Assembly: GCA_963744515.1 (NCBI GenBank) | Contig: CAVUTN010000008.1 | Coordinates: forward strand, 22,172 to 86,171 | DNA length: 64,000 bases | Direction of reading: 5' to 3' | DNA from: an uncultured Actinomycetes bacterium | GTDB taxonomy: Bacteria; Actinomycetota; UBA4738; HRBIN12 | Part shown: piece after piece, positions 1 through 64,000 of the stretch | Layout: each line of letters opens with the position of its first letter | Position numbering within the stretch: position 1 is the first letter of the stretch | Notes under the pieces: generated by a model | What the model was told of the DNA's origin: nothing | What the model saw: only the letters and a program-made list of their open reading frames with translations | The model's database searches: none | Position numbers and translations under genes: made by a program

Positions 1-250
1 CGACGAGGGTCGACCGTGTACCCGAGCTGCTGTTCGAGCAGGATCTTCGCGATGTTCGCGTTCACGGCCGAACCCGTCCACGGGTTGACCGCGATGCTGA
101 CTCGGTGCCTTCGCCCGGCAGCGCCTGCGTTCCGGTCGCTCCGGTCGTCCCGGTCTCGCCCCCGTCACCGGACCCGGCATCCGAGCACGCCGCCGCCATC
201 AGGCCGAGCACCGTGACGAGCACCAGGGTCCGCCACGACTTCGATCGCAC
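1..250 (-). CDS. Glycine betaine ABC transporter substrate-binding lipoprotein (N-terminal part, runs off window, frameshift near 100)
   Basis: Lipoprotein signal [22 protein letters not shown]; after a frameshift reads [29 protein letters not shown], typical of ProX/OpuAC-type binding proteins; downstream of permease and ATPase. Confidence 0.8.
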
Positions 251-283
251 CCGTTCTCATCCGTCCCCCTTTCCGCCAACACC

Positions 284-2307
284 TCATACGGTCTGCGACA
301 TCGCTCGAGCCTTCGCGAACTCCTTCCGCCGCATCCCCTGCGTCGCACGCCGATCGCCTGCGTGATACGGTCCAGGACGATCGCGAGCAGCACGATCGCC
401 GTCCCGGCCTCGAAGCCGAGCGCGATCTGCCCCTTGGTCAGCCCGTACACCACCTCGAACCCGAGACCCTCGGCTCCGACCAGCCCCGCGATGATCACCA
501 TCGAGAGCGAGAGCATGATGACCTGGTTCACGGCCGAGCATGATCGCCGCTCTTCGCCAGCGGCAGCTGCACCTTGCTCAGCAGCTGCACGCGGGTCGAG
601 CCGTACGCCTCGGCGGCCTCGACGGTGGTCGCCGGCACCTGCCGGATCGCCAGGCTCGTGATGCGGATGCCCGCGGGTATCGCGTAGATCACCGAGGCGA
701 TCACGCCGGGGACGCGGCCGACGGCGAACAGCGCGACCACCGGCACGAGGTAGACGAACGCCGGCATCGACCTGCATCGCGTCCAGGACCGGCCGCAGGA
801 CGCGATCGACCCGCTCGCTGCGGCCCGCGAGGACCCCGAGCGGGATCGCGAACAGCAGCGCGATCGCCACGGTGACCAGCACCAGGCTGAGCGTGCTCAT
901 CGCGTCGTCCCACATCCCGAGGAGCCCGATGCCGAAGAAGCGCGAGGCCCGTGAAGACGCGCGAGCTTCCACCCCGAGAACCGCCACGCCGATCACCGCG
1001 AAGAACCCGGCCACCATCCACCACGGCACGCCGAGCAGCAGGTTCACGATCGGGTCCAGGCAGTACAGGATCAGGAAGTCGCCGATCGCCGACGTCAGCC
1101 ATTCGAGGTTGGATTGGATCCACTCGACGGCGGTATTCGTCGGCGTCACCAGGTCGATCCGGGGGCTGCTCGGGAAGTCCTGCTGGACGAGCACGTACCG
1201 GCCGACCAGCACCGCGGCGACCGTCGCGGCGATCGCCACCGCCACGAGGAGCCTCCGCGAGATCGGCCGTCCGAACACGCACCGCCCCCGCTCCCTTCGT
1301 GACGCGGTCTCGGGTGCTCCACCCCTCGCTCACCCGGTCGAGCACGATGGCCAGGACGACGATCCCGATCCCGGCGTTCAGCGCGACACCGACGTCCAGG
1401 TGTTGCAGACCGTTCGAGCACCTCGCGCCCGAGGTTCTCGACGCCCACGATCGCGGCGATCACGACCATCCCGAACGCCATCAGCAGAGCCTGGTTGACG
1501 CCGAGCATGATGCTCGGCTCGCGAGCGGGAACCTGGATCTTCCGCAGGACCTGCTTCGTGGTCGCGCCGAACGCCGTCCCGACCTCCAGGGACGACGACG
1601 GTACGCCGCGGATCCCGTAGCTCGTCAGCCGGACCAGCGGCGGGAGCGCGAAGATCACGGTCGCGATCAGCGCCGTCGCCACGCCGATGCTGAAGAAGAT
1701 CACGAGCGGCAGGAGGTAGACGTAGGCGGGCAACGTCTGCGCGGTGTCCAGGAGCGGGCGCAGGACCTTCTCCACCTTCGGGTTGCGACCCGACCAGATC
1801 CCGAGCGGGATGCCGATCACGACGCACACGGCCACCGCGATCAGCATCAACGCCAGCGTCTGCAGGCTCCGCTCCCACAGATCGATCAGGCCGAGGAACG
1901 TGAACCCCGCCACCGCGAGCAGCGCCTTGCGCCACCCCGCCACCACCAACGCCACGGCGCCCGCGCCCACGATCACGCCCAGGAACGTCATCCGTTCCAG
2001 GAACAGCAGCAGGTTGTCGTACGACGGCCTCCGAGACCTGCTTGATCGGGGTGAAGAAGTAGATGAACAGCGGGCTCGTCTCGCGGTTCTGGAGCGCCCA
2101 GTTCTCCAGGTCGTCGAACACCTGGCCCGCGTGGACCCGCCACGAGGGGAACCCCGTCCTCCAGTTCAGCCCGATCGAGACACCGCGGCGATCGAGCCGA
2201 GGACCCACCACGGCCAGAGACGGCGTCGCCGGCGGCGCCTCGACCGCAGCTGGCGGGGCGGCGAGCTCCCCCGCGACCGGTCGGGCCGGCGCGACCGTAT
2301 CGGCCAT
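284..2307 (-). CDS. Glycine betaine/proline ABC permease with two fused permease domains (several frameshifts)
   Basis: ORF pieces 1378-2469, 1146-1991, 199-1278 and 528-767 join into one hydrophobic protein with two EAA-type loops ([28 protein letters not shown]); ATGA overlap with the ATPase stop. Confidence 0.8.
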
Positions 2308-3463
2308 CAGGTCCGCTCCTCGATCAGCGAGGACATCACCGCACCCCGGTCCACGACGCCGACGACACGACCGCCGTCCACGACCCGGATCTCGGCGTCC
2401 GAACCCGCGACGAGCGGGAGCAGCTCCTGCACGATCGTGTCGGCCGGCACGGTCGGGGCATCCGTCCACCGGTCTCGCCGTCGACGGGACGCATGATCGT
2501 GCGCGCCGTGAGGACGTGCGCGCGGGGGACGTCCTTCGTGAAGTCGGCCACGTAGGAGTCGGCGGGCCGCGCCACCACTTCTTCGGGCGTGCCCACCTGG
2601 ACGAACCGGCCGTCCTTCATGATCGCGATCCGGTCGCCGAGCTTCAGCGCCTCCATGAGGTCGTGGGTGATGAAGATCATCGTCTTCTTCACCTCGCGCT
2701 GGAGCCGCACGACCTCGTCCTGCATGTCGCGGCGGATCAACGGGTCGAGCGCGCTGAACGGCTCGTCGAACAGCATGATCTCGGGGTCGGTGGCGAGCGC
2801 CCTCGCCAGACCGACCCGCTGCTGCATCCCGCCGGAGAGCTCCTCGGGGTAGTGATCGGCCCACCCATCCAGCCCCACGACCTCGAGGACGCGTCGCGAT
2901 CGCTCGGCGCGCTCGGCCTTGTCGATCCCCTGGACCTCGAGCCCGTAGCCGACGTTGTCGACGATCCGGCGGTGCGGGAGCAGCCCGAAATGCTGGAACA
3001 CCATGCTGATCTTGCGGCGACGGACCTCGCGGAGCCGGTCGGGCGGGAGCGCGAGCAGGTCCTCGCCGTCGATCTGGATCTGCCCCGCGGTCGGGTCGTG
3101 CAGCCGGTTGATCATCCGCACGAGCGTCGACTTGCCCGAACCCGACAGGCCCATGACGACGAACACCTCGCCGGGCGCCACCTCGAACGAGACGTCGCGG
3201 ACCGCCACGACGCACCCGGTCTTGGCCAGGAGCTCGGCGCGCGGGAGGTCGGCGTCGGGCGACCCCACGATCTTCTTCCCGTTCGCGCCGTAGACCTTCC
3301 ACAGGCCCCGGCAGGCGACGGAGGCGTCGTTCCCGGGCGCGGTCACGCCCGAGACCTGCACGTCGGTCTGCGCGTCCGCCACCCCTGGGCCCTCCCCTAT
3401 CGCGCCCGAACGACCCCCGGCCGCCCGCGGATACGGCATCTTGGGCCCGAGGGGCTCCGACAC
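2307..3463 (-). CDS. proV: Glycine betaine/proline ABC transporter ATP-binding protein (ProV/OpuAA family)
   Basis: Walker [10 protein letters not shown], signature [25 protein letters not shown]; C-terminal frameshift near 2460; start uncertain. Confidence 0.9.
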
Positions 3464-3574
3464 GCAAGGCAGCCGTTGCGCGGACGAGGACCCCCGGGCC
3501 GGGTCGCGGCCGGCGCTGCGCTAGCATCCGCGCACCGCCGGGCGGACGCCGGGCGGCGAATGCCGGGAGGGTCG

Positions 3575-5235
3575 ATGGCGTCGAGACCGTTCGACTTCGT
3601 GATCGTGGGGGGCGGGTCCGCCGGCTGTGCGCTCGCCAACCGCCTGTCGGCCGACCCGTCGAACCGGGTCCTCGTGCTCGAGGCCGGGCGACCCGACTAC
3701 CCGTGGGACGTCTACATCCACATGCCGGCGGCGCTCACGTTCCCGATCGGCAACCGCTTCTACGACTGGAAGTACGAGTCCGAACCCGAGCCGCACATGA
3801 ACGGCCGGCGGATCTACCACGCGCGCGGGAAGGTCCTCGGCGGCTCGAGCAGCATCAACGGGATGATCTTCCAGCGCGGCAACCCGCTCGACTACGAGCG
3901 CTGGAGCGCCGACCCCGGGATGCAGACGTGGGACTACGCGCACTGCCTCCCCTACTTCCGCCGGATGGAGCACTGCCTCGCGGCCGAACCGGGCGACGAG
4001 TTCCGAGGTGCGCCGGTCCCTTGGTGCTCGAACGCGGCCCGGCCACCAACCCGCTGTTCGGGGCGTTCTTCGAGGCGGCGCGTCAGGCGGGGTTCGAGCT
4101 GACCGACGACGTGAACGGCTACCGGCAGGAGGGGTTCGCGGCGTTCGACCGGAACATCCATCGCGGGCGGCGGCTCTCGGCGGCGCGCGCCTACCTGCAC
4201 CCGGTGCGGTCACGCCCGAACCTCGAGATCCGAACGAGGGCGTTCGTGAACCGGATCGTGTTCGAGGGCTCGCGCGCCGTCGGGGTCGAGATCGCACGCG
4301 GCCGCGGCGCGCCGGAACGGATCCACGCCGGCGAGGTCATCGTGTCCGGCGGCGCGATCAACTCGCCGCAGACGCTGCAGCTGTCGGGGGTCGGCCCGGC
4401 CGACGAGCTCCGGGCGCTCGGGATCGACGTCGTGCACGACCTGCCCGGCGTCGGCGAGAACCTCCAGGACCACCTCGAGGTCTACGTGCAGCACGCGTGC
4501 ACGCAGCCGGTCTCGATGGCGCCCTACCTGAAGTGGCGGTACCGTCCGTGGATCGGTTTCCGGTGGCTGTTCTTCCGCTCGGGCCCCGGCGCGACGAACC
4601 ACTTCGAGGGCGGCGGGTTCGCCCGGAGCAACGACGACGTCCGGTACCCGAACCTGATGTTCCACTTCCTGCCGATCGCCGTGCGCTACGACGGTTCGGC
4701 GCCGGCGAGCGACCACGGCTACCAGGTGCACATCGGGCCGATGTACTCGGACGCGCGGGGCTCGGTGAAGGTCACGAGCCCCGACCCCCGGGTCCATCCC
4801 GCGCTCCGCTTCAACTACCTCTCGACGGAGCAGGATCGGCGGGAGTGGGTCGAGGCGATCCGCACGGCGCGGCGGATCCTCGGTCAGCCCGCGATGGCGC
4901 CGTTCGACGGGGGCGAGCTCTCGCCGGGCGCGAGCGTCGAGACCGACGAGGAGATCCTCGCGTGGGTCGCCCGCGACGCCGAGACCGCCCTGCACCCCTC
5001 GTGCACGTGCAAGATGGGGACGGACGAGATGTCGGTCGTCGACCCCGCCACGATGCGCGTCCACGGCCTGGACGGTCTCCGCGGTCGTCGATGCCTCGGT
5101 CTTCCCCTACGTCACGAACGGCAACATCTACGCGCCGGTGATGATGGTCGCCGAGAAGGCGGCGGACCTGATCCTCGGCGCCACGCCGCTGCAACCCGAG
5201 CCGATCGAGTTCTTCCGCCGCGAGCCGAGGCCTGA
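3575..5235 (+). CDS. betA: Choline dehydrogenase (GMC oxidoreductase), frameshifts near 4010 and 5085
   Basis: [69 protein letters not shown]; adjacent to betaine ABC transporter. Confidence 0.92.
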
Positions 5236-5240
5236 CGGTC

Positions 5241-6107
5241 TCAGGCGACCCCGAGCAGCAGCAGGCCCCCGATCACCATCGCGATCCCGAGGTACTGCGT
5301 CGGGACCGGGCGCTCGTGCAGCAGCACGACGCCGCCGAACACCGGGATGAGCGGGTAGGTCGCGGAGGCGGCGGTCACGATCGACACCAGGCCGACCTCG
5401 GCGCCGCGCGCGTACGCGATCGTGCCGACGAGCTCCATCACCCCGACCAGCACCGCGAGCCGGAGCATCGAGGGCGATACCGGATCGCGCACCTCGCCGG
5501 CCGAACGCGACCGCAGCCACAGCACGAGCGCCGCGAGCAGGAACACGGTCATCATCGTCAGCCGCCCGAACCACAGCGACGGCAGGAAGCCGGCCTCCTT
5601 GGCCGCCCACCCCATGACGTAGGTCGCCACGCCGAACAGGAGCGTGGACACGATCGCCCACGGCAACCCGGCGGGCTTGGTCCGGGTCCCGGCGCGGAGC
5701 GCCTTCGGGTCGGTCGAGGTCAACGCGGCGCCGGCGATCGTCACCGCGACGCCCACCACCTGCAACCCGCCGAGCGTCTCGCCCAGGAGCACGACCGACA
5801 GGAGCACCGGCACGACCGCGTAGCTCGCGAGCACCGGGGACACGACGGCGATCGGCCCGAGCTGGAGGCCCTTGTACAGGGTGGCGAACGCGGCGGCGCC
5901 CAGGAACGCGTTCGGGATCAGCCAGGGTGCGACCGTCGGGATCCCCGAGAGGTCGGGCCGCACGATCAGGACCAGGAGGGTCACGACGACGCCCGCGGCG
6001 ACCTGCGCCACCACCACCGTCCGGCCGCTCCCGATGCGACGGCCCGAGATCGCCGCCCACAGATCCGAGAGCCCCCAGCCGAGCGCCGCCGCGAGGCCGT
6101 AGATCAC
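5241..6107 (-). CDS. DMT/EamA family transporter
   Basis: About 10 hydrophobic segments, two EamA-like halves ([10 protein letters not shown]...; [16 protein letters not shown]). Confidence 0.8.
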
Positions 6108-6936
6108 TCGGTGCTCCGGTACCGCGCGTCGCGCCAGGCGATCGCGGCCTTCAGACCCTCCTCTTGGGTGATCCGGCGGAACTCGTCCCGGGCGGGCAGG
6201 TTGGCCGTCTCGATCATCACGTCCAGCTCCGTGTTGGCGTCGAGCGCCGCCCGGAGGCCGGCGAGTCTGCCAGACGCGGTTGATCGACGCCTTCATCGTC
6301 CGGACGACGAACGGCTCGTTCTTCGCGATCTCGTCCGCGAGCGCCATCGTCGCGCCCTCGAGCTCGTCGCGGGGCACGACCCGGTTCACCAGACCGATCC
6401 GGAGCGCCTCGGCGGCCGGGACCCGGTCCTGCCCCGTCAGGATCAGCTCCTTGGCCGCGCGCACCCCGACCACCCATGGCAGGAACATCGAGACGACGCC
6501 CGAGCCGAACCGGATGTCGACGTAGCCGAACACCGCGTCGTCCGAGGCCACGGCGAGATCGCACGCGAGCATCAGGTCGGTGCCGCCGGCGAGGCAGTAC
6601 GAGTGCACGGACGCGATGACGGGCTTCGGGTTCTCGAGGATGCGCAGGAGCCGCTTCGTGTCGCGGTCGAGCTCGCGGTGCCACTCGGCCGCGTCCTTGG
6701 TCCCCTCCTCGGCGTCCTGGTTCAGGTCGTACCCGGCGCAGAACGCCCGTCCCGATCCGCGAAGCACGACGACGCGCACCTCGTCGTCCTCGGCCGCGGC
6801 GTCGAACGCCGCCTCGAGCGCGTCCATCAGCTCGGCGCTCAGGGCGTTCAGCGAGTCGGGACGGTTGAGCGTGAGCCGTCGGATCGGGTCCGAGGTCCTC
6901 GGAGAGCAGGACGCCGCCCTCGCTCGCCTCCGTCAT
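6104..6936 (-). CDS. Enoyl-CoA hydratase/isomerase family protein (frameshifts)
   Basis: LTLNRPDSLNALS, VVVLRGSGRAFCAGYDL, CLAGGTDLMLACDL, ELILTGQDRVPAAEALRIGLVNRVV. Confidence 0.88.
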
Positions 6937-7068
6937 CGCGCCGAACGCGTCGTCATCGGGTGGGTCCCTCGCTCTCGATCCGCGCTCGGCCGTCGTGGCC
7001 GGGCCCGGGGTGCGCCGGATGATACACAGCCACCTGCACGGCGCTTCACGCTCGCGCGCTCGCGGAGC

Positions 7069-8298
7069 TCAGCCTCGGCCGAGGAGTCGAGGACCTGCGC
7101 CGCGGCTCGACGGCCGCTCCGCAGCGCGCCCTCCATCGTCCCGGAGTGGTCGCCGGCCGTGTGCTCGCCGGCGAACGCGACGGCCCCGTGCGGGCGTTCG
7201 AACAGCGGTCGCCGCGCGAGGGACGGGTGATCCCAGGCCGTGTACGCGCCGCGAGCGAGCGGGTCGTCGGCCCCACACCTTCATCACCGCGGTCCCGTCC
7301 GGCCGGAGCTCGGGGGCGAGGTCGAAGATCCGGCGCACCCACGCCGCGGGATCGCCGCTCGCCGTCGCGAGCGGCTCCTGCGGCAGCTCGCTCCCCGCGA
7401 ACGAGGTCACGACGCGGCGGGGTCGCCCGTCCTCGCCGTCGGCGACCCAGAACCAGAACGGGAGATCGGCGCATTGGATCGCGCAGCGCTCGGGTTCGCC
7501 GCCGAGCGGGACCGCGACCTTCGACGCCACCCCCATCCGCAGTCCTTCGAACGCCTCGCGCTGCTCGGGCGGGAGCGGCGGGTCGAACGCGAGCTCGGTC
7601 ACCAGACGCACCGGCACCGCGACGACGACGGCGTCGGCCTCGATCCGATCGTCGCCGGTCTGGACCTCGACGCGCCCGCCTCGCCCGGCGACGCCGGCCG
7701 CGCGGACCCCGAGGCGGACGTCGGGCAGCAGGCCGGCGATGGCGTCGGCGATCGAGCCGTTGCCGCGAGCCATGCGCCGGTAGACGGCGGGTTCGGCGGC
7801 CAGGCGTCCCGAGTGCCAGCCGGCGCGCCACGCGACGCGATCGAGGTCGCTCGCGAACGTCCCCTGCAGACGCGCCTTCGCGACGGCGCGCGCCCGGTCG
7901 TCGCCCGGGACGGCATCCAGCATCGCCCCCATCGAGCTCCCGTCGGCGTCCGACGCGGCGAGGTGCGCGTCCGCGGCCTCCAGGAACGCGTCGAGCTCGG
8001 CCACCGGGACGGCGGCCCGGCCGCGCGGCTCCCGCCGCAGGTAGTCGATGCCGGCCTCGCTCGCGTTGAGCCCCAGCCGGTCGATCGTGGCCTGCAGGAC
8101 GTCGTCGTCCGGCATGATCCACTCGGCGCCGAGCTCGGCGAGCTCGCCGTTCTCGAGCTCGACCGAGAGCACCCTGCCCCCCACGCGCTCGCGCGCCTCG
8201 AGCACGACCACCGAGACCCCGGCGTCGTGCAGGTCGAGCGCGGCGGCCAGCCCCGCGAACCCGGCCCCGACCACCGCCACGTTCACCACGTTTCGCAC
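7069..8298 (-). CDS. Flavin monoamine oxidase family protein (C-terminal frameshift)
   Basis: VAVVGAGFAGLAAA, VLEARERVGGR, ELGAEWI, and FAGEHT...GTMEGALRSGRRAA in the shifted frame. Confidence 0.88.
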   Translation of the reverse strand: MRNVVNVAVVGAGFAGLAAALDLHDAGVSVVVLEARERVGGRVLSVELENGELAELGAEWIMPDDDVLQATIDRLGLNASEAGIDYLRREPRGRAAVPVAELDAFLEAADAHLAASDADGSSMGAMLDAVPGDDRARAVAKARLQGTFASDLDRVAWRAGWHSGRLAAEPAVYRRMARGNGSIADAIAGLLPDVRLGVRAAGVAGRGGRVEVQTGDDRIEADAVVVAVPVRLVTELAFDPPLPPEQREAFEGLRMGVASKVAVPLGGEPERCAIQCADLPFWFWVADGEDGRPRRVVTSFAGSELPQEPLATASGDPAAWVRRIFDLAPELRPDGTAVMKVWGRRPARSRRVHGLGSPVPRAATAVRTPARGRRVRRRAHGRRPLRDDGGRAAERPSSRGAGPRLLGRG

Positions 8299-8322
8299 GA
8301 ACCCCCGGTAGATTGGCTTGCG

Positions 8323-8367
8323 TAGGGCGAGCGCCCTATGGTACCCAGGCGCTTGAACGGTCGCTCA
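8323..8367. promoter_or_regulatory. Divergent promoter region with palindrome TAGGGCG-AG-CGCCCTA (8323-8338), -10 TATGGT (8337-8342) and operator-like TGAACG-GT-CGCTCA (8354-8367)
   Basis: Inverted repeats read directly from the sequence; the second motif recurs at 14207-14220. Confidence 0.5.
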
Positions 8368-8390
8368 ACGTTCGCCAGGAGGTCATCGCC

Positions 8391-9662
8391 ATGTCATCAG
8401 CGCCCGCGAGAGCGTCCGAACGGTCTCAGCCGACGCGAGTTCCTGCGGAGGTCGCTCGGCACGGCGGTCGTCCTCCCCTCGGCCGCGGCGATCCTGGCCG
8501 CGTGCTCCAAGCCGGGCACGACGAGCTCGGGCGGTACCGCGACCGGCGGCGGCGCGCGCGTCCTGGCTCGTCCGGACAACCCCGTCACCCTGCCGATGAA
8601 CGGGGAGCCGATCCCCACCAGCACGCCGATCGAGACGGGCACGCTCCGCGTCTACAACTGGGACGCCTACATGTACAAGCCGGTGCTGAAGGCCTTCGAG
8701 GACGAGTACGGCGTGACGGTGGAGTGGACCACCTTCAACAACATGGAGGAGGGGATCCAGAAGCTCGTCGCCGGTCAGGTGCAGGCGGACGTCTTCTTCC
8801 CCACCACCGACTACGTCTCCCGGCTCGTCGAGGGCGACCTCCTCCAGCCGCTGAACCACGAGCTGATCCCGAACCTCGAGGCGAACAAGTGGCAGGTCTT
8901 CTCGGATCCCGGGCCGTACTACGACCTCGGGTGGCGGTACACCGTGCCGTACACGATCTACACGACCGGCGTCGCCTACCGGCGGGACCGGATCGACGAC
9001 GCCGCGGCGGCGGCCGCCGGGTACGACCTGTTCTTCGATCACACGTTCAAGGACGCGGTGAGCTACTACGACTCCTACCGCGACGCCCTCGGCATGATGC
9101 TGCTCCGCGACGGCGTCACCGACGCGAACTCCGACGACCCCGCCGCGATCGGCGCCGCGAAGGACGCGATCCTGCAGATGATCAACGACAACGGTGCGCG
9201 GCTCACGATCAACGGGACGTACGCGAAGCTGCCCGAGGGCGAGTTCAGCGTCGCCCAGGCCTGGTCGGGGGACATCGTCGGCGCGAAGTACTACCTGCCG
9301 AAGGGCACCCCCGAGGACGTCCTCGGCTACTGGTACCCGCCGGACAAGAAGGGCCTCGTCGGCAACGACACGATCGCCATCCCCGCCGACGCGCCGAGCC
9401 CCGGCTGGCCCACGAGTTCCTGAACTTCTTCCTGGACGAGCACTGGGGCTACGTCAACTTCGCCGACTGGAACGGGTACCAGCCGCCGATGACGTCCATC
9501 GTGCCGGACCGGCTCGTCCAGGAGGGCGTCGTCCCCGAGACGCTCTCGGAAGCGGTCCTCGACGAGGAGAACTTCACGCTCGGCTACATCCAGGGCGAGC
9601 TCTCGGCCGAGGCCGACGCGCTCTGGCTCGACGCCTGGAGCGAGATCCAGGCAGGTGGCTAG
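8391..9662 (+). CDS. Spermidine/putrescine-type ABC substrate-binding protein (PotD/PotF family) with Tat-like signal, frameshifts
   Basis: SRREFLRRSLG twin-arginine motif plus lipobox LAAC; LRVYNWDAY, VPYTIYTTG, AQAWSGD. Confidence 0.85.
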   Translation: MSSAPARASERSQPTRVPAEVARHGGRPPLGRGDPGRVLQAGHDELGRYRDRRRRARPGSSGQPRHPADERGADPHQHADRDGHAPRLQLGRLHVQAGAEGLRGRVRRDGGVDHLQQHGGGDPEARRRSGAGGRLLPHHRLRLPARRGRPPPAAEPRADPEPRGEQVAGLLGSRAVLRPRVAVHRAVHDLHDRRRLPAGPDRRRRGGGRRVRPVLRSHVQGRGELLRLLPRRPRHDAAPRRRHRRELRRPRRDRRREGRDPADDQRQRCAAHDQRDVREAARGRVQRRPGLVGGHRRREVLPAEGHPRGRPRLLVPAGQEGPRRQRHDRHPRRRAEPRLAHEFLNFFLDEHWGYVNFADWNGYQPPMTSIVPDRLVQEGVVPETLSEAVLDEENFTLGYIQGELSAEADALWLDAWSEIQAGG

Positions 9663-10602
9663 CGGCACCGAGACCACCCCGGGGCGCCGACCCCGCGAGG
9701 ACGCCGGGTCGGCGACGTCGGGGGCGCGGTACCCGCGCTGGTACTGGCCATCGTTCACCCTCCCGGGCCTCGTGTGGCTGCTGCTGTTCTTCGTCCTCCC
9801 GTTCTACGTGGTGCTCTCGGTGGCGTTCGGAACCGTCGACCCGCTCTTCCGGAACCCGCTACCCGTCTACCAGCCGTGGTGGTGGAGCTTCGACACCTTC
9901 GTCACGACCGCGGAGAAGTTCTACGCGGGGGACCGGATCTACTTCGATCCGCTGGTCCGAACGCTGCTCTACGTCGCGGCCGCGAGCCTGATCTGCCTCG
10001 TGCTCGGGTACGCCATCGCGTACTACACGGCGCGGCACGCCGGACGTTGGAAAGGCCTGATCCTGGTGCTGCTGATCTCGCCGTTCTGGATCAGCTACCT
10101 GATGCGGATCTACGCCTGGCAGAGCCTGCTGCAGCCCGACGGGTACATCAACGACCTGGGCGGCGTGTTCGGCCTGTCGCCCGTGATCTGGATCGGCCGA
10201 CCGATCACCGTGGTGCTCGGGCTCGTCTACGGCTACATCCCGTTCATGATCCTGCCGCTGTTCGGGTTCCTGGACCGGATCGACCAGCACCTCCTCGAGG
10301 CCGGGCGGGACCTGGGGGCCGGGGCGTTCGAGACCTTCCGGCGGGTCACCCTGCCGCTGTCCAAGCCCGGGATCCTGGCGGGGCTCGTGATCGTGTCGCT
10401 GCCGATGTTCGGGGACTACTACACGAACAACCTGCTCGGCGGCACCAACACGTCGATGTACGGCAACCTGATCGACTCGGCCGTCGGACAGGCCGGCCAG
10501 GGGCCCGAGGCCGGCTCGCTGGTGCTGATCCTCGTGGTGCTCGTGATGATCCCGATGCTCTACTACCTGCGTTCGACCCATCGGACGGCGGGGGCGGCAT
10601 GA
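9655..10602 (+). CDS. Polyamine ABC permease (PotB-like)
   Basis: ISPFWISYLMRIYAW, YGYIPFMILPL, LLEAGRDLGAG EAA loop. Confidence 0.9.
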   Translation: MASGTETTPGRRPREDAGSATSGARYPRWYWPSFTLPGLVWLLLFFVLPFYVVLSVAFGTVDPLFRNPLPVYQPWWWSFDTFVTTAEKFYAGDRIYFDPLVRTLLYVAAASLICLVLGYAIAYYTARHAGRWKGLILVLLISPFWISYLMRIYAWQSLLQPDGYINDLGGVFGLSPVIWIGRPITVVLGLVYGYIPFMILPLFGFLDRIDQHLLEAGRDLGAGAFETFRRVTLPLSKPGILAGLVIVSLPMFGDYYTNNLLGGTNTSMYGNLIDSAVGQAGQGPEAGSLVLILVVLVMIPMLYYLRSTHRTAGAA

Positions 10603-11524
10603 GCGAGACGACGCTGGCCCCGGAGCGTCGCGTCACCTCGGTCCCGGCTCGGAGCACGACCGGATGGCTGCGCGACCCCTGGCGCAAGCCGAGGTTCCTG
10701 CAGGCGGTGACGTGGGGCTACCTCGCGTGGTCGATCCTCCCCGTGCTGATCGCGATCGTCTTCTCCTTCAACGCCGGCAGGTCCCGGAGCGCGTGGCAGG
10801 GCTTCTCCCTGCGGTGGTGGTACCAGGACGCGTTCGATTCGCGTCTGGCACGACCCGGCGCTCCGGTCGGCGATGTTCCAGACGTTCCGGCTCTCGCTGA
10901 TCACGATGCTGATCGCCGTGCCGCTCGGGACCGCGTTCGCGATCGGGATCGACCGGTGGCGAGGGCGGCCGGCCGCCGACGGCGAACTTCTTCATGCTCT
11001 TCTCGTTCGTGATGCCCGAGATCATCCTGGGCGTCTCGCTGTTCCTGCTGTTCTCGAACCTGCTCGAGGGGGCGGTCCGGCTCGGGACCACCGCGCAGCT
11101 GCTCGGGCTCGTCACGTTCCAGATCTCGTACCCGTTCATCATCGTGCGGGCCCGTCTCCTGTCGATCGGGTCCGAGTACGAGGAATCCGCGATGGATCTG
11201 GGGGCCTCGCCGACCCAGGGGTTACGCAGGGTGCTCCTGCCGCTGCTCGCGCCGGCGATCCTGGCGAGCGCCGCGCTCGTGTTCGCCGACACGGTCGACG
11301 ACTTCGTGACCGTCCGGTACCTGTCCGGGCCGGCGTCGTCCGAGCCGCTGTCCGTGAAGATCTACTCGGCGGCGCGCTCCTCGCCGACGCCGGCCGTGAA
11401 CGCGGCCGCGACGGTCATGCTGGTGACGACCATGACCGCGATCGCGATCGCCTGGTTCCTCTACCGGAGGATCACGCGGAACCGCGGCGAGGCGATCTCG
11501 TCGGCCGGGCTCGCGGACTTCTAG
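10599..11524 (+). CDS. Polyamine ABC permease (PotC-like), frameshifts
   Basis: YLAWSILPVLIAIVFSFN, MPEIILGVSL, YEESAMDLGAS. Confidence 0.88.
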
Positions 11525-11542
11525 GTCGCCGGCAGGCAGCGC

Positions 11543-12667
11543 TCAGCCGGCGGCCGCGTCCTCGAGGTCGAGCGGCTGCGGCACGCTCGTGTCGACCAGG
11601 ATCCGAAGCGCATCGAGCGGGCAGGTGGACCGACACCGGGTGGCCCTGCCCGTACGGCAGGCCCTCGCCCTGGTTCTGCACCCATGCCTGCAGGGTCTGG
11701 CCCGGCGCGAGATGCACGATCACCTGCATGATCGAGCCGACGTACACGACCCGCTCGACCATGCCGGGGACCCGGTTCTCGCCGGTCGACCCCGTCTCCT
11801 CGAGCTGGACGCGTTCGGGACGGATCACGATCTTGCACGTCGCCGCTGCGCGTCGGTGTCGCCGTGCCCCGCCACGAGCTCGAACTCCCCGAGCTTCACC
11901 TTCCCCCGCCCGCCGGCATCGGCACCGCCGGCCGTCGCGTCCATCAGGTTCGAGACGCCCAGGAAGTCGGCGACGTACGCCGTGGTCGGCTCCTCGTAGA
12001 CGTCCGAGGGCGAGCCGATCTGCTCGACCCGACCGTTGCTCATCACCGCGAGCCGGTCCGACATCGTGAGCGCTTCCTCCTGGTCGTGCGTCACGTAGAT
12101 GAACGTGATGCCGATCTCCTCCTGGAGCGCCTTCAGCTCGATCTGCAGCGCCTTGCGGAGCTTGGCGTCGAGCGCGCCGAGCGGCTCGTCGAGCAGGAGC
12201 ACCGCCGGGTTCAGGATCAGCGCCCTCGCGAGCGCCACCCGCTGCTGCTGCCCGCCCGAGAGCTGCGAGGGGCGCCGGCGCTCGAGGCCCTGGAGCCGGA
12301 CCAGCTCGAGCGCGTCCGAGACGCGCTTCTTCGCATCCTGCTTCGAGACGTCCTTGTAGCGGAGCCCGAACGCGACGTTCTCGGCGACCGAGAGGTGCGG
12401 GAACAGGGCGTAGTTCTGGAAGACCGTGTTGACGTTGCGCTTGTGCGGCGGCGTCTGCACCATGTCCACGCCGTCGAGCAGGATCTGGCCCTCGTCCGGG
12501 CGTTCGAACCCCGCGATCAGCCGGAGCGTGGTCGTCTTGCCGCAGCCGGAGGGGCCGAGCAACGAGAAGAACTCGCCCGAGGGCATCGACAGGTTGATCC
12601 CCGCGACCGCCGTGACATCGGCGAACCGCTTCACCAGATCGACGAGGACGACCTCTCCACCGGCCAT
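11543..12667 (-). CDS. Polyamine ABC ATP-binding protein (PotA-like) with TOBE tail, frameshift near 11840
   Basis: [40 protein letters not shown]. Confidence 0.9.
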
Positions 12668-12733
12668 GATCGCGGAGCATACCCGAGGGCCTCAGCGACC
12701 GTTGGCACGGCCGTTGGCGCTCGCGGGCAGCCG

Positions 12734-14183
12734 TCAGCCGAGGTTCAGGTAGACCGACTTGCTCTCGAGGAAGTCCTCGACGCCGTGCTTGCCGAGCTCG
12801 CGACCGATCCCCGATTGCTTGTAGCCGCCCCACGGCATCTCGGTCGGCGCCGGCTGCGAGTCGTTGATCCAGACGACGCCGGCCCGCAGCGCCTGGGCGG
12901 TGCGCATCGCCTTGCTTGACGTCGTTGGTCCACACGGCGGCGGCCAAGCCGTACTCGTTGTCGTTGGACATCGCGACCACCTCGTCGACCGAGGAGAACG
13001 GGATCACCGACATCACGGGCCCGAAGATCTCCTCGCGCGCGATCGTCGCGTCGTTGTCGACGTCGGCGAACACGGTGGGCGGGACGAAGTAGCCGTTCGC
13101 CAGGCGCGCGTCCGTCGGGCGCGAGCCCTGCTTGGCGAGCGTGGCCTCCTTCGACCCGATCTCGATGAACCGCTCGACGCGCTCCTGCTGCTCCTTGCTC
13201 ACGAGCGGTCCCATCTCGGTCGCCTCGTCGGACCCCTCGCCCAGCACGATCGCCGACGCGCGGTCCACGAACGCGTTCACCGCGTCGTCGTACAGGGGCC
13301 GCTCGACGAACACGCGCGTGCCCGCCGAGCAGATCTCGCCCTGGTTCCAGAACACGCCGTTCGCCGAGCCCTCGAAGGCGGTTGCGCGATCCGCGTCCCC
13401 GAACACGATGTTCGGCGACTTGCCGCCGAGCTCGAGCGTCACGCGCTTCAGCGTGTCGGCGCCCGTTCGCATGATGATCTTGCCGACCTCGCGCGACCCG
13501 GTGAACGCCACCTTGTCGACCTTCGGGCTCTGCACGAGCGGAGCCCCTGCGGTCTCCCCGAACCCGGTCAGCACGTGGAACACCCCACGCGGGAGCCCGG
13601 CCTCCTCCAGGATCGCGGGCAGCTGCAGGCAGGTGAGCGGCGTCTGCTCGGGCGGCTTGAGGATGAACGTGCACCCCGCGGCCAGCGCGGGCGCGAGCTT
13701 CTGCGTCGCCATCATCAGCGGGTAGTTCCACGGGGTGATGCCGACCGCGACGCCCATCGGCTCCTTCCACACCATGAACATCGCGTCCGGGGACAGGTGC
13801 TGGACGTCCCCTTCGATCTTGGTCGCCCATCCCCCGAAGTACTCGAACATGAACGCGACCTCGGCCACGTCCTCGCGCGCCTCGCCGATCGGCTTGCCGG
13901 AGTCGAGCGACTCCATCCGGGCCAGGCGCTCCTGTTCGCGACGGACGATGTCGGCGGCGCGGAGCAGGATCCGGCCCCGCTCGCGAGCCGGCGTGCCGGG
14001 CCACCACGTGCCCTCGTCGAACGTCCGCCGGGCCGCGTCGACCGCGGCCTCGACGTCGACGGCCTTCGAGTCCGGCGCGGTGGCGATCACCTCGCCGGTC
14101 GCCGGGTCGAACACGTCGAAGCGCTCGCCGTCGCGCGCGTCGACCCACGCCCCGTCGATGTGGTTCTGCAACGCGTCGGCCAC
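12734..14183 (-). CDS. NAD-dependent aldehyde dehydrogenase (betaine aldehyde/aminoaldehyde type), frameshift near 12915
   Basis: [27 protein letters not shown] catalytic Cys, [18 protein letters not shown]. Confidence 0.92.
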
Positions 14184-14206
14184 GGTGGTCCCTCCCGGAG
14201 TCGTCT

Positions 14207-14225
14207 TGAACGAGCATTCAGCCTA
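14207..14225 (-). promoter_or_regulatory. -10 TAGGCT followed by operator-like TGAACG-AG-CATTCA upstream of the aldehyde dehydrogenase
   Basis: Near-palindrome sharing consensus TGAACG-N2-CGTTCA with 8354-8367. Confidence 0.5.
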
Positions 14226-14264
14226 TCGCGGGAGGACGGGCTCCGTGTTCTCGGGGAGCGGTCC

Positions 14265-14555
14265 TCAGGCGCCGGTGCCGAGCCACTCGCCGTCGGTCCA
14301 GGCCGGCTCGCCCTCGAGCAGCTCCATGATCTTGCCGAAGTTCTCGTCGGTCTGGGGATCGTGGACCATCGCGAAGTACGCGTCCTTGTCGTCGTACATC
14401 ACGGCCACCACGACGTCGTCGCCCTCGTCGGCCTTGAGGAGGTAGCCGCCGCGGTAGCCCTTCGCGGCCGCGCCGGCCGGGGGCGCGCTCATCAGCGCGA
14501 TGAGCTCGTCGCGCTTGCCGGCCTTCGGCGTCATCCGTCCCAGCGTCCCGTACAC
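14265..14555 (-). CDS. Small dimeric alpha/beta-barrel (ABM-like) protein
   Basis: RBS AAGGAGG before GTG; YGTLGRMTPKAGKRDELIALM...VVVAVMYDDKDAY pattern. Confidence 0.6.
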   Translation of the reverse strand: MYGTLGRMTPKAGKRDELIALMSAPPAGAAAKGYRGGYLLKADEGDDVVVAVMYDDKDAYFAMVHDPQTDENFGKIMELLEGEPAWTDGEWLGTGA

Positions 14556-14626
14556 GGCAGCCTCCTTGGCCAACGGTCGAACGCGGAGCATACGCGGTCC
14601 GCCTCACGCGACGGTAGGCTCGCCGC

Positions 14627-15514
14627 GTGCCGGGGGACCGCGCGAGGACCGTCGCGAACGACGGCGTCCGCCTCCACGTCCGCGAGTGGCCGGGCGGCGG
14701 GGACGACGTCCTGCTGATCCACGGGCTCGCGTCGTCCTCGCACATCTGGGACCTGGTCGCGCCGCGGCTGGTCCGGCTCGGGCTCCACCCGGTCGCCTAC
14801 GACCAGCGGGGGCACGGCCGGTCCTCCAAGCCCTCCTCCGGCTACGGCTTCGACCGGACCACGGCCGACGCGGCCGCCGTGATCCGCGCGACGCGGCTGC
14901 ATCGACCGATCGTCGTCGGGCACTCGTGGGGAGCGAACGTCGCGCTCGAGCTCGCGGTCCGCCGGTCTCGCCTGGTCGGCGGGACGGTGCTGCTCGACGG
15001 CGGCTTCGTCACGATGCGCGAACGGTTCGACTGGACGACCGCGAAGCGGACGCTCGCACCCCCCGAGTTCGGTGGGATCACGGTCGACGCGTTCCTCCGG
15101 CGCGTCCACCGCAACCTCGGGCGCACGATCCCCATCACACCCGAGCTCGACGAGGTCTTCCTGTCGCTCGTCCGCGTGGATCCGCAGGGGCGGATCCGGC
15201 CACGCCTGTCGCGGGCGAACCACCTCAGGATCCTCCGCGCGCTGTGGGAGCAGGACACGTTCGGGCTGCTCGAACACGTCCGCGTCCCGACGCTGATCCT
15301 GGCCGCGCGTTCGCGTTCGGGCGGGTCGGCCGCGCCGGGGTTCGAACGGGACAAGGCGATCGCCGCGCGGCGCGTCCGGACGATCGGACCCCCGGTGTCG
15401 CTCGAGTGGATCGAGGGGATCCACGACGTTCCCCTGCAGCGTCCGGAGGCGGTCGCCCGGCGGATCGCGGGGTTCGCCGAGGCCGCGGCCCGCGTTCGGC
15501 GCCGGCGCTCGTAG
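14627..15514 (+). CDS. Alpha/beta hydrolase
   Basis: LLIHGLASS, YDQRGHGRS, nucleophile elbow GHSWG, C-terminal His in GIHDVP. Confidence 0.9.
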   Translation: MPGDRARTVANDGVRLHVREWPGGGDDVLLIHGLASSSHIWDLVAPRLVRLGLHPVAYDQRGHGRSSKPSSGYGFDRTTADAAAVIRATRLHRPIVVGHSWGANVALELAVRRSRLVGGTVLLDGGFVTMRERFDWTTAKRTLAPPEFGGITVDAFLRRVHRNLGRTIPITPELDEVFLSLVRVDPQGRIRPRLSRANHLRILRALWEQDTFGLLEHVRVPTLILAARSRSGGSAAPGFERDKAIAARRVRTIGPPVSLEWIEGIHDVPLQRPEAVARRIAGFAEAAARVRRRRS

Positions 15515-15523
15515 GATGGTGGC

Positions 15524-15796
15524 ATGGCGCTGTTCCTGTTGATCGTGCTGGTCCTGGCCGCCGCCGCGGGCGTGCTCGGCGCGGTCCTGAAGGTCACGCT
15601 CGTGATCGTCCTGTCGTTCGTGCTCGCGATCGTGCTCCTCGCCTGGATCGGTGCCTGGTACGCGAAGCGGCGGTTCCGCGCGTTCCAGCGCGACGTCGAG
15701 GTCCGGTACGACCAGGACCGCCGGCGTCGGACGGCGTACGACGTCCGCTCCGAACCGCGGCAGGGCCCCGCTCGCGGCCTCGGCGACGGCAGCTAG
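15524..15796 (+). CDS. Small membrane protein
   Basis: Two hydrophobic helices then a charged tail; TAGGAT 6 nt before ATG. Confidence 0.65.
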   Translation: MALFLLIVLVLAAAAGVLGAVLKVTLVIVLSFVLAIVLLAWIGAWYAKRRFRAFQRDVEVRYDQDRRRRTAYDVRSEPRQGPARGLGDGS

Positions 15797-15817
15797 CCCG
15801 TCCCGAACGTTCCGCGG

Positions 15818-16512
15818 ATGACGACGGCCGAACGGGTTCGCGAGGTCCTTCGGTACACTGGAGCGGATGGGCGACCCCGCCCGCGTCGAGGGCATGAAGC
15901 GCTTCGGGATCGACACCGGCCGCGCCGTCGGGCGTCTCGGTGACCGAGCTCCGGCGTCTCGCCCGCGGTCTCGGCCACGATCACGACCTCGCGGCGGCGC
16001 TCTGGGCGTCGGGCGTGCACGAGGCGCGCATCCTCGCGTCGCTGGTGGACGAGCCGGCCAGGGTCTCGGAGGCGCAGATGGACGCGTGGGTGGCCGACCT
16101 GGACTCGTGGGACGTCTGCGACGCGGTGTGCGGCAACCTGTTCGACCGGACCCCGTTCGCGCTGGACAAGGCGGTCGAGTGGAGCGCCCGCGAGCCCGAG
16201 TTCGAGAAGCGCGCCGGGTTCGCGCTCATGGCGTGGGCCGCCGTCCACCGCAAGGACCTGCCCGACGCGGCGTTCGCCTCGCTGCTGCCGCTGATCCGCG
16301 AGCGGTCGACCGACGACCGCAACTACGTGAAGAAGGCGGTCTCCTGGGCGCTGCGGCAGATCGGCAAGCGCAGCGCCGGTCTCAACACGAAGGCGATCCG
16401 GACCGCCGAGCAGATCGAGCGCATGGACGCCCGGTCCTCGAGGTGGATCGCCCGCGACGCCCTGCGCGAGCTCCGGAGCGACGCCGTCCAGGCTCGCCTG
16501 CGGACGCGCTGA
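15818..16512 (+). CDS. DNA alkylation repair protein (AlkD-like), frameshifts at N-terminus
   Basis: LWASGVHEARILA, DLDSWDVCDAVC, DDRNYVKKAVSWALRQIGKR. Confidence 0.88.
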
Positions 16513-16513
16513 C

Positions 16514-17451
16514 CTACAGCTCGAGCAAGCGCGGGCGCGAGCTCGCGGAGCTGCGGGAGGCACGGGTCGAGCTCGTCCTCCGAGACCACCTGGACGCAGA
16601 CGTGGTCCGCGCCGGCGTCCAGGTGCTGCCGGACGCGCACCGCCACGCGGTCGACGTCGCCCCACGCGACCACCGCGTCGATCAGCGCGTCGCTCCCCTG
16701 CCCGGCGACGTCGGCGTCGGTCCACCCCACGCGCTTGAGGTTGCGCGCGTAGTTCTCGGTCTGCAGGTAGTCCAGCGCGAACCCGCGGGCGACGCGCCGG
16801 GCCTCGGACGGGTCGCTCTCGAGCACGACGGTCTGCTCGACCGCGAGCACCGGACCCGGACCGAGCCGCTGCCGCGCGAACGCCGTGTGCTCGACCGGGA
16901 CGAAGTAGGGATGGACGCCGTGCGCGCGTTCGGCCGCGAGCTCGAGCATCCTCGGCCCGAGCGCCGCGAGCACCAGGCGCGGCGTCACCTCGGGCTCGGC
17001 CGCCGAGGACGGCGCGCGGTCCATCGCGTCGAGGTACTCCCGCATCGCCGTGATACGGCTTCTCGTACGTGCCGCCCCGGCGAGCGACCGAACCCGCGTG
17101 GCTCACCCCGATCCCCAGCACGAAGCGCCCCGGGTACGCGTCCGTGAGCATCCGCCAGCCGTTCGCCATCGCGGTGGGGTCGCGCGCCCAGATGTTCGCG
17201 ATACCGGTCACGGCGAGGGCGCGCTCGGTGCTCGCGAGGATCCACGACGCGTGGGCGAAGGCCTCCCGGCTGTCGACGGACTCGGGGAACCAGATCGCCC
17301 GGTAGCCGAACGACTCGATCTCGGCCACGGCGTCGCGCTCCTCCGCCGCGGTCAGCGTCTCGAGCGCGAAGCTCCAGGCGCCGATGCGCCCGAGCGACTC
17401 GCGCAGCTCGTCGCGCTCCCCACGGAGCTCGAGGCCCTGGGGTTCCTCCAT
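16514..17451 (-). CDS. LLM-class F420-dependent oxidoreductase (TIGR03620-like), frameshift near 17050
   Basis: GIANIWARD, PGRFVLGIGVSH, LAALGPRMLELAAERAHGVHPYFVPVEHT, HLDAGADHVCVQ. Confidence 0.85.
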
Positions 17452-17470
17452 GGCGCCGGACCCTATCAAC

Positions 17471-17505
17471 GAGGAAGGGGCCCCCGCACGGGGACCCCTT
17501 CCTCA
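17471..17505. terminator. Stem-loop downstream of the MMPL gene
   Basis: GAGGAAGGGG...CCCCTTCCTC 10-bp outer stem plus inner CCCC/GGGG stem. Confidence 0.6.
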
Positions 17506-17538
17506 AGCCGACAGCTGCGACGATCAGGCGTTCGTCCC

Positions 17539-20070
17539 TCACGCCCACGGGCTCGGCCTCGCGGGACCAGCACCGGCTCCTGCTCCTCGACGTGTCCCTC
17601 GACGTCCAGATCCGGCAACCACTGGAGCCACTTCGGCAGGTACCAGTTGCGGTCGCCGAGGAGCTTCATCGCCGACGGGACCAGGATCGATCGAACGATC
17701 GTGGCGTCGATCAGGACCGCGACCGCGAGCCCGAAGCCCATCTCCTCCAGCGCCGTCAGCCTGCCGGCCGCGAACCCCCCGAAGACGGCCACCATGATGA
17801 TCGCGGCGCCGGTGATGATCCCACCGGTCGTCCGCAGCCCGTACGTGACCGCCTCGGCGTTGTCCCGGGTCTTGTCGTACTCCTCCCGGATCCGCGTGAG
17901 GAGGAACACGTGGTAGTCCATCGACAGCCCGAACAGGATCGAGAACAGGAACAGCGGGAGCCACGCCTCGATCGCGTCGGTCTGCTGGAACCCGAACGCG
18001 TCCGCGATCGTCTTGCCGATCGCCGGGCCGCCCTTCTGGAACACCAGGACGATCAGGCCGTACGCCGCTCCGACCGAGAGCAGGTTCATCACGATCGCCT
18101 TGGCCGGCACGACGAGCGACCGGAACACCACCGTGAGCAGGATGAACGACAACCCGAGCACGATCACGATGATGAGCGGCGTGTAGTCGCTCGAGACGTC
18201 GAAGAAGTCGGTGATGAACGCGGTCTCGCCGCCCACCAGCACTCGGAGGCCGGAGCCGCCGAACGCCTCGGGGATGTACGTCCCGCGGAGCTCTCGGATC
18301 GGCCTCGACGGCCGCCTCGCTCTGCGTGTCCGTCGCCTCGCCGGTGAGCGGGACCTCGACGAGCGTGACGCTCCCGTCCTCGCTCAAGCGCGGCTCCGCC
18401 GGGGCGCCCAGGTTCGGGTCGTCGGCGATCTCGGCGGTCAGCGTCTCGATCCCCTGCTGCACCTGTGGGTCGTCCGGGTTCCCGAGGACCACGATCTGCG
18501 CGGGCGCGTTCGTCCCCGACTTCGGGAAGTACTTCACGAGAGCGAGGAACGCCTGCTTGGTCTGGACGTCGTCCGGCAGCGTCGTGATGCCCGACAGCCC
18601 CTGCTTGATCCCACGCCCGTCGTCCTCGGGGTGCGACTGCAGCCAGAACGGGAGCGACAGGACGATCAGGAAGCTCGCCGAGAGCACGAGGCTGATGACC
18701 GGGCGTGCCATGACGGCTCGGCTGGCTCGGTCCCAGAAGCCCCCGGGCCGACCCTGCTCGATCTGATCGTGCCGGATGCGCCGGTGAGAGCCACGATGCA
18801 TCCCTGCGGAGCAAGCGCGTCAGGACGATCGCTGCCGCGACGAATCCGAGCAAGCCCGCCACGCCGGCGAGAGCACCGGGAGCTCCGACGGCGGAGACGA
18901 GCGTCCCGACCACGCCTGCGGCGACGATCATGCCGAGGAGCGAGAGCGCGTTCGCGTTCCTCGACATCCACGGCCAGTCGAGCCAGTCCAAGCCGACCCG
19001 CTTCGCGGGGGTTCCCAACAGGCTCATGACCGCCGGCAACAGGGTCATCGACGCGGCGACCGAGACCAGCACCACGATGATGGCGCCCCCCGCGAGACCC
19101 CGGAAGATCGTCGTCGGGACGAGCAGCATGCCCGAGAGCGCGATCACCACCGTCAGGCCGCTGAAGAAGACCGCGCGGTTGGCCGTCGCCCCGGAACGAC
19201 CGATCGCGTGCAGCTTGTCACCACCCTTGCGGCGCTCCTCGCGATACCGGGACACGATGAACAGCGAGTAGTCGATCCCGACCGCCAAGCCCATCATCGA
19301 GATGAGGTTCGGGGCGAAGAACGTGAACTTCCAGAGTTGGCCGATCACCGCCACGATCCCCAACGTCACGGAGATCGCGAAGATGGCCATGATGATCGGC
19401 GTCACGCCCGCGATCAGCGCTCCGAAGACCGCGATCAGCACGATGATGGCGGCGACGATCCCGATCGATTCCCCGAAGCGCAGGTCCTCCTCGGAGATCG
19501 TCTTGAAGTCTTCGGTGGACGTGGCCTCGCCCAGGATGAACGCCTGGACGCCACCGGTGCTCGCCTCTTCCCGGATCGCCGCGACCTGGTCGACGTGCTC
19601 GGCGGCGTCGTCGATGTCTCCGGTCATCACGACCGTGAACAGGACCGCCTGTCCGTCTTCGGAGGGGATCGGACCCAGCGGCGCCGTCTCCGGGTCCTCC
19701 GCCGACCGCGGCGGGCAGGGGGAAGGCCGGCGGGACGGAGGCCACCACGTCCGGGCCCAGGGCGTTCAGGTCCTGCAGGACCGCGTTCACGTCCTCGACG
19801 AAGGCGGGATCGTCGACGGCGCCCTCACTCGGGACCGGCGATCACCCAGTTCTCGGTCACGATGTCCTGCTCGAGGCGGCGTTGCTCCAAGATCTGCTGG
19901 GCTTCCTTCGCCTCGGGCGTGTTCGTGAAGTCGATGTCGGTCGTCAGGGCCGAACCGAGCAGGGCCGAACTGGAGGCCCCCGCCAGCACGAAGATCACGA
20001 ACCACACGCCGACCGTGCGCCAGGGGTGCCTGCTGCTCGCTCGAGCGATCGACTCGGGGTTGAGCCTCAT
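17539..20070 (-). CDS. MMPL/RND family transporter (multiple frameshifts)
   Basis: GLAVGIDYSLFIVSRYREE and GLSMDYHVFLLTRIREEYD, the two MMPL repeats; DATIVRSILVPSAM. Confidence 0.9.
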
Positions 20071-20134
20071 CCCGTACTCCCCTCACTCGTGCGCCTCGTC
20101 GGGCGCGCGGACCTCGTACGTTGCCTCACGGTGC

Positions 20135-20189
20135 CTTACGCCATATGCTTACGGTGTACGGAGTATATGGATACGATGTAAGGTGTCAA
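20135..20189 (-). promoter_or_regulatory. MMPL promoter TTGACA-N16-TATACT with TAC-N3-GTA operator-like repeats
   Basis: -35 at 20189-20184, -10 at 20167-20162; TACGGTGTA (20150), TACGATGTA (20172), degenerate TACGCCATA (20137). Confidence 0.6.
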
Positions 20190-20250
20190 CCCGACGAACC
20201 GCCGCCTACTTCCCGGAGGAAGCAGGTTCCCTGACCCAGATGGACGGTAG

Positions 20251-20973
20251 ATGAACGTGACCCGATCGACGCGAGATCGACAAGGAACCGACACCGGCGA
20301 CCATCCCCGCCGAACACCACTTACCCGCGAGCGCATCATCGAAGCCGCCCTGCATGTGATGGACGAGGAAGGGCTCGAATCGGTGACGATGCGGCGCATC
20401 GGGCGCGAGCTCGGCGTCGAGGCGATGTCGCTCTACGGGCACGACGCCAACCACGTGACGGGCAAGGACGACATCCTCGACGGGATCTGCGAACGGGTGA
20501 TGTCCGAGTTCGAGTTCCCCGAGCCCGGTCGCGATTGGGCGGAGACGTGCCGGCGCGCCGCGCGCTCGTGGCGACGGCTCCTCAAGGCGCACCCGGACGT
20601 CATGCGGCTGTTCGCCGAGGAGCGCGGGCCCGTGCGCTCGGTCGAGTCGATGCGCCCGATGGAGTTCGCGCTCCGGCTGTTCCGGGAGATCGGTCTGTCC
20701 GACCGCGACACGGCGCAGGCGTTCCACGCGTTCGGGGGGTACATCCAGGGGTTCGTGATCATGGAGCAAGGCTCGATCGCGGGCGGCATCAGCGAGGGAC
20801 ATCTCGACCGTCACAAGGAGCTCGCGGCCGAGCTGCCCGACGAGTTCTCGGCGCTCCGCGCGATCCATCCTCACTGGGCCGAGTGCAACCCCGACGACGA
20901 GTTCGAGTTCGGCCTGGACCTGTTGATCCGGGGCGTGCTCGAACGCGTCCGGAGCCAGACCCCGGATCCCTAG
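20251..20973 (+). CDS. TetR/AcrR family regulator with TetR_C domain
   Basis: LTRERIIEAALHVMDEEGLESVTMRRIGRELGVEAMSLY; FEFGLDLLIRG; divergent from MMPL. Confidence 0.92.
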   Translation: MNVTRSTRDRQGTDTGDHPRRTPLTRERIIEAALHVMDEEGLESVTMRRIGRELGVEAMSLYGHDANHVTGKDDILDGICERVMSEFEFPEPGRDWAETCRRAARSWRRLLKAHPDVMRLFAEERGPVRSVESMRPMEFALRLFREIGLSDRDTAQAFHAFGGYIQGFVIMEQGSIAGGISEGHLDRHKELAAELPDEFSALRAIHPHWAECNPDDEFEFGLDLLIRGVLERVRSQTPDP

Positions 20974-22151
20974 CGCAGACCCAGCTCGGCGCCGACCCGC
21001 CCGAACGTCTCGAGCGCCTCGCCCAGGTCCTCCTCCGTGTGGTCCGCGGTGACGATCGTCCGCACGCGCGCGGAGCCCTTGGCCACGGTGGGGAACACGA
21101 TCGCCGGGCAGAACACGCCCTCCTCGAACAGCCGCCGCGCGAACGCCTGCGTCCGCTCCTCGTCCCCGGTGATCACCGGCGTGATCGGGGTCTCGCTCGC
21201 CCCGGTGTCGAACCCGAGCTCGTGCAGGCCCGCCTTGAGCGACGCGGTGTTCGACCAGAGCCGTTCGAGCCGCTCGGGCTCGTCGTCGATGATGTCGAGC
21301 GCCTCGATGCAGGCGGCGACCGCCGCCGGCGGCGCGCTCGTCGAGAACAGGTAGGGCCGGCCGCGGTTCTGCAGCCACTCGATCAGCTCGTGGCCCCCCG
21401 CGATGAACCCACCCAGGACGCCGATCGCCTTCGAGAGCGTCCCGACCTGGACGTCGACCCGGCCGTGCAGGCCGAAGTGGTCGACGGTCCCCGCGCCGCC
21501 CGTCCCGAGGACGCCCGACGCGTGCGCGTCGTCGATCATCATGATCGCCCCGTGCCGCTCGGCGACCTCGACGAGCGCCGGCAGCGGCGCGATGTCGCCG
21601 TCCATCGAGAACACGCCGTCCGTCACCAGGAGCTGCCGCCGGCCCTCGGCCTTGCTCTCCTGGAGCAGTCGGTCCGCGTGCTCGGCGTCCTTGTGCTCGA
21701 ACACCTTGATCTCGGCGCGCGAGAGCCTCGCGCCGTCGATGATCGACGCGTGGTTCAGGCGGTCGCTCACGATCACGTCCTGCTTGTCGAGGATCGCGGC
21801 GACGGTCCCGGCGTTCGCCGTGAAGCCCGACTGGAACATCAGCGCGTCCTCCGCGTGCTTGAACGCGGCGAACCGGCGCTCGAGCTCACGGTGCAGCGTC
21901 ATCGAACCGGCGATCGTGCGCACCGCACCCGTGCCGGCGCCGAGCTCGCTCGCGGCCTTCGCGGCCGCGGCGTTCATCCGAGGGTGGTTCGCCAGACCGA
22001 GGTAGTTGTTCGACGCGAGGTTGATCACGTCCCGCCCGTCGAACCGCGCCCGGGCGCCGGTCGGTCCCTCGAGGGTCCTCGGCTGCAGCAGCAGCCCCTG
22101 CTCGTCGAGCTCGGCGAGCCGCTGCTTCAGGTAGTCGAGCGCGCCCGGCAT
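20970..22151 (-). CDS. kbl: Glycine C-acetyltransferase (2-amino-3-ketobutyrate CoA ligase, AONS family)
   Basis: INLASNNYLGL, DRLNHASIIDG, TDGVFSMDGD, DDAHASG, GTLSKAIG (PLP Lys); tdh nearby. Confidence 0.85.
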   Translation of the reverse strand: MPGALDYLKQRLAELDEQGLLLQPRTLEGPTGARARFDGRDVINLASNNYLGLANHPRMNAAAAKAASELGAGTGAVRTIAGSMTLHRELERRFAAFKHAEDALMFQSGFTANAGTVAAILDKQDVIVSDRLNHASIIDGARLSRAEIKVFEHKDAEHADRLLQESKAEGRRQLLVTDGVFSMDGDIAPLPALVEVAERHGAIMMIDDAHASGVLGTGGAGTVDHFGLHGRVDVQVGTLSKAIGVLGGFIAGGHELIEWLQNRGRPYLFSTSAPPAAVAACIEALDIIDDEPERLERLWSNTASLKAGLHELGFDTGASETPITPVITGDEERTQAFARRLFEEGVFCPAIVFPTVAKGSARVRTIVTADHTEEDLGEALETFGRVGAELGLR

Positions 22152-22240
22152 CGGAACCTCACGCTACCGCATACGCTGTGGCGACCGGTCCGGCCGACCG
22201 ACGGCCGATCGACGACAGCAAGAGAGGCGCAGGAGGCATC

Positions 22241-22719
22241 GTGGGCGACATCGAGCTCGACGCGTTCCTCGCGGACTCCGTCGCGTCGGTCCAGGGCAAG
22301 CTCTACGCGCTCGGGGCGGGGTGGAACCGGATCGCGGTCGCGCTGTTCCCCGCCCGCCACGACCGCGTGGGGATCGGGCTCCTGGTCCGGATCCCGGCGG
22401 GGTTCGGCCGCCGAGGCGCGCCGGTTCGAGCTCCGGCTGCTCGGCCCCTCGGGCGAGGACCTCTCGCTCGGGCGCCGGTCCCGAGGGGCCGGTGAACCGC
22501 ATCGGGGGCGAGTTCACGGCCGGGGGCGCCGACGAGCAGATCGTGCCGATCGCCCTGAACCTGAACGGGCTCCCGCTGCCCACGCCGGGCGACTACCGCG
22601 TCGTGATCTCGATGCAGGGGGAGGACGTGAAGACGCTCCCGTTCACCGTCCAGGCGCTCGCCGCGCAACCGCGGCAGGAGCCGCCGTCGTCCACGACCGG
22701 GACGGCCGGCTACCTCTGA
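22241..22719 (+). CDS. DUF6941-like hypothetical protein (frameshifts)
   Basis: RBS AGGAGG; FLADSVASVQGKLYALGAGW...IALNLNGLPLPTPGDYRVVISMQGEDVKTLPFTV. Confidence 0.65.
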
Positions 22720-23771
22720 TCGGTCGCGCCGGGGAAGACGATCACCTTCGCCGCGTGTCCCGAGGCAGCCGTCTCGAACGCCTCCTCGAACCGATCCAAC
22801 GGGAACCGGTGCGTGATGACCGGCGAGATGTCGACCCGTCCCGTGGACAGCAGGGTCGTCGTCTGCTGCCACGTCCGGAACATCTCGCGTCCGGTGATCC
22901 CGAGGATCCGGGCCTCCTTGAAGATCACCTGGTCGTTCAGGTCCAGCGTCACCGGCCCGTCCGGGAGCCCGAGCAGCGACATGCGCCCGCCCCGGGCCAG
23001 CAGCCGGGTCCCCTGATCGATCGCCGTCGCGTTCCCCGACATCTCGAGCACGACCTCCGCGCCGTTGCCGTCCGTCGCGTCGAGCACCGCCTCGACCGGG
23101 TCGTCGGCCTTCGGATCGATCAACAGGTCGGCACCCATCTTCGCCGCGAGCGACCGGCGCTCGTCGTTGGGCTCGATCGCGATCACCTTCCAGGCCCCGA
23201 GCGCCCGCGCGATCCCGACCGCGAACAGGCCGATCGGACCGCACCCGATCACCGCGACCGGGTTCGTGAGCAGGTCCTCGCCGCCCTCGGTCCCGAACGT
23301 CGCATGCACGGCGTTGCCGAACGGTTCCATCACCGACGCGTGGTCGGGCTGGATGCCTTCGCCGACGATCCACGCGTTCACCGCGGGCACCACGACGTAC
23401 TCCGCGAACGCGCCGTCGGTGTCGACGCCCAGGATCTTCAGGTTGCGGCAGATGTGCGCCCGACCCGTCCGGCAGGTGGAGCAGACGCCGCACGCGATGT
23501 GGGTCTCGACGGCCACGAACGCACCCGGCTGCACGTGATGCACCTCGGGTCCGACCGCCTCGACCGTCCCGGCCACCTCGTGACCGAACGTCATCGGCAC
23601 GCGGGTCACGCGGCCCTGCGCCCACTCGTTCCAGTCGAAGATGTGGAGGTCGGTCCCGCAGATCGAGGCGGCGTGCACGCGCACGAGCACCTCCCCCTCG
23701 CCCGGATCCGGGACCGGGACGTCCTCGAGCTCGGCGCCGGGACGGGGTGCGGTCTTGCGCAGGGCGCGCAT
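22710..23771 (-). CDS. tdh: L-threonine 3-dehydrogenase
   Basis: SICGTDLHI, FGHE, CGVCSTC...C zinc site, MEPFGNAVH, GCGPIG, ILGITGREMFRTW. Confidence 0.93.
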   Translation of the reverse strand: MRALRKTAPRPGAELEDVPVPDPGEGEVLVRVHAASICGTDLHIFDWNEWAQGRVTRVPMTFGHEVAGTVEAVGPEVHHVQPGAFVAVETHIACGVCSTCRTGRAHICRNLKILGVDTDGAFAEYVVVPAVNAWIVGEGIQPDHASVMEPFGNAVHATFGTEGGEDLLTNPVAVIGCGPIGLFAVGIARALGAWKVIAIEPNDERRSLAAKMGADLLIDPKADDPVEAVLDATDGNGAEVVLEMSGNATAIDQGTRLLARGGRMSLLGLPDGPVTLDLNDQVIFKEARILGITGREMFRTWQQTTTLLSTGRVDISPVITHRFPLDRFEEAFETAASGHAAKVIVFPGATDQR

Positions 23772-23911
23772 CGTGCCCAGCGTAGCGCGACCGGCTCGCC
23801 GGGGCGGCCGGGCCGAACGACAGCGGCGGAACCATCGGACCGGGCGCCGCGTCCAAGCCAGACTCGACGGCCCAGGCTCGAGGGCCGGATCCGACGACCG
23901 AAGGAGCGATC

Positions 23912-24803
23912 ATGCGCGTGGGACGGATCGGTGTGGCGATCGCGGCGGTGGCGGTGCTCGGCTCGGCATGCGGCGGGGTGGTGGGACGACGGCCCGGGTT
24001 CGGGCGGCGCCACCGGAGCTTCCGGGACCACCGGCATCGAGCACCCCACCGGCGCGAACGACCTGATCCTGGGTGTCGGCTACGAGGGCGGGTTCGTCGC
24101 GTACGAGTACACCCTCGGCACGACCCCGTTCTGGTCCCTGTTCGGCGACGGGACGCTGATCGTCCCCGGCCCGCAGATCGAGATCTATCCCGGCCCCGCC
24201 CTGCCGAACCTCACCGCGACCCCGGTCTCCGAGGACGGCATCCAGGCGATCCTGCAGGCCGCCCGGGACGCCGGCCTGATGGACGGCGACGCGAACTACG
24301 GCGACATGTGCATCGCCGACGCGGCGAACACCGTCTTCACGACCACCGCGGACGGTTCGACGTCGGTCGTCTCCGCGTACGCGCTCGACGTGGGCGAGCC
24401 CGCCGGCACCTGCGGGGGCGGCGAGGACGCCGAGGCCCGCGCCGAGCTGGCGGCGTTCCAGGCGAAGCTCACCGACCTCGCGAGCTGGCTCCCGGCCGGC
24501 TCGCTCGGCACCGAGGCTCCCTACGAGCCGACCGAGATGCGCGTCTACGTACTCCCGTACCAGGGCGATCCCGAGCTCCCGCAGGACCCGATCGCGTGGC
24601 CGCTCGCCACGCCGCTCGACGGGTTCGGCGAGAAGGTCGCGAACGCTCCGTCGGCGACGCGCTGTGGTGTGGTGAGCGGTGACGACCTCACGACGCTGCT
24701 CGCGGCGGCGCAGGAGGCGAACGCGCTCACCCCGTGGACCAGCGGCGGGACCGAGTACCACCTGATCTTCCGACCGTTGCTCCCCGACGAGCACACCTGC
24801 TAG
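23912..24803 (+). CDS. Hypothetical lipoprotein (frameshift near 23985)
   Basis: Lipobox LGSAC; continuous coding frame EGGFVAYEY...PQIEIYPGPALPNL...RPLLPDEHTC. Confidence 0.7.
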
Positions 24804-24931
24804 CGCGCGATCGCAGCGAGCGAGCAGGGTCTTCCCCGGCGCACGGGTACGGCGCTATCCTCGAACCCTGACGCGACGACCGAGGCCGGGAGCAGGTCGA
24901 GGGAGGCCGGGTCGCGCAGGAGGGAGGAACC

Positions 24932-25427
24932 ATGGTCCTGGGTTCGCGCCGCCGTCGGGTGGCCGATCGTGGGTTGCCGCCGTCGCCGCCCTGGCGCTGG
25001 TCTCGGCCGGGTGCTCGGACGACGAAGGCGATACGACGGGGGCGACCGGCGAGGAGACCGGAGCCGGCGGCGCCGTCGACGTGACGGTGCAGGAGTTCGC
25101 GGTCATCCCGGCCTCGTCCTCGGCGCCCGCCGGCGACGTGACGTTCAACGTCACCAACGAGGGGCCGGACGACGTCCACGAGTTCGTGGTGTTCCAGACG
25201 GACCTGCGCCGGACGCCCTGCCGACCAACGACGACGGCAGCGTCGACGAGGAGGGCGAGGGCGTCGAGCTCCAGGGCGAGATCGAAGACATCGCGGTCGG
25301 CGACACCCAGAACTTGACCATCGACCTGCCGGCCGGGAACTACGTCTTCATCTGCAACATCTACGACGCCGCGGAGCAGGAGGCCCACTACCAGGAAGGG
25401 ATGCGGGTCGCCTTCACCGTCGAGTAG
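24932..25427 (+). CDS. Cupredoxin-like (type 1 copper) lipoprotein, frameshifts
   Basis: Lipobox SAGC; ligand pattern HEFVV...YVFICNI...AHYQEGM (His, Cys, His, Met). Confidence 0.75.
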
Positions 25428-25448
25428 CGCGACGGTCGTTCGAGGGAC

Positions 25449-26642
25449 CTAGAGCACCCTGCGTCGGCGCGCCCGTAGACCGGAACGCCGACCCCTGGCG
25501 CTGGCGGAGAAGACCACCTGCGGCGGCGCGACCTTCATGCCCTCTTCCTCGAACGCCTCGTGCAGGTCCAGGCGCGCGGCCATGCGGCCGACGTCGCCCT
25601 GCTGGTCGGCCGTCACCAGCGTGATGCCGATGCCGGTCCGTCCGGCGCGCGCCGTGCGTCCCACCCGGTGGACGTACCCCTTGTCGTCCTGGGGCGGGTC
25701 GTAGTTCACGACGTGGCTGATCCGTTCGAGGTCCAGACCACGGGCGGCGACATCGGTCGCGACCAGGACCCTGGCCTTGCCCGTCTCGAACCGCTCGAGC
25801 GCCCGCTGCCGCGCCCGCTGTGCCATGTCGCCGTGGAGCGCCTCGGCCTGGATGCCCTTCTGCTTCAGCTTGTGGACCAGGCGGTCGGCGCCGCGCTTGG
25901 TCCGCACGAAGACGAGCGTCAGCTCGCCGTCGTGCTCCAGGAGCTCGATCAGCGCCTCGACCTTGCCGCGCGACTCGACCTGCACGAAGCGATGGTCGAG
26001 CCCGTCGACGGTCTCGTGTGCCGATTCCACCTCGTGCAGGACCGCGTCGTTCGTATACGCGCGCGCGAGGTGTCCGACCGCGCCGTCCAGCGTGGCCGAG
26101 AAGAACATCGTCTGCCGGTCCTTGGGGATGCGACGGACGAGACGGTCGACCTGCGGCTGGAACCCCATGTCGAGCATCCGGTCGGCCTCGTCCAGGACGA
26201 GGATCTTGACGCGGTCGAGCCGGACGCTCCCGCGCTCGGCCAGGTCCTGCAGACGCCCGGGGGTGGCGATCAGCACGTGGGCCTTCGCGTTGCCGCGGGC
26301 CTGCTGCTGCATGCTGACCCCGCCGTAGGCGACGCCGACGCGGAGACCGGCGGCCTTCGCGATCTCGGCGAAGTCGTCGGCCACCTGCTGCGCGAGCTCG
26401 CGCGTCGGCACCAGGACGAGCGCGGTCGGCGTGGGGTCGTTCGGTCGGACGCGCTCGACGATCGGCAGCGCGAACGCGAGCGTCTTGCCGGAGCCGGTCG
26501 CGGAACGGGCGAGCACGTCTCGTCCCGCGATCGCGTCTTGGAGCACGAGCGATTGGATCGCGAACGGATCGGAAACCCCTACCTTGCCGAGGGCCTCGAT
26601 CACGCGGGCGGATACGCCCAGGTCGGTGAAGCTGGTGGTCAT
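25449..26642 (-). CDS. DEAD-box RNA helicase
   Basis: ATGSGKT, PTRELA, ATPGR, DEAD, SAT, HGDM, ATDVAARGLD, HRVGRTAR. Confidence 0.95.
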   Translation of the reverse strand: MTTSFTDLGVSARVIEALGKVGVSDPFAIQSLVLQDAIAGRDVLARSATGSGKTLAFALPIVERVRPNDPTPTALVLVPTRELAQQVADDFAEIAKAAGLRVGVAYGGVSMQQQARGNAKAHVLIATPGRLQDLAERGSVRLDRVKILVLDEADRMLDMGFQPQVDRLVRRIPKDRQTMFFSATLDGAVGHLARAYTNDAVLHEVESAHETVDGLDHRFVQVESRGKVEALIELLEHDGELTLVFVRTKRGADRLVHKLKQKGIQAEALHGDMAQRARQRALERFETGKARVLVATDVAARGLDLERISHVVNYDPPQDDKGYVHRVGRTARAGRTGIGITLVTADQQGDVGRMAARLDLHEAFEEEGMKVAPPQVVFSASARGRRSGLRARRRRVL

Positions 26643-26850
26643 GTTCTCTCCTTCGTCCGGCGCGTCGAGCGCGCCACATCTCGGCGGCAGCGTCTGTCGC
26701 TTGAGACGTCTCGCGGGACGCGGCCTGGTGGATCGTGGGGAGGTTTGGCCTTGCCCCGAGACCCCGGCCAGATGACCCGGAAGGAGGAACGAGGAGCGAA
26801 ACCTCACGGACGGCGTTGCCGTCCTCGGGAACCACGATACCAGGTGACGC

Positions 26851-27501
26851 TCAGGAGGAAAGCATCAACAGCAAGATCATCGCGTAGTGGCACGCCGCCG
26901 CGGCCACCATGAACGAGTGCCACACCTCGTGGTAGCCGAAGGTCGACGGCGAGGGATCGGGCCGCCGTGTCGCGAACACGATCGCCCCGGCCGTGTAGAG
27001 CAGACCGCCGGCGAGCAGCAGGACGAGCTCGGCGGTCGTCATCTCGCGCACGAGCTGTGGCAGCGCCAGGATCGCCAGCCAGCCGAGCACGATGTACAGC
27101 GTGCCGCTCAGCACCGAGAGCCCGTCGGGCCGAACCATCTTCATCGTGACCCCGACGACCGCGCCCGCCCAGATCAGGGACAGGAGCACGGCCTCCCAGG
27201 TCCCGCCGAGCACGAGCGCGGCGACCGGCGTGTAGCTCGCCGCGATCAGCACGTAGATCATCGAGTGGTCGAGCCGCTTCAACCACCGCCGGGCGCGCTC
27301 GGTCCAGTGGCCCCGGTGGTAGACCGCGCTCGAGCCGAACACCGCGGTCAGGCTCACGGCGTACACGCTGGCGACCGCGATCGCGGCGGGACCGTTCGCG
27401 AGCAGGATCAGCACCACGCCCGCCGGCACGGACACGAAGAACGCGACCTGGTGGATCCGGCCTCGGAAACGGGGCTTGGGAGGTGCGAGGACGGCGGCCA
27501 T
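26851..27501 (-). CDS. Hemolysin III/PAQR family membrane protein
   Basis: SAVYH, RLDHSMIYVLIAASYTP, FGYHEVWH. Confidence 0.92.
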   Translation of the reverse strand: MAAVLAPPKPRFRGRIHQVAFFVSVPAGVVLILLANGPAAIAVASVYAVSLTAVFGSSAVYHRGHWTERARRWLKRLDHSMIYVLIAASYTPVAALVLGGTWEAVLLSLIWAGAVVGVTMKMVRPDGLSVLSGTLYIVLGWLAILALPQLVREMTTAELVLLLAGGLLYTAGAIVFATRRPDPSPSTFGYHEVWHSFMVAAAACHYAMILLLMLSS

Positions 27502-27544
27502 GGGCGCCTCATCCTACCTGGGCGGCATGGGCTACCCTTCGTCG

Positions 27545-29273
27545 ATGCCGAACGATCTCGTCCGCAGGATCGCCGTCGCTCGCGGCGACGAGCCCGCGGA
27601 CCTGGTCCTTTCCGGCGGTCGGGTGCTCTCCGTGTTCACGGGTGAGTTCCTCGAGGCGGACGTCGCGATCGTCGGGAGCCACGTGGCCGGCGTCGGGCCA
27701 AGGGAGCTACGAGGGGACCGAGCGGGTCGACGTCTCCGGGCTGATCCTGTTGCCCGGCTTCATCGACGGACACATGCACCTGGAGACGACCAAGCTCCGG
27801 CTCGACGAGTTCGCGCGCGCGGCGCTCCCGTGGGGGACCACGACGGTCGTCCTGGATCCGCACGAGATCGCCAACGTGTTCGGGGTCGAAGGCGTCCGCG
27901 CGCTCCTGCGCGATGCCAACGAGGTCCCGCTCGATGCCTACGTCATGGTCTCGTCGTGCGTGCCGGCCTCGCCGTTCGAGTCCTCGGGAGCCACCCTCAC
28001 GCCCGAGGACATCGCCGAGCTGCTGCGGACGGAGCCGCGGGCGATCGGCCTGGCCGAGATGATGGACTACCCCGCGGTCGTCGCCGGCGACGAGGACGCG
28101 GTCGCCAAGGTCGCCGCGGCCGGCGACCGCCACATCGATGGTCACGCCCCCGGCCTCTCGGGCCCCGCACTGAACGCGTACCTCGCGGCCGGGGTCCGCA
28201 GCGATCACGAATGCACGACCTACGAGGAGGCGCTCGAGAAACGCCGACTGGGGATGTGGATCATGATCCGCCAGGGCTCGGCGGCGCGGAACCTCGAGGC
28301 CCTCCTCCCGCTCGTGCTCGAGCACGGGGTCACGAACTGCCTGCTCTGCACCGATGACCGGGAGCCGCACGACCTACAGGAGCACGGGCACATCAACGAC
28401 GTGGTCCGCGAGGCGGTGGCGCTCGGCTGCCCCCCGGCGGACGCCGTCGTGATGGCGACCCTCAACGCGGCCCGGTACCACCGCCTCCACGAGCACGGCG
28501 CCGTGGCACCCGGCTACCTCGCGGACATCGTCGCGGTGCCGGACCTGGTGTCGTTCCGCCCCGAGCGGGTGTGGAAACGGGGAACGCTCGTCGCGGAGAG
28601 CGGCCGACCCTCGCCGATCGCGTCGTCGACCCTGCCCGAGTGGATGCGCGACAGCATGCACGTGCGCGAGATCGAGCCGGTCGACCTCGCGGTCGATGCC
28701 AACGGGCCCGTCCGCGTGATCGGGGTCGATGCGGGCACGATCGTGACCCGCGCCCTCGTCGGCGAACCCCTGCGGCGCGACGGCAAGGCGTGCGCCGACC
28801 CGGGCCGCGACCTCGCGAAGCTCGCGGTGATCGAGCGGCACCACGACACCGGGCGGATCGGGATCGGGTTCGCGCAGGGGTTCGGGCTGCAGGCGGGTGC
28901 GCTGGCGTCGAGCCACGCGCACGACGCCCACAACATCGTGGTGGTGGGTATGACCGACGAGGACATGGCGGCGGCGGCGAACCATCTGCGCGAGATCGGC
29001 GGCGGCCAGGTGGTCGTGATGGACGGCAGGGTCATCGCCGAGCTCCCCTGTCCGATCGGCGGACTCCTGTCGGACCTGTCCTTCGAAGAGGTCGCCGATC
29101 GCGCCCGGATCCTGGAGGAGGCGGCCGGCGAGCTCGGCACCACGCTCCCGTCGCCGTTCATGGCGATGTCGTTCCTCGCGCTGTCGGTGATCCCCGAGCT
29201 CAAGCTCACCGACCGCGGGCTCGTGGACGTGGATCGGTTCGAGCTCGTCCCGCTCGAGGTCGGGCGGGTCTAG
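27545..29273 (+). CDS. ade: Adenine deaminase (frameshift near 27715)
   Basis: PGFIDGHMHLE, DPHEIANV, DGHAPG, SDHEC, CTDD, SSHAHDAHN, LSVIPELKLTDRG. Confidence 0.93.
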
Positions 29274-29274
29274 C

Positions 29275-31105
29275 TCAGCGCAGCAGCGACCGGACCCGGT
29301 CCGCGATCGCGGAGGCCGAGATCCCGGCCCAGTCGCGGAGCTCCTCCGGCGTCCCCGAACCCGGCATCTGCGTCACGGCGATCTTGACCACCCGGCCCGA
29401 GAGCTCCCCGCCGTCCGCGAGCGCCGCGAGCACGGCGTCGCCGAGTCCTCCCTCGATCCAGTGGTCCTCGACCGTGACGAGCAGGCCGGTCTGCGTCGCG
29501 GCGTCACGGAGCGTCTCGGCGTCGATCGGCTTGATCGAGTAGCAGTCCACGACGCGCGCCGAGATCCCGTCGGCCTCGAGCGACCGCGCGGCCTCGAGCG
29601 CCTCGTGCAGCGTGATCCCGGCACCGACGAGCGTCACCCGGTCGTCGTCCGAGGACCGGAGCGTCTTCGAACCGCCGATCGGGAAGTCCTCGTCGCCGTC
29701 GTAGATCGCCGGCGTCTTCTCACGGGTCGTCCGGATGAACGAGATCCCCGGCAGGTCGGCCATCGCAGCGACGAGGTGCGCGGTCGAGTTGCCGTCGCAC
29801 GGGTAGAGCACCGTCGAGCCGTGCACGGCGCGAATCATCGCCAGGTCCTCGAGCGCCATCTGCGACGGCCCGTCCTCGCCGATCGACACGCCGGCGTGCG
29901 AGCCGCTCAGACGCAGGTTCGCGCGGCCGATCGCGGCCATCCGGATGAAGTCGTAGGCCCGCGTGAGGAAGGCGGCGAACGTCGCCGGGAACACCACCTT
30001 GCCCAGGACCTGCATGCCGACGGCCATGCCGAGCATGTTCTGCTCGGCGATGTAGCTCTCGACGAACCGGTCGGGCGCGACCTTCTGGAGGTCCTCGGTG
30101 TGGGTCGAGTTCGCGACCTCGCCGTCGATCGCGACGACGTCGCCGCGCACCGCGAGCGCCGCGAGCGTCTCGCCGAACGCCTTCCGGGTGGCGATCGGCT
30201 CCGCGTACACGAGGCAGCACCACGTTCGGCGCGTCCGCCGGCGGCGAGATCCCCGCCTCCGGCTTGGGCGGCGTCACCGACACGTCGCGCGGGCCGCCGA
30301 GCTCGGCGATCGCCGTCTCGGCCTCTTCCGGCGACAGGGCCTTGCCGTGCCAGCCCTCCCGGTTCGCGAGGAACGAGACGCCGTGGCCCTTCTCGGTCTT
30401 CGCGATCACGACCGCCGGCCGATCCGCGCCCTCGGCCTCGGCGTACGCGGCGTCGATCGCCGCGACGTCGTGGCCGTCCACCTCGATCGGGTGCCAGCCG
30501 AACGAGCGCGCGCGGGCGGCGTAGGCGTCCAGGTCCCACTCGAGCATCGTGGGACCGCGCTGGCCGAGCCGGTTCACGTCGATGATCCCGATCAGGTTGT
30601 CGGCGCCGTGGTACGAGGCGTTCTCCATCGCCTCCCACACCGAACCCTCGGCGACCTCGGAGTCCCCCATCAGGCACCAGACGCGGGCCGGGATCGCGTC
30701 CATCTTCATCGCGAGCGCCATCCCGAGCGCGAACGGCAGCCCCTGGCCGAGCGAGCCGGTCGCGACGTCGATCCACGGCATCTCGGGAAGCGGAACCGGG
30801 TGCCCCTGCACCGCGGACCCGAACCGACGGAAGGTGAGCAGCTGCTCGTCCGTGATCGCGCCGACGGCCTTCAGGACCGAGAACATCAGGGGCGACGCGT
30901 GGCCCTTCGACAGCACGAACCGGTCGTTCGCGAGGCTCTTGGGGTCGGCGACGTCGTAGCGGAGGTGGTCGGACCACAGTACCGCGAGCAGGTGCGCCGC
31001 CGACAGCGAGGACGTGGGGTGACCCGACCCCGCGGCCGTCGAGCTCCTGATCGAGTCGACCCCGAGCTGCGCCGCGACCTCGTTCCACTCGCTGACCGTG
31101 CCCAT
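29275..31105 (-). CDS. tkt: Transketolase (frameshift near 30215)
   Basis: GSGHPTSS, FVLSKGHA, ATGSLGQG, GDSEVAEGSVWE ThDP motif, YIAEQNM, SIGEDGPSQM. Confidence 0.9.
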
Positions 31106-31227
31106 CGTCGTTCCTCCTCCTTCTCCTCTGGCTCTGGCCCTGGCCCTGGCTCTCGTTCCCGCGGAGTCTACGGTCCGCGGCGTTGCCGTCATCGAGGCGA
31201 CCATCCGCCCTGCTACCCTTGCACGCC

Positions 31228-31518
31228 ATGGCCGACTACAAGGAGGTCCGCGTCGAGCGCCTGTTCCTCAAGGTGCCGAACACGGAGAAGCTCCGCAAGG
31301 GCGCCGCCGGGCGGCACAAGCACCTGCTCGCCGACGGCTGGCGCGAGATGGAGCGCCGGCGCGAGATCGACCACATCTGGGTCCGGTACGAGCGCACCGG
31401 CCCGACCCCGCTCCGGCTGCGGCTGCCCCGGCCCGAGAAGGACCAGGGGCGCTTCGAACGTCGTCCGCGCATGGGCGGCCGTGACGGCGGCCGTGGCGGC
31501 CCCCGCGGCCGGCGCTGA
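31228..31518 (+). CDS. Small basic hypothetical protein with Arg/Gly-rich tail
   Basis: Clean codon usage from MADYKEVRVERL; TACCCT 8 nt upstream; tail GGRDGGRGGPRGRR. Confidence 0.65.
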   Translation: MADYKEVRVERLFLKVPNTEKLRKGAAGRHKHLLADGWREMERRREIDHIWVRYERTGPTPLRLRLPRPEKDQGRFERRPRMGGRDGGRGGPRGRR

Positions 31519-31688
31519 CCGGCCCGAACCTCGCCTTCCAATCTCCGCGGTGAACCGAAGATCCTTCGGCGTTGTCCTCGATACGCCGGAGGAACGGCGG
31601 GTATCATGACGGCTGGAGCCGGTTCATCCGGCATCCGCCCGAGTCGTCACCCAGGCCCGACCGGGCCGTCGCGGATACGGAGATGCGG

Positions 31689-33104
31689 ATGAGCGAGCAG
31701 AGCGACCGAACCACGAGCCGCCCCAAGCACGAGGCCGGCCACGCGCACGCGGCGGATCAGCCGTTCGAGTACCCGCTGCGCCGCGAGTACGTCGAACCCG
31801 ACTGGACGCGCCTGCCAGGGTTCGGCGATGTCACGAAGGAGCAGTGGGAGTCGGCGCAGTGGCAGCGGGCCCACACGATCAAGAACCTCGTGGAACTCAA
31901 GCGGGCCTTCGGCGACCTGTTGACCGATGACCTGTACGCGGACATCGAGCGCGACCAGCTCGAGCGGGCGACGATGTCGATGCTGCTCCCGCCCCAGATG
32001 GTCAACACGATGGACGAGAAGGACCTGTGGGCCGACCCCGTCCGCCGCTACATGGCCCCCGCGCTGTCCGACCGCGACGAGGAGTTCCCGTCCCACCCGA
32101 TGGCCGCCCGCGACTCGCTGCACGAGGCCGACATGTGGGCGGTCGAGGGGCTCACGCACCGCTACCCGACAAAGGTGCTCGCGGAGCTGATCCCCACGTG
32201 CCCCCAGTACTGCGGCCACTGCACGCGGATGGACCTGGTGGGCAACGACACGTCCCAGGTCCTGAAGTACAAGTTCGAGATGAAGCAGAACGAGCGCTGG
32301 GACGCGATGCTCGACTACCTGCGACGGACGCCGAGCGTCCGCGACGTCGTGGTCTCGGGCGGCGACATGGCCAACGTCCCGATCAAGCGTCTGCAGGGAT
32401 GGCTGTTCGACCTGTTCGACATCGAGAACGTCCGCGACGTCCGCATCGCGACCAAGGGCCTGATGGGGATCCCGCAGCACTTCCTCCAGGACGAGGTGCT
32501 GGCCGGGTACGACGCGATCGCGAAGCGCGCGCACGAGCGCGGCGTCGAGGTCGCGATCCACACCCACGTGAACGCCGCGCAGCAGGTGACGCCGCTGGTG
32601 GGCTCGGCCGTCCGCAAGCTCCTGGACATGGGGTACCGCGACGTCCGGAACCAGGGGGTGCTGTTGCGGGGCGTGAACACGACCCCCAACCAGATCCTCG
32701 ACCTGTGCTTCACCCTGCTGGATCACGCGAAGGTCATGCCGTACTACTTCTACCTGTGCGACATGATCCCGAACAGCGAGCACTGGCGGCTCTCGGTCTG
32801 GGAGGCGCAGGAGCTGCAGTTCGCGATCATGGGGTACCTGCCCGGGTTCGCGACCCCGAGGTTCGTGTGCGACGTCCCGTTCGTCGGCAAGCGCTGGGTG
32901 CACATGCTCAACACGTACGACCGGGTCAAGGGGATCTCGTACTGGCGGAAGAACTACCGGACCGGGATCGAGTACGACGACCCCGAGGCGCTCACCCGCG
33001 AGTACCCGTACTACGACCCGATCACCACGCTCCCCGAGGAGGGCAAGCGCTACTGGCGCGAGTTCCAGGCGGAGCAGCAGGGCAAGCGGCTCCAACCGGC
33101 CTGA
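31689..33104 (+). CDS. kamA: KamA family radical SAM protein (lysine 2,3-aminomutase-like)
   Basis: HRYPTKVL, CPQYCGHCTR, VVVSGGD, NQGVLLRGVN, PYYFYLCD, VPFVGK (putative PLP Lys). Confidence 0.88.
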   Translation: MSEQSDRTTSRPKHEAGHAHAADQPFEYPLRREYVEPDWTRLPGFGDVTKEQWESAQWQRAHTIKNLVELKRAFGDLLTDDLYADIERDQLERATMSMLLPPQMVNTMDEKDLWADPVRRYMAPALSDRDEEFPSHPMAARDSLHEADMWAVEGLTHRYPTKVLAELIPTCPQYCGHCTRMDLVGNDTSQVLKYKFEMKQNERWDAMLDYLRRTPSVRDVVVSGGDMANVPIKRLQGWLFDLFDIENVRDVRIATKGLMGIPQHFLQDEVLAGYDAIAKRAHERGVEVAIHTHVNAAQQVTPLVGSAVRKLLDMGYRDVRNQGVLLRGVNTTPNQILDLCFTLLDHAKVMPYYFYLCDMIPNSEHWRLSVWEAQELQFAIMGYLPGFATPRFVCDVPFVGKRWVHMLNTYDRVKGISYWRKNYRTGIEYDDPEALTREYPYYDPITTLPEEGKRYWREFQAEQQGKRLQPA

Positions 33105-33130
33105 CGCCGTCCGAGCACGCCCCGGCGCCC

Positions 33131-33610
33131 CTAGGGCAGCAGATGCAGGCTGTGTTCGCTGTTGCCCGTGTCGTCGACGATCTCGACCGTCACGGCGCCC
33201 CCGACGTTCTCGAACTCGCCGGTGCCGCCCGTGATCGCGAGGACCCAGGTCCCGCCGACCTTGAGCTGCGAGACCGGGATCAGACCCTCGGCCGTCACCG
33301 TTCCACGTGCGGGGATCTCGTAGACCTGCGAACACGAGTCCTTCTTCGCGAAGTGCACCGAGCAGTCGACGAACAGATGGCCCGCGACCGCATCCTGCGC
33401 GTCGGTGAGCTCGCTTCGGAAGATGTAGCGATCACCCGGACGGAAGTCGTCGGGCTCTCCCACGAGGTCGAGGTTCCTGCCCTTCAGCGTGTGCTCGCCG
33501 AAGACCACGGTCTCTTCCTGCACGATCCCCGTTCCCGCGAACGCGGTCGTGAGCCCGGCCGCGAGGACCCCCACCAGGGCAGCCCACAGCACCATGACGA
33601 ACCGTCGCAT
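33131..33610 (-). CDS. Secreted allene-oxide-cyclase/dirigent-like beta-barrel protein
   Basis: Signal peptide MRRFVMVLWAALVGVLAAGLTTAFA; PGDRYIF, GTVTAEG, AITGGTGEF motifs. Confidence 0.7.
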   Translation of the reverse strand: MRRFVMVLWAALVGVLAAGLTTAFAGTGIVQEETVVFGEHTLKGRNLDLVGEPDDFRPGDRYIFRSELTDAQDAVAGHLFVDCSVHFAKKDSCSQVYEIPARGTVTAEGLIPVSQLKVGGTWVLAITGGTGEFENVGGAVTVEIVDDTGNSEHSLHLLP

Positions 33611-33718
33611 GTCGTCCTCCCTTCCCACGGCGGGTTCCACCGCCGCGAGCATCATCTCGTCGCCGAGAGCTTTCCGCAACGACCCAACGCGCGGGGGCTG
33701 CGATAGGGTCATCGACCG

Positions 33719-35062
33719 ATGCCCAGGACCCTGCTCCGTGCGTCGGCGCTCGTCTTCCTGTTCGCGCTGATCGGAAGCTCCTGCAGCGACGACGCGCCCG
33801 CATGGACGCCGTTGCCGCCGCTCGACTACGGGGAGGCGCCGGTGCGCGTGGACGCGGACGCGTTCGAGACGGCGACGCCGATCAAGCGCGTGGTGTTCGT
33901 GATCAAGGAGAACCGCACGTTCGACAACATGTTCGGGCTGTTCCCGGGTGCGGACGGCGTCACGGTCGGGATGGACCAGGGGGAGCCCCGGACCCTGACG
34001 CCGGCGGTCGACCGGCTCGAGATGGACATCCGGCACTGCTACGACTGCGCGCTGCAGGCGTGGAACGAGGGAAAGATGGACGGGTTCGCCACGATCAGCG
34101 AGACGGCGGACGAGTTCGCGTACACGCAGTACCAGCCCGGAGACCTCCCGAACTACTGGACCTGGGCCTCGTCGTACGTGCTCGGGGACAACTTCTTCGC
34201 GAGCGCGCAGGGGCCGTCGTTCCCCAACCACCTGTACACGATCGCCGCGCAGTCGGGCGGGACGCACGAGAACGTGTACCAGGACATCGACAAGCTCAGG
34301 GAGCGGCACCGGTCGACCGGTCTGTTCAAGGCGTGGGGCTGCGACTCGATGGAGGAAGGCTACGCGGTCGTCGTCGACAGCGAAGGCATCGAGAAGAAGG
34401 TCCCCCCCTGCTTCGACTTCCTCACCGAGGGAGACCTGCTGAGCCAGGCGAAGATCCCGTGGGCCTACTACGCGGCGACCCAGTACCAGAACGGCTACCT
34501 GTGGTCGGCCTACGACGCGATCCGCCACGTCCGGGAGAACGAGGCGTACTGGCAGACGCACATCTTCCCGGTCGACGCGTTCGCCGAGCAAGCGCGTGCG
34601 GGTCTGCTGCCGCCGGTCACGTGGGTGACCCCGCGCTTCGAGCTCTCCGAGCATCCCGAGTACAGCATGTGTCACGGCGAGAACTGGACCACCGAGATCG
34701 TGAACGCGATCATGCAGAGCCCCGAGTGGGACTCGACCGCGATCTTCATCACGTGGGACGACTACGGCGGGTTCTACGACCACGTGCCTCCGCCGCAGGT
34801 CGACGACTTCGGGTTCGGGATCCGGGTGCCGCTGCTCGTGATCAGCCCCTACGCGAAGCAGGGGTTCGTGACGCATGAGCTCGGCGAGTTCTCCAGCGTG
34901 CTGCGGTTCGTCGAGGACAACTGGGGGCTCACCCAGCTCACGCACCGGGACCGCGAGGCGACGCCGCTGCTGTCCGCCTTCGACTTCGGCCAGGAGCCGC
35001 GACCCCCGGACCCGCTCCCGCTCCGCACGGACTGCGTCGGCCCGGAGTTCCCCGACGACTAG
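33719..35062 (+). CDS. Phosphoesterase (phospholipase C/acid phosphatase family) lipoprotein
   Basis: Lipobox GSSC; [49 protein letters not shown]. Confidence 0.92.
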
Positions 35063-36679
35063 TCGCCCGGCTTGCCGATCGTCCGCAGGAACGGCCAGGT
35101 CGACGCGAACTGCGACGCCGACGTGCCGTACGGGCAGTCGTCCCGCAGCGGCAAGATCAGCTTGTCGAAGTTCGGGTGTTCGAAGTCGAACGCCCCCGAG
35201 AGCGGGTCGGCCTCGGCGTCCCGGTCGGTCATCGGGTCGAGCCCGAACAGCTGCTCGATGAACGCCAGCACCGAGGAGAACTCGTAGGTCGTGCTGTCCA
35301 CCGCGCCGCCGTCGGGGTTCGAGCCCTGCCGCGTGTACGGGCTGATGATCAGGGCCGGCGTCCGCGGCCCCAGACCCATGACGTCGTACTGCGGCGGCGC
35401 GACCGGGTCGTAGAACCCGCCGAAGTCGTCCCAGACCACGACGATCGCCGTCGAACGCCAGTACTCGCTCCGCATGATCGTGTTGACCTGCTGGACGGTC
35501 CAGTTCTCGCCGGCGCACGTGCTCTTCCCCGCGCCCGGGTGCTCGTTGTAGGACTCGGGCGGGATGATCCACGAGACCGCGGGCATCTCGTCCTGTTTGA
35601 CGTCCTTGACGAAGTTCGCGGGCTCCTGAACCTTGTCCCACATCGGCCCGTACCGAACGTGCTTGATCATCTGCATCACGTTCATCCAGGCGTTCTCGCT
35701 CGCGTAGTACTTCCACGAGATGCCGTCCTGTTCGAGCTGGTCGGGGAGCACCGGGATGTCGAAGCACAGACGGATGCTCCCCCAGAAGTCCGCGATGTCG
35801 TACACGTTGGACCCGTTGGCCGTGATCTCGCGTTCGAGCCGCATGATCTGCGTCCTCGTGCTGGCGAACGTCGCGGGGGACGAACCGTGTCGCGTCCTCG
35901 GTGGGGTCGTCGCAGTAGTTGCCCTCGTGATCGGTGGTCGACTTGTTGTCGACGATGAAGTTCGCCTGGGCTGCCACCGCGTACAGGTGTTCGGGGAGCG
36001 TGGGGCCGTACATCGGCGTGAAGAAGTGATCGGCCAGCACGAACCGGTCGGCGTACGCCCAGTAGTTCGGCACGCCGTCGCGGTCCAGGTACGAGTAGCT
36101 CGACAGGTCGGCCCCGTACAGGTCCGCGTTCGTCGACTGCGGGATCGGGCCGTTCATCCGGTTGAACCCGTTCATCTTGCCGTCGTTGATCGCCGTCAGG
36201 CCGCACCGGAAGCAGTGGGTCAGGTCGTGGGGATAGATGTCGGGGCCCTTGGTGAGCTGGATGACCGGACCGTCGTGGCATCCGTCCTCCGTGCACTTGA
36301 TCGTGCCGCCCTCCGTGGCGCCCTCGGCGCCGGGGTAGGTCGCGAAGTAGTTGTTGAACGTCCGGTTCTCCTTGACGATGAACACGACGTGCTCGATCGG
36401 CGTCTCGCCGGGGACGATCGTCCCGCCCCCGTTGCCCGAGGACCCGCTGGCACCCGTCCCGCCGTTCGAACCGGTCGTGGGCGAGGTCCCGCCGGAGGGT
36501 CCGGTCGAGGCCCGGTCCTCATCGCCTCGGGTCGAGGCCCATCCGAGCGCCGCGATCGCGATCACGAGCACGCCGAGGAAGACCGCGAAGCCCCGGCGCC
36601 GTGCGGCCCGCCGCTTGTCGAACCGCAGCCGCCTGCGCGGGATCGGGACGCGCGAACCAGGTCCGGAGGGGGCGCTCAT
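35059..36679 (-). CDS. Second phosphoesterase-family protein with N-terminal membrane anchor (frameshifts near 35840-35900)
   Basis: [46 protein letters not shown]. Confidence 0.9.
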
Positions 36680-36690
36680 GGCCGCCTAGC

Positions 36691-38214
36691 CTATCGAGGA
36701 GGCCCCGTGAAACATCGCGCTTCCTCCGCGACACCAGCGCCTCCACCAGTACGAGCCCGCCGAGCACGGCCAGCCCGATCGGGACGCTCGTGCCGGACCG
36801 GTCCCCGAACCCCGGCGGCACCGGCGAGCACAGCTCGCGCAGACGCGCCCGCTGCTGCTCGAGCACCGGCTGCGACGCGGGAACCCCGGCCAGGTTGTCG
36901 AGCTCGTACGGGTCGGCGGCGAGGTCGTAGAGCTCCTCCTCGCCCGTCGAGTACCGCACGTACGTCCAGCGCTCCGAACGGACGGCGCAGAACGTGGGGA
37001 TCGGGTTCGTGCCCTCCATGTGCTCGATCAGGAAGTCCGAGCGCCACGAACCACGATCGCCCCCGAGCACCGTGAGGAGGCTCCGCCCGTCGGTCGGGGG
37101 ATGCGGGACGCCGGCCGCGTCGGCGATCGTGGGCGCGAGATCGATGTTCAGGGCGAGCACGCCGGGAAGGCTCGACCCCGGCGTCCACCCGGCCGCGTCC
37201 CAGCGCAGCACGAGCGGGACGCGGATCGACTCCTCGTACGGCGCCTCCTTCTTGGTCCACCGGTGCTCTCCGTGCTGGATCCCGTTGTCCGAGGTGAACA
37301 CGATCAGCGTGTTCTCCAGCCGGCCGGCGGCTTCGAGCGCGTCCAGCACCCGGCCGAGCGCCCGGTCCACGCCCAGGAGCGACCGGTACTGGTCGGTCCG
37401 GAACGCGTCGATCGCCGCCTCCTGCGAGGCCGTGAACCGTGGCAGGTCGCGGACCCACGCCGGCTTGTCCGAGACGTCGGCCTCGTCGAACGAGGGCGGA
37501 CGGGCCGGCGGCAGGTCGGCGAACGCGTCCTCGTCGCCCGGGGACGGGATCGCGGGTTCGTGCGGCGCCGACGTCGCGAGCTCGAGGAACAGCGGCCCGG
37601 TCGTGTCCCGGACGAACGCGACCGCCTCGTCCGCGAGCACCTCGGTCGCGTGATCCGCCGGCCCGCGCCCGAACGCGTGGAGGGACCCGTCGATCGTGAG
37701 GGTGTAGTCCACGGGCGCCGAATGCACGAACGCCACCCACCGGTCCCAGCCCGGCGGGACGTAGCCGGTCACCGCCGCGTGCTGGTACCCGTCGATGTAC
37801 TTGCCGAACAGCCCGGTCCGGTAGCCCGCGTCGTGCAGCCACGTCGCGAGCGTCGAGCCGTCGTGGAACCACTCGAACCGGCCGAACGGCGGGATCTGCC
37901 GGTAGACGAGGTGGGTGTGGGAGTAGTTGCCGGTCAGGATGCTCGCGCGGCTGGGACAGCAGAGCGGGTTCACGACGAACGCATCGGGGAACGTCACGCC
38001 CCGGCCGGCGAGACGCTCCGACAGGGTCGGCATCGCCCACAGGGTGTCCCAGCGCTGGTCGTCGGTCACGATCAGGACGATGTCGGGCGGCGTCCCGGTC
38101 TCGGACGCGGCCGAGGCCCGCACGCTCGGCGGCGGAGGCCGGGACGCCGGCCGCGGCCGAGGCCGGGGCCACGAGCAGGATCGCCCCGAGGGCGACCGCG
38201 GCGACGTGCCTCAC
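36691..38214 (-). CDS. Sulfatase (Cys-type) with signal peptide and C-terminal hydrophobic anchor (frameshifts at both ends)
   Basis: IVTDDQR, LCCPSRASILTG, GKY, FTSDNG, K...YEESIRVP, ELYDLAADPYELDNL. Confidence 0.9.
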   Translation of the reverse strand: MRHVAAVALGAILLVAPASAAAGVPASAAERAGLGRVRDRDAARHRPDRDRRPALGHPVGDADPVGASRRPGRDVPRCVRREPALLSQPREHPDRQLLPHPPRLPADPAVRPVRVVPRRLDARDVAARRGLPDRAVRQVHRRVPARGGDRLRPAGLGPVGGVRAFGARGLHPHDRRVPPRVRARAGGSRDRGARGRGGRVRPGHDRAAVPRARDVGAARTRDPVPGRRGRVRRPAAGPSALVRRGRRLGQAGVGPRPATVHGLAGGGDRRVPDRPVPVAPGRGPGARPGAGRARSRRPAGEHADRVHLGQRDPARRAPVDQEGGAVRGVDPRPARAALGRGRVDAGVEPSRRARPEHRSRAHDRRRGRRPASPDRRAEPPHGARGRSWFVALGLPDRAHGGHEPDPHVLRRPFGALDVRAVLDGRGGALRPRRRPVRARQPGRGSRVAAGARAAAGASARAVLAGAAGVRGPVRHERPDRAGRARRARTGGGAGVAEEARCFTGPPR

Positions 38215-39635
38215 GCGCTCCGGTACGCCTCGAGCGTCGCGGCGAGCCGCGAGACCTCGGCCCGGAACGCGGGCACGTCGACCACGTTCACGAGCTCGTA
38301 GGGATCGTCCCGGAGCGCGTAGAGCTCGCGTTCGCCGGTCCCGAGCTCGATGTAGGCGAACCGCCGGGTGCGGACCTCCCACCATGCCGGGATCGCCTTG
38401 TCGCCCACCCACTCGGCGAACACCTCGCCCGGCAGCCCGGCCTTGCTGCCGGTCGAGAGCAGCGGGACGAGGCTGACGCCGTCGACGTCCGTCGAGGGCG
38501 ACGCACCCGCGAGCTCGGCGATCGTCGGGGCGAGGTCGGCCGCGGAGACGATGGCTCGTTCGGTGCGGTGCGGGGCATCCGGCATCCGGATCATGAAGGG
38601 GACGCCCAGGCAGGCCTGGTACGGACAGCTCTTCTTGGTCCACCGGTGCTCGCCGAACGCGAGGCCGTTGTCGGAGGTGAAGACCACGACCGTCTCCCCG
38701 AGCTCACCGCGGGCGCGGACCGCGTCCATGATCCCCCGGATCGCGTCATCGACCGCCAGCAGCGCGGCGTACGACTGCCGGCGGTGCCGGCGCTGCACCG
38801 ACCGCTGCGCGTCGTCCATCGGGGCGAGTGCACGGACCCATGCCGGCTTGTCGGAGACGTCGGCCTCCCCCACGGACGGCGGCGTGGGCACCGCGAGCTC
38901 CGCGAACGCTCCCTCGTCCCTCGGCGCCGCGACCCACGGCGGGTGCGGCGCCGTCGGCGCGAACCACAGGAAGTACGGCTGGTCCGCGGGCGCCTCGCGG
39001 ACGAACTCGGTGGCCTGGTCCGCCACGACGTCGGTCGCGTAGTCGGCGTCGGTGTGCCCGTACCGGACGACGTGGTCCTGCTCGAACATCGAGTAGTCGT
39101 AGTACAGGCTCGTCACCGGGCCGTGCTCGCGCCCCCACCACCGGTCCCAGCCCTGCGGGACGTACGCCGGCTGTTCGAACGGATACAGGTTGAGGTACTT
39201 GCCGACCAGACCCGTGTGGTAGCCCGCGTCGTGCAGCCAGGTCGCGAGCGTCGAGGTCTCGTCGAACAGCTGCGCGTCCTCGTTGTCCCGAACGCCCGTG
39301 TGGTGCGAGAACCGTCCGGTGAGCATCGTCGCCCGCGAGGGGCAGCACAGCGGGGTGTTCACGTACCCGTTCTCGAACACGATCCAGTGGTCGTTCGGAT
39401 CGACCGCCCGGCGTTGCAGGTACGGCATCACCTCGTACGGATTCGGGATCGAGTCGTCCGACTGGTCGTCCGTCACGATCACGATCACGTTCGGGCGCGG
39501 ATCCTCCTGACCGCGGACCGCGGGGAGCGCCACCACGCTCCAGGCGAGCGCCAGCACGGCGAGGACGACCGCCACGCCGGGCCGGACGCCGGGACGGCCT
39601 CGTCCCCGGCGCGGCGCGACGTCCCGGGCGGTCAT
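38211..39635 (-). CDS. Sulfatase (Cys-type), exported
   Basis: PNVIVIVTDDQ, LCCPSRATMLTG, GKYLN, FTSDNG, ELYALRDDPYELVNV; hydrophobic N-terminus. Confidence 0.92.
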   Translation of the reverse strand: MTARDVAPRRGRGRPGVRPGVAVVLAVLALAWSVVALPAVRGQEDPRPNVIVIVTDDQSDDSIPNPYEVMPYLQRRAVDPNDHWIVFENGYVNTPLCCPSRATMLTGRFSHHTGVRDNEDAQLFDETSTLATWLHDAGYHTGLVGKYLNLYPFEQPAYVPQGWDRWWGREHGPVTSLYYDYSMFEQDHVVRYGHTDADYATDVVADQATEFVREAPADQPYFLWFAPTAPHPPWVAAPRDEGAFAELAVPTPPSVGEADVSDKPAWVRALAPMDDAQRSVQRRHRRQSYAALLAVDDAIRGIMDAVRARGELGETVVVFTSDNGLAFGEHRWTKKSCPYQACLGVPFMIRMPDAPHRTERAIVSAADLAPTIAELAGASPSTDVDGVSLVPLLSTGSKAGLPGEVFAEWVGDKAIPAWWEVRTRRFAYIELGTGERELYALRDDPYELVNVVDVPAFRAEVSRLAATLEAYRSA

Positions 39636-40447
39636 CCGAGCTTCCGCAGCTTCCAGATGTTCTCGCCGGGCCACCGGCGGGCCCACCCGAGGGGCGCGAA
39701 ATCCGGATAGGTGGTGCGGGGACGGGCCGGCGGCCGGAGCTCGACCAGGTCGAGCACCTCGAACCCGTTCGAGCGGAACAGCCGGATCCACTCGCCGTAC
39801 GGCAGCTGGAACTCGACCGTCTCCCACGTCTCGCGGCGCAGGCCGAAGTAGCTGCGGACCAGCTCGGGTCCGGGCGGTTCCTCGCCGTCGCCCCAGCACA
39901 GCCAGATCAACGGGCTCGCGATGTTGAACGCGAACACCCCGCCCGGACGCAGGAGCCGTGCGACCTCGGGCACCGTGAGGTACGGATCGGCGAACGTCAT
40001 CGCCCCGTGGTCGCAGAACACGACGTCGAAGCTCGCGTCGGGGAACGGCGTGCGTTCGGCGTTGGCGTTCACGAACGGCACCCGCTCCGAGGCCTCGCCG
40101 GCCAGCCGCCGGGCGTGGGCGAGCTGACGGATCGACAGATCCAGCCCCACCGCGCGGGCCCCACGACGCACGAGCGCGATCGACCACTGGCCGCCGCCGC
40201 ACCCGAACTCGAGCACGTCCCTGCCGGCGACGTCGCCGAGGATGTCGAGCTCGGACTCCGGGATCCCCCAGGTCCCCCACGCCGGGCGGTCGAACCGGTT
40301 GAGCTGCGACCCGTGCTCGCGCTGGTAGTCGTCCGCCTCGCGGTTCCAGTTCGCGCGGTTGCGGCGGATGTACGCCGGCTGGACGGGCGCGCTCCGGCCC
40401 GCGGCGCTCGCCGGTCGATCCGGCGCGCTCCGACGGGTGGCGCTCAC
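39632..40447 (-). CDS. Class I SAM-dependent methyltransferase
   Basis: VLEFGCGGG, GLDLS, FPDASFDVVF, VARLLRPGG. Confidence 0.88.
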   Translation of the reverse strand: MSATRRSAPDRPASAAGRSAPVQPAYIRRNRANWNREADDYQREHGSQLNRFDRPAWGTWGIPESELDILGDVAGRDVLEFGCGGGQWSIALVRRGARAVGLDLSIRQLAHARRLAGEASERVPFVNANAERTPFPDASFDVVFCDHGAMTFADPYLTVPEVARLLRPGGVFAFNIASPLIWLCWGDGEEPPGPELVRSYFGLRRETWETVEFQLPYGEWIRLFRSNGFEVLDLVELRPPARPRTTYPDFAPLGWARRWPGENIWKLRKLG

Positions 40448-41690
40448 CGGTCGAGCCACCCGGCCGCGCGATCGTGTTCGTCGGCCACCAGGCCCGCGGC
40501 GATCGACAGCGCGATCTCGGCGGGGCTGCGTCCGCCGAGGTCCAGACCGAGCGGGGAGCGGATCCGCGCGAGGTCCTCGTCGCCGAACCCCTTCGAACGG
40601 AGCTCCTCGACGTACGGCCCGACGTGGCGCCGGCTCCCCATCACGCCGACGAACCGCGCCGGCGAACGGAGCGCGACGGCGAGCGCGTCGGCGATCCCCG
40701 GTGCGTCGTGGTCGGTGAAGACCAGGCGGGTCTCGTGGTCGATCTCGACCTCGCCGAGCTCGCGCGCGACGCGCATCGAGCGCGCGTCGGCGTCGGTGAC
40801 GCGTTCCGAACGCGTCTCGACCAGGACGGGCGCGAACCCGAGCCCCGGCGCGAGCGTCGCGAGCTCGCGGGCGACGTCGGTCGCCGAGACGACGACGAGC
40901 GTCGGCGCGCGGTGCGACGGCTCCAGGTAGACCTCGACGTCGCCGAGCTCGTGGTGGTACGTGCGGGTCCCCGGTTGCCCCGACGCCAGGATCTCGGCGG
41001 CGTCGCGGACGGCCGCCTCGTCGAACTCGGCGCACCCGAGCGTCCCGTGCACCTCGCCGCCCGGCACGATCCGCATCGAGCTCCCGACCGCGCACGGCGG
41101 CGAGCCGTGCACCTTGACCGCCTTGGCCTGCCACCGAGCCGACCGCGACCGCCCCCTCCCGCGAGCCTCGATCGCCGTCGGCGTGACCCGTCGGGTGCGC
41201 CCCCGTGCGGCCGCCGAGCAGCTCGACCGCGTGGGGCAGCACCGGCAGCAGGGCCCCGAGGCTCTCGCGGACGCCCTTCGGGCTGCCGGGGAGGTTCACG
41301 ATCAGGGTCGCGCCGCGCGAGCCGGCGACCGCCCGCGACAGGGCGGCCATCGGGGTCTGTCGCAGGCCCTCGCTCGCGCATCAGCTCGGCGAGACCGGGA
41401 GCCTCGCGCTCGAGCACGGCGCGGGTGGCCTCGGGGGTCACGTCGCGCGGGCCGAACCCCGTCCCGCCAGTGGTGACCACGAGCGCGAACCCGCCCGAGT
41501 CCGCCAGCTCCCGCAGGGCGGTCTCGATCGCGGGGCGCTCGTCGGGCACGACGGTCCGAGCCTCGACGTCGAACCCCGCCTCGCGCAGCAGGGCCTCGGC
41601 GGCGTCGCCCGAGCCGTCGGCTCGCGTTCCCTGGGAGACGCCGTCGGAGACCGTCACGACGGCGGCGCGGATGCCGCTCACGCGTCCCAT
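40444..41690 (-). CDS. Probable MogA/MoaB-XdhC fusion protein (frameshifts near 41370 and 41130)
   Basis: N-part VTVSD, TTGGTGFGPRDVTPEAT, NLPGSP; C-part GSPPC...GTLGC, FVGVMGSRR, SPLGLDLGGRSPAEIALSI; no stop codon between the domains. Confidence 0.75.
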
Positions 41691-41767
41691 CCTGCCAGAC
41701 GCGCCCGCGCTCGTCCGTACTACGGTGGCTCGAACGACCGCAGATCGATCAGCCCGAAGGGAGCACG

Positions 41768-42040
41768 ATGGACGCGTGGATCGACCGACTCGCGGCGGCG
41801 CTGGGAGAGGGCCCCCTGACCGACGCCGAGACCACCCGGCTCCTCGGCTCGGCCCGGGACGTCGCGCACCGCGTGGAACGCAAGATCACGCCGCTCGCGG
41901 CGTTCCTGCTCGGCTCGGCCACCGGCCGGGGGATGGCCGGGGGCGCCTCGCGAGACGACGCGCTCGCCTCGGCGCTCGAGACCCTCGAGGGGCTCCTGCC
42001 GGACGAGCCGGCCGAGGGCTCGAACCGCTCGGCGGGGTAG
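41768..42040 (+). CDS. DUF6457-like small protein (Moco-gene associated)
   Basis: LLGSARDVAHRVERKITPLAAFLLG; RBS GGGAG; directly upstream of moaA. Confidence 0.75.
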   Translation: MDAWIDRLAAALGEGPLTDAETTRLLGSARDVAHRVERKITPLAAFLLGSATGRGMAGGASRDDALASALETLEGLLPDEPAEGSNRSAG

Positions 42041-42053
42041 GCTGGAGGTTCGC

Positions 42054-43083
<1,030 letters not shown>

Positions 43084-43101
43084 GCCGAAGCCCAGCCGCG
43101 C

Positions 43102-43424
43102 CTAGCCTGCCGCGCCTTGCCGCGGGCGAACCATCCCTTCACCGTGTCGCCCGCGAAGAACCACCCGACCCCGAACGCGATGAAGCCGAACAGCGCGAAC
43201 AGCACGATCGCGAACCCGCGCGTCACCTCGAGGAACCCGACCGTGACGGGCGTCCCGGGCGGGGCCTCGCTGTCGCCGATGTTCGCGATCTCGGTGGCGA
43301 TCCCCCACACGCACACGACGGCGAGGAGCAGGAAGGCGACCCCCAGCACGAACGAGATCCCTTCGACCCAGTCGTGCGCGGCGGTCGCCTCGCTCAGCCG
43401 GCGGCGGAAGGTGCGGTAGGTCAT
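43102..43424 (-). CDS. Two-TM hypothetical membrane protein (end approximate)
   Basis: Hydrophobic segments ISFVLGVAFLLLAVVCVWGI and FAIVLFALFGFIAFGVGWFF; starts 5 nt after the Crp-family stop. Confidence 0.65.
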
Positions 43425-43429
43425 CGCGC

Positions 43430-44136
43430 TCACAGCCCCGCCAGCTTGGCGAGCCCGTTGATCTTCAGCAGGACGAACCGCGGCCGTCGCGCTCGACGAA
43501 GCCGCGGCGCTGGAAGTCGGACAGGATCCGCGTCACGTTCTCTCGGCTGCCCCCGCACAGGCTCGCCAGGTCCGCATGGGTCACGACCGAGGGCACGAGG
43601 AGCGCCGTCCGGCGGGAGCTCGTCGAGCGAGGGTGAGACGAGCTGGAGGAGACGCTTGGCGACCCGGCCCTTCAGATCGAGATAGAGGAGGTCCTCGACG
43701 AAGGCCTCATGTGATTGCACCTGGCGAGCCAGCGCTCGCAGGAGCGCCCTGGAGGCCGACGCCTGCCCGTTGACGAACTCCAGGAACGTCTCCGAGGGCA
43801 CGACCCAGACCGAGGATTCCTCTCGAGACGAGGGCGGACGCGGTTCTCGGCATGTCCCCCAGCACGCCGAGTTCGCCGAAGAACTGTGGGGAGTCCAGGG
43901 TTGCATGGAGCTGTCGTTGCCCGTTCGCAGAGGCCGAGCTGATCTCCACCCGCCCATCTGATCAGGAAGAACACCTCCGGCGAGGGATCTCCCTGATGGA
44001 ACAGGTAGGTGCCGCGCCGGTAGCTCCGGGTGTTTCCCCGCTCCGCCAGTGCGCCGATCACCTCGGGCGGGGTGCCCGCGAACAGGGGCGTGCGCGCCAT
44101 CATCGCCTCGAGCTCGGACGCCACCGCCCTCCCCAT
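43430..44136 (-). CDS. Crp/Fnr family transcriptional regulator (several frameshifts)
   Basis: YLFHQGDPS, FFGELGVLGDMPRTASA cNMP pocket, DLKGRVAKRLL, THADLASLCGGSRENVTRIL HTH. Confidence 0.9.
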
Positions 44137-44182
44137 GGCGCGTAGCCTACCCATGTCACCTCACGGGAGCGACCCGCAGACA

Positions 44183-44216
44183 GAACGAGACCCGGCCCGA
44201 GGGCCGGGTCTCGTTC
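44183..44216 (-). terminator. Perfect 15-bp stem-loop after the Lys-rich peptide gene
   Basis: GAACGAGACCCGGCC-CGAG-GGCCGGGTCTCGTTC. Confidence 0.75.
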
Positions 44217-44221
44217 GAAGG

Positions 44222-44361
44222 TCAGTGGTGACGCCTACTCTGCCCTTCTTCTTGGACTTCTTGAGCCGCTTCAGACTCTTCTTCTCCACGCGGGCTGCCG
44301 TGTCGGTGCTCGACGTCTTCGTCGACGATGCGGCCTTCGGAGTGATCTTCTTGTCCGCCAC
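44222..44361 (-). CDS. Small Lys/Ser/Thr-rich peptide (about 46 aa if one G is restored at ~44243)
   Basis: Strong RBS GGAGGTGA before GTG 44361; MADKKITPKAASSTKTSSTDTAARVEKKSLKRLKKSKKKG; a TGA at 44222 just before the hairpin becomes in frame with a 1-nt homopolymer correction. Confidence 0.65.
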
Positions 44362-44454
44362 CTGATTCACCTCCCCGATCCCCCAGGTCCCATCGGTTCG
44401 GGACATCGGATATTGCATGCCGTGCGCATCATCCTCTCAGGAGGCCGGGGGAAC

Positions 44455-44517
44455 TGTGCTGCGCGTCACGCGTTCTCCCGTGACCCCCGTCACCACATGA
44501 GAGTGACGCACGTCACA
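44455..44517. promoter_or_regulatory. Three tandem Crp-type boxes upstream of the peptide gene
   Basis: TGTGC-N6-TCACG (44455-44470), CGTGA-N6-TCACC (44479-44494), AGTGA-N6-TCACA (44502-44517). Confidence 0.7.
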
Positions 44518-44731
44518 TTTCCTGATCGAGCTCGGGGAGGGCGAGGGGGTCCGGTCGCGGGGAGCAGGCGCCACAGAACAGGGCGTCCTCGACGATGAGG
44601 GCCTGCGTGACGTCACGGGACCGGAAGAGCTCGAGAACGAACGGCAGCGTTTCCACGTGATCGGCGCAGATGCCCCGTCCGCAGAATCGGCAGCTTCCCA
44701 CCGCCGTCTTCCGGCAGTGCCAGCAATCCAT
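44513..44731 (-). CDS. Small Cys-rich zinc-finger protein (B-box-like)
   Basis: MDCWHC...CRFCGRGICADH...FCGAC; RBS AAGGA before ATG. Confidence 0.75.
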   Translation of the reverse strand: MDCWHCRKTAVGSCRFCGRGICADHVETLPFVLELFRSRDVTQALIVEDALFCGACSPRPDPLALPELDQEM

Positions 44732-44752
44732 ACACGGTTCCTTTCGCTCGGC

Positions 44753-46926
44753 TCAGTGCTGCGAGGTTCTGCCTACGGTGACCGCCTGTGCAAGCGAGCC
44801 ACGCCGGAAGGCACCCGCAACGACCTGATCGAATCCCTCTGCGTCGAGCCTGAAGACGCGCGTGGGGGTCCGGGCGATCACGGTCGCGGTCCTGGGCACG
44901 TCCGCGAGCAGTGCGACCTCGCCGAAGTGGCTTCCGGGTCCCAGGGTGTTGACGACCTGCCCGTCACGGATCACCTCGACCTGCCCGGTCCCGATCACGT
45001 AGAAGGCATCACCCGGTTGACCCTGCTCCACGAAGACCTCACCGGGGGCGACGTTCAGCCATCGTCCGTGGTCGAGGATCATGGCGATCTCGGTCGAGCC
45101 GAGTGAGGCGAACGGCGGAAGCCCGCGGAGCTCCGCGGCTTGCTGCAAGCGTCGGCTGGAATTCGGGAACGTGCACCATGTCCGACAGGAGCCGGTCGAA
45201 GGTGCTTTCGTCCACCTCGAACAGCTGCGCATCCGTGGTGGGGCGCACGGTCGCGGCCCGGGGGGCACCGTCGATCAACCCGAGCTCGCCGAACGTGTCG
45301 CCCGGCGCGAGGGTACGGATCACTCGCTCCTTCCCGGTTTCGAGATCCTCCTCGAGGACCTCCAGGCTCCCGGTGCGAACGATGAAGAAGGCATCCGGTC
45401 GATCCCCCTGCCGGAAGACCGGCTTGCCCGCAGGGTACCCCCTCAGGTTCACGCGGCCGGCGATATCCGAGAGCACGTCCTCGGGGAGGTCGTCGAACAT
45501 CGCCGACCGGTCGAGCAGCTCGGCGGCTTCCACACGCCACCGGGTCTGGAGCCGGAAGCGTACCTTGTCGAGGAGGCTCATCACCTTCTTCTTCGCCGCG
45601 CGCGCGAGCGCGATCAGCCCACGCAGGATCGGGCCCGCGATGAACAGTCCGAGCACGACGAGGAGCGCCTTGCCGATGACGCCCCCATCCCACAACTCCC
45701 GGATCAGTCCTCCGAAGATCGTTTCCCAGAAGAAGATCGACGTCCAGAGGCAGAACACCGTGAAGGCGATGCCGACGATCGCGTAGGCGGCCAGGCCGAC
45801 CTCCTGCTTCGTGATGCGCTCCCGTCCCCGGATCTTGCGCCATAGGTCGTAGCGGATGAACTGCAGCGAGCGTGGCCTCAGGTCCGGTACCTGGATCAGA
45901 TCCGCCAGGATGTAGTACCCGTCGAGCTCGAGGAGCGGTACCAGGTTCAGGAAGATCACGAAGTAGTTGATGACCGCCCACGTGAAGAGGAAGGGTGCGG
46001 CCGGCGACTCGGGGAACGCCCAGAGGTAGATCGAAGCGAAGGCCGACACGACGAGTTCCGCGAACGGGCCCGCGGCCGACTGCACGATCCGCTTGCCCCG
46101 GTCCAGCATGAGGGAGTCCGAAGCCTCGACGAAGAAGGCCGGGGACCCGAAGTAGATCATGAAGCCGGCACTCTTGATCTTCCGCCCCTGGTGAACGAGA
46201 ACGACCGCATGACCGAGCTCGTGCACGAACGTCAGGATGTAGTCCATGCCGAGCAGGATCAGCGTCTGGGCCGCGGGAGAGTCGCCCCCGAGATCGAAGC
46301 GATGGCTCTGCGTAGACGGCCACGAACGCCACGAGCCCCAGGACGGCAAGCACGAGCGCGGCGACCGCGACCGCCGGGATGAAGAAGAACCGCAGCCCAT
46401 GACGATAGAGCCAGGCGACGAGCTTGTGGGCTCCCGTCCAGTCGATCGAGAGCGTCTTGGCGAACTCTCGGGCCTTCGTCCTCGCCATCGTCGTGGGATG
46501 GGCCGCTCGCCGGACGATCTCCGTCGTGTCGACGTAATGCTCGGTCAGGAAGTTCCCGATCCGAAGCTGTCGGACCAGATCCACGACCCCGTCGAGCGCG
46601 AGATCGCCGGACTCCTGGAAGGACTCGACGACGATCTCCTTCACGGTCCGGGTCCCGTCCATGAGCGCGAGGAGCCTCGACGTCCTCGGGCCGGAGCTGG
46701 TAGTGCACGAGGTCCGTCGGGTTCGCGATCATGGCGTAGTCGTTGCCCCACCGGAGTTTGAACGCCTTCACCTCGATGTCGTCACGCAGGTGCGGGCGAT
46801 ACTCGGCCGGGTCCACCCGGTTCGCGAGGTCGGACCACAGTCCGCGGCCGTCGTGCTCGCGCGTGTCCCGATCGAGCTTCGCCGCGACGGTCGCGTAGAG
46901 CCTCCTCCGGAGCTGCGAAGGGTCAT
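44753..46926 (-). CDS. PqqD/RRE-like domain + M50 (site-2) metallopeptidase + two cNMP-binding domains (frameshifts near 46900, 46680, 46320, 45130)
   Basis: LLALMDGTRTVKEI (RRE-like), HELGH, AAGPF, NLVPLLELDG, GELGLIDGAPRAATV, GEVALLADVPRTATV. Confidence 0.82.
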
Positions 46927-47623
46927 GTGTCGGAGGCGCGACTCGCGCTCGGCCCGCAGGCGCTGATCGATCGTGCCGTAGAGCGAGAGCCGCGCTGGGG
47001 GCCGGCGCTTGGAAGCGAAGAGATTCCCGATCACGCCGCCGGCAAGGAGCGCGATCAGGATCGCCGCGATCACCGTCTCCCAGGTGATCCCGCCACTCTC
47101 GGGCGCTGCCAGCGACCGGGTGACCTCGGCCGACTCGCCGAAGATCGTCGACGACCCCGAGGACGAACCGAGCATCCTCCGGGATCGTCTTCACCACGTG
47201 CGCATCGACCTCGAAGGAGATGTTGGCCCCACCGGTGGTCACGATCACGTCGGCGCCGCTCACCCGCAGGTACGCGCTCGTCGCCACCGCGCCGGTGCCG
47301 ACGATGAGGTCCTGTTCGCCGACGATCAGCTTGTTGTCCTCGATGTCGAACCGCAGCTGATCGAGCTCCTGGTTCCCGGACATGATCGACGCCTCGAGGA
47401 GGTGGAGCGCCTGCCACCCACCGGGCATCGTCCCGTCGACACGGATCGTGAGCGTCGAGCCCGACGCGAGGGCACCCGACACCTGGCCGTTGACGCTCGG
47501 ACCGCTCGTCGGGCTCGGCGAGGTGGACTGCGCCGAGGCGGGACCCGCGGTCACGATCACCGCCACGAGGGCGGCGAGCAGCAACGACCCCTGCAACGCC
47601 GGTCGACGGATCACGGAGCGCAT
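46923..47623 (-). CDS. Exported protein with C-terminal membrane anchor (frameshift near 47140)
   Basis: Signal peptide ending GPASA, beta-rich core, TM VIAAILIALLAGGVIGNLFA followed by SKRR; ATGA overlap with the M50 gene. Confidence 0.7.
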
Positions 47624-47650
47624 CTTCGACCCGGGGGCGTCGGGACGCAA

Positions 47651-47689
47651 CGTGACGGAGGTCACCCCCCGTCCGTGCGCGACGTCACC
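47651..47689. promoter_or_regulatory. Two tandem Crp-type boxes in a divergent intergenic region
   Basis: CGTGA-N6-TCACC (47651-47666), CGTGC-N6-TCACC (47674-47689), 23 bp apart. Confidence 0.65.
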
Positions 47690-47758
47690 GCTCCTAGCAC
47701 GGACCCGGACGTAGGGTTCGCCGGAGGTTGAGCACCACATCGAGGAGGAGGTGCGGAG

Positions 47759-47929
47759 ATGCTGAGCGGAGAGATGGCCCGGTACCAGATCGGCGACCGC
47801 GTTCGCGAGGCCGAGGCCGACCGCCTTGCCCGGTCGACCCGCAGGAGCAGGGCCGCGGACTCGCGGGGCGTGGCCCGGCGCATCGGTCGTGCCGCCCTGG
47901 CGGCCGCCACCTGGCCCATCAAGCACTAG
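47759..47929 (+). CDS. 56-aa small protein missing from the ORF track
   Basis: RBS GAGGAGGAGG; MLSGEMARYQIGDRVREAEADRLARSTRRSRAADSRGVARRIGRAALAAATWPIKH*. Confidence 0.7.
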   Translation: MLSGEMARYQIGDRVREAEADRLARSTRRSRAADSRGVARRIGRAALAAATWPIKH

Positions 47930-48088
47930 CGTTCACGGCCCGGACATCCACGCGCCTCCGGGCCTTCATGGGCCCCCGATACGTTCCATCCGCCAAGAGA
48001 GAGCGGTTACGCCCCCTCTCGAGAGCGGGGGGTTCGGTCTCCGACCGGGCCCCCCGCGCCCCCCTCCCGCCAAGAAGCCGCGCAACGC

Positions 48089-50047
48089 TCAGGCGCCACC
48101 CGAGGAGAGGTTCTGGATCTCCAACGGCGGCAGGCGATCCGCCGGCTCGAACCCCAGGATCGTGCCGTAGAACGTGAGCTCGGCCGACAGTCCGCGCGAG
48201 ATGTTCTCCACCTTGCGGAACCCGTGCTGCTCGCCTTCGAACAGGAGGTAGGCGTATGGCAACCCCCGGTTCTCCAGGGCCTTGACGATGACCTCCGCCT
48301 GCGCGGGCGGGACCACCTCGTCCTCGTCGCCCTGCAGGATCAGCAGCGGGCTGGACAGGAGCTCGGCGTGCCGGACCGGCGAGCGTTCGGCCCACAGGTC
48401 GGCCGCCTCGGGCCACGGACCCACCAGGAGGTCGAGGTACTTGGACTCGAACTTGTGGGTGGTCTCGGCGAACGGCTCGAGATCCGAGACGCCGAAGTAG
48501 CTCGAGCCCGTCGCGAACGCGTCCCGGAACGTGAGCGCGCACAGCGTCGTCCATCCCCCCGCGCTCCCACCGGAGATCATCAGCCGCTCGGGGTCCGCGA
48601 GACCCCGCTCGACGAGGTGCTCGGCGGCCGCCACCGCGTCGTCGACGTCGGCCACGCCCCACCGGCCGTACAGGCTCTCGCGGAAGGCCCGGCCGTAGCC
48701 GGTGCTGCCGCGGTAGTTCACGTCGACACACGCGATCCCGCGGCTCGTGAAGAACTGCAGCTCGAGGTCCAGCTCCGGCCACACCTCGGACGTCGGTCCC
48801 CCGTGGACGTGCACGAGCAGCGGTGGGCGTTCGCCGTCGGGGGCGGTGGCGACCGCGTTCGTCGGCGGGTAGTAGTGCGCGAACGCGGTCTGGCCCTCGG
48901 TGGTCGGGAACTCGATCGGTTCGGGCACGGACAGGTACCCGGGGTCGAACCCCACAACGTCGTTCGCGCGCAGGACCTCGACCGCGCGCGTCGAGAAGTC
49001 GAGCGACACGACCTGCGTCGGCGTGGTCGGGCCGCCGGCGATGAACGCCAACCGCTGCCCCGAGACGCTGAGGGCCGCCTCGAAGGTCGCGTACGGCAGG
49101 TCCAGATCCAGGAGCTCTCGGGTCGTCGGATCGAGCAGCGCGAGGTGGTGGATGCCCCGCTCGCGGTACGCGCAGACGATCCTCCCGTCCGAGAGGAAGC
49201 CGTACGACGCGTAGCCGAACAGCCACATCGGCACGGCGAACTCGGCCGACATCGGGGCCAGGTTCGTAAGCTCACCGTCGGGCCCCTCCCGGTAGAGGTT
49301 CCACCAGTCGGTGCGATCGGAGACGAAGGTCAACGAGCCGTCGGGCGCCCAAGCCGGTTGGAAGATCGACTCGCGGTCACCGCCCGCGACCGCGCGCGAC
49401 GCGCCCGCCGATCCGTCGGACGCCACGTCGACCACGGCGAGCTCGCTGCCGTCCCAGGGCATCCGCGGGAAGTCCCAGGCGATGAACGCGACTCGCCCGC
49501 CCTCGGGCGACCAACGCGGGAACGCGTAGAAGTCCCGCCCGGATGCGAGCGTCGACGTCGACGATCCGTCGGCGGCGATCGCGACGAGCTCGTTGACGGG
49601 TGGCCCCTGGCCTTCGTGACGTTCGTGGACCGCCGCGATCCACCGGCCGTCGGCCGACACGTCCATATCGGCGTAGCGCAGACCGCGCGGGGTCGCGGGT
49701 TCGGGGGTGATCGCGGTGGGTTCGCCGCCGAGCTCCTGCCGGTACAACCGTTGGTCCTCGAGGTTGGCGAAGTAGGTGGTCGTCCCCCAGACGGCGTACG
49801 AACCGCCGCCGTACTCGTGCACCAGCGTCCGAACCGAGACCCCGGCCGGCGTCACGTCGAACGGCTCCCCGCCCGGATCCGAACGCACGACGACGGAACG
49901 ACCGCGTTCCTGGGGCCGGAGCTCGAGCCACGTGGTCGCGTCGCCGACCGCCCTCGTCTCGCTCAGCACCACCGAGGCCTCCGCGGCGCGATCGGCGGTG
50001 ATCGGCGACGGCCAGGACCCGTACGGGATGCGTTGCGCGTCGCTCAT
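48089..50047 (-). CDS. S9 family (prolyl oligopeptidase/acylaminoacyl) peptidase
   Basis: PYGSWPSPI, HGGPT, NYRGSTGYG, GGSAGG, QGDEDEVV, GEQHGF. Confidence 0.93.
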   Translation of the reverse strand: MSDAQRIPYGSWPSPITADRAAEASVVLSETRAVGDATTWLELRPQERGRSVVVRSDPGGEPFDVTPAGVSVRTLVHEYGGGSYAVWGTTTYFANLEDQRLYRQELGGEPTAITPEPATPRGLRYADMDVSADGRWIAAVHERHEGQGPPVNELVAIAADGSSTSTLASGRDFYAFPRWSPEGGRVAFIAWDFPRMPWDGSELAVVDVASDGSAGASRAVAGGDRESIFQPAWAPDGSLTFVSDRTDWWNLYREGPDGELTNLAPMSAEFAVPMWLFGYASYGFLSDGRIVCAYRERGIHHLALLDPTTRELLDLDLPYATFEAALSVSGQRLAFIAGGPTTPTQVVSLDFSTRAVEVLRANDVVGFDPGYLSVPEPIEFPTTEGQTAFAHYYPPTNAVATAPDGERPPLLVHVHGGPTSEVWPELDLELQFFTSRGIACVDVNYRGSTGYGRAFRESLYGRWGVADVDDAVAAAEHLVERGLADPERLMISGGSAGGWTTLCALTFRDAFATGSSYFGVSDLEPFAETTHKFESKYLDLLVGPWPEAADLWAERSPVRHAELLSSPLLILQGDEDEVVPPAQAEVIVKALENRGLPYAYLLFEGEQHGFRKVENISRGLSAELTFYGTILGFEPADRLPPLEIQNLSSGGA

Positions 50048-50919
50048 CCGCGCCAACGGCCGACGAGCACGCGCGTCACCTTGAACCCGCGATCCATCGT
50101 GCTCCGCACGTCCTCGAACCCGTTGCGTCGCAACACGGACGCGACCGCTCGCGCACGGTCGGGGCTGACCTCGATCAGCAGCCATCCGCCCGGTTTCAGC
50201 CACCGGGGACCCTCGGACGCCGACCGCCCGACGAGCCCGAGCCCGTCCAGGCTCTTGTCGGTGAGCGTGTGGACCGGCTCGAACCGCCGGATCTCCACGG
50301 GGAGCTCGTGGAGCTCGTCGCGAGCCACGTACGGCGGATGCAGGGTGATCACGTCCACGCGCCCGTGCAGGTCCTTCGGCAGACCGCCGAACAGGTCGCC
50401 CTTGGCGAACGTGGCGCGCAGCCGGAGCAGCTCCGCGTTCTCCCGCGCGACGCGGACGGCCGTGAGCGAGATGTCGGTGCCGAAGACCCGCACCCCCGGC
50501 ACCTCGTTCGCGATCGCCAGCGCGACGGTGCCGCCGCCGGTCGCGAGGTCGACCGCGACGGGGCGGCGTCGCCCGCGGAGCCTCCGCACCGCCTGCTCCG
50601 CGAGGTACTCGGTCGAATCGCGCGGCACGAACACCCCGGGCTTCGCCGCGATCTCCAACCCTCGGAAGACGGCGTGGCCCGTGATGAGCTGGACCGGTTC
50701 GCCGGACGCTCGGCGGGCGATCATCCGATCGAAGCGCCGGCGGACGTTCGCTGGGACCTCCGCGTTCGGAGCGACGCGGTCGACACCGAGCGCGTAGCCG
50801 AGCAGCTCGTCGGCCTCGATCTCCTCGCGATCGCGTTGCCAGTGATCGATCGCCGTGGACGCCTTGAGCGTCTCGACGGCATCGGTGAGGACCTCCTTCG
50901 CCTTCCTTGGCGCCTTCAT
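50044..50919 (-). CDS. HemK/PrmC-family N5-glutamine methyltransferase homolog (HPPY variant)
   Basis: RRASGEPVQLITG, VFVPRDSTE, VDLATGGG, TLHPPY, FEP, LKPGGWL. Confidence 0.85.
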   Translation of the reverse strand: MKAPRKAKEVLTDAVETLKASTAIDHWQRDREEIEADELLGYALGVDRVAPNAEVPANVRRRFDRMIARRASGEPVQLITGHAVFRGLEIAAKPGVFVPRDSTEYLAEQAVRRLRGRRRPVAVDLATGGGTVALAIANEVPGVRVFGTDISLTAVRVARENAELLRLRATFAKGDLFGGLPKDLHGRVDVITLHPPYVARDELHELPVEIRRFEPVHTLTDKSLDGLGLVGRSASEGPRWLKPGGWLLIEVSPDRARAVASVLRRNGFEDVRSTMDRGFKVTRVLVGRWRG

Positions 50920-50991
50920 CGGGCGAGCATCGTACCCGCCGCGACGCTCGGCCACCCTGCCGCTCGGGGGGTCACCGCTACAATCGCTTCC

Positions 50992-51378
50992 ATGCCCGAG
51001 GCCGCGAGATCCCCGAAACCCCGCCCTTCGAAGCCGCGCAAGAAGCGGGCGCCCACGGCCAAGACGGAGGACATCCGTCTGACCGGCGACCGGATCGTCG
51101 TCGAGAACCCCGACAGCGGGGAACGCACGTCCCGGAGCGGCCTGCTGATCCCGGCGACCGCCGCGCCGGCCCCCAAGCGCTGCGTGTGGGGCGAGGTGCT
51201 GCTGGTCGGACCCGAGGTCCGGACCGCGAAGGCGGGCGACCGGATCCTGTACCTGCCGCAGGCGGGCCTCGAGGTCGAGCTCGACGGGCGGGACTGCCTG
51301 CTGCTCCGCGAACGCGACGTGCAGGCGGTCTCCTCCTCGCCGAACGGCAAGGAGCACCAGCCCGGCCTCTACCTGTAG
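50992..51378 (+). CDS. GroES/Cpn10-like co-chaperonin paralog
   Basis: DRIVV, ERTSRSGLLIP mobile-loop region, VGPEVRTAKAGDRIL, LLLRERDV; ends GLYL. Confidence 0.85.
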   Translation: MPEAARSPKPRPSKPRKKRAPTAKTEDIRLTGDRIVVENPDSGERTSRSGLLIPATAAPAPKRCVWGEVLLVGPEVRTAKAGDRILYLPQAGLEVELDGRDCLLLRERDVQAVSSSPNGKEHQPGLYL

Positions 51379-51416
51379 AGGACGCCGAACCCCGCCGCCG
51401 AGCCGCAGGAAGGGAC

Positions 51417-51821
51417 TCAGGCGGGCACGAAGGTGAGCCGCAGGCGACGCTGGTCGTTCTCGCGGTTCGGGTCGACCACGACGACGCGCTGCCACGTGCC
51501 GAGCGCGAGGCGGCCGCCGTCCACCGGGATCGACAGCGACGGAGCCACGATCACGGGCAGCAGGTGGTCGCCGCCGTGACCGAGCGAGCCGTGCCGGTGC
51601 CGGTACCGGTCGTCGCGCGGCAGGAGGCGTTCGAGCAGGTCCTCGAGGTCGGCCTCGGAGCCCGACCCGGTCTCCATCAGCGCGACGCCCGCGGTCGCGT
51701 GCGGCACGAAGACGTTGACCAACCCGTCGCGGCCGTCCGACGCGCAGAACGCCTCGACGAGATCGGTGACGTCGACCACGCGGCGATCGCGCGTGTCGAG
51801 CCGATGTTCCTGGGAGCTCAT
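51417..51821 (-). CDS. yjbQ: YjbQ/UPF0047 family protein
   Basis: FVPHATAG, GHGGDH, LALGTWQ. Confidence 0.9.
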   Translation of the reverse strand: MSSQEHRLDTRDRRVVDVTDLVEAFCASDGRDGLVNVFVPHATAGVALMETGSGSEADLEDLLERLLPRDDRYRHRHGSLGHGGDHLLPVIVAPSLSIPVDGGRLALGTWQRVVVVDPNRENDQRRLRLTFVPA

Positions 51822-52431
51822 CCGGCCGGCTCGCCCCCGTCGTTCGGGGCGGAGCCGGGTGGCGGCGCAGGGACGTCCGGCATCGCGGGAGGGGTCGGCG
51901 GGACGCCCCGAACGTCCGCGCCGGTGCGCGACCAGCCGCGGAGGCCCTCCCCCGACGAGGCGACCGGCTCGTCTCGATACGCCGAGCGCGACCAGGGCAG
52001 CGACGATGCCCTGGATGCCGCCGGCGATCACCAGGTAGAGCCCGATCGCGATCGTGAGCTCGAGGAGGCCGCTGTCCAGCGCGCGCTCGACCTCGGCCCG
52101 GGGGAGCTCGGTCGCGGCAGCGTCGATGAGCTGGTCCCGGATCGTGACGGCCGTGTAGACCCCGACACCGGCCGCCACCAGACCGCCGATCGCCGCGCCG
52201 GGTCGCAGGCGAGCCATCGCCTGGTGCGATCCGGCCAGGACCCGGATCCCCCCCGCCACCATGACCGCGCCGGCGATGATCGCCGCCTTGCCCTCCCAGC
52301 CGTCGATCCCCTTCGCCTGCTCGGTGAACGGGCCCGCCGAGACCTCGGCCCAGGGCAGGAAGGAGCCCACGACCGCGCAGCACGCCACCGGCCAGGGCCA
52401 GCGCCCCCGCGAGGACGGCTCGACCCTGCAT
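51818..52431 (-). CDS. Membrane protein, paralog of the next gene (frameshifts)
   Basis: GSFLPWAEVS...KGIDGWEG...IAIGLYLVIAGG. Confidence 0.7.
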
Positions 52432-52436
52432 CGTCG

Positions 52437-53049
52437 CTAGACGCCGGGGTCGGGCGGCGAGGCCGGCGGAGGCATGGGGGCGGGCGGCGCTCCGGAGCGC
52501 CCATCGCGGCCCGGGCGGCGCGGGTGCGGCGGTCTGGCCGGCAACCGCGGGCTCGCCCGAACCACGCAGACCCAGGATCCCCCCGACGAGGGCCACGACG
52601 CCGCCGGCGATCACGACGTACAGGCCGATGCTGATCGTGACGCTGAGCTGCCCGGCGTCGATCGCCTGGTCCAGGGCCGTCCGCACCTGTTCGGCGGAGG
52701 CCCCGAAGGTCGGTGCGAGCTCCTCGGCCGCGGCGTCGAGCACGCTGTCCTTCGCCGTCATCGCGTCGTACACGCCGATGCCGCCCCCGACGATCCCCGC
52801 AAGGATCAGCAGGACCGCGAGCACCCGCTTGGTCCCCCTCGCCATCACGATCCCCGCCACGATCGCGACGAGACCGGCCACCAGCGTGATGTAGCCGTCC
52901 GAGCCGTCGACGCCCTTCGCCGTCACGCTCGTACCGCCGCCGGAGACCTCCGCCCAGGCCAGGAACGATCCCAGGGCCATCAAGGCGCCCCCGACGACCC
53001 CGAGGATCATCGCGATCGGTGCGCGTGGTGCGTTCTGCGTGTCGTTCAT
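52437..53049 (-). CDS. Membrane protein with Pro-rich tail (frameshift near the C-terminus)
   Basis: GSFLAWAEVS...KGVDGSDG...ISIGLYVVIAGG. Confidence 0.75.
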
Positions 53050-53157
53050 TCGGGCCTCCCAGCTCCCGGCGAGCGCCGGTCGCCGGCCATCCTTCCATCT
53101 AGGCACGGTCGCGTCGAGCGCATCCTCCAGAGCCGTCCGAACGAGACGCGCTCCGGC

Positions 53158-53185
53158 TTGACGATTACGTGTAATCGTGTAATCT
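53158..53185 (+). promoter_or_regulatory. Promoter TTGACG-N16-TAATCT with palindrome ACGATTAC-GT-GTAATCGT and tandem GTGTAATC repeats
   Basis: Read directly; ATG follows 8 nt after the -10 hexamer. Confidence 0.7.
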
Positions 53186-53193
53186 CGAGCGCC

Positions 53194-53721
53194 ATGAACC
53201 CACACGGCACCGCCTCGATGGACGAACTGGGCGGCTGGTTCGCCGGCAGGATCCCGGCCGACTGGTTCGCCGGAACCCCGGAGGTCGTCGCCGACCGGGA
53301 CGAGATCCTGGTCGTCGGGACGCTCTCGGACCCCGAACTCCCCTCGGACGCGACGGCCGAGGCGGCCGCGGCGGCTCGCGTCGCGCGGATCGACGGCTTC
53401 CGCGAGGACACGCGCGAACACCGGATGCGGATCGCGCAGGAGGCCCAGCACCGGTTCGGGCGCCGCGTCTCGTGGGGCGCGTCCTGCGGCGACGTCCGCA
53501 AGCTGTTCACCACGGTGAGCGTGCCGGCGATGACCCGGCTCCGCCTGGACGAGCGCCGGGTGCTCGACACGCTCGTCGAGGGGGGCGTCGCGCGTTCGCG
53601 CAGCCACGCGCTCGCCTGGTGCGTGCGTCTGGTCGCGCAGAAGCAGGACGAGTGGCTCAAGGACCTGCGCGACGCGCTCTCGGGCGTGGAGAAGGTGCGG
53701 GGCGAGGGCCCCACCTCGTAG
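53194..53721 (+). CDS. Conserved actinobacterial hypothetical protein
   Basis: VPAMTRLRLDERRVLDTLVEGGVARSRSHALAWCVRLV resembles a family I recall from actinobacteria (not database-checked). Confidence 0.75.
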   Translation: MNPHGTASMDELGGWFAGRIPADWFAGTPEVVADRDEILVVGTLSDPELPSDATAEAAAAARVARIDGFREDTREHRMRIAQEAQHRFGRRVSWGASCGDVRKLFTTVSVPAMTRLRLDERRVLDTLVEGGVARSRSHALAWCVRLVAQKQDEWLKDLRDALSGVEKVRGEGPTS

Positions 53722-53725
53722 CGCG

Positions 53726-53920
53726 CTAGTCCGCGCCGAGCCCCATCCGATACAGCTGCGTGCCGCCTTCCTCGTCGACCAGGATGACGGCGAGGACGCC
53801 GTTCTCCAGGAGCTCGGGCCAGGACGACCCGATCCAGTCCTCGGCGGCGTCGGTGTCCGCGAACCGGGGCGAGCGCCCGACCTCCTCGCCGGAGCCGTCG
53901 AGATAGGTCCAGGCGAACAT
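53726..53920 (-). CDS. Small hypothetical protein
   Basis: MFAWTYLDGSGEEVGRSPRFADTDAAEDWIGSSWPELL; ATGA coupling with the upstream gene. Confidence 0.65.
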   Translation of the reverse strand: MFAWTYLDGSGEEVGRSPRFADTDAAEDWIGSSWPELLENGVLAVILVDEEGGTQLYRMGLGAD

Positions 53921-54129
53921 CAGGCCCGCCGGATCCCCACGATCATGTTGACGGCCTTGGTCACCATCACGCGCTCCCCCGCCTCGAGATCCTCCGGCAC
54001 GCTCTCGGGACCCAGGCGGGCGGTCTCGAGCATCCGGTCCGGGTAGACGACCGTGACGTCCACGTAGCCCACCCCGTGGACGTCCCACGGCTTGACCTCG
54101 ACGACCACGGCCTCGAGCTCGCCCAACAT
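53920..54129 (-). CDS. Small hypothetical beta-rich protein
   Basis: MLGELEAVVVEVKPWDVHGVGYVDVTVVYPD; TAGCCT 8 nt upstream. Confidence 0.6.
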   Translation of the reverse strand: MLGELEAVVVEVKPWDVHGVGYVDVTVVYPDRMLETARLGPESVPEDLEAGERVMVTKAVNMIVGIRRA

Positions 54130-54215
54130 GGCCCGGCAGGCTAGCGGAACCGGGCCGAGTTCCCCCGATCGGCCGACTTGAGTCGGTGCGATCGACCGCC
54201 GAGGGTAGACGGGAC

Positions 54216-55487
54216 ATGCCCGCACGGCCCCTGCGGCGCTTGGTCGCCGTCCTCGTGTGTTCAGCGTGCCTGCTGCTTCCGCAGGTCGCGTCGCCCGTGC
54301 CCGGCTCCGAGGTCACCCGCGGCGAACGCGGCTCCGGCCCCGCGACCTGGAGCGCCGGCCGTGCCGCATCGAACGCCGACCGTGCCGCGGCGGCGAGCGG
54401 GATCCACTGGTCCGACGTCCCGAACTCCCTGTGGGCGCACACCGCGATCGACTTCGTCGGCGCGGCGAACGACTGGATGCGCGATCGCAAGGCGGCGGAG
54501 GACGGCACCTACGCGTTCCAGCCCGACCGGCTCGAGAGCCGCAAGCTGTTCGCGCGGGCGTTGTTCCGCGCGTTCGGGTCCGGGCTCGAACAGGATCCGA
54601 AGCTGACGTTCACCGGATCTCCCCGCGACCGACCGCTTCTCCCGCTACGCGAACGTGAGCGTGACCGCGGGGTGGATGCAGGTCGACGACACGGGCGCGT
54701 TCCGTCCGACCGAGCCGGTGACGACGCGCGAGGTGCATCGCGCGCTCGTCCTGGCGATCGGCATGGGCGATCTCGCGGCGGGCGCCGACGCCCTGCATCT
54801 GCGGGACGGGACCGAGATCGCGACGCCGAAGGACTTCGGCACGCTCCTGATCGGGATGCGGATCGGCCTGCGCTACAACCACGGCGACGAATCGCTCGAC
54901 GTCGGTCCCGACCAACCCCTGCCTCGAGCGGAGGTGGCCTGGTCGCTGTTCCGCGCCGCGACCGAGCCGTCGTGGATGCACGACTCGCTGTCCAAGTACG
55001 CGAACATGACCCTGCCGAACCTCACCAAGAAGATGCGATCGGTCGTGGACTTCGCGATCGGGTACGTCGGCTACCCGTACGTGTGGGGCGGCGACTGGTA
55101 CCAGCGGGCGCCGAAGGGGTACTGCTGCGGCTACCAGCCGGTCGGCGGGTTCGACTGCTCGGGCCTCACGTGGTGGGTGATGAAGCAGGCGGTGGACGGG
55201 TGGGACAACACGCCCTCCGCGCGGCTACGGCGGATGGTCGCTGCCGCAACGGACCTCGGCGTCGATGGCGTCGGTCGGCAGGAAGATCCGCTGGGACGAG
55301 ATCCGCCCCGGCGACCTCCTGTTCTACGACGGAGACGACGACGGGACGGTCGACCACGTCGACACCTACGTCGGCAACGGCTGGGCGATCGACTCGGGCG
55401 GCAGCAACGCCGGCGTCACGTTCACGCGCGTCGTCCGGCACGTGGTACGAGGATCACTTCGTGCACGGCCGGCGCGTGATCGGCTAG
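54216..55487 (+). CDS. Secreted NlpC/P60 (C40) peptidase with SLH-like repeats (frameshifts)
   Basis: WSDVPNSLWAHTAI, FTDLPATDRF, FRPTEPVTTRE, LPRAEVA (SLH-like); YPYVWGG, FDCSG, PGDLLFY, DHV. Confidence 0.82.
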   Translation: MPARPLRRLVAVLVCSACLLLPQVASPVPGSEVTRGERGSGPATWSAGRAASNADRAAAASGIHWSDVPNSLWAHTAIDFVGAANDWMRDRKAAEDGTYAFQPDRLESRKLFARALFRAFGSGLEQDPKLTFTGSPRDRPLLPLRERERDRGVDAGRRHGRVPSDRAGDDARGASRARPGDRHGRSRGGRRRPASAGRDRDRDAEGLRHAPDRDADRPALQPRRRIARRRSRPTPASSGGGLVAVPRRDRAVVDARLAVQVREHDPAEPHQEDAIGRGLRDRVRRLPVRVGRRLVPAGAEGVLLRLPAGRRVRLLGPHVVGDEAGGGRVGQHALRAATADGRCRNGPRRRWRRSAGRSAGTRSAPATSCSTTETTTGRSTTSTPTSATAGRSTRAAATPASRSRASSGTWYEDHFVHGRRVIG

Positions 55488-55491
55488 CCGG

Positions 55492-55893
55492 TCAGGTCGT
55501 CGCTCGCTCCGCCTCCAACGCCTCGCGTTCGGCATCGGTGAGGGGCCGGGAGCGGCCCGTCCCGGGGTCTCGAGGCACCACCACCGACCGCGCCTCGGCC
55601 GAGATCGTCCCGTCCTGCTTGCGCACCTCCTCGCGCGTCCCGACGCTCGAGCGCCCGATCCGGTCGAGCGTGCACCGCACGATCACCGCCCCGTCGTCCT
55701 GCGTGAGCTCGGCGCGGAAGTCGATCTCCACGCGGGCCAGGACGAAGTCCCACGTCGAGCCGGAGACGGCCCCGAGCACCGCCTGGACCCAGGCGTCCCG
55801 CGCCTCCTCGAGGTAGTTGAGGTAGACGGCGTTGTTCACGTGACCGTAGGCGTCGACGTCGCGCCAGCGGATCTCGATGCGCTTCTCGAGCAT
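55492..55893 (-). CDS. Acyl-CoA thioesterase (YbgC/4HBT family)
   Basis: IRWRDVDAYGHVNNAVYLNYLEEAR. Confidence 0.92.
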   Translation of the reverse strand: MLEKRIEIRWRDVDAYGHVNNAVYLNYLEEARDAWVQAVLGAVSGSTWDFVLARVEIDFRAELTQDDGAVIVRCTLDRIGRSSVGTREEVRKQDGTISAEARSVVVPRDPGTGRSRPLTDAEREALEAERATT

Positions 55894-55945
55894 CAGGGTT
55901 CGAGCCGTCCGCGGTCCGGGGCCGACCGGGTCGGGTCCGCGAACA

Positions 55946-56173
55946 TCACTCATCGATCCGGTCCACCCCGAGCCCCCGTTCCGCGAGCCACACGACGGCG
56001 TCCGCGATCCGCTCGTCGTCCCCGTCGACCTCGACGATGACCCAGCCGCCCCGCTCCTCGATGTTCGCGCGCCGGATGTTGGTGACCAGCCCGAACTCGG
56101 TCGCCAGCCGGTGCAGGATCGGTTCGGAGGCCAGGTGCCCCGGGAACGTGAGATGCAGCCGAGCCGAACCCAC
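55946..56173 (-). CDS. Stand-alone NIL domain protein
   Basis: RLHLTFP...EPILHRLATEFGLVTNIRRANIE...GWVIVEVDG...AVVWLAERGLGV. Confidence 0.8.
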   Translation of the reverse strand: MGSARLHLTFPGHLASEPILHRLATEFGLVTNIRRANIEERGGWVIVEVDGDDERIADAVVWLAERGLGVDRIDE

Positions 56174-56314
56174 GATCGATTCTGGCACGACGGGAGGCGC
56201 GGAGGCGCCGAGACGCGGAGGCCCCGGATGGCTCCGGGGCCTCGGCGTGAGAGAGGGGGCTCCTGCTGAACGTTCGTCCCGATGGGGCGCCCGGTTCACC
56301 GGCCCGGACGAAGC

Positions 56315-56342
56315 GAAGCGGCCCCCCGGAGAGGGCCGCTTC
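56315..56342 (-). terminator. Stem-loop downstream of groEL
   Basis: GAAGCGGCCC...GGGCCGCTTC 10-bp stem. Confidence 0.65.
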
Positions 56343-56364
56343 GACGTGCTTCGGACCGACGGAC

Positions 56365-57984
<1,620 letters not shown>

Positions 57985-58044
57985 CGGCTCCTCCTCTGCT
58001 CGGTTCCGCGCGGCTACTACCTGCGCAGATACCCTCGATGACTG

Positions 58045-58071
58045 CTAGCACTCTCGACAACCGAGTGCTAA
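58045..58071 (-). promoter_or_regulatory. CIRCE element (HrcA operator)
   Basis: TTAGCACTC-N9-GAGTGCTAG on the minus strand upstream of groEL. Confidence 0.95.
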
Positions 58072-58143
58072 CGCATGGTACCCAGCCGGGCCGCCGGATG
58101 GCAAGGGCGTGCGGCCGCTCACGTGGCCGCCGGCCTGGCGTGC

Positions 58144-58670
58144 TCAGCAGTCCCGGAACGTCTCGACGCTCACGAGCGTGTCCCCGGCGTCCGCGTCGTA
58201 CACGTCCTGGCCCGGTCCGCCGTTCGCGACGTCGTTGCCCCCGATGCCGTCGTCGGTGGCCACGCAGAAGTCCCGGCCACGGCCGCCCTGCACGATGTCC
58301 GAACCCGAGTCGCCCCGGACGGCGTCTCGGCTGGGGCCACCCTCGACGTGGTCGTCGGAGCCTCCGCCCGTGACCAGATCGGCCCCCCGCCCGCCGCTCA
58401 CGTCGTCGGCGCCGGGGCCACCGTCGATCCGGTCGTTGCCCCGGCCACCCACGATCCGATCGTTCCCGCCGAGCCCGACGATCGCGTCGTTCCCGTTGCG
58501 ACCGCAGATCACGTCCCGACCGGGCGTGCCCCGAAGGACGTCGTTGCCGTCCGTACCCGAGATCGTGCACCCGGACGGGCCGGCGGGGTCGAGCTGGCCG
58601 AGCGGCGACCGCGCTCGGAACGATCATCGACGCGAGGACGCCGACGACGACGGCCGCGCGCCGGCACCGA

Positions 58671-58674
<4 letters not shown>
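58144..58674 (-). CDS. Secreted hemolysin-type Ca-binding (GGxGxD) repeat protein, N-terminal frameshifts
   Basis: [23 protein letters not shown], then [21 protein letters not shown] nonapeptide repeats. Confidence 0.8.
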
Positions 58675-60633
<1,959 letters not shown>

Positions 60634-60809
60634 GGGTACGACCCCCTCGCACGGTGCGAACCGTCACGCATCGTACGGCCCGCAGGCTCGAAGGGCACCT
60701 CGGGAATGGGCCTCGAGGTGCTTGCATCCGTGCCTGGCAGGCCCCAGCATCGTGCCTAGAGGCCGCCATGGAGGCGGCCTCGAACCCTGCGGGGGGAAGG
60801 AGGCCCAAC

Positions 60810-60965
60810 GTGGCCACGTACGAGGGGTACTGCGTGAAGGACCGCGAGAAGGTCCAGTTCGAGGGCACCGTGGTCGAGCTCAAGAACGGTCGGAAGGCTG
60901 CTCAGGGCACCTGTCCGAAGTGCGGGACGAAGGTGATGCGGATCCTGGGCAAGAGCGACGCCTAG
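60810..60965 (+). CDS. DUF5679-like small zinc-ribbon protein
   Basis: RBS AAGGAGG; YCVKDREK...KNGRKAAQGTCPKCGTKVMRILG. Confidence 0.8.
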   Translation: MATYEGYCVKDREKVQFEGTVVELKNGRKAAQGTCPKCGTKVMRILGKSDA

Positions 60966-61001
60966 AGCCCGCCGTTCGGAGCCGGGGCCTCCCGGCTCCG
61001 T

Positions 61002-61538
61002 TCAGGCAGGCAGCGGTGCCTGCGGAGCCTCCTCGGCAGACGCCGTCTCGTTCAACCCCGAGAGGAGCTGCTCCGACGTGAAGACCGTCGGGCCGGCCGT
61101 GCGCTGGTGGCGTTCGGCCAGGTCGGCGACCGTGGTGCGCTGGAAGACCCCGTCGATGGCCCGAGCCACCTCCCCCCAGAAACCCTGGAGCCCGCAGCGC
61201 GAATCCGCGAAGCAGGTGTGGTCCGTCGGCTCCAGGCAGAACATCGGGTAGAGCTGCCCCTCGATCGCGTCGGCGATCTGGGCCACGGTGATCTGGGCGG
61301 GGTCCTTGGCCAGGCGGCACCCGCCGCCGGCGCCTCGGAAGCTCTCGACCAGGCCCGCCTTGTGGAGCGCGCCCAACTGCTGCTCGAGGAACCGGACCGG
61401 GATCTGCTGTGCCTGCGCGATCTCGCGGGCGGGCACGAGGGCCCCGCTCTCCCGGCGCATCGACAGCTCGATCATCGCCCGCATGGCGTACTCGAGCTTC
61501 TGGGAGATCTTCAGCATGCCGGTCTTCTCTGCGCTCAT
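61002..61538 (-). CDS. Rrf2 family transcriptional regulator with three Cys
   Basis: KLEYAMRA, FLEQQL, VESFRGAGGGCRLAKDP, C-x7-C-x5-C. Confidence 0.92.
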   Translation of the reverse strand: MSAEKTGMLKISQKLEYAMRAMIELSMRRESGALVPAREIAQAQQIPVRFLEQQLGALHKAGLVESFRGAGGGCRLAKDPAQITVAQIADAIEGQLYPMFCLEPTDHTCFADSRCGLQGFWGEVARAIDGVFQRTTVADLAERHQRTAGPTVFTSEQLLSGLNETASAEEAPQAPLPA

Positions 61539-61547
61539 CCTCGGGCC

Positions 61548-61575
61548 AATGTAGGAAGGGCCCGGAGGGTGTCAA
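61548..61575 (-). promoter_or_regulatory. Near-consensus promoter TTGACA-N16-TACATT for the Rrf2 gene
   Basis: -35 at 61575-61570, -10 at 61553-61548. Confidence 0.6.
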
Positions 61576-61696
61576 CGAGCCATTCGTGCCTGGGAGGCAC
61601 GCGTGTGGCCCGGCCGGGTCCCACAGAGATGGTCCGCCTGGGCCATATGGCGTGCCCCCGCCTCGACCGATACTCCGGGTAGCGAGCGAACTACGG

Positions 61697-62125
61697 ATGG
61701 AGACGACCTTGCGGGTGCTGGTGATCGACGACGAGCCGGACGTCCTGATGCTCTGCCGGGTGAACCTCGAGCTCGCCGGGCACGAGGTCATCGAGGCGAC
61801 CAACGGCGAGGCGGGCCTCGAGCTCGCCCTGCGGGAGCGTCCGGACGTGGTCGTGCTCGACGTGATGCTCCCCAAGATGGACGGCATCTCGGTCATGGGG
61901 ACCCTCGCGAACGACGAACAGACCCGCGACGTCCCCGTGATCCTGCTCACGGCGAAGACGCAGCTCGAAGACCGTCGTGCGGGGTGGCGGGCCGGGTGCA
62001 CCGAGTACCTGACGAAGCCCTTCTCGCCGGTCGACCTGGTCGGGATCGCCGAGCGGGCCCGCGCGATGTCGACCCTCGAGCGCTCCCACCGCCGGCAGCG
62101 GGAGCTCGCGCAGCTCGGCGCCTGA
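61697..62125 (+). CDS. Single-domain response regulator (receiver only)
   Basis: VIDDE, VLDVMLP (phospho-Asp), LLTAK, YLTKPF. Confidence 0.9.
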   Translation: METTLRVLVIDDEPDVLMLCRVNLELAGHEVIEATNGEAGLELALRERPDVVVLDVMLPKMDGISVMGTLANDEQTRDVPVILLTAKTQLEDRRAGWRAGCTEYLTKPFSPVDLVGIAERARAMSTLERSHRRQRELAQLGA

Positions 62126-62177
62126 GCGGCCCGGCCCACCCGCCGCCCCCGTCCTGGCCCCACGTAGACTCGACGCG

Positions 62178-63422
62178 ATGCTCCCGATCGTCCCCATCCA
62201 GCCCAAGCATGTCTCCGGGTACGCGGAGGCGGCGGGCGAGGAGGCCCTCGAACGCCTCCAGGAGGCGGCACGCCAGCTCCGGGGTCTCCGGGTCCTGAAC
62301 GTCAGCAGCACCGCCTACGGCGGCGGCGTCTCCGAGCTGCTCCAGACGCAGGTCCCGCTCATGAACGACCTCGGCGTCGAGACGACCTGGGTCGTGATCG
62401 AGGGGTCCGACCGGTTCTTCAACGTCACCAAGGCGGTGCACAACGCGCTGCAGGGCGCCGAGACGCATCTGGACGACGAGATGCGCGAGACGTACTGGGA
62501 GCGGATGCACGCGAACGCCGCCGAGCTTCCCGACGACTACGACGTCGTCGTGGTCCACGACCCGCAGCCGGCCGCGATGCTCCAGGTGCTCGAGGACAGC
62601 TCGCGTCGCAAGGGCAAGTGGATCTGGCGATGCCACATCGACCTCTCGGCCCCCTACCGGCCGGTCTGGGACTTCTTCGAGCCGATCGTGAACCGCTACG
62701 ACGCGGCGATCTTCACGGCCGAGGAGTACGTCCAACCCGGGGTGCAGGGCCCGATCAAGGCGTTCATCCCGCCGTCGATCGACCCGCTGAGCCCGAAGAA
62801 CGCGCCGATGATGGAGTCCACCTGGCGCGGCGTCCTGACGCCGTTCGGCGTGGACCCAGAGCGCCCCCTCATCACCCAGGTCTCGCGCTTCGACCCGTGG
62901 AAGGACCCGCTCGGCGTCATCGACGCGTTCCGCCTGGTCCGCCGGGAGGTCCCCGACGCCCAGCTCGCGATGGTCGGATCGCTGGCGCACGACGATCCGG
63001 AAGGCATCCGCTACCTGGACCTCACCACCGAGCACGCCGCGGGCGACCCCGACATCCATCTGCTCACCAACCTGAGCGGGGTGGGCGACAGCGCCGTGAA
63101 CGCGTTCCAGCGGGCGTCCGACGTGATCGTCCAGAAGTCGCTCCGCGAGGGGTTCGGCCTCGTCGTCGCCGAGGGGATGTGGAAGTGGAAGCCCGTCGTG
63201 GGCGGCGACGTGGGGGGCATCCGCCTGCAGATCGAGGACGGGGTGACCGGCTTCCTGGTCAACGGCATCGGCGAGTGCGCGGGCCGCGTGGTCGAGCTCC
63301 TGCGCGATCCGGAGCGGCGCAACGCGATGGGCGAGGCGGGACGCGAGCTCGTCCGGGCGAGCTTCCTGTGCCTGCGCGAGATCGACGACACCCTCCGGTT
63401 GATCTCGCGGATCACGGTATGA
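62178..63422 (+). CDS. GT4 glycosyltransferase, trehalose synthase TreT-like
   Basis: STAYGGGVSELL, VHDPQP, WRCHIDLS, QVSRFDPWKD, QKSLREGFGLVVAEGMWK. Confidence 0.85.
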   Translation: MLPIVPIQPKHVSGYAEAAGEEALERLQEAARQLRGLRVLNVSSTAYGGGVSELLQTQVPLMNDLGVETTWVVIEGSDRFFNVTKAVHNALQGAETHLDDEMRETYWERMHANAAELPDDYDVVVVHDPQPAAMLQVLEDSSRRKGKWIWRCHIDLSAPYRPVWDFFEPIVNRYDAAIFTAEEYVQPGVQGPIKAFIPPSIDPLSPKNAPMMESTWRGVLTPFGVDPERPLITQVSRFDPWKDPLGVIDAFRLVRREVPDAQLAMVGSLAHDDPEGIRYLDLTTEHAAGDPDIHLLTNLSGVGDSAVNAFQRASDVIVQKSLREGFGLVVAEGMWKWKPVVGGDVGGIRLQIEDGVTGFLVNGIGECAGRVVELLRDPERRNAMGEAGRELVRASFLCLREIDDTLRLISRITV

Positions 63423-64000
63423 GTCCACCGATCATCGTCGCCTCGAACCGAGGCCCGTTGACGTTCGAACGCGCCAAGGGCGGCGCCCTCCAGGCTCGGC
63501 GCGGCTCCGGCGGTCTGGTCACGGCGCTGTCCAGCGCCCTGATCGAGGCGGAGGGCGTCTGGGTGGCCGCGGCGATGTCGAAGGGCGACCGCGAGATGGT
63601 CGCGGCCTCCAAGGGCGGCAGGATCGACCACGCGGAGGGGGACGTTCGGTACCGCCTCCGGTACCTCGACATCCCGCCCGACATCTACGACGGCTACTAC
63701 AACCGCATCTCGAACGGCATGCTGTGGTTCGCGCACCACTACCTGTGGGACACGGTCACGTCGCCGTCGTTCGGACCGGACGTCGACGAGGCGTGGGAAG
63801 CGTACGTCGACGTCAACCGTCGCTTCGCGACGGCCCTGGCGGAAGAGGGCGAGGCGCTCGGCGGCGACACCGCGTTCCTGATCCAGGACTACCACCTGTC
63901 GCTGGTCCCGAGGATGCTGCGCGAGCTGGTGCCGGACGCCCTCATCGCGCACTTCTCGCACACCTCGATCGCGGGCCCGACGTACTTCCGCATGCTGCCC
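63419..64000 (+). CDS. GT20 trehalose-6-phosphate synthase-like protein (partial, runs off window)
   Basis: IIVASNRGP, GSGGLVTAL, YYNRISNGMLW, IQDYHLSLVP, HFSH. Confidence 0.88.
   Translation, partial: MSPPIIVASNRGPLTFERAKGGALQARRGSGGLVTALSSALIEAEGVWVAAAMSKGDREMVAASKGGRIDHAEGDVRYRLRYLDIPPDIYDGYYNRISNGMLWFAHHYLWDTVTSPSFGPDVDEAWEAYVDVNRRFATALAEEGEALGGDTAFLIQDYHLSLVPRMLRELVPDALIAHFSHTSIAGPTYFRMLP

Follow-up and report, generated by a model that had tools for sequence, protein, structure and literature searches.

A conserved protease, zinc-protein and basic-peptide cassette of uncultured Actinomycetota resembles a cAMP-switched peptide-cutting system

Introduction

SpoIVFB removes the N-terminal pro-sequence from cytoplasmic pro-sigma-K, and its nucleotide-binding CBS domain is thought to link this cleavage to ATP. 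Membrane HExxH proteases also mature small ribosomal peptides in the YydH/LiaK epipeptide systems (NF058609). The NHLP/Nif11-type systems and TIGR03896 (‘cyc_nuc_ocin’; two cNMP-binding domains, bacteriocin-type transport) set a precedent for cNMP domains near RiPP-type precursors. In the daptide system, MpaP carries a RiPP-recognition element (RRE) fused N-terminally to an intramembrane S2P and removes the leader peptide (PMC10036551).

Here we describe a gene cassette from an uncultured soil actinobacterium that, judged from its sequence, looks like a system for cutting peptides under cAMP control; a literature search found no description of it. By sequence comparison, the closest known enzyme to its protease is the daptide leader peptidase MpaP, under the family cut-off. 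The two share an RRE at the N terminus, an M50 core behind it and a small precursor-like ORF nearby, but the cassette protease adds two C-terminal cNMP-binding domains, the daptide enzymes MpaB/C/D/M are not seen beside it, its peptide, a basic repeat protein, has neither the daptide leader nor a C-terminal Thr, and a zinc mini-protein and a Crp regulator (sometimes absent) are its fixed neighbours. SpoIVFB-type site-2 proteases (PDB 8VJL) share the six-TM M50 core and a cytoplasmic C-terminal nucleotide-sensing module; in the cassette, the sensors are cNMP rather than CBS domains, an RRE is added, substrate and regulators differ and there is no sporulation context. The likeness to YydH/LiaK is weak (49.7 bits versus a cut-off of 225); the cassette lacks a radical-SAM epimerase, and YydH/LiaK lack RRE and cNMP domains.

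In an Anaerolineae homologue of the cassette (L109), three precursor-type proteins that match the NHLP clan (NF038399) above cut-off lie ahead of the same protease/zinc-protein pair. In contrast, the peptide studied here lies outside the NHLP clan, the cassette has no export ABC/HlyD genes and, unlike in TIGR03896 systems, its cNMP domains are part of the protease chain. Its regulator resembles CRP/GlxR-type cAMP receptor proteins in its cNMP domain, HTH_Crp_2, R-E-x3-R helix and TGTGA-N6-TCACA-like box consensus (tGTGACgnncGTCACa), but the putative sites form tandem arrays of 2–4 abutting boxes at a 23–24-bp pitch. Such arrays are, to our knowledge, atypical of described CRP promoters.

Results

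Locus and reading frames

In the window, the 64,000-nucleotide stretch of DNA that we analysed, the cassette genes occupy the minus strand from 47623 to ~43102. Every element listed in a preliminary description of the locus was found on this strand: an exported anchored protein (Exp), the protease, the zinc protein, a Lys-rich ORF with its RBS and hairpin, the Crp regulator and a 2-TM protein. The window copy is readable only once ~10 indels are allowed for, with 1-nt indels breaking Exp (at least one), the protease (~4), Crp (4) and the neighbouring MoaA gene (1); the zinc-protein gene is intact. These frameshifts are assembly indels and not gene decay, because an 830-nt rpoB fragment of the same MAG is also frameshifted, twice. 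A decaying pseudogene cluster might be suspected from the ~10 frameshifts in 4.8 kb of cassette against none in the adjacent 2-kb S9 peptidase gene, but all lesions are 1-nt indels, a tblastn frame map found no in-frame stops in the reading pieces, and these pieces are 57–86% identical to intact orthologues at locus L013. The assembly (2.3 Mb, 19 contigs) has an estimated completeness of just 58%, and split matches likewise occur in other MAGs of the genus that consist of few contigs. We rate decay as the least probable of the alternatives considered here.

Protease, zinc mini-protein and peptide

The protease (44753..46926, minus strand, ~723 aa; 1-nt indels near 46895, 46685, 46311 and 45155) combines an RRE, a six-TM M50 core and two cNMP-binding domains. 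Pfam recovers Peptidase_M50 and both cNMP_binding domains. The catalytic motifs read HELGH and NxxPxxxLDG, with HExxH and NxxPxxxxDG invariant across the related proteases compared, and the phosphate-binding cassettes are canonical (FGELGL..PRAATV and FGEVALL..PRTATV). The NCBIfam daptide RRE-S2P peptidase model (daptide_HExxH) matches residues 56–442 at 168 bits (E = 2.8e-49), well below its equivalog cut-off of 300 bits. Matches to the YydH/LiaK and PqqD models are weaker, TIGR03896 matches the cNMP region weakly, and weak sequence similarity extends to 8vjl and 3b4r.

The N terminus had been called RRE-like from the letters alone, and structure prediction now supports an RRE fold. In the AlphaFold2 model, this domain has three strands and three helices (pLDDT 89–96, residues 31–120), and Foldseek matches it best to TbiB1, PqqD and lasso B1, all of them RREs that bind leaders (probability 1.00, target-normalised TM-score 0.61–0.66); a profile search likewise touches on PaaA and PqqD. 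For the RRE core, the median net charge is −6. Hydropathy shows six hydrophobic segments, which would place the RRE and the cNMP domains on one side of the membrane, shared with the signal-less peptide.

The zinc mini-protein (44513..44731, minus strand, 72 aa) is Cys-rich and ends in a conserved acidic tail, PRPDPLxLPELD. A 55-sequence alignment shows seven invariant cysteines (C3, C6, C14, C17, C22, C53 and C56), one near-invariant His (at least 90%) and a mean column identity of 71%. A structural search with its AlphaFold2 model (pLDDT 86) found nothing significant, the best resemblances being cross-brace zinc fingers.

The Lys-rich small ORF starts with GTG at 44361 on the minus strand, begins M-ADKKITPKAASSTKTSSTDTAARVEKKSLKRLKKSKKK... 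and has the RBS GGGGAGGTGA at ~44376–44367. As assembled (44161..44361), it runs through its terminator to 44161; because of a comparison with locus L101, we take the TAG at 44237–44235 as the probable true stop. The terminator-like hairpin (44185..44214, minus strand) has a perfect 15-bp GC-rich stem, a UCGG loop and a U-poor tail, with a fold energy of −46.4 kcal/mol (z = −5.0), and all relatives read have a hairpin of different sequence in the same position 3′ of the ORF.

We recovered the peptide at 82 of 97 loci, in 81 distinct sequences that share a conserved leader and hinge followed by a variable repeat tail; some loci carry tandem copies (two, or more than four). Beneath the fixed leader, codons vary at their wobble positions, and both the RBS and the ATG/GTG start are conserved. 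The peptides are extremely basic (median net charge +13), Cys-free and of low complexity. They have few hydrophobic residues and no hydrophobic stretch, contain TAR, ARN and TRQ repeats, appear poorly amphipathic by inspection and belong to no RiPP leader family in Pfam or NCBIfam.

Crp regulator and box arrays

The Crp-family regulator (43430..44136, minus strand; 1-nt indels near 43958, 43835, 43600 and 43475) has a cNMP-binding domain and HTH_Crp_2, with the recognition helix SRENVTR. Its intact orthologue (234 aa, L013 7641–8345) matches Pfam cNMP_binding, HTH_Crp_2 and Crp. A −10-like hexamer, TAGGCT, lies 7 nt before the ATG and suggests a leaderless Crp transcript. Contig C2 encodes another regulator of the CRP type, which also has an R-E-x3-R helix (SRESVNR).

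Five candidate Crp-type boxes in two intergenic regions had been reported for this locus, and their positions match ours (plus-strand starts 44456, 44480, 44503, 47652 and 47675). Three (44456..44516) lie between the zinc-protein and peptide genes at 23–24-bp spacing, the zinc-protein stop codon falling inside the first box of the array (the one with start 44503). The other two (47652..47688) read GTGACCTCCGTCAC (47652–47665) and GTGACGTCGCGCAC (47675–47688) on the minus strand and are 23 bp apart, with centres ~35 and ~58 nt ahead of the start codon of Exp; relatives possessing Exp have a homologous pair upstream of it, also with 23-bp spacing.

The cassette boxes are far beyond chance. Across the 2.3-Mb assembly we counted 74 GTGA-N6-TCAC sites (32 per Mb) and just 7 GTGAC-N4-GTCAC sites, 3 of which are in the operon, and the cassette operon is the assembly's sole instance of strict boxes paired within 120 nt. 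In 20 of 20 relatives, the peptide gene has an array of 2–4 boxes ahead of it, and at 71 of 76 non-redundant loci it has at least two, ~50-fold over background. The zinc-protein-to-peptide spacers contain 217 sites in 19.4 kb, against ~0.22 per kb elsewhere, and across non-redundant loci adjacent boxes are set 24 bp apart in 91 cases and 23 bp apart in 33, with a CRP-like consensus. Loci L098 and L085 had no boxes, and Crp, although frequent next to the cassette, is inverted or absent at L103/L104, L098 and L085; transcriptional coupling is therefore not universal among loci that keep the peptide.

Accessory genes, distribution and exchange

Exp (46923..47623, minus strand) has a signal peptide (MRSVIRRPALQGSLLLAALVAVIVTAGPASA), a beta-rich ectodomain, a C-terminal TM anchor (GNLFASKRR) and a short cytoplasmic tail. 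It is frameshifted near 47142, and its expected TGA stop (46925–46923) overlaps the protease ATG; at L013, where the orthologue is intact (245 aa, 4109–4846), the overlap is ATGA. Exp has no family match in Pfam or NCBIfam and is detectable at only about half of loci, weakly outside the genus. It shares its box-containing intergenic region with a divergent Arg-rich small ORF (47759..47929, plus strand, 56 aa, MLSGEMARYQIGDRV...), which has a 73%-identical counterpart in the same place in L013. By tblastn, this ORF lies upstream and divergent at many loci (38–71% identity), and it belongs to no Pfam or NCBIfam family. The 2-TM small membrane protein (43102..43433, minus strand), whose GTG start overlaps the Crp stop (GTGA), occurs among close relatives at 12 of 20 loci of one set, all of the window's genus, and 7 of 80 of the other.

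The protease adjoins the zinc protein at ~97 of ~100 related loci, spanning Microthrixaceae, Mycobacteriales, Acidimicrobiia and Anaerolineae. Of the genes listed in the preliminary description, the part that stays constant is the trio of protease, zinc protein and peptide; Crp is frequent, not constant, and the presence of Exp and of the 2-TM protein depends on the lineage. The synteny put forward there for testing around proteases with RRE, M50 and two cNMP domains is borne out across ~100 loci, where the CxxC protein, the basic ORF, the boxes and usually Crp are kept. No tailoring enzyme is among the genes tracked for conservation across related loci, in line with the earlier view that this is not a classical RiPP cluster.

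Phylogenies of the S9 peptidase and MoaA flanks place the window beside G018 (support 96/97 and 98/93), and the protease tree places it with G014/G009/G017 (100/100). Exchange breakpoints lie at ~47050 and ~43700, the left one within the region encoding the Exp TM segment and tail, a part that travels with the protease. The peptide leader type (TPKAA versus SPKAP) tracks the protease and not the flanks. By these comparisons, the cassette of this genome has been exchanged as a single unit relative to its flanks.

Discussion

We propose that the cassette, conserved and so far uncharacterised, of which this locus is one copy, works as outlined here, a reading to which we give a probability of about 0.5. 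At the centre of the system would be the six-TM site-2-type (M50) zinc protease, with the RRE at its cytoplasmic N terminus and the two cyclic-nucleotide-binding domains at its cytoplasmic C terminus. The small protein whose gene lies a short way downstream would dock on the acidic RRE through its basic, conserved N-terminal ‘leader’, MA[ED]KK[IV][TS]PKA, and would be cut by the protease, possibly close to the conserved AATRV[TS]K hinge. The cut would free or destroy its variable tail, which is made of short, very basic tandem repeats. Binding of cAMP or cGMP to the two sensor domains may gate cleavage, in parallel with the CBS domain of SpoIVFB. The neighbouring Crp is the presumed box-binding regulator, acting at the array of abutting TGTGA-N6-TCACA-type boxes before the peptide gene and at the box pair before Exp and the divergent small ORF, and the same messenger would thereby also set transcription of the precursor. 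The 72-aa zinc protein would be an obligate partner of the protease, as adaptor, chaperone or regulator. Our analysis establishes which genes and domains are present, that the catalytic and cNMP-binding motifs are intact, that the cassette is conserved and inherited together, and that the boxes are enriched and regularly spaced; we infer the steps above, and with them the sign of the regulation and the role of the released peptide. Weighing against the proposal are the low daptide score of the protease, a peptide with neither a hydrophobic stretch nor a match to a RiPP leader family, the loci where boxes are missing or Crp is inverted or missing, the second CRP-type regulator in the genome and the indels of the window copy.

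The basic repeat protein might instead be an independent product of the Crp regulon, such as a nucleoid-, RNA- or ribosome-binding protein signalled by cAMP, and merely the protease's neighbour, the true client being the zinc protein, through its acidic Pro-rich tail, or a protein encoded elsewhere. The peptide has a promoter region, RBS and terminator of its own, its very basic, Cys-free, low-complexity sequence is akin to DNA-binding protein tails, and no family ties it to RiPP leaders. The zinc protein, moreover, is the most conserved element and has a conserved C-terminal linear motif, and this tail may be what the RRE binds in place of the peptide. But an acidic RRE is ill-suited to an acidic tail, loci with an inverted or missing Crp (L103/L104, L098) still pair the peptide with the protease and zinc protein, and the peptide's leader type follows the protease clade through the recombination event. 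The peptide is also present in tandem copies at some loci, and Anaerolineae have recognised RiPP-type precursors in its place in the cassette. We consider such independence unlikely, although it is the alternative that we take most seriously.

Classical regulated intramembrane proteolysis, with Exp sensing the outside and serving as substrate or inhibitor of the M50 enzyme and the zinc protein as a released or controlled cytoplasmic factor, is a good deal more doubtful. It would suit the stop–start overlap of Exp with the protease and the movement of the Exp TM/tail region with it, and the SpoIVFB regulators BofA and SpoIVFA are membrane proteins. Yet Exp is missed at about half of loci and is type I (N-out), whereas S2P substrates are typically type II membrane proteins; no sigma factor is among the genes conserved across cassette loci, and the RRE domain and conserved peptide would be left unexplained. 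Slightly less probable again is an exported cationic antimicrobial or signalling peptide, unmodified, bacteriocin-like and matured by a leader peptidase. Homology of the protease to RiPP leader peptidases, a variable core behind a conserved leader, swapping between lineages like peptide-signal ‘types’ and the weak match to a cNMP-domain family tied to bacteriocin export (TIGR03896) all speak for it; against it, the cassette conserves no transporter or immunity gene, and the peptides are poor in hydrophobic residues and seemingly poorly amphipathic. The gene order of ORF, strong hairpin and Crp, together with an ORF full of runs of few codons, recalls attenuation, in which translation of a Lys/Arg-rich regulatory leader peptide controls a terminator before Crp. 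This is very improbable, as the amino-acid motifs at the N terminus and at the hinge persist from order to order, the ORF and hairpin are kept where Crp is convergent or absent, and Crp has its own −10-like element directly after the hairpin, positioned for a leaderless start.

Peptide cleavage by a putatively RRE-guided, cNMP-gated protease is our working interpretation. The arrangement is not confined to this genome: uncultured Actinomycetota carry it widely, and it extends to Chloroflexota. As the preliminary description had suggested, it is plausible that one cNMP signal would steer both the transcription of the peptide and its cleavage.

Organization and integrity of the cassette

The cassette lies on the minus strand of the window, which has a GC content of about 70% and forms part of contig C8 of a 2.3-Mb, 19-contig MAG with an estimated completeness of 58%. 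Its upstream end is a gene starting at 47623 for an exported anchored protein, Exp, which has a signal peptide ending in ASA before Q, a C-terminal transmembrane (TM) segment and a KRR tail. The expected Exp stop is overlapped by the ATG, at 46926, of a gene for a protease of about 723 aa, followed by a 72-aa Cys-rich zinc protein (44731–44513), a small Lys-rich ORF (GTG at 44361), a GC-rich 15-bp hairpin (44214–44185), a Crp-family regulator (about 44136–43430) and a 2-TM protein (down to about 43102) whose GTG start overlaps the Crp stop. The preliminary description had assigned the Lys-rich peptide its own ribosome-binding site (RBS) and terminator, and both are present: GGGGAGGTGA precedes the start codon, and the hairpin folds with −46.4 kcal/mol (z = −5.0).

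Several of these genes are interrupted as assembled. Using intact orthologues from the related genome G014 (locus L013) as tblastn queries, we found the reading frame to change at about 47142 in Exp, at about 46895, 46685, 46311 and 45155 in the protease, at about 43958, 43835, 43600 and 43475 in Crp and, once, at about 42430 in the neighbouring MoaA gene. All are single-base indels, and the reading pieces, free of in-frame stops, retain 57–86% identity to the G014 proteins. The sole rpoB fragment of the assembly (830 nt at a contig end; C2:56–889) is likewise split over three frames, and other few-contig MAGs of the genus also give split matches. On these grounds the operon is very probably intact in the organism and the frameshifts are assembly errors, and, given the indel pattern, retained identity, frameshifted rpoB and split matches in the genus, we reject a pseudogene reading of the locus. 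One-nucleotide indels throughout the assembly probably also explain the completeness estimate. The peptide ORF as assembled runs past its own terminator; judging by alignment with L101, the closest relative of that region, its true stop is likely the out-of-frame TAG at 44237–44235.

Two further genes flank the cassette. A conserved Arg-rich ORF of 56 aa (47759–47929, plus strand) diverges from Exp, shares a two-box intergenic region with it, is 38–73% identical across many loci and matches no known family. Upstream, in the same orientation as the cassette, an intact S9 (prolyl-oligopeptidase-type) peptidase (48089–50203, minus strand) keeps its synteny only in two families, that of the window among them, and probably belongs simply to the genomic backbone; set beside this neighbour, the peptide leader contains an invariant Pro. 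An Rfam scan of 42500–48500 gave no match at E values up to 1, so a known riboswitch or sRNA does not explain the intergenic conservation.

Domain architecture of the protease and the zinc protein

The intact protease orthologue (L013 4843–7014) carries Pfam Peptidase_M50 (PF02163) and two cNMP_binding domains (PF00027). Residues 56–442 align to NF041824, the daptide biosynthesis intramembrane metalloprotease (MpaP/DapP), and weaker NCBIfam matches include YydH/LiaK and, over residues 77–127, PqqD. Across 12 diverse homologues the HExxH and NxxPxxxxDG motifs are invariant (H226, E227, H230, N318, P321 and D326), and the phosphate-binding cassettes of both cNMP domains are canonical (PRAATV and PRTATV). 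The family has more than 1,400 metagenomic homologues, for which public annotations go no further than ‘cyclic nucleotide-binding domain-containing protein’ or ‘putative peptide zinc metalloprotease’.

An N-terminal domain resembling a RiPP recognition element (RRE) had been claimed for the protease, and structural modelling upholds it. By sequence the domain weakly matches PqqD and PaaA. AlphaFold2, run on the N-terminal 150 residues with a 33-sequence alignment, predicted three strands followed by three helices (pLDDT 89–96 over residues 31–120), and the best Foldseek matches in the PDB were TbiB1 (5V1U), PqqD (5SXY) and the lasso synthetase B1 (6JX3), all of them RREs that bind leader peptides (probability 1.00; TM-score normalized to target 0.61–0.66). 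In 33 homologues the core of the RRE is acidic, its net charge having a median of −6. Kyte-Doolittle hydropathy alone places six hydrophobic segments in the protease, from which the RRE and cNMP domains should lie on the same side of the membrane, presumably the cytoplasmic one.

The zinc protein has seven invariant Cys, one near-invariant His (at least 90% of sequences) and a conserved tail, PRPDPLxLPELD. Its AlphaFold2 model is confident (pLDDT 86), and a Foldseek search with it returned no significant match, the best being a cross-brace zinc finger (E = 1.1).

The basic peptide

A motif search recovered the peptide in 82 of 97 loci, a lower bound because at least one peptide, that of L022, was missed. 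The 81 distinct peptides lack Cys; their median length is 44 aa, with 35% K+R and a net charge of +13. They follow a three-part plan: a leader, MA[ED]KK[IV][TS]PKA; a linker of S/T/A/K with the hinge AATRV[TS]K; and a tail of basic tandem repeats with a period of 3–8, in units such as TAR, ARN, TRQ, VQK, TKRQ, KAVRAT and LKKTGRAG. The pattern is precursor-like, with leader and hinge conserved and the repeat tail variable; C-termini vary and are rarely Thr. Start codons alternate between ATG and GTG at one position behind a conserved GGAGG RBS, and wobble positions vary beneath the fixed leader, in an analysis that is partly circular given that the sequences were picked on the amino-acid motif. 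The actinobacterial peptide matches no Pfam or NCBIfam model, including those for NHLP-type leaders (NF038399/TIGR03793), and a search of 5.8 billion sequences with a 40-aa peptide gave one match, the query being too short and low in complexity for significance.

Copy number also varies, with two peptides in some loci and at least four in L085. In this Acidimicrobiia MAG, at least four tandem genes of two alternating types lie 100–1000 nt past the zinc-protein gene; their products have leader-like starts (MATKK[IV]DPK or MTDKIQPT) and a conserved non-repeat C-terminus, SDRAMKTGIV[SA]VEW. By sequence, they give the cassette an alternative ‘core’, and neither boxes nor Crp accompany it.

In the 5′ UTR, a short GC stem-loop lies directly upstream of the peptide RBS (about 44395–44375, minus strand). 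The stem reads GUCCC..GGGAC in the window and GCCCC..GGGGC or GCCC..GGGC in relatives, and seems to persist although both of its sides have changed in sequence; folded by itself, the window's 5′ UTR gives no significant structure (z = 0.01). A promoter and terminator scanner found no sigma-70-type promoter, its consensus being unsuited to an actinobacterium of 70% GC, and the peptide terminator escaped it owing to a U-poor tail.

Candidate Crp sites

The five GTGA/GTGC-N6-TCAC boxes that the preliminary description placed in two intergenic regions were found exactly there. Three lie between the zinc-protein and peptide genes (plus-strand starts 44503, 44480 and 44456, the first holding the zinc-protein stop codon) and two upstream of Exp (47652 and 47675), all at 23–24 bp spacing. 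They are not due to chance, as judged by their rarity across the assembly: GTGA-N6-TCAC occurs at 74 sites (32 per Mb), GTGAC-N4-GTCAC at only seven, three of which fall within this operon, and a strict pair within 120 nt occurs nowhere else. Among 76 non-redundant zinc-protein-to-peptide spacers, 71 contain at least two boxes and 56 at least three, amounting to 217 sites in 19.4 kb, compared with about 0.22 per kb elsewhere in the loci. Neighbouring boxes are predominantly 24 bp (91 cases) or 23 bp (33 cases) apart, multiples occur at 47 and 70 bp, and the consensus across loci is tGTGACgnncGTCACa.

The regulator described with an SRENVTR recognition helix, of the R-E-x3-R type, is likewise present once indels are allowed for, and its intact orthologue carries cNMP_binding (PF00027), HTH_Crp_2 (PF13545) and Crp (PF00325) domains. 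Enrichment and conservation make the boxes candidate sites of this Crp. A second CRP-type regulator of the same assembly (C2:311063–311686), 32% identical and with the recognition helix SRESVNR, could also recognize TGTGA-N6-TCACA boxes. Across loci the median distance from the last box centre to the start codon is 91 nt; in the window, a −10-like hexamer, GAGGAT, would set that box near −40, a position compatible with a class II-type activator site. Another −10-like hexamer directly follows the peptide terminator, 7 nt ahead of the Crp start codon (44136–44150; TAGGCT in the window, TACGCT in relatives), and suggests that Crp may be made from a leaderless mRNA.

The half-complete genome encodes many cNMP-binding proteins and at least 20 class III adenylate/guanylate cyclase domains, and the window contains none of these cyclases; cAMP signalling is thus clearly important in the host lineage.

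Conservation of a constant unit

All 41 sampled genomes of the same order, the window's own included, match the query, five with only a weak match (E values of 1e-5 to 1e-14); none of these five is among the fetched loci. A search for RRE-M50-cNMP proteins in synteny with Crp, the CxxC protein and a short basic ORF had been proposed, and the order is kept in the 20 loci fetched from this one order, with protease, zinc protein, box array, small basic ORF, hairpin and Crp. A pattern scan of 185,579 species genomes added 80 loci, nearly all from uncultured soil Actinomycetota MAGs, with a few from Microthrixaceae, Mycobacteriales, Acidimicrobiia, Anaerolineae and Chloroflexus. Wherever no contig end interrupts a locus, the protease gene is followed by that of the zinc protein in essentially all cases.

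Other components are less constant. In the Mycobacteriales loci L103 and L104, Crp is inverted, two boxes are kept and the peptide tail has 9 to 10 TRQ-type units, and L098 and L085 retain peptides with no Crp nearby and no boxes. Exp occurs in about half of the loci. The 2-TM protein is encoded in 12 of the 20 fetched loci, every one of these 12 from the window's genus, and in 7 of the 80 from the genome scan. What stays constant is therefore the unit of protease, zinc protein and peptide, to which Crp and its candidate boxes are a frequent addition.

The best evidence on the role of the small ORF, albeit indirect, comes from the Anaerolineae locus L109. There, three tandem proteins upstream of the homologous protease and zinc protein (L109 1210–4108) score above the cut-off for NF038399, ‘Os1348 family NHLP clan protein’ (68–83 bits versus 40), so that recognized RiPP-type leader-bearing proteins occupy the slot of the basic peptide. 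By analogy, the small basic ORF may be the client of the protease. This locus also has an M16 (PqqF-like) peptidase directly upstream of the protease and zinc protein, and its protease, at 1141 aa, has a large insert between the M50 core and the cNMP domains.

Exchange of the cassette as a unit

New relative to the preliminary description is the finding that the cassette was exchanged as one unit and forms a phylogenetic mosaic with its flanks. In sliding-window comparisons of nucleotide identity, the flanks (50150–47150 and 43550–41750) are 85–98% identical to the related genome G018 and its group and 65–84% to the G014 group, whereas the segment from about 47050 to about 43700 is 70–80% identical to the G014 group and 55–69% to the G018 group. 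Trees agree: the window falls beside G018 for MoaA (98/93 support) and the S9 peptidase (96/97), and with G014, G009 and G017 for the protease (100/100). Proteases of the G018 group, a same-genus ‘type B’, fall together with proteases from another family (98/97). The exchanged block starts in the TM segment and tail of Exp, takes in the protease, zinc protein, boxes and peptide, and extends into the sensor half of Crp; the type of peptide leader (TPKAA versus SPKAP) tracks the protease clade. These genes are thus inherited as one unit, which fits interacting parts.

Discussion

The cassette is real, conserved and undescribed; like the preliminary description, which knew of no account of the arrangement, our full-text literature searches found no relevant description of it or of a cyclic-nucleotide-controlled peptide protease. 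To our knowledge, cyclic-nucleotide control of a peptide-processing or intramembrane protease has not been described so far.

Its protease resembles known enzymes without belonging to their groups. With the daptide peptidase MpaP/DapP it shares an N-terminal PqqD-like winged-helix RRE and an M50 core with HExxH and NxxPxxxxDG, but its score of 168.2 bits falls under the 300-bit equivalog cut-off, no MpaB/C/D/M-type enzymes or Thr-ending precursors occur among the identified neighbours (Exp, zinc protein, basic peptide, Crp, MoaA and S9 peptidase), and its precursor is different; we therefore do not count it as a daptide equivalog. SpoIVFB cleaves the pro-sequence from cytoplasmic pro-sigma-K. 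The six hydrophobic segments may correspond to that group's six-TM core with both termini in the cytoplasm, and weak sequence matches to the SpoIVFB-type structures 8VJL and 3B4R were found, but the C terminus comprises two PF00027 domains with no CBS match, and the protease is thus not a SpoIVFB-type enzyme. Nor is the locus a classical RiPP cluster: the peptide has the conserved leader and variable core of one, but, as the preliminary description had noted for the operon, there is no tailoring enzyme among the identified genes of the cassette and its surroundings that were tracked across 100 loci.

Two further readings were rejected. The boxes were not taken for RNA hairpins, since their half-sites stay fixed (GTGA/TCAC) over a variable spacer, a pattern that points to a protein-binding site. 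Nor were the ORF and hairpin taken for an attenuator leader of Crp, since some loci keep both without a downstream Crp. Within the protease model, the conserved tail of the zinc protein is a possible alternative ligand for the RRE, to be weighed against the peptide leader, whose type follows the protease clade and whose slot is filled in L109 by leader-bearing proteins.

The best-supported reading is that the protease is an RRE-guided, S2P-type leader peptidase like MpaP, which would act on the adjacent leader-bearing basic peptide. Its two cNMP domains would take the role of SpoIVFB's CBS domain, and Crp would tie transcription of the precursor to the same messenger. The comparisons establish domain identity, motifs, synteny, box statistics and co-inheritance; docking, cleavage, gating, the sign of regulation and the role of the peptide are inferences of the model. 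On this reading the protease would resemble the daptide peptidase and SpoIVFB in how it works, while both its sensor module and its kind of client are new.

More tentatively, with a probability of roughly 0.3, RRE-M50-2x cNMP proteases and their obligate zinc mini-protein could be a widespread, undescribed second-messenger output device, in which a single small leader-tagged protein is controlled by cAMP or cGMP at two levels: its transcription via Crp, and its cleavage via the sensors of the protease. Leader recognition of the RiPP type would then have been recruited to intracellular signalling instead of natural-product synthesis, and the actinobacterial product might be a hyper-basic repeat peptide acting on a polyanion (nucleoid, RNA or polyphosphate). 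On this view, the cassette swap in this genome would be explained by co-evolution of the protease, the peptide and the sensor domain of Crp as exchangeable specificity ‘types’.

The hypothesis is directly testable with four small genes and two ligands. If the model is true, proteolysis would join the known bacterial outputs of cAMP, a large family annotated only as cyclic nucleotide-binding domain-containing protein would gain a function, and RiPP recognition elements would be in use outside natural-product tailoring.

What the first reader, a model, noticed from the sequence alone, without database searches (positions are those of the whole stretch)
44222..44361. Separately expressed, highly basic 46-aa peptide: candidate substrate
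A strong RBS (GGAGGTGA) precedes GTG at 44361. The peptide is bipartite: an S/T-rich N-half (AASSTKTSSTDT) and a K-rich amphipathic C-half (EKKSLKRLKKSKKK), resembling a leader/core layout. As assembled it reads through the terminator hairpin. Restoring one G in the GGG run gives ...KKKGQSRRHH* with the stop 5 nt before a perfect 15-bp hairpin. Alternatives are a nucleoid-binding or antimicrobial-type peptide.
Basis: partly seen in the sequence, partly recalled or inferred. Interest (0 to 1): 0.7.

Follow-up and report, generated by a model that had tools for sequence, protein, structure and literature searches.

The report
Polycationic repeat peptide beside cAMP-sensing protease
This is a real, previously undescribed 41-residue, very basic peptide gene that in over a hundred uncultured soil actinobacterial genomes always sits next to a peptide-docking, cyclic-nucleotide-sensing membrane protease, so it is most likely that protease's own substrate; the copy in this window is blurred by a one-base assembly error.

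Summary
The ORF is real, with a GTG start at 44361 and GGAGG 8 nt upstream. A 15-bp hairpin (44216-44183) follows it.

Four near-identical short-read contigs show that the window carries an extra G at 44240. Without it the protein is 41 aa and ends ...KKKGK* (TAG 44237-44235).

The peptide belongs to an unannotated family:
- There are about 100 distinct sequences, 35-91 aa long, with net charge +8 to +25.
- Each has the N-terminal motif MA[DE]KK[IV]xPK, a junction (GDR)AA[TA]RV, and a fast-evolving tandem array of basic 3-13-residue units.
- It lies next to the M50-cNMP protease gene in three different gene orders.
- It is duplicated in tandem in some genomes.
- In two distant genera the same slot holds an NHLP-type RiPP leader fused to similar repeats.

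The protease is a homolog of the daptide RRE-dependent intramembrane leader peptidase. Its N-terminal domain models as an RRE fold.

Conserved Crp boxes precede the peptide gene.

Best reading (0.55): a Crp/cAMP-controlled, RRE-docked substrate whose cleavage frees a polycationic tail.

The parts
44235..44361 (-). Small peptide gene as it most likely is: GTG 44361 to TAG 44237-44235, 41 codons once the extra G at 44240 is discounted. Product: MADKKITPKAASSTKTSSTDTAARVEKKSLKRLKKSKKKGK.
   Evidence: It is identical in amino acids to the gene in L021-L026, apart from the frame break.
44240..44240 (-). Extra G relative to four near-identical contigs. It shifts the frame so that the assembled ORF runs on to 44161.
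   Evidence: This is probably a long-read indel error.
44367..44374 (-). Shine-Dalgarno site GGAGGTGA. GGAGG ends 8 nt before the start codon.
   Evidence: GGAGG is conserved in the alignment of 32 loci and an SD-like site is present in 116 of 120 family genes.
44387..44404 (-). Small 5'-UTR stem-loop (GTCCC-N8-GGGAC) between the promoter region and the SD.
   Evidence: In one search the same position in relatives holds different complementary arms (GGGCCC/GGGCCC, GGCTC/GAGCC, GGTCC/GGACC). Function unknown.
44456..44516 (.). Three Crp-type boxes upstream of the peptide gene: GTGACGCACGTCAC at 44503-44516, GTGACCCCCGTCAC at 44480-44493, and an imperfect GTGA-N6-GCAC at 44456-44469. The first box contains the stop codon of the 72-aa gene.
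   Evidence: 4 exact GTGA-N6-TCAC in 64 kb against 0.93 expected, 2 of them here. In one search, 2-5 such boxes are conserved at this place in nearly all 32 aligned loci.
44183..44216 (-). Intrinsic-terminator-type hairpin: 15-bp GC-rich stem, 4-nt loop, weak T tail. It starts 18 nt after the corrected stop.
   Evidence: In one search every one of 31 relatives has a strong GC hairpin at this place with unrelated stem sequences. The consensus terminator scan missed it because there is no T run.
44513..44731 (-). Cys-rich 72-aa protein (CxxC...CxxC...CxxH...CxxC), the most conserved gene of the cassette.
   Evidence: (146 of 201 genomes of the order, 59-86% identity for full-length matches).
44753..46927 (-). 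RRE-like / M50 site-2 protease / 2x cNMP-binding protein. It is 723 aa in L021; here it is split by three 1-nt insertions at 46676, 46311 and 45149.
43430..44136 (-). Crp/Fnr-family regulator (234 aa in L021; here it has four 1-nt indels). It has its own TAGGCT -10 box (44149-44144) 7 nt before the ATG.

Best explanation
The gene encodes a 41-residue ribosomal peptide that is the dedicated ligand, and most likely the substrate, of the adjacent RRE-S2P-cNMP membrane protease.

Anatomy:
- Residues 1-10 (MADKKITPKA; family motif MA[DE]KK[IV]xPK) are a short, unstructured, highly conserved 'leader'.
- A K/S/T/A-rich linker ends in the junction motif (GDR)AA[TA]RV.
- A C-terminal polycationic helix follows. 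Across the family it is a rapidly evolving tandem array of basic 3-13-residue units: KRLKKSKKK here; RQTK, KVQ, KRT, RKA, KATH, KKM, RVK, GAR, AKKTL, KAVRAT elsewhere.

Proposed mechanism:
1. The neighbouring Crp regulator, with cAMP, acts on the 2-5 Crp boxes in front of the gene and sets peptide synthesis from its own promoter. A terminator ends the transcript.
2. The N-terminal motif docks as an added strand on the protease's N-terminal RRE (PqqD-like) domain.
3. The cNMP-binding domains gate the HExxH/LDG intramembrane active site.
4. Cleavage near the junction separates the leader from the polycationic tail.
5. The tail then acts by charge on a polyanion such as nucleic acid, ribosome, polyphosphate or anionic membrane.

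Shown here:
- The gene, its conservation and its bipartite pattern.
- Its own SD and terminator.
- The conserved Crp boxes.
- Its obligatory adjacency to the protease gene.
- The protease's homology to RiPP leader peptidases and its RRE-like fold model.

Inferred:
- Binding, cleavage and the cleavage site.
- The direction of the cAMP effects.
- The target of the tail.
For: (1) The gene is real and conserved.
- The family has about 102 distinct sequences, median 45 aa, net charge +8 to +25.
- An SD-like site is present in 116 of 120 genes, and third codon positions vary under invariant residues.
- An exhaustive HMM search of 1.84 billion representatives finds only 51 clusters, all 37-110 aa.

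(2) Co-location with the protease.
- All 22 loci found with the peptide have M50cNMP-Cys72-peptide-Crp, although the flanks differ.
- All 30 loci found with Cys72 in the order carry the peptide, as do about 106 of 110 overall.
- In G340 two copies lie directly after the protease gene. In G259 a copy lies divergently upstream of it, with a TGTGA-N6-TCAC box between.

(3) RiPP-like features.
- The leader is conserved and the core is hypervariable.
- Tandem paralogs occur in L069, L072, L112, L130, L142, L144 and L192.
- In G219 and G327 the gene in the same slot has an NHLP-clan leader (NF038399, E 2.9e-12, 46.5 bits, cutoff 40) followed by GDR..AASRV and (AGKTL)n or (AxSKx)n arrays.

(4) The protease.
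- NF041824 daptide intramembrane metalloprotease: E 1.3e-42 over residues 64-431.
- YydH/LiaK RiPP metalloprotease: E 2.4e-13.
- Two cNMP_binding domains.
- The AF2 model of residues 30-200 has beta-beta-beta-alpha-alpha-alpha topology. The top eight PDB fold matches are PqqD, TbiB1 with its leader, lasso B1 and TigE.
- RRE-S2P fusions that remove leaders are documented for daptides (10.1101/2023.03.08.531785).

(5) The peptide model has residues 1-17 as coil and 18-39 as a helix, which fits strand docking plus a basic helix.

(6) Crp boxes are enriched and conserved upstream.
Against: - The cassette contains no modification enzyme, transporter or immunity gene. If this is RiPP-like, it would be a 'cleavage-only' system, which is unusual.
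- Low-complexity tandem basic repeats are not typical RiPP cores. They are typical of non-specific polyanion binders.
- The peptide has no hydrophobic segment, unlike classical S2P substrates.
- In most lineages it is its own transcription unit.
- The RRE fold matches have weak E-values (0.02-0.2), and the model is only moderately confident (pLDDT 67.6; 70-85 in the RRE part).
- The NCBIfam hit is well below the equivalog cutoff (146 against 300 bits).
- All genomes are uncultured MAGs of related lineages, so part of the synteny is shared descent.
Confidence: 0.55

Rival explanations
1. A free-standing small nucleic-acid- or ribosome-binding protein (histone-H1/Hc2-like, or like the tiny basic actinobacterial ribosomal proteins). 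It would belong to the Crp regulon and sit near the protease only through inherited synteny. The protease would play no part in its life.
For: - Extreme basic charge, with K+R at 34% of residues and almost no aromatic residues or Cys.
- The repeat tail evolves as charge-only binders do.
- A repeat tail gives a weak compositional hit to histone H1-like Hc2 (E 0.041).
- The gene has its own promoter region with Crp boxes and its own terminator.
Against: - Adjacency to the protease gene persists through three gene orders, and the flanks turn over.
- The strongly conserved 10-residue N-terminus is not explained by charge binding.
- NHLP-type leaders occupy the same slot in other genera.
- No sequence relative exists among solved structures, ribosomes included, at E <= 10, and there is no Pfam or NCBIfam hit.
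Confidence: 0.17
2. An RRE-binding regulator rather than a substrate. The peptide would dock on the protease and switch or target its activity toward another substrate (for example the Cys-rich 72-aa protein or a membrane protein) without being cut. Its basic tail would hold the complex at the anionic membrane.
For: - The same co-location and RRE evidence as the main explanation.
- The Cys-rich protein is even more conserved, is always present, and sits immediately after the protease gene.
- The peptide lacks a membrane segment.
Against: - Known RRE-S2P fusions cut the peptide they bind.
- Tandem duplicates and hypervariable repeat cores look like products rather than regulators.
- Nothing marks Cys72 as a substrate.
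Confidence: 0.15
3. A secreted or released cationic antimicrobial peptide (bacteriocin-like), processed by the protease.
For: - Some tails are classic amphipathic cationic designs: (KKL)3, (KKM)3, and KKSLKRLKK here.
- The protease family includes bacteriocin/RiPP maturases.
Against: - The cassette has no export signal, ABC transporter or immunity gene.
- Most tails, such as (RQTK)n, (GAR)n and (KATH)n, are not amphipathic.
- The system is a near-universal single-copy chromosomal cassette of the order (146 of 201 genomes), unlike strain-variable bacteriocins.
Confidence: 0.06
4. Not a functional product: a chance ORF, or a regulatory upstream ORF whose translation only tunes read-through of the hairpin into crp.
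For: - The ORF lies directly upstream of crp, with a hairpin between them.
- The assembled copy is frameshifted.
Against: - Amino-acid-level conservation across more than 100 loci, with synonymous variation.
- The stop lies 15-45 nt before the hairpin.
- crp has its own conserved TAGGCT/TACGCT box.
- The peptide gene moves with the protease gene, not with crp, in G340 and G259.
Confidence: 0.03

Closest known systems
Daptide precursors (MpaA) and their RRE-dependent intramembrane leader peptidase MpaP (Ren et al. 2023, 10.1101/2023.03.08.531785)
   Same: A short ribosomal peptide with a conserved N-terminal motif is encoded next to a site-2 (M50) protease that carries an N-terminal RRE domain, and several precursor copies can occur per locus. 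The protease here hits the daptide protease model NF041824 at E 1.3e-42.
   Different: - The daptide modification enzymes (oxidative decarboxylation, aminotransferase, methyltransferase) are absent.
- There is no ELExMEAP motif, no aliphatic core and no invariant C-terminal Thr.
- The core here is a polycationic tandem repeat.
- The protease has two extra cNMP-binding domains.
- The locus carries a Crp regulator and Crp boxes.
- The score is far below the equivalog cutoff (146 against 300 bits).
NHLP / Os1348-clan RiPP precursor peptides (NF038399, TIGR04509)
   Same: In two distant genera (G219, G327) the gene in the same slot after the Cys-rich gene has a bona fide NHLP-clan leader (46.5 bits, cutoff 40). 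It is followed by the same junction (GDR..AASRV) and basic repeat arrays.
   Different: The window's peptide has no NHLP leader and no hit to these models. Its leader is only about 10 residues. There is no GG cleavage motif, no PCAT transporter, and no radical-SAM or cyclodehydratase partner.
YydF/YydH-type epipeptide systems (LiaK/YydH HExxH membrane metalloproteases)
   Same: A small peptide is matured by a membrane HExxH protease of the same superfamily (E 2.4e-13).
   Different: There is no radical-SAM epimerase and no ABC exporter. The peptide is of a different type.
Regulated intramembrane proteolysis by site-2 proteases (RseP, RasP, Rip1)
   Same: The catalytic core is the same: HExxH plus NxxPxxxLDG in a membrane domain, present here as HELGH and NLVPLLELDG.
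   Different: Classical substrates are transmembrane anti-sigma factors trimmed first by a site-1 protease. This peptide is soluble, has no hydrophobic segment, and would be selected by an RRE rather than PDZ domains.
Lys/Ala/Thr-rich repeat DNA binders (chlamydial Hc2, C-terminal tail of mycobacterial HupB, histone H1 tails)
   Same: The composition and tandem basic repeats are similar, so polyanion binding by charge is a plausible action of the tail.
   Different: The only hit is compositional (E 0.041). The peptide is much shorter, has a conserved docking-type N-terminus, and is tied to a protease.

Membership tests
RRE-dependent RiPP-type precursor peptide (general definition) | A short ORF encoded beside a protein that carries an RRE (PqqD-like) domain. 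| tested here: met
   The ORF is adjacent to the protease gene in about 106 of 110 loci and in three gene orders. The RRE-like domain is supported by beta3-alpha3 topology, top fold hits to PqqD, TbiB1 and lasso B1, and profile coverage from position 17 of NF041824.
RRE-dependent RiPP-type precursor peptide (general definition) | A conserved leader (recognition motif) followed by a variable core. | tested here: met
   M1, A2, K4, K5, P8, K9 and A23, R24, V25 are invariant in A4. The tail is hypervariable in unit and copy number.
RRE-dependent RiPP-type precursor peptide (general definition) | Post-translational modification enzymes in the same cluster. | tested here: not met
   The cassette genes are an exported protein, the protease, a Cys-rich 72-aa protein, the peptide, Crp and a 2-TM protein. 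No modifying-enzyme domain was found. So it is not a RiPP in the strict sense unless cleavage is the only step.
RRE-dependent RiPP-type precursor peptide (general definition) | Physical binding of the leader to the RRE, and removal of the leader. | not testable with these tools
   There is no complex prediction tool and no biochemistry. Read and transcript data were closed.
Daptides | ELExMEAP leader motif, aliphatic core, invariant C-terminal Thr, and MpaB/C/D/M-type enzymes. | tested here: not met
   The peptide sequence has none of these. No such enzymes are in the locus. The protease scores 146 bits against a cutoff of 300.
NHLP / Os1348 clan precursors | A match to the NHLP leader models above their cutoff. 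| tested here: not met
   The window-type peptides give no NCBIfam hit. Only the positional equivalent in G219 passes.
Classical S2P (RIP) substrates | A transmembrane helix that is cut within the membrane. | tested here: not met
   There is no hydrophobic stretch. L, I, V, M and F together are about 13% of family residues and are interspersed with K/R. The model has a coil plus a basic helix.
Known small basic ribosomal or nucleoid proteins | Sequence relationship to a described family or a solved structure. | tested here: not met
   Pfam gives no family hit (one 0.21 chance match for the frameshifted read-through). NCBIfam gives none. A profile search against all PDB sequences gives 0 hits at E <= 10.
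Crp regulon member | A TGTGA-N6-TCACA-type operator in the promoter region, conserved in orthologous promoters. | tested here: met
   Two exact boxes and one imperfect box lie at 44456-44516 (4 found against 0.93 expected in the window). They are conserved across 32 loci. Binding by the adjacent Crp protein was not tested.

The most novel reading that the evidence does not exclude
This is a new kind of second-messenger output. cAMP would act twice, through Crp on transcription and through the cNMP domains on an RRE-docking intramembrane protease. It would then release, from an unmodified ribosomal precursor, a polycationic tandem-repeat peptide that acts inside the cell as a charge-based global effector (for example by silencing ribosomes or the nucleoid for dormancy). 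The system would be near-universal in a large uncultured order of soil Actinomycetota. RiPP-type leader/RRE recognition would have been recruited here for signalling rather than for natural-product synthesis.
Probability: 0.25. Interest if true: 0.85.

Novelty: new variant of a known kind. Interest (0 to 1): 0.72.

Why it matters
- RRE-fused site-2 proteases are so far known only as leader peptidases of daptide natural products.
- Here the same recognition logic appears in a conserved chromosomal cassette with no tailoring enzymes. The cassette has cyclic-nucleotide sensor domains on the protease, a dedicated Crp regulator, and an unusual polycationic tandem-repeat 'core'.
- If the peptide is the substrate, this is a directly testable case of ligand-gated intramembrane proteolysis of a soluble peptide. 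It would also be a new output of cAMP signalling in abundant, uncultured soil Actinomycetota.
- It gives genome annotators a new small-protein family (MA[DE]KK[IV]xPK ... AA[TA]RV ... basic repeats). Gene callers currently mis-start, extend or miss it.
- It shows that comparison with short-read contigs can correct indel-ridden long-read MAGs.

Tried and rejected
- **Consensus promoter/terminator scan.** It found nothing because the hairpin lacks a T run. Direct folding and comparison showed a conserved terminator-type hairpin.
- **Pfam and NCBIfam on the peptide.** No family hit. The YCII 'hit' at E 0.21 comes from the frameshifted read-through.
- **PDB sequence profile search.** Nothing found.
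- **First regex scan for family members.** It missed 41 of 80 loci. An HMM plus an SD-anchored ORF listing recovered nearly all. Three loci (L114, L146, L154) remain without a detected member within 800 nt, and L099 is too short.
- **Reads and transcripts.** Neither the base at 44240 nor expression could therefore be checked.
- **Literature.** No paper in the library links site-2 proteases, cNMP domains and RREs apart from the daptide paper.
- **PKA-like [KR][KR]xT phosphosite repeats in (KRQT)n tails.** Rejected as a family feature because many tails (KVQ, KKM, GAR) lack Ser/Thr.
- **Attenuator/uORF for crp.** Rejected (see rivals).
- **Distant Cys72-like genes (43-50% identity; G281, G454, G442).** These lack the protease and the peptide nearby, so they were not counted as the cassette.

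Full report
**1. What is in the sequence**

On the minus strand a GTG at 44361 follows GGAGGTGA (44374-44367).

- The assembled frame reads VADKKITPKAASSTKTSSTDTAARVEKKSLKRLKKSKKKGRVGV... and stops only at 44161 (66 codons).
- It therefore runs through a perfect 15-bp hairpin with a 4-nt loop at 44216-44183. That segment folds far better than shuffles (-57.9 kcal/mol, z = -4.2).
- The consensus terminator scan missed the hairpin because it has no T run.

**2. The frameshift**

The search for homologous proteins returned close orthologs that all end 1-3 residues after the KKKG (…KKKGK, …KKRGK, …KKKGAK, …KKKGTR). I fetched the contigs that encode the closest one.

- Four independent assemblies (L021, L022, L023, L026) are about 96% identical to the window over this stretch.
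- They read AAGAAGGGCA-AGTAA where the window reads AAGAAGGGCAGAGTAG.
- The window thus carries one extra G (44240).
- Without it the gene is 41 codons, ends …KKKGK, and stops at TAG 44237-44235, 18 nt before the hairpin.

Over 5.5 kb the window is 93% identical to L021 and differs by many isolated single-base indels.

- Three of them break the protease gene (46676, 46311, 45149).
- Four break crp (43961, 43829, 43598, 43481).
- Both genes are intact in L021 (723 and 234 aa).

Two further points fit long-read indel errors rather than a decaying locus.

- The genome is a 19-contig, 2.3-Mb bin scored only 58% complete.
- Many relatives are 'MFD' MAGs with very long contigs.

**3. A conserved, unannotated family**

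A six-frame search of relatives and ORF extraction showed the same small gene in many genomes. Its layout is:

- MA[DE]KK[IV][TSAQ]PK at the N-terminus.
- A K/S/T/A-rich linker.
- An AA[TA]RV junction, often preceded by GDR.
- A tail made of tandem basic units.

The units differ between lineages. Examples are (RQTK)4-5, (RETK)4, (RTTK)4, (KATH)5, (KKM)3, (KKL)3, (KVQ)4-6, (RKA)5, (KRT)4, (RVK)5, (GAR)8, (KRVHA)5, (AKKTL)10, (KAVRAT)8 and (KKTRVGA)8.

Family statistics over about 102 distinct sequences:

| Property | Value |
|---|---|
| Length | median 45 aa (35-87 in that count; up to 91 aa in L128) |
| Net charge | +8 to +25 |
| Composition | K 23.5%, A 18%, R 10.5%, T 10% |
| Cys / aromatic residues | almost none |
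| Start codon | ATG in 79, GTG in 41 |
| SD-like site | 116 of 120 genes |

- Codons for invariant residues vary at the third position.
- There is no Pfam or NCBIfam family and no relative among all PDB sequences at E <= 10.
- Every database name is 'hypothetical protein'.
- An exhaustive profile search of 1.84 billion representative proteins gives only 51 clusters, all 37-110 aa.
- The window's genome has one copy.
- The AF2 model (with alignment) has residues 1-17 as coil and 18-39 as one helix, pLDDT 74.

**4. Context**

The opposite is found.

- All 22 loci found by scanning species-representative genomes with the peptide motif carry the block M50-cNMP / Cys-rich 72 aa / peptide / Crp. The protease is only 52-64% identical across them and the outer flanks differ.
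- Starting instead from the Cys-rich protein, 146 of 201 genomes of the order have it.
- All 30 loci returned from that search have a peptide gene just downstream.
- Of 110 loci from two collections, 97 are found by an HMM and 9 more by an SD-anchored ORF listing. One is cut by a contig end and three are unresolved. The two collections partly overlap in genomes.

Outside the order the link to the protease gene survives rearrangement.

- In G340 two peptide genes lie directly after the protease gene, while the Cys-rich gene lies upstream.
- In G259 a family member lies divergently upstream of the protease gene, with a TGTGA-N6-TCAC box between them. It reads MAIKPKKPGK… with (NKNESRQTRKLAT)n repeats.
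- Tandem duplicates occur in L069, L072, L112, L130, L142, L144 and L192.

**5. An independent pointer to leader/core logic**

In G219 and G327, the slot after the Cys-rich gene holds a longer ORF.

- Their protease is about 40% identical (shown for G219).
- The first ~63 residues of the G219 ORF pass the curated cutoff of the NHLP-clan RiPP leader model NF038399 (E 2.9e-12, 46.5 bits, cutoff 40).
- This leader is followed by GDR…AASRV/AAKV and then (AGKTL)n or about 22 units of A[AG]SK[VLMI].

The junction motif and repeat array are thus shared, while the leader is exchanged for a recognised RiPP-type leader.

**6. The partner protease**

The intact ortholog (L021, 723 aa) has:

- Two cNMP_binding domains (E 4e-45) and a weak Peptidase_M50 match.
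- HELGH and NLVPLLELDG motifs.
- A match of residues 64-431 to NCBIfam NF041824, 'daptide biosynthesis intramembrane metalloprotease' (E 1.3e-42; 146 bits, below the 300-bit equivalog cutoff).
- A match to the YydH/LiaK RiPP metalloprotease model (E 2.4e-13).

I modelled residues 30-200 with a 19-sequence alignment.

- Three strands are followed by three helices, with pLDDT 70-85 in that part.
- The eight best PDB fold matches are RRE proteins: PqqD 5sxy, TbiB1 with its leader peptide 5v1u/5v1v, lasso B1 6jx3 and TigE 8vpo.
- Foldseek probability is 0.92-1.00 and target-normalised TM is 0.61-0.66 for the single-domain RRE chains (0.16 for the 448-residue TigE). E-values are only 0.02-0.2.

[quoted passage not shown] It also states that the co-occurring short ORFs share a conserved N-terminal motif and that the leader is removed by this RRE-dependent peptidase. 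The tests above were made independently of it.

**7. Expression signals**

The 150 nt between the Cys-rich gene and the peptide gene hold two exact GTGA-N6-TCAC palindromes (44503-44516, 44480-44493) and one imperfect one (44456-44469).

- The whole 64-kb window has four exact ones against 0.93 expected. A third lies at the head of the same locus (47652).
- In an alignment of 32 loci, 2-5 such boxes are conserved in nearly every locus, followed by a small covarying stem-loop and GGAGG.
- Every relative has a strong GC hairpin 15-45 nt after the stop, with unrelated stem sequences. This argues for a real terminator.
- crp then has its own TAGGCT/TACGCT box a few bases before its ATG.

In this lineage the peptide gene is therefore its own transcription unit, probably under the neighbouring Crp. 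In G327 the intergenic space is about 55 nt without boxes, so there the gene is probably co-transcribed with the protease operon. The transcription start and the sign of regulation are not known.

**8. Interpretation**

The best-supported explanation (0.55) is that the peptide is the RRE-docked ligand, and probably the substrate, of the cNMP-gated protease.

- Residues 1-10 would act as the recognition leader.
- The (GDR)AA[TA]RV junction is the likely processing region.
- The polycationic repeat helix would be the released product.

What the tail does is open. Its charge-only, slippage-driven evolution points to a polyanion target.

Against a strict RiPP reading, the cassette has no tailoring enzyme, transporter or immunity gene, and repeat cores of this kind are unusual.

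The rivals are:

- A protease-independent nucleoid or ribosome binder (0.17).
- A non-cleaved RRE-binding regulator (0.15).
- An antimicrobial peptide (0.06).
- A non-functional or uORF reading (0.03).

**9. Novelty and verdict**

- The peptide family is undescribed.
- The kind of system (RRE-S2P plus a small precursor) is known from daptides.
- The cNMP gating, the Crp coupling, the lack of tailoring enzymes and the polycationic tandem-repeat core make it a new variant of a known kind.
- All carriers are uncultured Actinomycetota MAGs, so nothing has been tested at the bench.

Noticed in passing
window 44387-44404 (minus strand): A small stem-loop (GTCCC-N8-GGGAC) lies in the 5' UTR just upstream of the SD. 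Relatives have different but complementary arms at the same place (GGGCCC/GGGCCC, GGCTC/GAGCC, GGTCC/GGACC). This suggests a conserved RNA structure of unknown role.
   Followed up: partly
window 44503-44516: The stop codon TGA of the Cys-rich 72-aa gene is part of the first TGTGA-N6-TCAC box. The operator therefore overlaps the end of the upstream coding sequence in this and most related loci.
   Followed up: partly
window 44134-44149 (minus strand): The crp ATG (44136) is preceded by TAGGCT (44149-44144) only 7 nt upstream. TAGGCT/TACGCT is conserved in relatives. crp is probably transcribed as a leaderless or near-leaderless mRNA starting right after the peptide gene's terminator.
   Followed up: partly
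window 42900-48400: Many isolated single-base indels appear relative to a 93%-identical short-read contig. They break the M50-cNMP gene (46676, 46311, 45149), crp (43961, 43829, 43598, 43481) and the peptide gene (44240). MoaA (42054-43083) is also split between two frames. Gene calls in this whole window should be treated as frameshift-prone.
   Followed up: partly
L190/L193 (G219) and L194 (G327), just downstream of the Cys-rich gene: Longer positional equivalents have an NHLP/Os1348-type RiPP leader, a GDR..AASRV junction and long arrays of (AGKTL) or (A[AG]SK[VLMI]) units. The G219 copy is cut by a contig end, and its repeat end seems to sit on another contig (L195).
   Followed up: partly
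window 44513-44731; L049-L184: The Cys-rich 72-aa protein is more conserved (59-86% identity for full-length matches across the order) than the protease (52-64%). It has only a sub-threshold DUF2180/zinc-ribbon match. More distant homologs (43-50% identity) in G281, G454 and G442 occur without the protease or the peptide.
   Followed up: partly
L069, L072, L112, L130, L142, L144, L192: Two tandem, diverged copies of the small peptide gene occur in one locus. Each has its own SD.
   Followed up: no
window 47652-47665: A further exact GTGA-N6-TCAC palindrome lies at the head of the locus, between the exported-protein gene and a divergent small ORF. The whole cassette may therefore answer to the same Crp.
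   Followed up: no

Follow-up and report, generated by a model that had tools for sequence, protein, structure and literature searches.

A predicted close-packed array of Crp-type boxes ahead of a basic-peptide gene in a soil actinobacterial lineage without a cultured member

What three Crp-type palindromes are doing side by side in 63 bp, between the end of one small gene and the start of another, is the question raised by this locus. The window (the whole stretch of DNA that was analysed, 64,000 nucleotides) has a G+C content of 71%, and its parent genome (G000) amounts to 2.3 Mb in 19 contigs. On the minus strand the order is M50 protease, zinc-ribbon gene, three boxes, peptide gene, hairpin and crp. 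The genes before the boxes form an operon that encodes an exported protein, a membrane M50-type protease with two cNMP-binding domains (about 46660-44753) and, as its end gene, a zinc-ribbon protein of 72 aa (44513-44731) with a weak DUF2180 match. Beyond the boxes lie a Lys/Arg-rich peptide gene (44222-44361, minus strand, GTG start at 44361-44359, MADKKITPK...) and a Crp-family regulator gene (43430-44136, minus strand). The latter is frame-broken here, running over three frames with about four shifts, and the M50/cNMP protease gene is likewise spread over three frames; the orthologs of these genes are intact, those of crp encoding 222 aa. Since the contigs are long, the marker completeness of the genome is nevertheless 58% and the orthologs are unbroken, the disrupted frames are probably due to indel-rich assembly error and not to gene decay. 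The many frame shifts also make gene calling near other sites of this genome unreliable.

The three 16-bp palindromes (44455-44517) form a predicted Crp-box array before the basic-peptide gene. Box A, the distal and strongest one (44502-44517; plus strand AGTGACGCACGTCACA, minus strand TGTGACGTGCGTCACT), scores 20.7 bits, the middle box B (44479-44494; plus CGTGACCCCCGTCACC, minus GGTGACGGGGGTCACG) 17.5 bits, and box C, which is proximal to the promoter and the weakest (44455-44470; plus TGTGCTGCGCGTCACG, minus CGTGACGCGCAGCACA), 14.5 bits. The pitch is 23 bp from A to B and 24 bp from B to C. The original prediction had placed box starts at 44455, 44479 and 44502, spaced 24 and 23 bp, and had counted nine matches out of ten between the 44502 box and TGTGA-N6-TCACA; both descriptions agree with the sequence. 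When we examined the inverted repeat for the hallmarks of a CRP box, that is GTGA and TCAC cores with 6 bp between them, boxes A and B were found to be perfect GTGA-N6-TCAC sites and box C to have a single core mismatch (GTGC). The palindromes are thus of the CRP type, and they stand, as had been claimed, ahead of a peptide gene that adjoins the gene of a Crp-family regulator. The zinc-ribbon gene ends on the minus strand with ...GAA ATG TGA, its stop codon (44515-44513) supplying bases 3-5 of box A. This overlap of box and stop codon, which had also been pointed out beforehand, is real in the window, and about 30 of 74 loci show it too.

Those 74 loci come from a search that began with the zinc-ribbon protein, which was sought in 41 related genomes; 35 of them gave a hit, and the main match was 66-85% identical in 32 of the 35. 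Eighty further loci were taken from species-representative genomes, and the 74 in which the zinc-ribbon frame was readable make up the locus set counted here. Nearly all of the 80 are labelled as uncultured Actinomycetota or Actinomycetes MAGs (three have another phylum label or none), and many were obtained from soil catalogues. Chained boxes follow the zinc-ribbon gene in most members of the set, with at least two boxes in 67 of the 74 loci and at least three in 57. The centre-to-centre spacings across loci are confined to a narrow range, being 24 bp in 96 cases, 23 bp in 36, 22 bp in six and 25 bp in one. From 207 distinct ortholog boxes we derived the family consensus tGTGACGnnCGTCACa, a G+C-rich motif of the form GTGACG-NN-CGTCAC, in which the core positions are 90-100% conserved and the flanks and linkers are near background. 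The original prediction had made the conservation of the boxes in orthologous loci its point of refutation, and the number, the position and the spacing of the boxes all turn out to be conserved.

Inverted repeats directly past a stop codon could have another meaning altogether, namely that the palindromes act as RNA 3′ hairpins which stabilise or terminate the zinc-ribbon transcript, or that they are a repeat without any regulatory role. A 5-bp hairpin can be drawn for each box, and the array comes immediately after a stop codon where no other terminator is present. However, conservation concerns the specific bases GTGAC and GTCAC and not the pairing, and in 45 of 56 loci a conserved substitution in the third box disrupts a pair. 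Rfam gave no match, and the array is unique in its genome, so that we consider this explanation to be scarcely credible. A dispersed or MITE-like repeat element was rejected as a candidate, given that the genome holds one cluster and that the linkers are unconserved.

The claim that three such sites are unlikely to have arisen by chance also stood up. Single GTGA-N6-TCAC palindromes number 74 in the 2.3-Mb genome. When the whole genome was scanned with a matrix built from the orthologous boxes, a cluster being defined as two to three sites of at least 9 bits each, spaced 22-25 bp apart, the array locus was the sole cluster to be found, and ten genomes simulated with a first-order Markov model contained no box pair in any case. 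The motif is not restricted to the array. Perfect GTGAC-N4-GTCAC sites occur 5-14 times per relative genome, versus 0-2 times for the reversed control, and the best-scoring sites of the parent genome lie mostly in stretches of weak coding periodicity; with this over-representation and this bias toward non-coding DNA, a regulon for the motif exists. One further member is found in the parent genome at 235126-235260 of contig C6, where a perfect TGTGACGTTCGTCACA is kept in four relatives (L101-L104) at the orthologous promoter and sits 28 nt before a TANNNT -10 element (TACACT, TAGACT or TACAAT). Rfam gave no match on the four loci of this site. Starting 9 nt past that -10 element is a conserved mini-ORF with about 22 codons, MRRLQV(S/P)FG..KTG, and it is followed, in the one relative that could be read in frame, by a putative membrane transporter.

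The boxes of the array are not equivalent to one another. From the distal to the proximal end, the mean matrix scores of boxes 1 to 4 are 22.9, 18.9, 16.9 and 11.5 bits, where the value of box 1 is biased upward because the first box was picked as the first strong site. The perfect GTGAC/GTCAC core is present in the first box of 47 of 56 loci, in the second box of 30 and in the third box of only five, and in 45 of the 56 an A or G stands in the third box where its promoter-proximal half-site should have a T. Such a position-specific defect in the third box is not explained by the choice of the first box. A further idea, that A or G at this place in box C gives rise to a -35 element (GACA), was rejected because it would leave a spacer of 23 nt to the -10 element.

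The position of the array relative to the promoter is equally constrained. Of 59 distinct loci, 45 have a hexamer of the form NANNNT 21-22 nt past the third box, whereas the other offsets tested gave 0-6 each; the hexamer reads NANGAT in 36 of the 45. When arrays of any box number are considered, 54 of 65 distinct loci have NANNNT 21-22 nt past their last strong box, where base composition alone would lead one to expect about 4%. The arrays of relatives contain two to five strong boxes, the last of which is fixed relative to the -10-like hexamer; since this distance is constant whatever the number of boxes, arrays grow upstream with the last box held in place. In the window the corresponding element is the predicted -10 GATGAT (44428-44433, minus strand), an ortholog-conserved NANNNT 21 nt past box C. 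On the assumption of a start at about 44421, 7 nt beyond this predicted -10, the centres of boxes C, B and A would fall at about -41.5, -65.5 and -88.5, respectively. Given the predicted -10, the nearest box would thus overlap the -35 region at about -41.5, which is a class II-like geometry.

The original prediction had instead taken CAATAT (44415-44410, minus strand) as a putative -10 element and had placed the nearest box at about -60, close to the position for class I activation. Its arithmetic was right, the nearest box C being centred at -59.5 if that hexamer is used, and CAATAT, which has the A of position 2 and the T of position 6, is a fair -10. However, the hexamer is unique to the window, and none of the orthologous loci examined has it at the corresponding place, whereas the hexamer that is conserved keeps a constant 21-22 nt to the last box and puts the nearest box at -41.5, away from a class I position. 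We therefore regard class I activation as very improbable. Nor is the array to be filed as class III. The pitch of 23-24 bp amounts to 2.2-2.3 helical turns in 132 of 139 spacings, which would keep adjacent dimers from sharing a face of the helix, and the 16-bp cores are only 7-8 bp apart.

The peptide promoter itself is peculiar. Its -10-like hexamer begins with G or C and not with the usual T, and no -35-like hexamer is visible. A scan of 43400-45000 with sigma-70 and terminator consensus sequences found nothing; neither the promoter nor the hairpin after the peptide gene fits an E. coli-style consensus. Since the site on contig C6 is followed by a standard TANNNT -10, in contrast to the G/C-first hexamer without a -35 element at the peptide promoter, these sequences hint that the latter is weak and dependent on an activator.

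The predicted 5′ leader of the peptide transcript would comprise about 60 nt (44362-44421, minus strand) and contains CAATAT, a small GC-rich hairpin, GTCCC-N8-GGGAC (44402-44385, minus strand), and the ribosome-binding site GGGGAGGTGA (44376-44367, minus strand). Predicted leaders in 32 orthologous loci are 46-68 nt long (with one of 31 nt), and most have a small GC-rich hairpin; a strong GGAGGTGA is the typical ribosome-binding site. The stem of the leader hairpin differs by clade, being GCCC/GGGC, GGCC/GGCC or GTCCC/GGGAC. Rfam gave no match on 43000-48200, and hence no known riboswitch in the leader.

The 3′ end of the peptide gene is uncertain in the assembly, as the frame reads through the terminator hairpin; the orthologs stop after 40-51 codons. 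No family model in Pfam or NCBIfam was found for the peptide, and a profile search returned only metagenome proteins, all of them annotated as hypothetical. One locus (L009) has two tandem basic-peptide genes after its array. A candidate relative of the peptide is CrsL, a small disordered actinobacterial transcription factor (PMC12709188). The gene is followed by a GC-rich hairpin with an 11-bp stem (44187-44212, minus strand), which has a weak T-tract and was not called by the terminator scan. Equivalent hairpins are situated 3′ of the peptide stop codon in orthologs, and the hairpin is likely, judging from its sequence and placement, to be an intrinsic terminator that parts the peptide transcript from crp.

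The crp gene has a -10-like element of its own, TAGGCT (44149-44144), which precedes the ATG at 44136 by 7 nt. In relatives, TACGCT or TACCCT stands 5-10 nt ahead of the crp ATG. The presence of this element near the ATG, together with the preceding terminator-like hairpin, suggests that crp is transcribed separately as a nearly leaderless mRNA whose start codon would lie 18 nt further downstream than the first ATG in the open frame. We did not find a Crp box directly before the crp gene.

Which protein would occupy the boxes can be addressed through the intact orthologs of this regulator. The ortholog of locus L096 (4638-5303, 222 aa) contains the domains cNMP_binding (PF00027), HTH_Crp_2 (PF13545) and Crp (PF00325), and its best relatives of solved structure, both matching over the full length, are GlxR (4cyd, 3.7e-30) and M. 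tuberculosis Crp (3h3u, 8.7e-28). Its recognition helix, SRENVTR, aligns with SRETVNK of GlxR and keeps R-E-x3-R; in E. coli CRP it is the Arg-Glu...Arg of this helix that reads GTGA. The ortholog of the adjacent gene therefore combines a cNMP domain, a Crp-type HTH and the R-E...R residues expected of the cognate regulator of a CRP box. The gene also travels with the array, since crp is downstream of it in 65 of the 74 loci, which is nearly all of those with enough sequence. Of the 60 loci whose downstream sequence is long enough, 51 have array, peptide gene and adjacent crp together, and two loci without the array are also without the peptide and crp. On account of this synteny, the adjacent Crp-family regulator, encoded about 200 bp downstream, is most likely the protein that would bind the array.

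A second Crp-family paralog is encoded elsewhere in the genome (contig C2, 311126-311689), with a recognition helix of the same type (SRESVNR) and an equally close match to GlxR (6e-30). It could occupy the boxes in place of the adjacent regulator or in addition to it. The boxes might accordingly be bound mainly by another protein, for which this paralog, as a global regulator, is the candidate, the adjacent regulator having its target elsewhere. Crp paralogs are known in mycobacteria, where Crp1 of M. smegmatis has been named (PMC12709188). The joint occurrence of array, peptide gene and adjacent crp, and their joint absence from two loci, nevertheless make binding by the paralog quite unlikely in our view.

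If the adjacent regulator is the binder, its ligand may be a cyclic nucleotide other than cAMP. In the alignment the ortholog retains the GE...RS phosphate-ribose pocket, but the pair of C-helix residues is Q-E in the ortholog and H-E in the window (at about 43700), in place of the T-N of GlxR; it is this replacement that leads us to think of another ligand. The corresponding residues in the C-helix of E. coli CRP are T127-S128. The density of class III cyclases in the lineage seems unusually high, as PF00211 domains number 16-46 per genome of 2-3 Mb in 12 of the 13 genomes searched, which were the incomplete parent genome, with 28 matches, and 12 relatives (the remaining one had a single match). 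Such a set of enzymes would provide for the supply of a cyclic-nucleotide signal.

A second predicted Crp site, composed of two boxes (47651-47689, minus strand), heads the upstream operon. Its weak box, GGTGACGTCGCGCACG (47689-47674, minus strand), is 23 bp from its strong box, GGTGACCTCCGTCACG (47666-47651, minus strand), which abuts a -35-like TTGCGT (47650-47645). This hexamer is followed by 17 nt, a -10-like GAAGAT (47627-47622), 7 nt and a GTG at 47614, which would make the mRNA of the exported protein leaderless. The layout of two boxes, TTGCGT and GAAGAT is conserved in 38 fetched loci. With both sites placed, each of the cassette's two transcription units would have the motif at around -42 to -44, and since the same kind of two-box site stands at the head of the upstream operon, the whole locus would answer to the same signal.

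Taken as a whole, it is on balance probable that Crp first takes the strong distal box, extends from there cooperatively over the weaker ones and turns on the promoter from -41.5, a scheme in which we infer which protein binds, that it binds cooperatively, where transcription starts, in which sense it is regulated and what the ligand is. The ligand-bound regulator would occupy box A first, and box B and then the weak box C would be filled cooperatively, as adjacent dimers at a pitch of 23-24 bp would almost touch. The dimer at C would contact RNA polymerase in the fashion of class II CRP activators, so that box C would stand in for the missing -35 element of a weak promoter with the -10 GATGAT, and the peptide gene would be turned on with a sharp threshold. 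Both ingredients have precedents, as tandem Crp sites with assisted occupation have been described for M. tuberculosis whiB1 (PMC2844151), and, for DevR, a strong box that nucleates binding, after which weak tandem boxes are filled cooperatively (PMC3177182).

The same arrangement could, however, be read with the opposite sign, the array being a cooperative operator through which the Crp-family regulator represses by covering the -35 region, so that the peptide would be made only at low signal. We keep repression as a rival because of whiB1, where CRP2 at -37.5, beside an upstream Crp site, represses, and where the authors argued that abutting dimers deny space to the alpha C-terminal domain of the polymerase (PMC2844151). 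Repressors typically use multi-site cooperative arrays, and one clade has a fourth half-site, GGTGAC, between the -35 and -10 positions, with its centre near -18.5. On the other hand, every strong box is upstream of or over the -35 position and none covers the -10 or the start in the window, and a promoter without a recognisable -35 and with a non-consensus -10 looks activator-dependent. The distance to the hexamer, fixed within 1 bp in 54 of 65 loci, fits contact with the polymerase, and in M. tuberculosis Crp bound upstream is associated with activation and Crp bound near the start with repression (PMC4117774). Repression thus appears to us rather unlikely, and activation from box C the better reading.

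The array would offer a compact model, tractable in vitro, for the threshold response of a Crp-family regulator. It would also give a first regulatory handle on a cassette centred on cyclic nucleotides (M50/cNMP protease, zinc-ribbon protein, basic peptide and Crp), whose host is a soil actinobacterial lineage without a cultured member and with unusually many nucleotide cyclases.

Crp sites and tandem Crp promoters are themselves well known. To our knowledge, an abutting row of Crp sites with a fixed pitch of 23-24 bp, a gradient of affinity and a last site predicted at -41.5 has not been described previously. We can only tentatively suggest, as a possibility, that close-packed arrays are an undescribed design, with two to five strong boxes at this pitch, a strong nucleating site at the far upstream end and ever weaker sites down to -41.5, in which Crp polymerises toward RNA polymerase and thereby converts a graded level of cyclic nucleotide into a sharp on-switch. 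If so, the switch would here control a polycationic peptide in a cyclase-rich lineage. The closest solved relative of the adjacent regulator, C. glutamicum GlxR (4cyd, 3r6s), has a recognition helix of the same type and differs in the nucleobase-facing pair of its C-helix, T-N versus Q-E or H-E here. We know of no GlxR promoter with a multi-site array of 23-24 bp pitch.

CRP promoters of classes II and III resemble the predicted layout of the array in having a palindrome of the TGTGA-N6-TCACA type at -41.5 that replaces the -35 element, with extra sites upstream. In class III promoters, however, the upstream sites are on the same face (-61.5, -71.5, -82.5, -92.5) and leave room for the alpha C-terminal domain, whereas those of the array abut one another, at predicted positions of -65.5 and -88.5, and have a G+C-rich consensus.

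The whiB1 promoter, with CRP1 at -58.5 and CRP2 at -37.5 (Stapleton et al. 2010, PMC2844151), comes closer. It also involves an actinobacterial Crp of the GlxR/Rv3676 type and directly adjacent sites, of which the stronger lies upstream and the weaker near -35, and there too the strong site aids occupation of the weak site, the output depending on the levels of regulator and ligand (PMC2844151). In contrast to the array, which has three sites in the window and two to five strong ones in relatives at 23-24 bp, whiB1 has two that are 21 bp apart on the same helical face, its proximal site is at -37.5 as opposed to the predicted -41.5, and its target is unlike the basic peptide of 40-50 aa encoded next to crp.

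The Dev boxes of DevR (DosR) share the principle of the proposed switch, since binding is nucleated at one conserved box and extends cooperatively to neighbouring boxes of poor conservation (Chauhan et al. 2011, PMC3177182). Tandem spacing is essential there, and the number of boxes varies by promoter (PMC3177182). DevR is a response regulator of the NarL/LuxR type with another motif, and it offers an analogy of design and not a relative of the system described here.

Follow-up and report, generated by a model that had tools for sequence, protein, structure and literature searches.

A protease gene in a conserved cassette

The window, that is the whole 64,000-nucleotide stretch of DNA analysed here, carries at 44753..46926 a gene for a protease of RRE-M50-2xCNB type, which is read on the minus strand, as are all the genes, domains, indels and the hairpin given below with coordinates. 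It starts with MTLRSS at 46926, stops at 44753 and falls into five frame segments. An intact orthologue of 723 aa (P0001) aligns with it end to end at 95% amino-acid identity; in tblastn, residues 10-723 of this orthologue were covered, with 91-94% identity within the separate frame segments, and the gene measures 2174 nt here, the intact one 2172 nt. A previous sequence-only reading had announced a protein of about 720 aa that needed reconstruction, and its coordinates and length proved to be correct; all the sequence features that it quoted were likewise found on the minus strand. The protein is made of an N-terminal RRE/PqqD-like winged helix, a six-transmembrane (TM) M50 core of the site-2 type and two intact cNMP-binding domains (CNB-A and CNB-B).

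The protease belongs to a conserved cassette that also comprises an exported membrane-anchored protein, a zinc-ribbon protein, phased Crp boxes, a basic peptide followed by a hairpin and a Crp regulator. The exported protein (about 230 aa, 46936..47623), encoded upstream of the protease, has a signal peptide, an ectodomain rich in beta structure, and a C-terminal TM helix with a basic tail; the gene is broken here at 47144 and 46939. On the other side, 21 nt past the protease stop, lies the gene of a 72-aa Cys-rich zinc-ribbon protein (44513..44731) that weakly resembles Pfam DUF2180 (E 3e-4, under the cut-off). It is probably carried on the same transcript as the protease, of which it would be an obligate partner, perhaps acting as an adaptor or as a second client.

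Three phased Crp-type boxes (GTGA-N6-TCAC), spaced 23-24 bp apart, occupy 44457..44516 ahead of the peptide gene, with exact boxes at 44503-44516 and 44480-44493. Four exact Crp boxes were found within the 64 kb, three of them at this locus, for 0.93 expected. Across 82 loci, the box density reached 7.5/kb at the locus versus 0.078/kb elsewhere, which corresponds to an approximately 96-fold enrichment. Another Crp-type box (47652..47665) precedes the exported-protein gene, where the operon begins, and many loci have a box at the equivalent position.

The small basic peptide gene (44222..44361) has a GTG start following GGAGGTGA, and its product begins with MADKKITPKAASSTKTSSTDTAARVEKKSLKRLKKSKKKG; the end of the gene is blurred here by a 1-nt insertion near 44240. 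A homologous peptide of 35-58 aa was present at 77 of the 82 loci. It is very basic, with the pattern MAEKKITPKA…AATRVTKK prolonged by a hypervariable repeat tail, and it is rich in lysine with (S/T)PK-like motifs. Instead of being a client of the protease, such a peptide could serve as a miniprotein that binds nucleic acids and be no more than co-regulated. Its gene is followed on the 3' side by a GC-rich hairpin of 15-16 bp (44184..44217; -39.8 kcal/mol, z -6.7), a probable terminator or attenuator that a simple scan for T-run terminators did not list because its T-run is weak. Finally, a Crp/Fnr-family regulator (43430..44136; PF00027 and HTH_Crp_2; 234 aa in relatives) was observed at 81 of 83 loci and is broken here at 43961, 43829, 43600 and 43480. 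The genome contains 28 cyclase-domain matches. No curated family was found in Pfam or NCBIfam for the peptides, the zinc-ribbon protein or the exported protein. A canonical RiPP cluster was considered and rejected, given that no modifying enzyme is conserved nearby; the downstream MoaA gene was also discarded as a RiPP enzyme, being a housekeeping gene on the opposite strand.

Domain architecture of the protease

The N-terminal domain (46552..46795, about residues 45-125) includes YAMIANPTDLVHYQL at 46738-46694 and LLALMDGTRTVKEI at 46674-46633. AF2 models of the full-length protein and of the N-terminal part reached a pLDDT of 78 and 80, respectively. In the latter, the domain adopts a beta3-alpha3 winged helix (pLDDT about 80-88) with strands at 52-56, 64-69 and 74-78 and helices at 80-88, 95-106 and 111-123. 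A separate N-terminal model was needed for Foldseek, because the CNB pair dominates the full-length model, which returned only PKA/PKG-type matches. The top matches of the N-terminal model in the PDB were the RREs TbiB1, TruD, TfuB1, TigE, CteB, SuiB and MibB, with marginal E-values (3e-3 to 0.1) and, for TbiB1, a probability of 1.00 and a TM-score of 0.54-0.65. At the sequence level, Pfam PqqD (PF05402) was matched by 20 of 40 diverse members of the domain family (best E 4.9e-6); nothing significant was obtained with it for the window's own domain or its close homologues. Searches of PDB sequences with the N-terminal domain by phmmer (175 aa) or with a profile of close homologues gave nothing meaningful. 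A profile built from a broader alignment placed PaaA (E 0.02) and TfuB1 on top, and ScmD gave an E of 0.008. The PqqD/RRE-like N-terminus proposed by the sequence-only reading, for which a Foldseek comparison with RREs had been suggested, is thus borne out by a winged-helix model whose closest solved folds are RREs and by PqqD matches in half of the diverse members. In this model, the cytoplasmic N-terminal domain adopts the fold of RRE/PqqD proteins, with which RiPP enzymes dock a peptide leader.

The central part (45606..46377, about residues 184-440) is a membrane-embedded six-TM M50 zinc metalloprotease whose active site is predicted to face the cytoplasm. The HELGH motif (46223-46209) is located inside an AF2 helix spanning residues 217-245, and NLVPLLELDG (45947-45918), the NxxPxxxLDG motif with the Asp ligand, is located in a later TM helix. 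Both metal motifs, already recognized as site-2 protease (S2P) signatures by the earlier reading, are invariant in 119 homologues at H235, E236 and H239 and at N327, P330, L334, D335 and G336. Pfam Peptidase_M50 (PF02163) scored 30.3 bits on the window's own frame segment for a cut-off of 27.2, and the precomputed annotation gives PF02163 for all of the 120 homologues listed. The best curated match was the NCBIfam daptide_HExxH family (NF041824; 127 bits, E 9e-37), under its cut-off of 300, followed by YydH/LiaK (NF058609; 49.8 bits, cut-off 225) as the second-best curated match. AF2 and hydropathy both delineate six TM segments and a strongly basic loop at residues 341-375, which together argue for a cytoplasmic location of the RRE, the active site and the CNB domains.

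The C-terminal part is a PKA-R-like CNB pair with complete phosphate-binding cassettes and, as judged from its sequence, a putative cAMP/cGMP sensor. CNB-A (45171..45518), with the pocket FGELGLIDGAPRAATV and GELGLIDGAPRAAT at 45290-45249, and CNB-B (44804..45136), with the pocket FGEVALLADVPRTATV and GEVALLADVPRTAT at 44923-44882, scored 78 and 79.8 bits with cNMP_binding (PF00027), far above the cut-off of 27.5; Foldseek also related CNB-A to PKA R. The G-E ... R-[AT]-A cassette is complete in both domains (FGELGL..PRAATV and FGEVALL..PRTATV). Across the 119 homologues, residues F545, G546, E547, R556 and A558 of CNB-A and G668, E669, R678, T679 and A680 of CNB-B are invariant, so that the two intact pockets with G-E...R described previously are kept in all of them. 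The arrangement reminiscent of PKA regulatory subunits also held, since the pair superposes on Bcy1 (3of1) in Foldseek with a TM-score of 0.73, an rmsd of 4.8 Å and 32% identity over 252 columns. This architecture suggests that the protease may be gated directly by cAMP.

Distribution and allelic variation

The protease is single-copy and was found in 155 of the 201 sampled genomes of its class, about three quarters. In an uncultured order of soil Actinomycetota its gene is near-core, and relatives are also found in Chloroflexota and other phyla. Between genomes that share 85-91% identity in the flanks, identity is 60-71% in a block of the cassette that runs over the genes of the protease, zinc-ribbon protein and peptide and includes the cNMP-binding half of Crp. 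The repeat tails of the peptides differ between these cassette allele classes.

Proposed mechanism and candidate clients

The reading favoured here, to which a probability of about 60% can be given, is that of a functional RRE-M50-2xCNB protease, broken only in the assembly and placed under cyclic-nucleotide control, in which the RRE would dock the basic peptide and the M50 core would cut it. In this scheme, cAMP produced by the many cyclases of the organism would activate Crp on the phased boxes and switch on the peptide gene. The same nucleotide would bind the CNB pair of the protease and, through the long TM6-stalk helix, open or close access to the active site. The RRE would then dock the conserved N-terminal segment of the peptide, MAEKKI(T/S)PKA, and cleavage by the M50 core would lead to the release or export of the hypervariable polycationic tail, or to its destruction. 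For the protease family, cleavage of a small basic peptide under the control of cAMP is probable, with the basic peptide of the cassette as the candidate client. A bolder and rather doubtful extension is that these enzymes are the first directly second-messenger-gated intramembrane proteases, wired in a feed-forward manner in that cAMP-Crp would drive the peptide gene and the same nucleotide would permit cleavage or export of its product, and that the system, whose cassette behaves as an exchangeable allele, is a pherotype-like or a self/non-self cationic-peptide signal of soil actinobacteria.

The enzyme might instead act as a classical S2P of regulated intramembrane proteolysis (RIP), with a TM protein as client, most likely the exported protein, which is co-translated with it. 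The cut would then fall at the C-terminal TM helix and basic tail of that protein, the winged helix would have a generic role in docking or regulation and the peptide would be an unrelated member of the Crp regulon. Classical S2Ps do cut their substrates in TM segments. In intact relatives, the stop of the exported protein and the start of the protease overlap, and in some lineages (P0068 and P0089) its TM-plus-tail region continues in frame into the protease N-terminus as a fusion. Such a fusion, however, points to a subunit rather than to a substrate. Moreover, the exported protein was detected by tblastn at 41 of 83 loci and was not found at about half of them, several of which have an upstream spacing too short to accommodate it, whereas hardly any locus lacks the zinc-ribbon protein, the peptide or Crp. 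The exported protein is type I (N-out) once the signal peptide is removed, whereas known S2P clients are type II, and the M50 core has its nearest curated relatives among leader peptidases acting on soluble peptides, not in RseP or SpoIVFB. On the whole, this classical S2P reading is unlikely.

Slightly less probable still is that the RRE recognizes the zinc-ribbon protein, seen as a soluble anti-sigma- or anti-regulator-like factor that cleavage would release or destroy, the peptide being just a co-regulated effector. This protein is the tightest partner of the protease, being present at 82 of 83 loci with 66-100% identity and encoded 21 nt downstream, and a shared transcript is probable. Nevertheless, it is highly conserved over its whole length, lacks any leader/variable-core layout and has no hydrophobic segment. 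It is the peptide that exhibits the pattern of an RRE client, with a conserved N-terminal segment and a hypervariable C-terminal part, and it is to the peptide gene that the Crp boxes belong.

Frame breaks in the assembled gene

The favoured reading of a functional protease that cuts the peptide holds the gene to be broken only in the assembly. The frame segments are joined at about 46906/46900, 46674, 46310 and 45149 by four 1-nt indels, each of which shifts the frame. The first (46900..46908) is a net -1 relative to L002 and L003 in the DNA alignment to L001-L003. The three others are 1-nt insertions, found respectively within the RRE domain and away from any homopolymer (46674), past TM1 (46310..46311) and in the linker that joins the two CNB domains (45149..45150). 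Frameshifts were also detected by a segment-junction analysis (GC3-HMM), which was checked against alignment-derived sites and other assemblies; it placed the corresponding junctions at 46916, 46673, 46309 and 45146.

With this detector, 1,510 frameshift-like junctions were counted genome-wide on all 19 contigs of this 2.3-Mb genome, whose estimated completeness is only 58%. This amounts to 6.6 junctions per 10 kb versus 0.62 per 10 kb in other assemblies (898 kb). With about one junction per 1.5 kb, most genes would be broken, which favours assembly error over real mutation. In parallel, the protease displays a dN/dS of 0.14 and zero in-frame stops across 708 codons. Because of this genome-wide excess, together with the intact orthologues and the dN/dS value, the four breaks are most likely assembly errors and the gene itself is most likely intact. 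For this window, the breaks of the gene are most likely assembly noise rather than biology.

That the gene is a true pseudogene, with four real frameshifts that no longer leave the domains in one protein, is very improbable: the indels are indeed present in the assembled sequence and the cassette at 43.4-47.2 kb has about three times the average junction density of the genome, but equivalent junctions are spread over all contigs at 10 times the rate of other assemblies, dN/dS is 0.14 with a frame free of stops, the window-specific indels are nearly all 1-nt insertions outside homopolymers while bacterial mutation is biased towards deletions, and the matches in other sampled genomes have no internal stop, most of them lying in a single open frame sufficient for the whole protein. 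Programmed frameshifting or quadruplet decoding was rejected as well, since the insertion contexts share no motif and all neighbouring genes and all contigs show the same defect.

Significance and comparison with known systems

Intramembrane proteases are usually controlled indirectly, via a prior site-1 cut or inhibitor proteins. To our knowledge, a nucleotide-sensing domain on the intramembrane protease itself is known only in the form of the CBS domains of the SpoIVFB type. In the literature accessible to us, no description was found of an M50 protease combined with cNMP-binding domains, and the present proteins form a large, unstudied protease family of soil actinobacteria. If confirmed, the combination of a RiPP-type docking domain and a PKA-like sensor on an M50 core would represent a new output of cyclic-nucleotide signalling and, for the family, a new way of controlling peptide maturation.

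The SpoIVFB-type (group III) S2Ps, which carry a C-terminal CBS domain, resemble the protease in that a domain sensing nucleotides comes after the six-TM M50 core, on the cytoplasmic side. SpoIVFB cleaves pro-sigma-K only when ATP is bound to its CBS domain. Here, the sensor is a tandem CNB of cAMP/cGMP type instead of CBS, an N-terminal RRE is added and the Pfam M50 similarity is weak (30 bits). The presumed client also differs, being a small soluble peptide rather than the membrane-associated pro-sigma factor of SpoIVFB.

With the regulatory subunits of PKA and PKG, the protease shares the order and the fold of CNB-A and CNB-B. The pocket motif of PKA RI is FGELALIYGTPRAATV, to which FGELGLIDGAPRAATV is close. 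However, PKA regulatory subunits inhibit a kinase in trans, whereas the CNB pair is here covalently joined to a membrane protease and the inhibitor or pseudosubstrate segment is absent.

For the YydH/EpeP/LiaK M50 peptidases involved in epipeptide maturation, the substrate is a small ribosomal peptide, which they process and may also export (PMC10885120). They are membrane M50 proteases as well and provide the second-best curated match of the core (49.8 bits), which is nonetheless under the cut-off of 225. In addition, no radical-SAM epimerase partner is present here, and YydH has neither RRE nor CNB.

MpaP carries an RRE at the N-terminus of an intramembrane S2P, which cleaves the leader off a small cytoplasmic precursor peptide (Ren et al. 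2023, PMC10036551). The RRE-M50 fusion is shared with MpaP/DapP of the daptides, and hence is not new in itself (PMC10036551); among curated families, these likewise actinobacterial proteins match the M50 core best (127 bits). Nevertheless, MpaP measures about 380 aa and is devoid of cNMP-binding domains, and the core of the window stays far under the NF041824 cut-off (127 vs 300). Daptide clusters are characterized by decarboxylase, aminotransferase and methyltransferase genes and by precursors that have a C-terminal Thr and whose leader is of the ELExMEAP type. Among the conserved neighbours, neither the daptide-cluster genes (MpaB/C/D/M) nor these precursor features were found, and the peptides have no conserved C-terminal Thr. 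An assignment as the daptide leader peptidase MpaP/DapP equivalog was therefore rejected on the score and on the lack of a daptide cluster context. The partners are here a zinc-ribbon protein, a basic peptide, a Crp regulator with Crp boxes and an exported protein. MpaP is thus the closest published relative, and the cNMP sensors along with the Crp-wired peptide are the new parts.

The protease gene and its assembly

The window has a G+C content of about 70%, and one coding region can be traced on its minus strand from 46926, where the protease starts with MTLRSS, to 44753 through five frame segments. The sequence-only reading had described a site-2 protease with an N-terminal domain resembling a RiPP recognition element (RRE) and two intact cNMP-binding (CNB) domains. 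This observation of the gene is correct: all the quoted motifs were found in place in the window sequence, and the structural reading is supported by motifs, Pfam and models. The window's own pieces matched Peptidase_M50 (30.3 bits for a cut-off of 27.2) and twice cNMP_binding (78 and 79.8 bits) in Pfam, and a protein search with the joined protein returned intact homologues of 716-725 aa, with identity up to 95% and all annotated as M50 plus cNMP. When the intact 723-aa orthologue P0001 was used as tblastn query, residues 10-723 were covered by four minus-strand pieces in three frames. The M50 part is present in one copy in the genome.

The window was aligned to three contigs carrying intact orthologues (L001-L003, about 91% nucleotide identity). 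Window-specific differences were nearly all single-base insertions outside homopolymers (47144, 46939, 46906, 46674, 46310, 45149, 44734, 44416, 44240, 44216, 43961, 43829 and 43600), and indels affected every gene of the cassette block, not the protease alone. A GC3-periodicity HMM found the same sites within a few bases, or about 10 off at the complex site near 46906. Counting as frameshift-like junctions the frame changes on the same strand with the old frame open for more than 30 codons beyond, it detected 1,510 over the 2.30-Mb genome, on every contig, or 6.6 per 10 kb. On homologous loci of 83 other assemblies (898 kb in total) it found 0.62 per 10 kb. Genome completeness was estimated at 58% despite 2.3 Mb in 19 contigs, the outcome expected if marker genes are broken. 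Compared frame by frame with L001, the protease shows a dN/dS of 0.14 and 708 codons without in-frame stop; in the other sampled genomes its matches have no internal stop, most lying in a single open frame with room for the complete protein. The indels that break the window's copy are very probably assembly errors. Their density in the cassette block, about three times the genome average, is consistent with assembly difficulties where strains vary. Given this indel load, 'split gene' findings anywhere in this genome are to be distrusted.

The neighbouring MoaA gene (GTP 3',8-cyclase; 42054-43083, plus strand), convergent with the cassette, also has a frameshift, near 42405-42420. Upstream, an S9-family peptidase gene (48089-50203, minus strand) forms one intact 704-aa frame with no indel in 2.1 kb. 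Its counterpart in L002 (4017-4424) is a 135-aa remnant with the N- and C-terminal ends joined, apparently a variant with an internal deletion.

Predicted structure of the protease

The intact orthologue was modelled by AlphaFold2 with 119 homologues, at a mean pLDDT of 78. Its N-terminal domain (residues ~45-125) consists of three strands followed by three helices and reached a pLDDT of 80 when modelled separately. The closest PDB folds are RREs, namely those of TbiB1, TruD, TfuB1, TigE, CteB, SuiB and MibB; TbiB1 with leader peptide was matched with a probability of 1.00 and a TM of 0.54-0.65, and the E-values of the fold matches are modest, 3e-3 and weaker. Sequence searches with the window's own N-terminal domain did not reach PqqD. 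Among diverse members of the domain family, 20 of 40 matched Pfam PqqD (best E 4.9e-6), and a family profile gave PaaA and TfuB1 as top PDB matches. These matches support the claimed RRE-like domain as a predicted winged helix resembling RREs.

The M50 core comprises six hydrophobic helices (residues 186-204, 217-245 with HELGH, 283-304, 313-331 running into LDG, 376-400 and 416-434) and a strongly basic loop at 341-375; by this topology the C-terminus, like the RRE and the active site, faces the cytoplasm. The S2P zinc motifs are kept, as had been proposed, the catalytic residues being invariant across the 119 homologues. The sixth helix continues in the model as a long helix into the two CNB domains. 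In fold, this pair matches the regulatory subunits of PKA (Bcy1, TM 0.73, 32% identity), and both its phosphate-binding cassettes are invariant in the same homologues, so that the claim of two intact PKA-R-like domains also holds.

A conserved cassette with a small basic peptide

Gene order is constant across 83 loci: exported protein, protease, zinc-ribbon protein, a gap of about 380 nt and a Crp-family regulator (81/83 loci). In 77 of 82 loci the gap encodes a peptide of 35-58 aa that starts with MA(E/D)KK(I/V)(T/S)PKA, continues with a short Ser/Thr/Ala/Lys stretch and a second conserved motif, AATRVTKK, and ends in a highly basic, lineage-specific tail. This hypervariable tail is often a short tandem repeat, of KRQT, QKV, KKLSH, KATH, KS, TRVSKA, KSTRA, KRDS or KMKT in related loci. 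The N-terminal K-K-I-(S/T)-P-K resembles histone H1's DNA-binding SPKK motifs. In the window, the peptide gene (44222-44361, minus strand) has a ribosome-binding site, GGAGGTGA, ahead of a GTG start at 44361 and is followed 3' by a hairpin with a predicted folding energy of -39.8 kcal/mol (z -6.7). Two such genes are present in each of the loci L045, L047, L052, L057 and L067. The peptide is a plausible client of the protease.

Another candidate client is a transmembrane protein, namely the upstream exported protein, which has a C-terminal TM anchor, occurs in 41 of the 83 loci and has a stop that overlaps the protease start. The sequences suggest a physical partnership between the two proteins. 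The exported protein lies at 46936-47623 (minus strand) in the window; in some lineages its TM helix and basic tail are fused in frame to the protease N-terminus (homologues P0068 and P0089), and its ectodomain gene is missing from several loci, where the upstream spacing is too short for it. The client may also be the Cys-rich zinc-ribbon protein of 72 aa, which is encoded at 82 of 83 loci and starts about 20 nt past the protease stop. None of the cassette's small proteins matched a curated family in Pfam and NCBIfam.

Exact GTGA-N6-TCAC Crp boxes, phased 23-24 bp apart, lie directly past the zinc-ribbon stop, at a density of 7.5 per kb versus 0.078 per kb over the rest of the loci. The 64-kb window holds four exact boxes for 0.93 expected overall, three of them at the cassette. 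Under a third alternative, the basic peptide would be just co-regulated.

Divergent from the exported-protein gene, a conserved 56-aa ORF (MLSGEMARYQIGDRVREAEA...WPIKH; 47759-47929, plus strand) occurs in 32 of 83 loci and gave no family match; a Crp-type box (47652-47665) lies between the two. In L029, L035 and L037, a gene judged HtrA-like by eye from its sequence is inserted between the zinc-ribbon and peptide genes, about 300-1500 nt past the zinc-ribbon stop, and the Crp boxes stay with the peptide gene.

Mosaic evolution and distribution

The block from ~46960 to ~43760 is 60-71% identical to L061 with flanks at 85-91%, and 92-95% identical to L002 with flanks at 80-90%. The protease, zinc-ribbon and peptide genes lie within this block, together with the part of crp for the cNMP-binding half; the identity break falls inside crp, between a divergent cNMP-binding domain and a conserved DNA-binding domain. 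Genomes closest in MoaA (91-95%; L049, L060 and L061) have protease alleles just 54-57% identical, while more distant genomes (MoaA 80-83%) have alleles 66-71% identical. Peptide tails follow the allele class, EKKSLKR... versus (QKV)n. By these comparisons, the protease/zinc-ribbon/peptide/Crp (N-terminal half) block is a mosaic allele.

The protease gene was found in 155 of 201 sampled genomes of the window's class, including 84 of 109 high-quality genomes, and in 52 of 65 genera. Searching about 15 billion proteins with the RRE and M50 part alone, counted as one representative per 50%-identity cluster, gave 9,670 relatives at a threshold of E ≤ 1e-3, of which 387 also passed E ≤ 1e-30. Seven of ten distant members (444-1151 aa, 29-45% identity) have two CNB domains in Pfam, in forms of ~720 aa and ~1,030-1,150 aa, and two of these seven show a sub-threshold PqqD match. 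The examples that carry a name belong to Actinomycetota, Solirubrobacterales, Anaerolineales and Candidatus Edwardsbacteria; each is from an automatically annotated metagenome-assembled genome. In a collection of species-representative genomes, 139 stretches encode a relative, and the 80 listed are all from uncultured bacteria.

Proposed function and known systems

The protease joins its RRE-like, M50 and CNB parts with intact metal and nucleotide pockets, within a fixed cassette equipped with Crp boxes. In the proposed mechanism, the RRE would dock the basic peptide by its conserved N-terminal segment and the M50 site would cut the peptide; the CNB pair would make this cutting cAMP-dependent, and Crp would tie peptide synthesis to the same signal as the protease. 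The class III adenylate/guanylate cyclase domain (PF00211) has 28 matches in the 2.3-Mb genome (for example C3:139539-140063), pointing to a cyclic-nucleotide signalling repertoire very large for this genome size. With so many cyclases and a Crp partner, cAMP is a likelier ligand than cGMP. Direct gating by a second messenger, as the sequence-only reading had it, is plausible.

A nucleotide sensor on an S2P has a precedent in SpoIVFB, which bears an ATP-sensing CBS domain. For the proposed protease action, the published precedent is MpaP, the daptide leader peptidase in which an RRE is fused to an intramembrane S2P (PMC10036551). Its NCBIfam model (NF041824) is the best curated match for the M50 core, at 127 bits, well under the cut-off of 300. 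The protease family is large and uncharacterised, and the description that suits it best is a variant of the RRE-dependent intramembrane leader peptidases that bears cNMP sensors.
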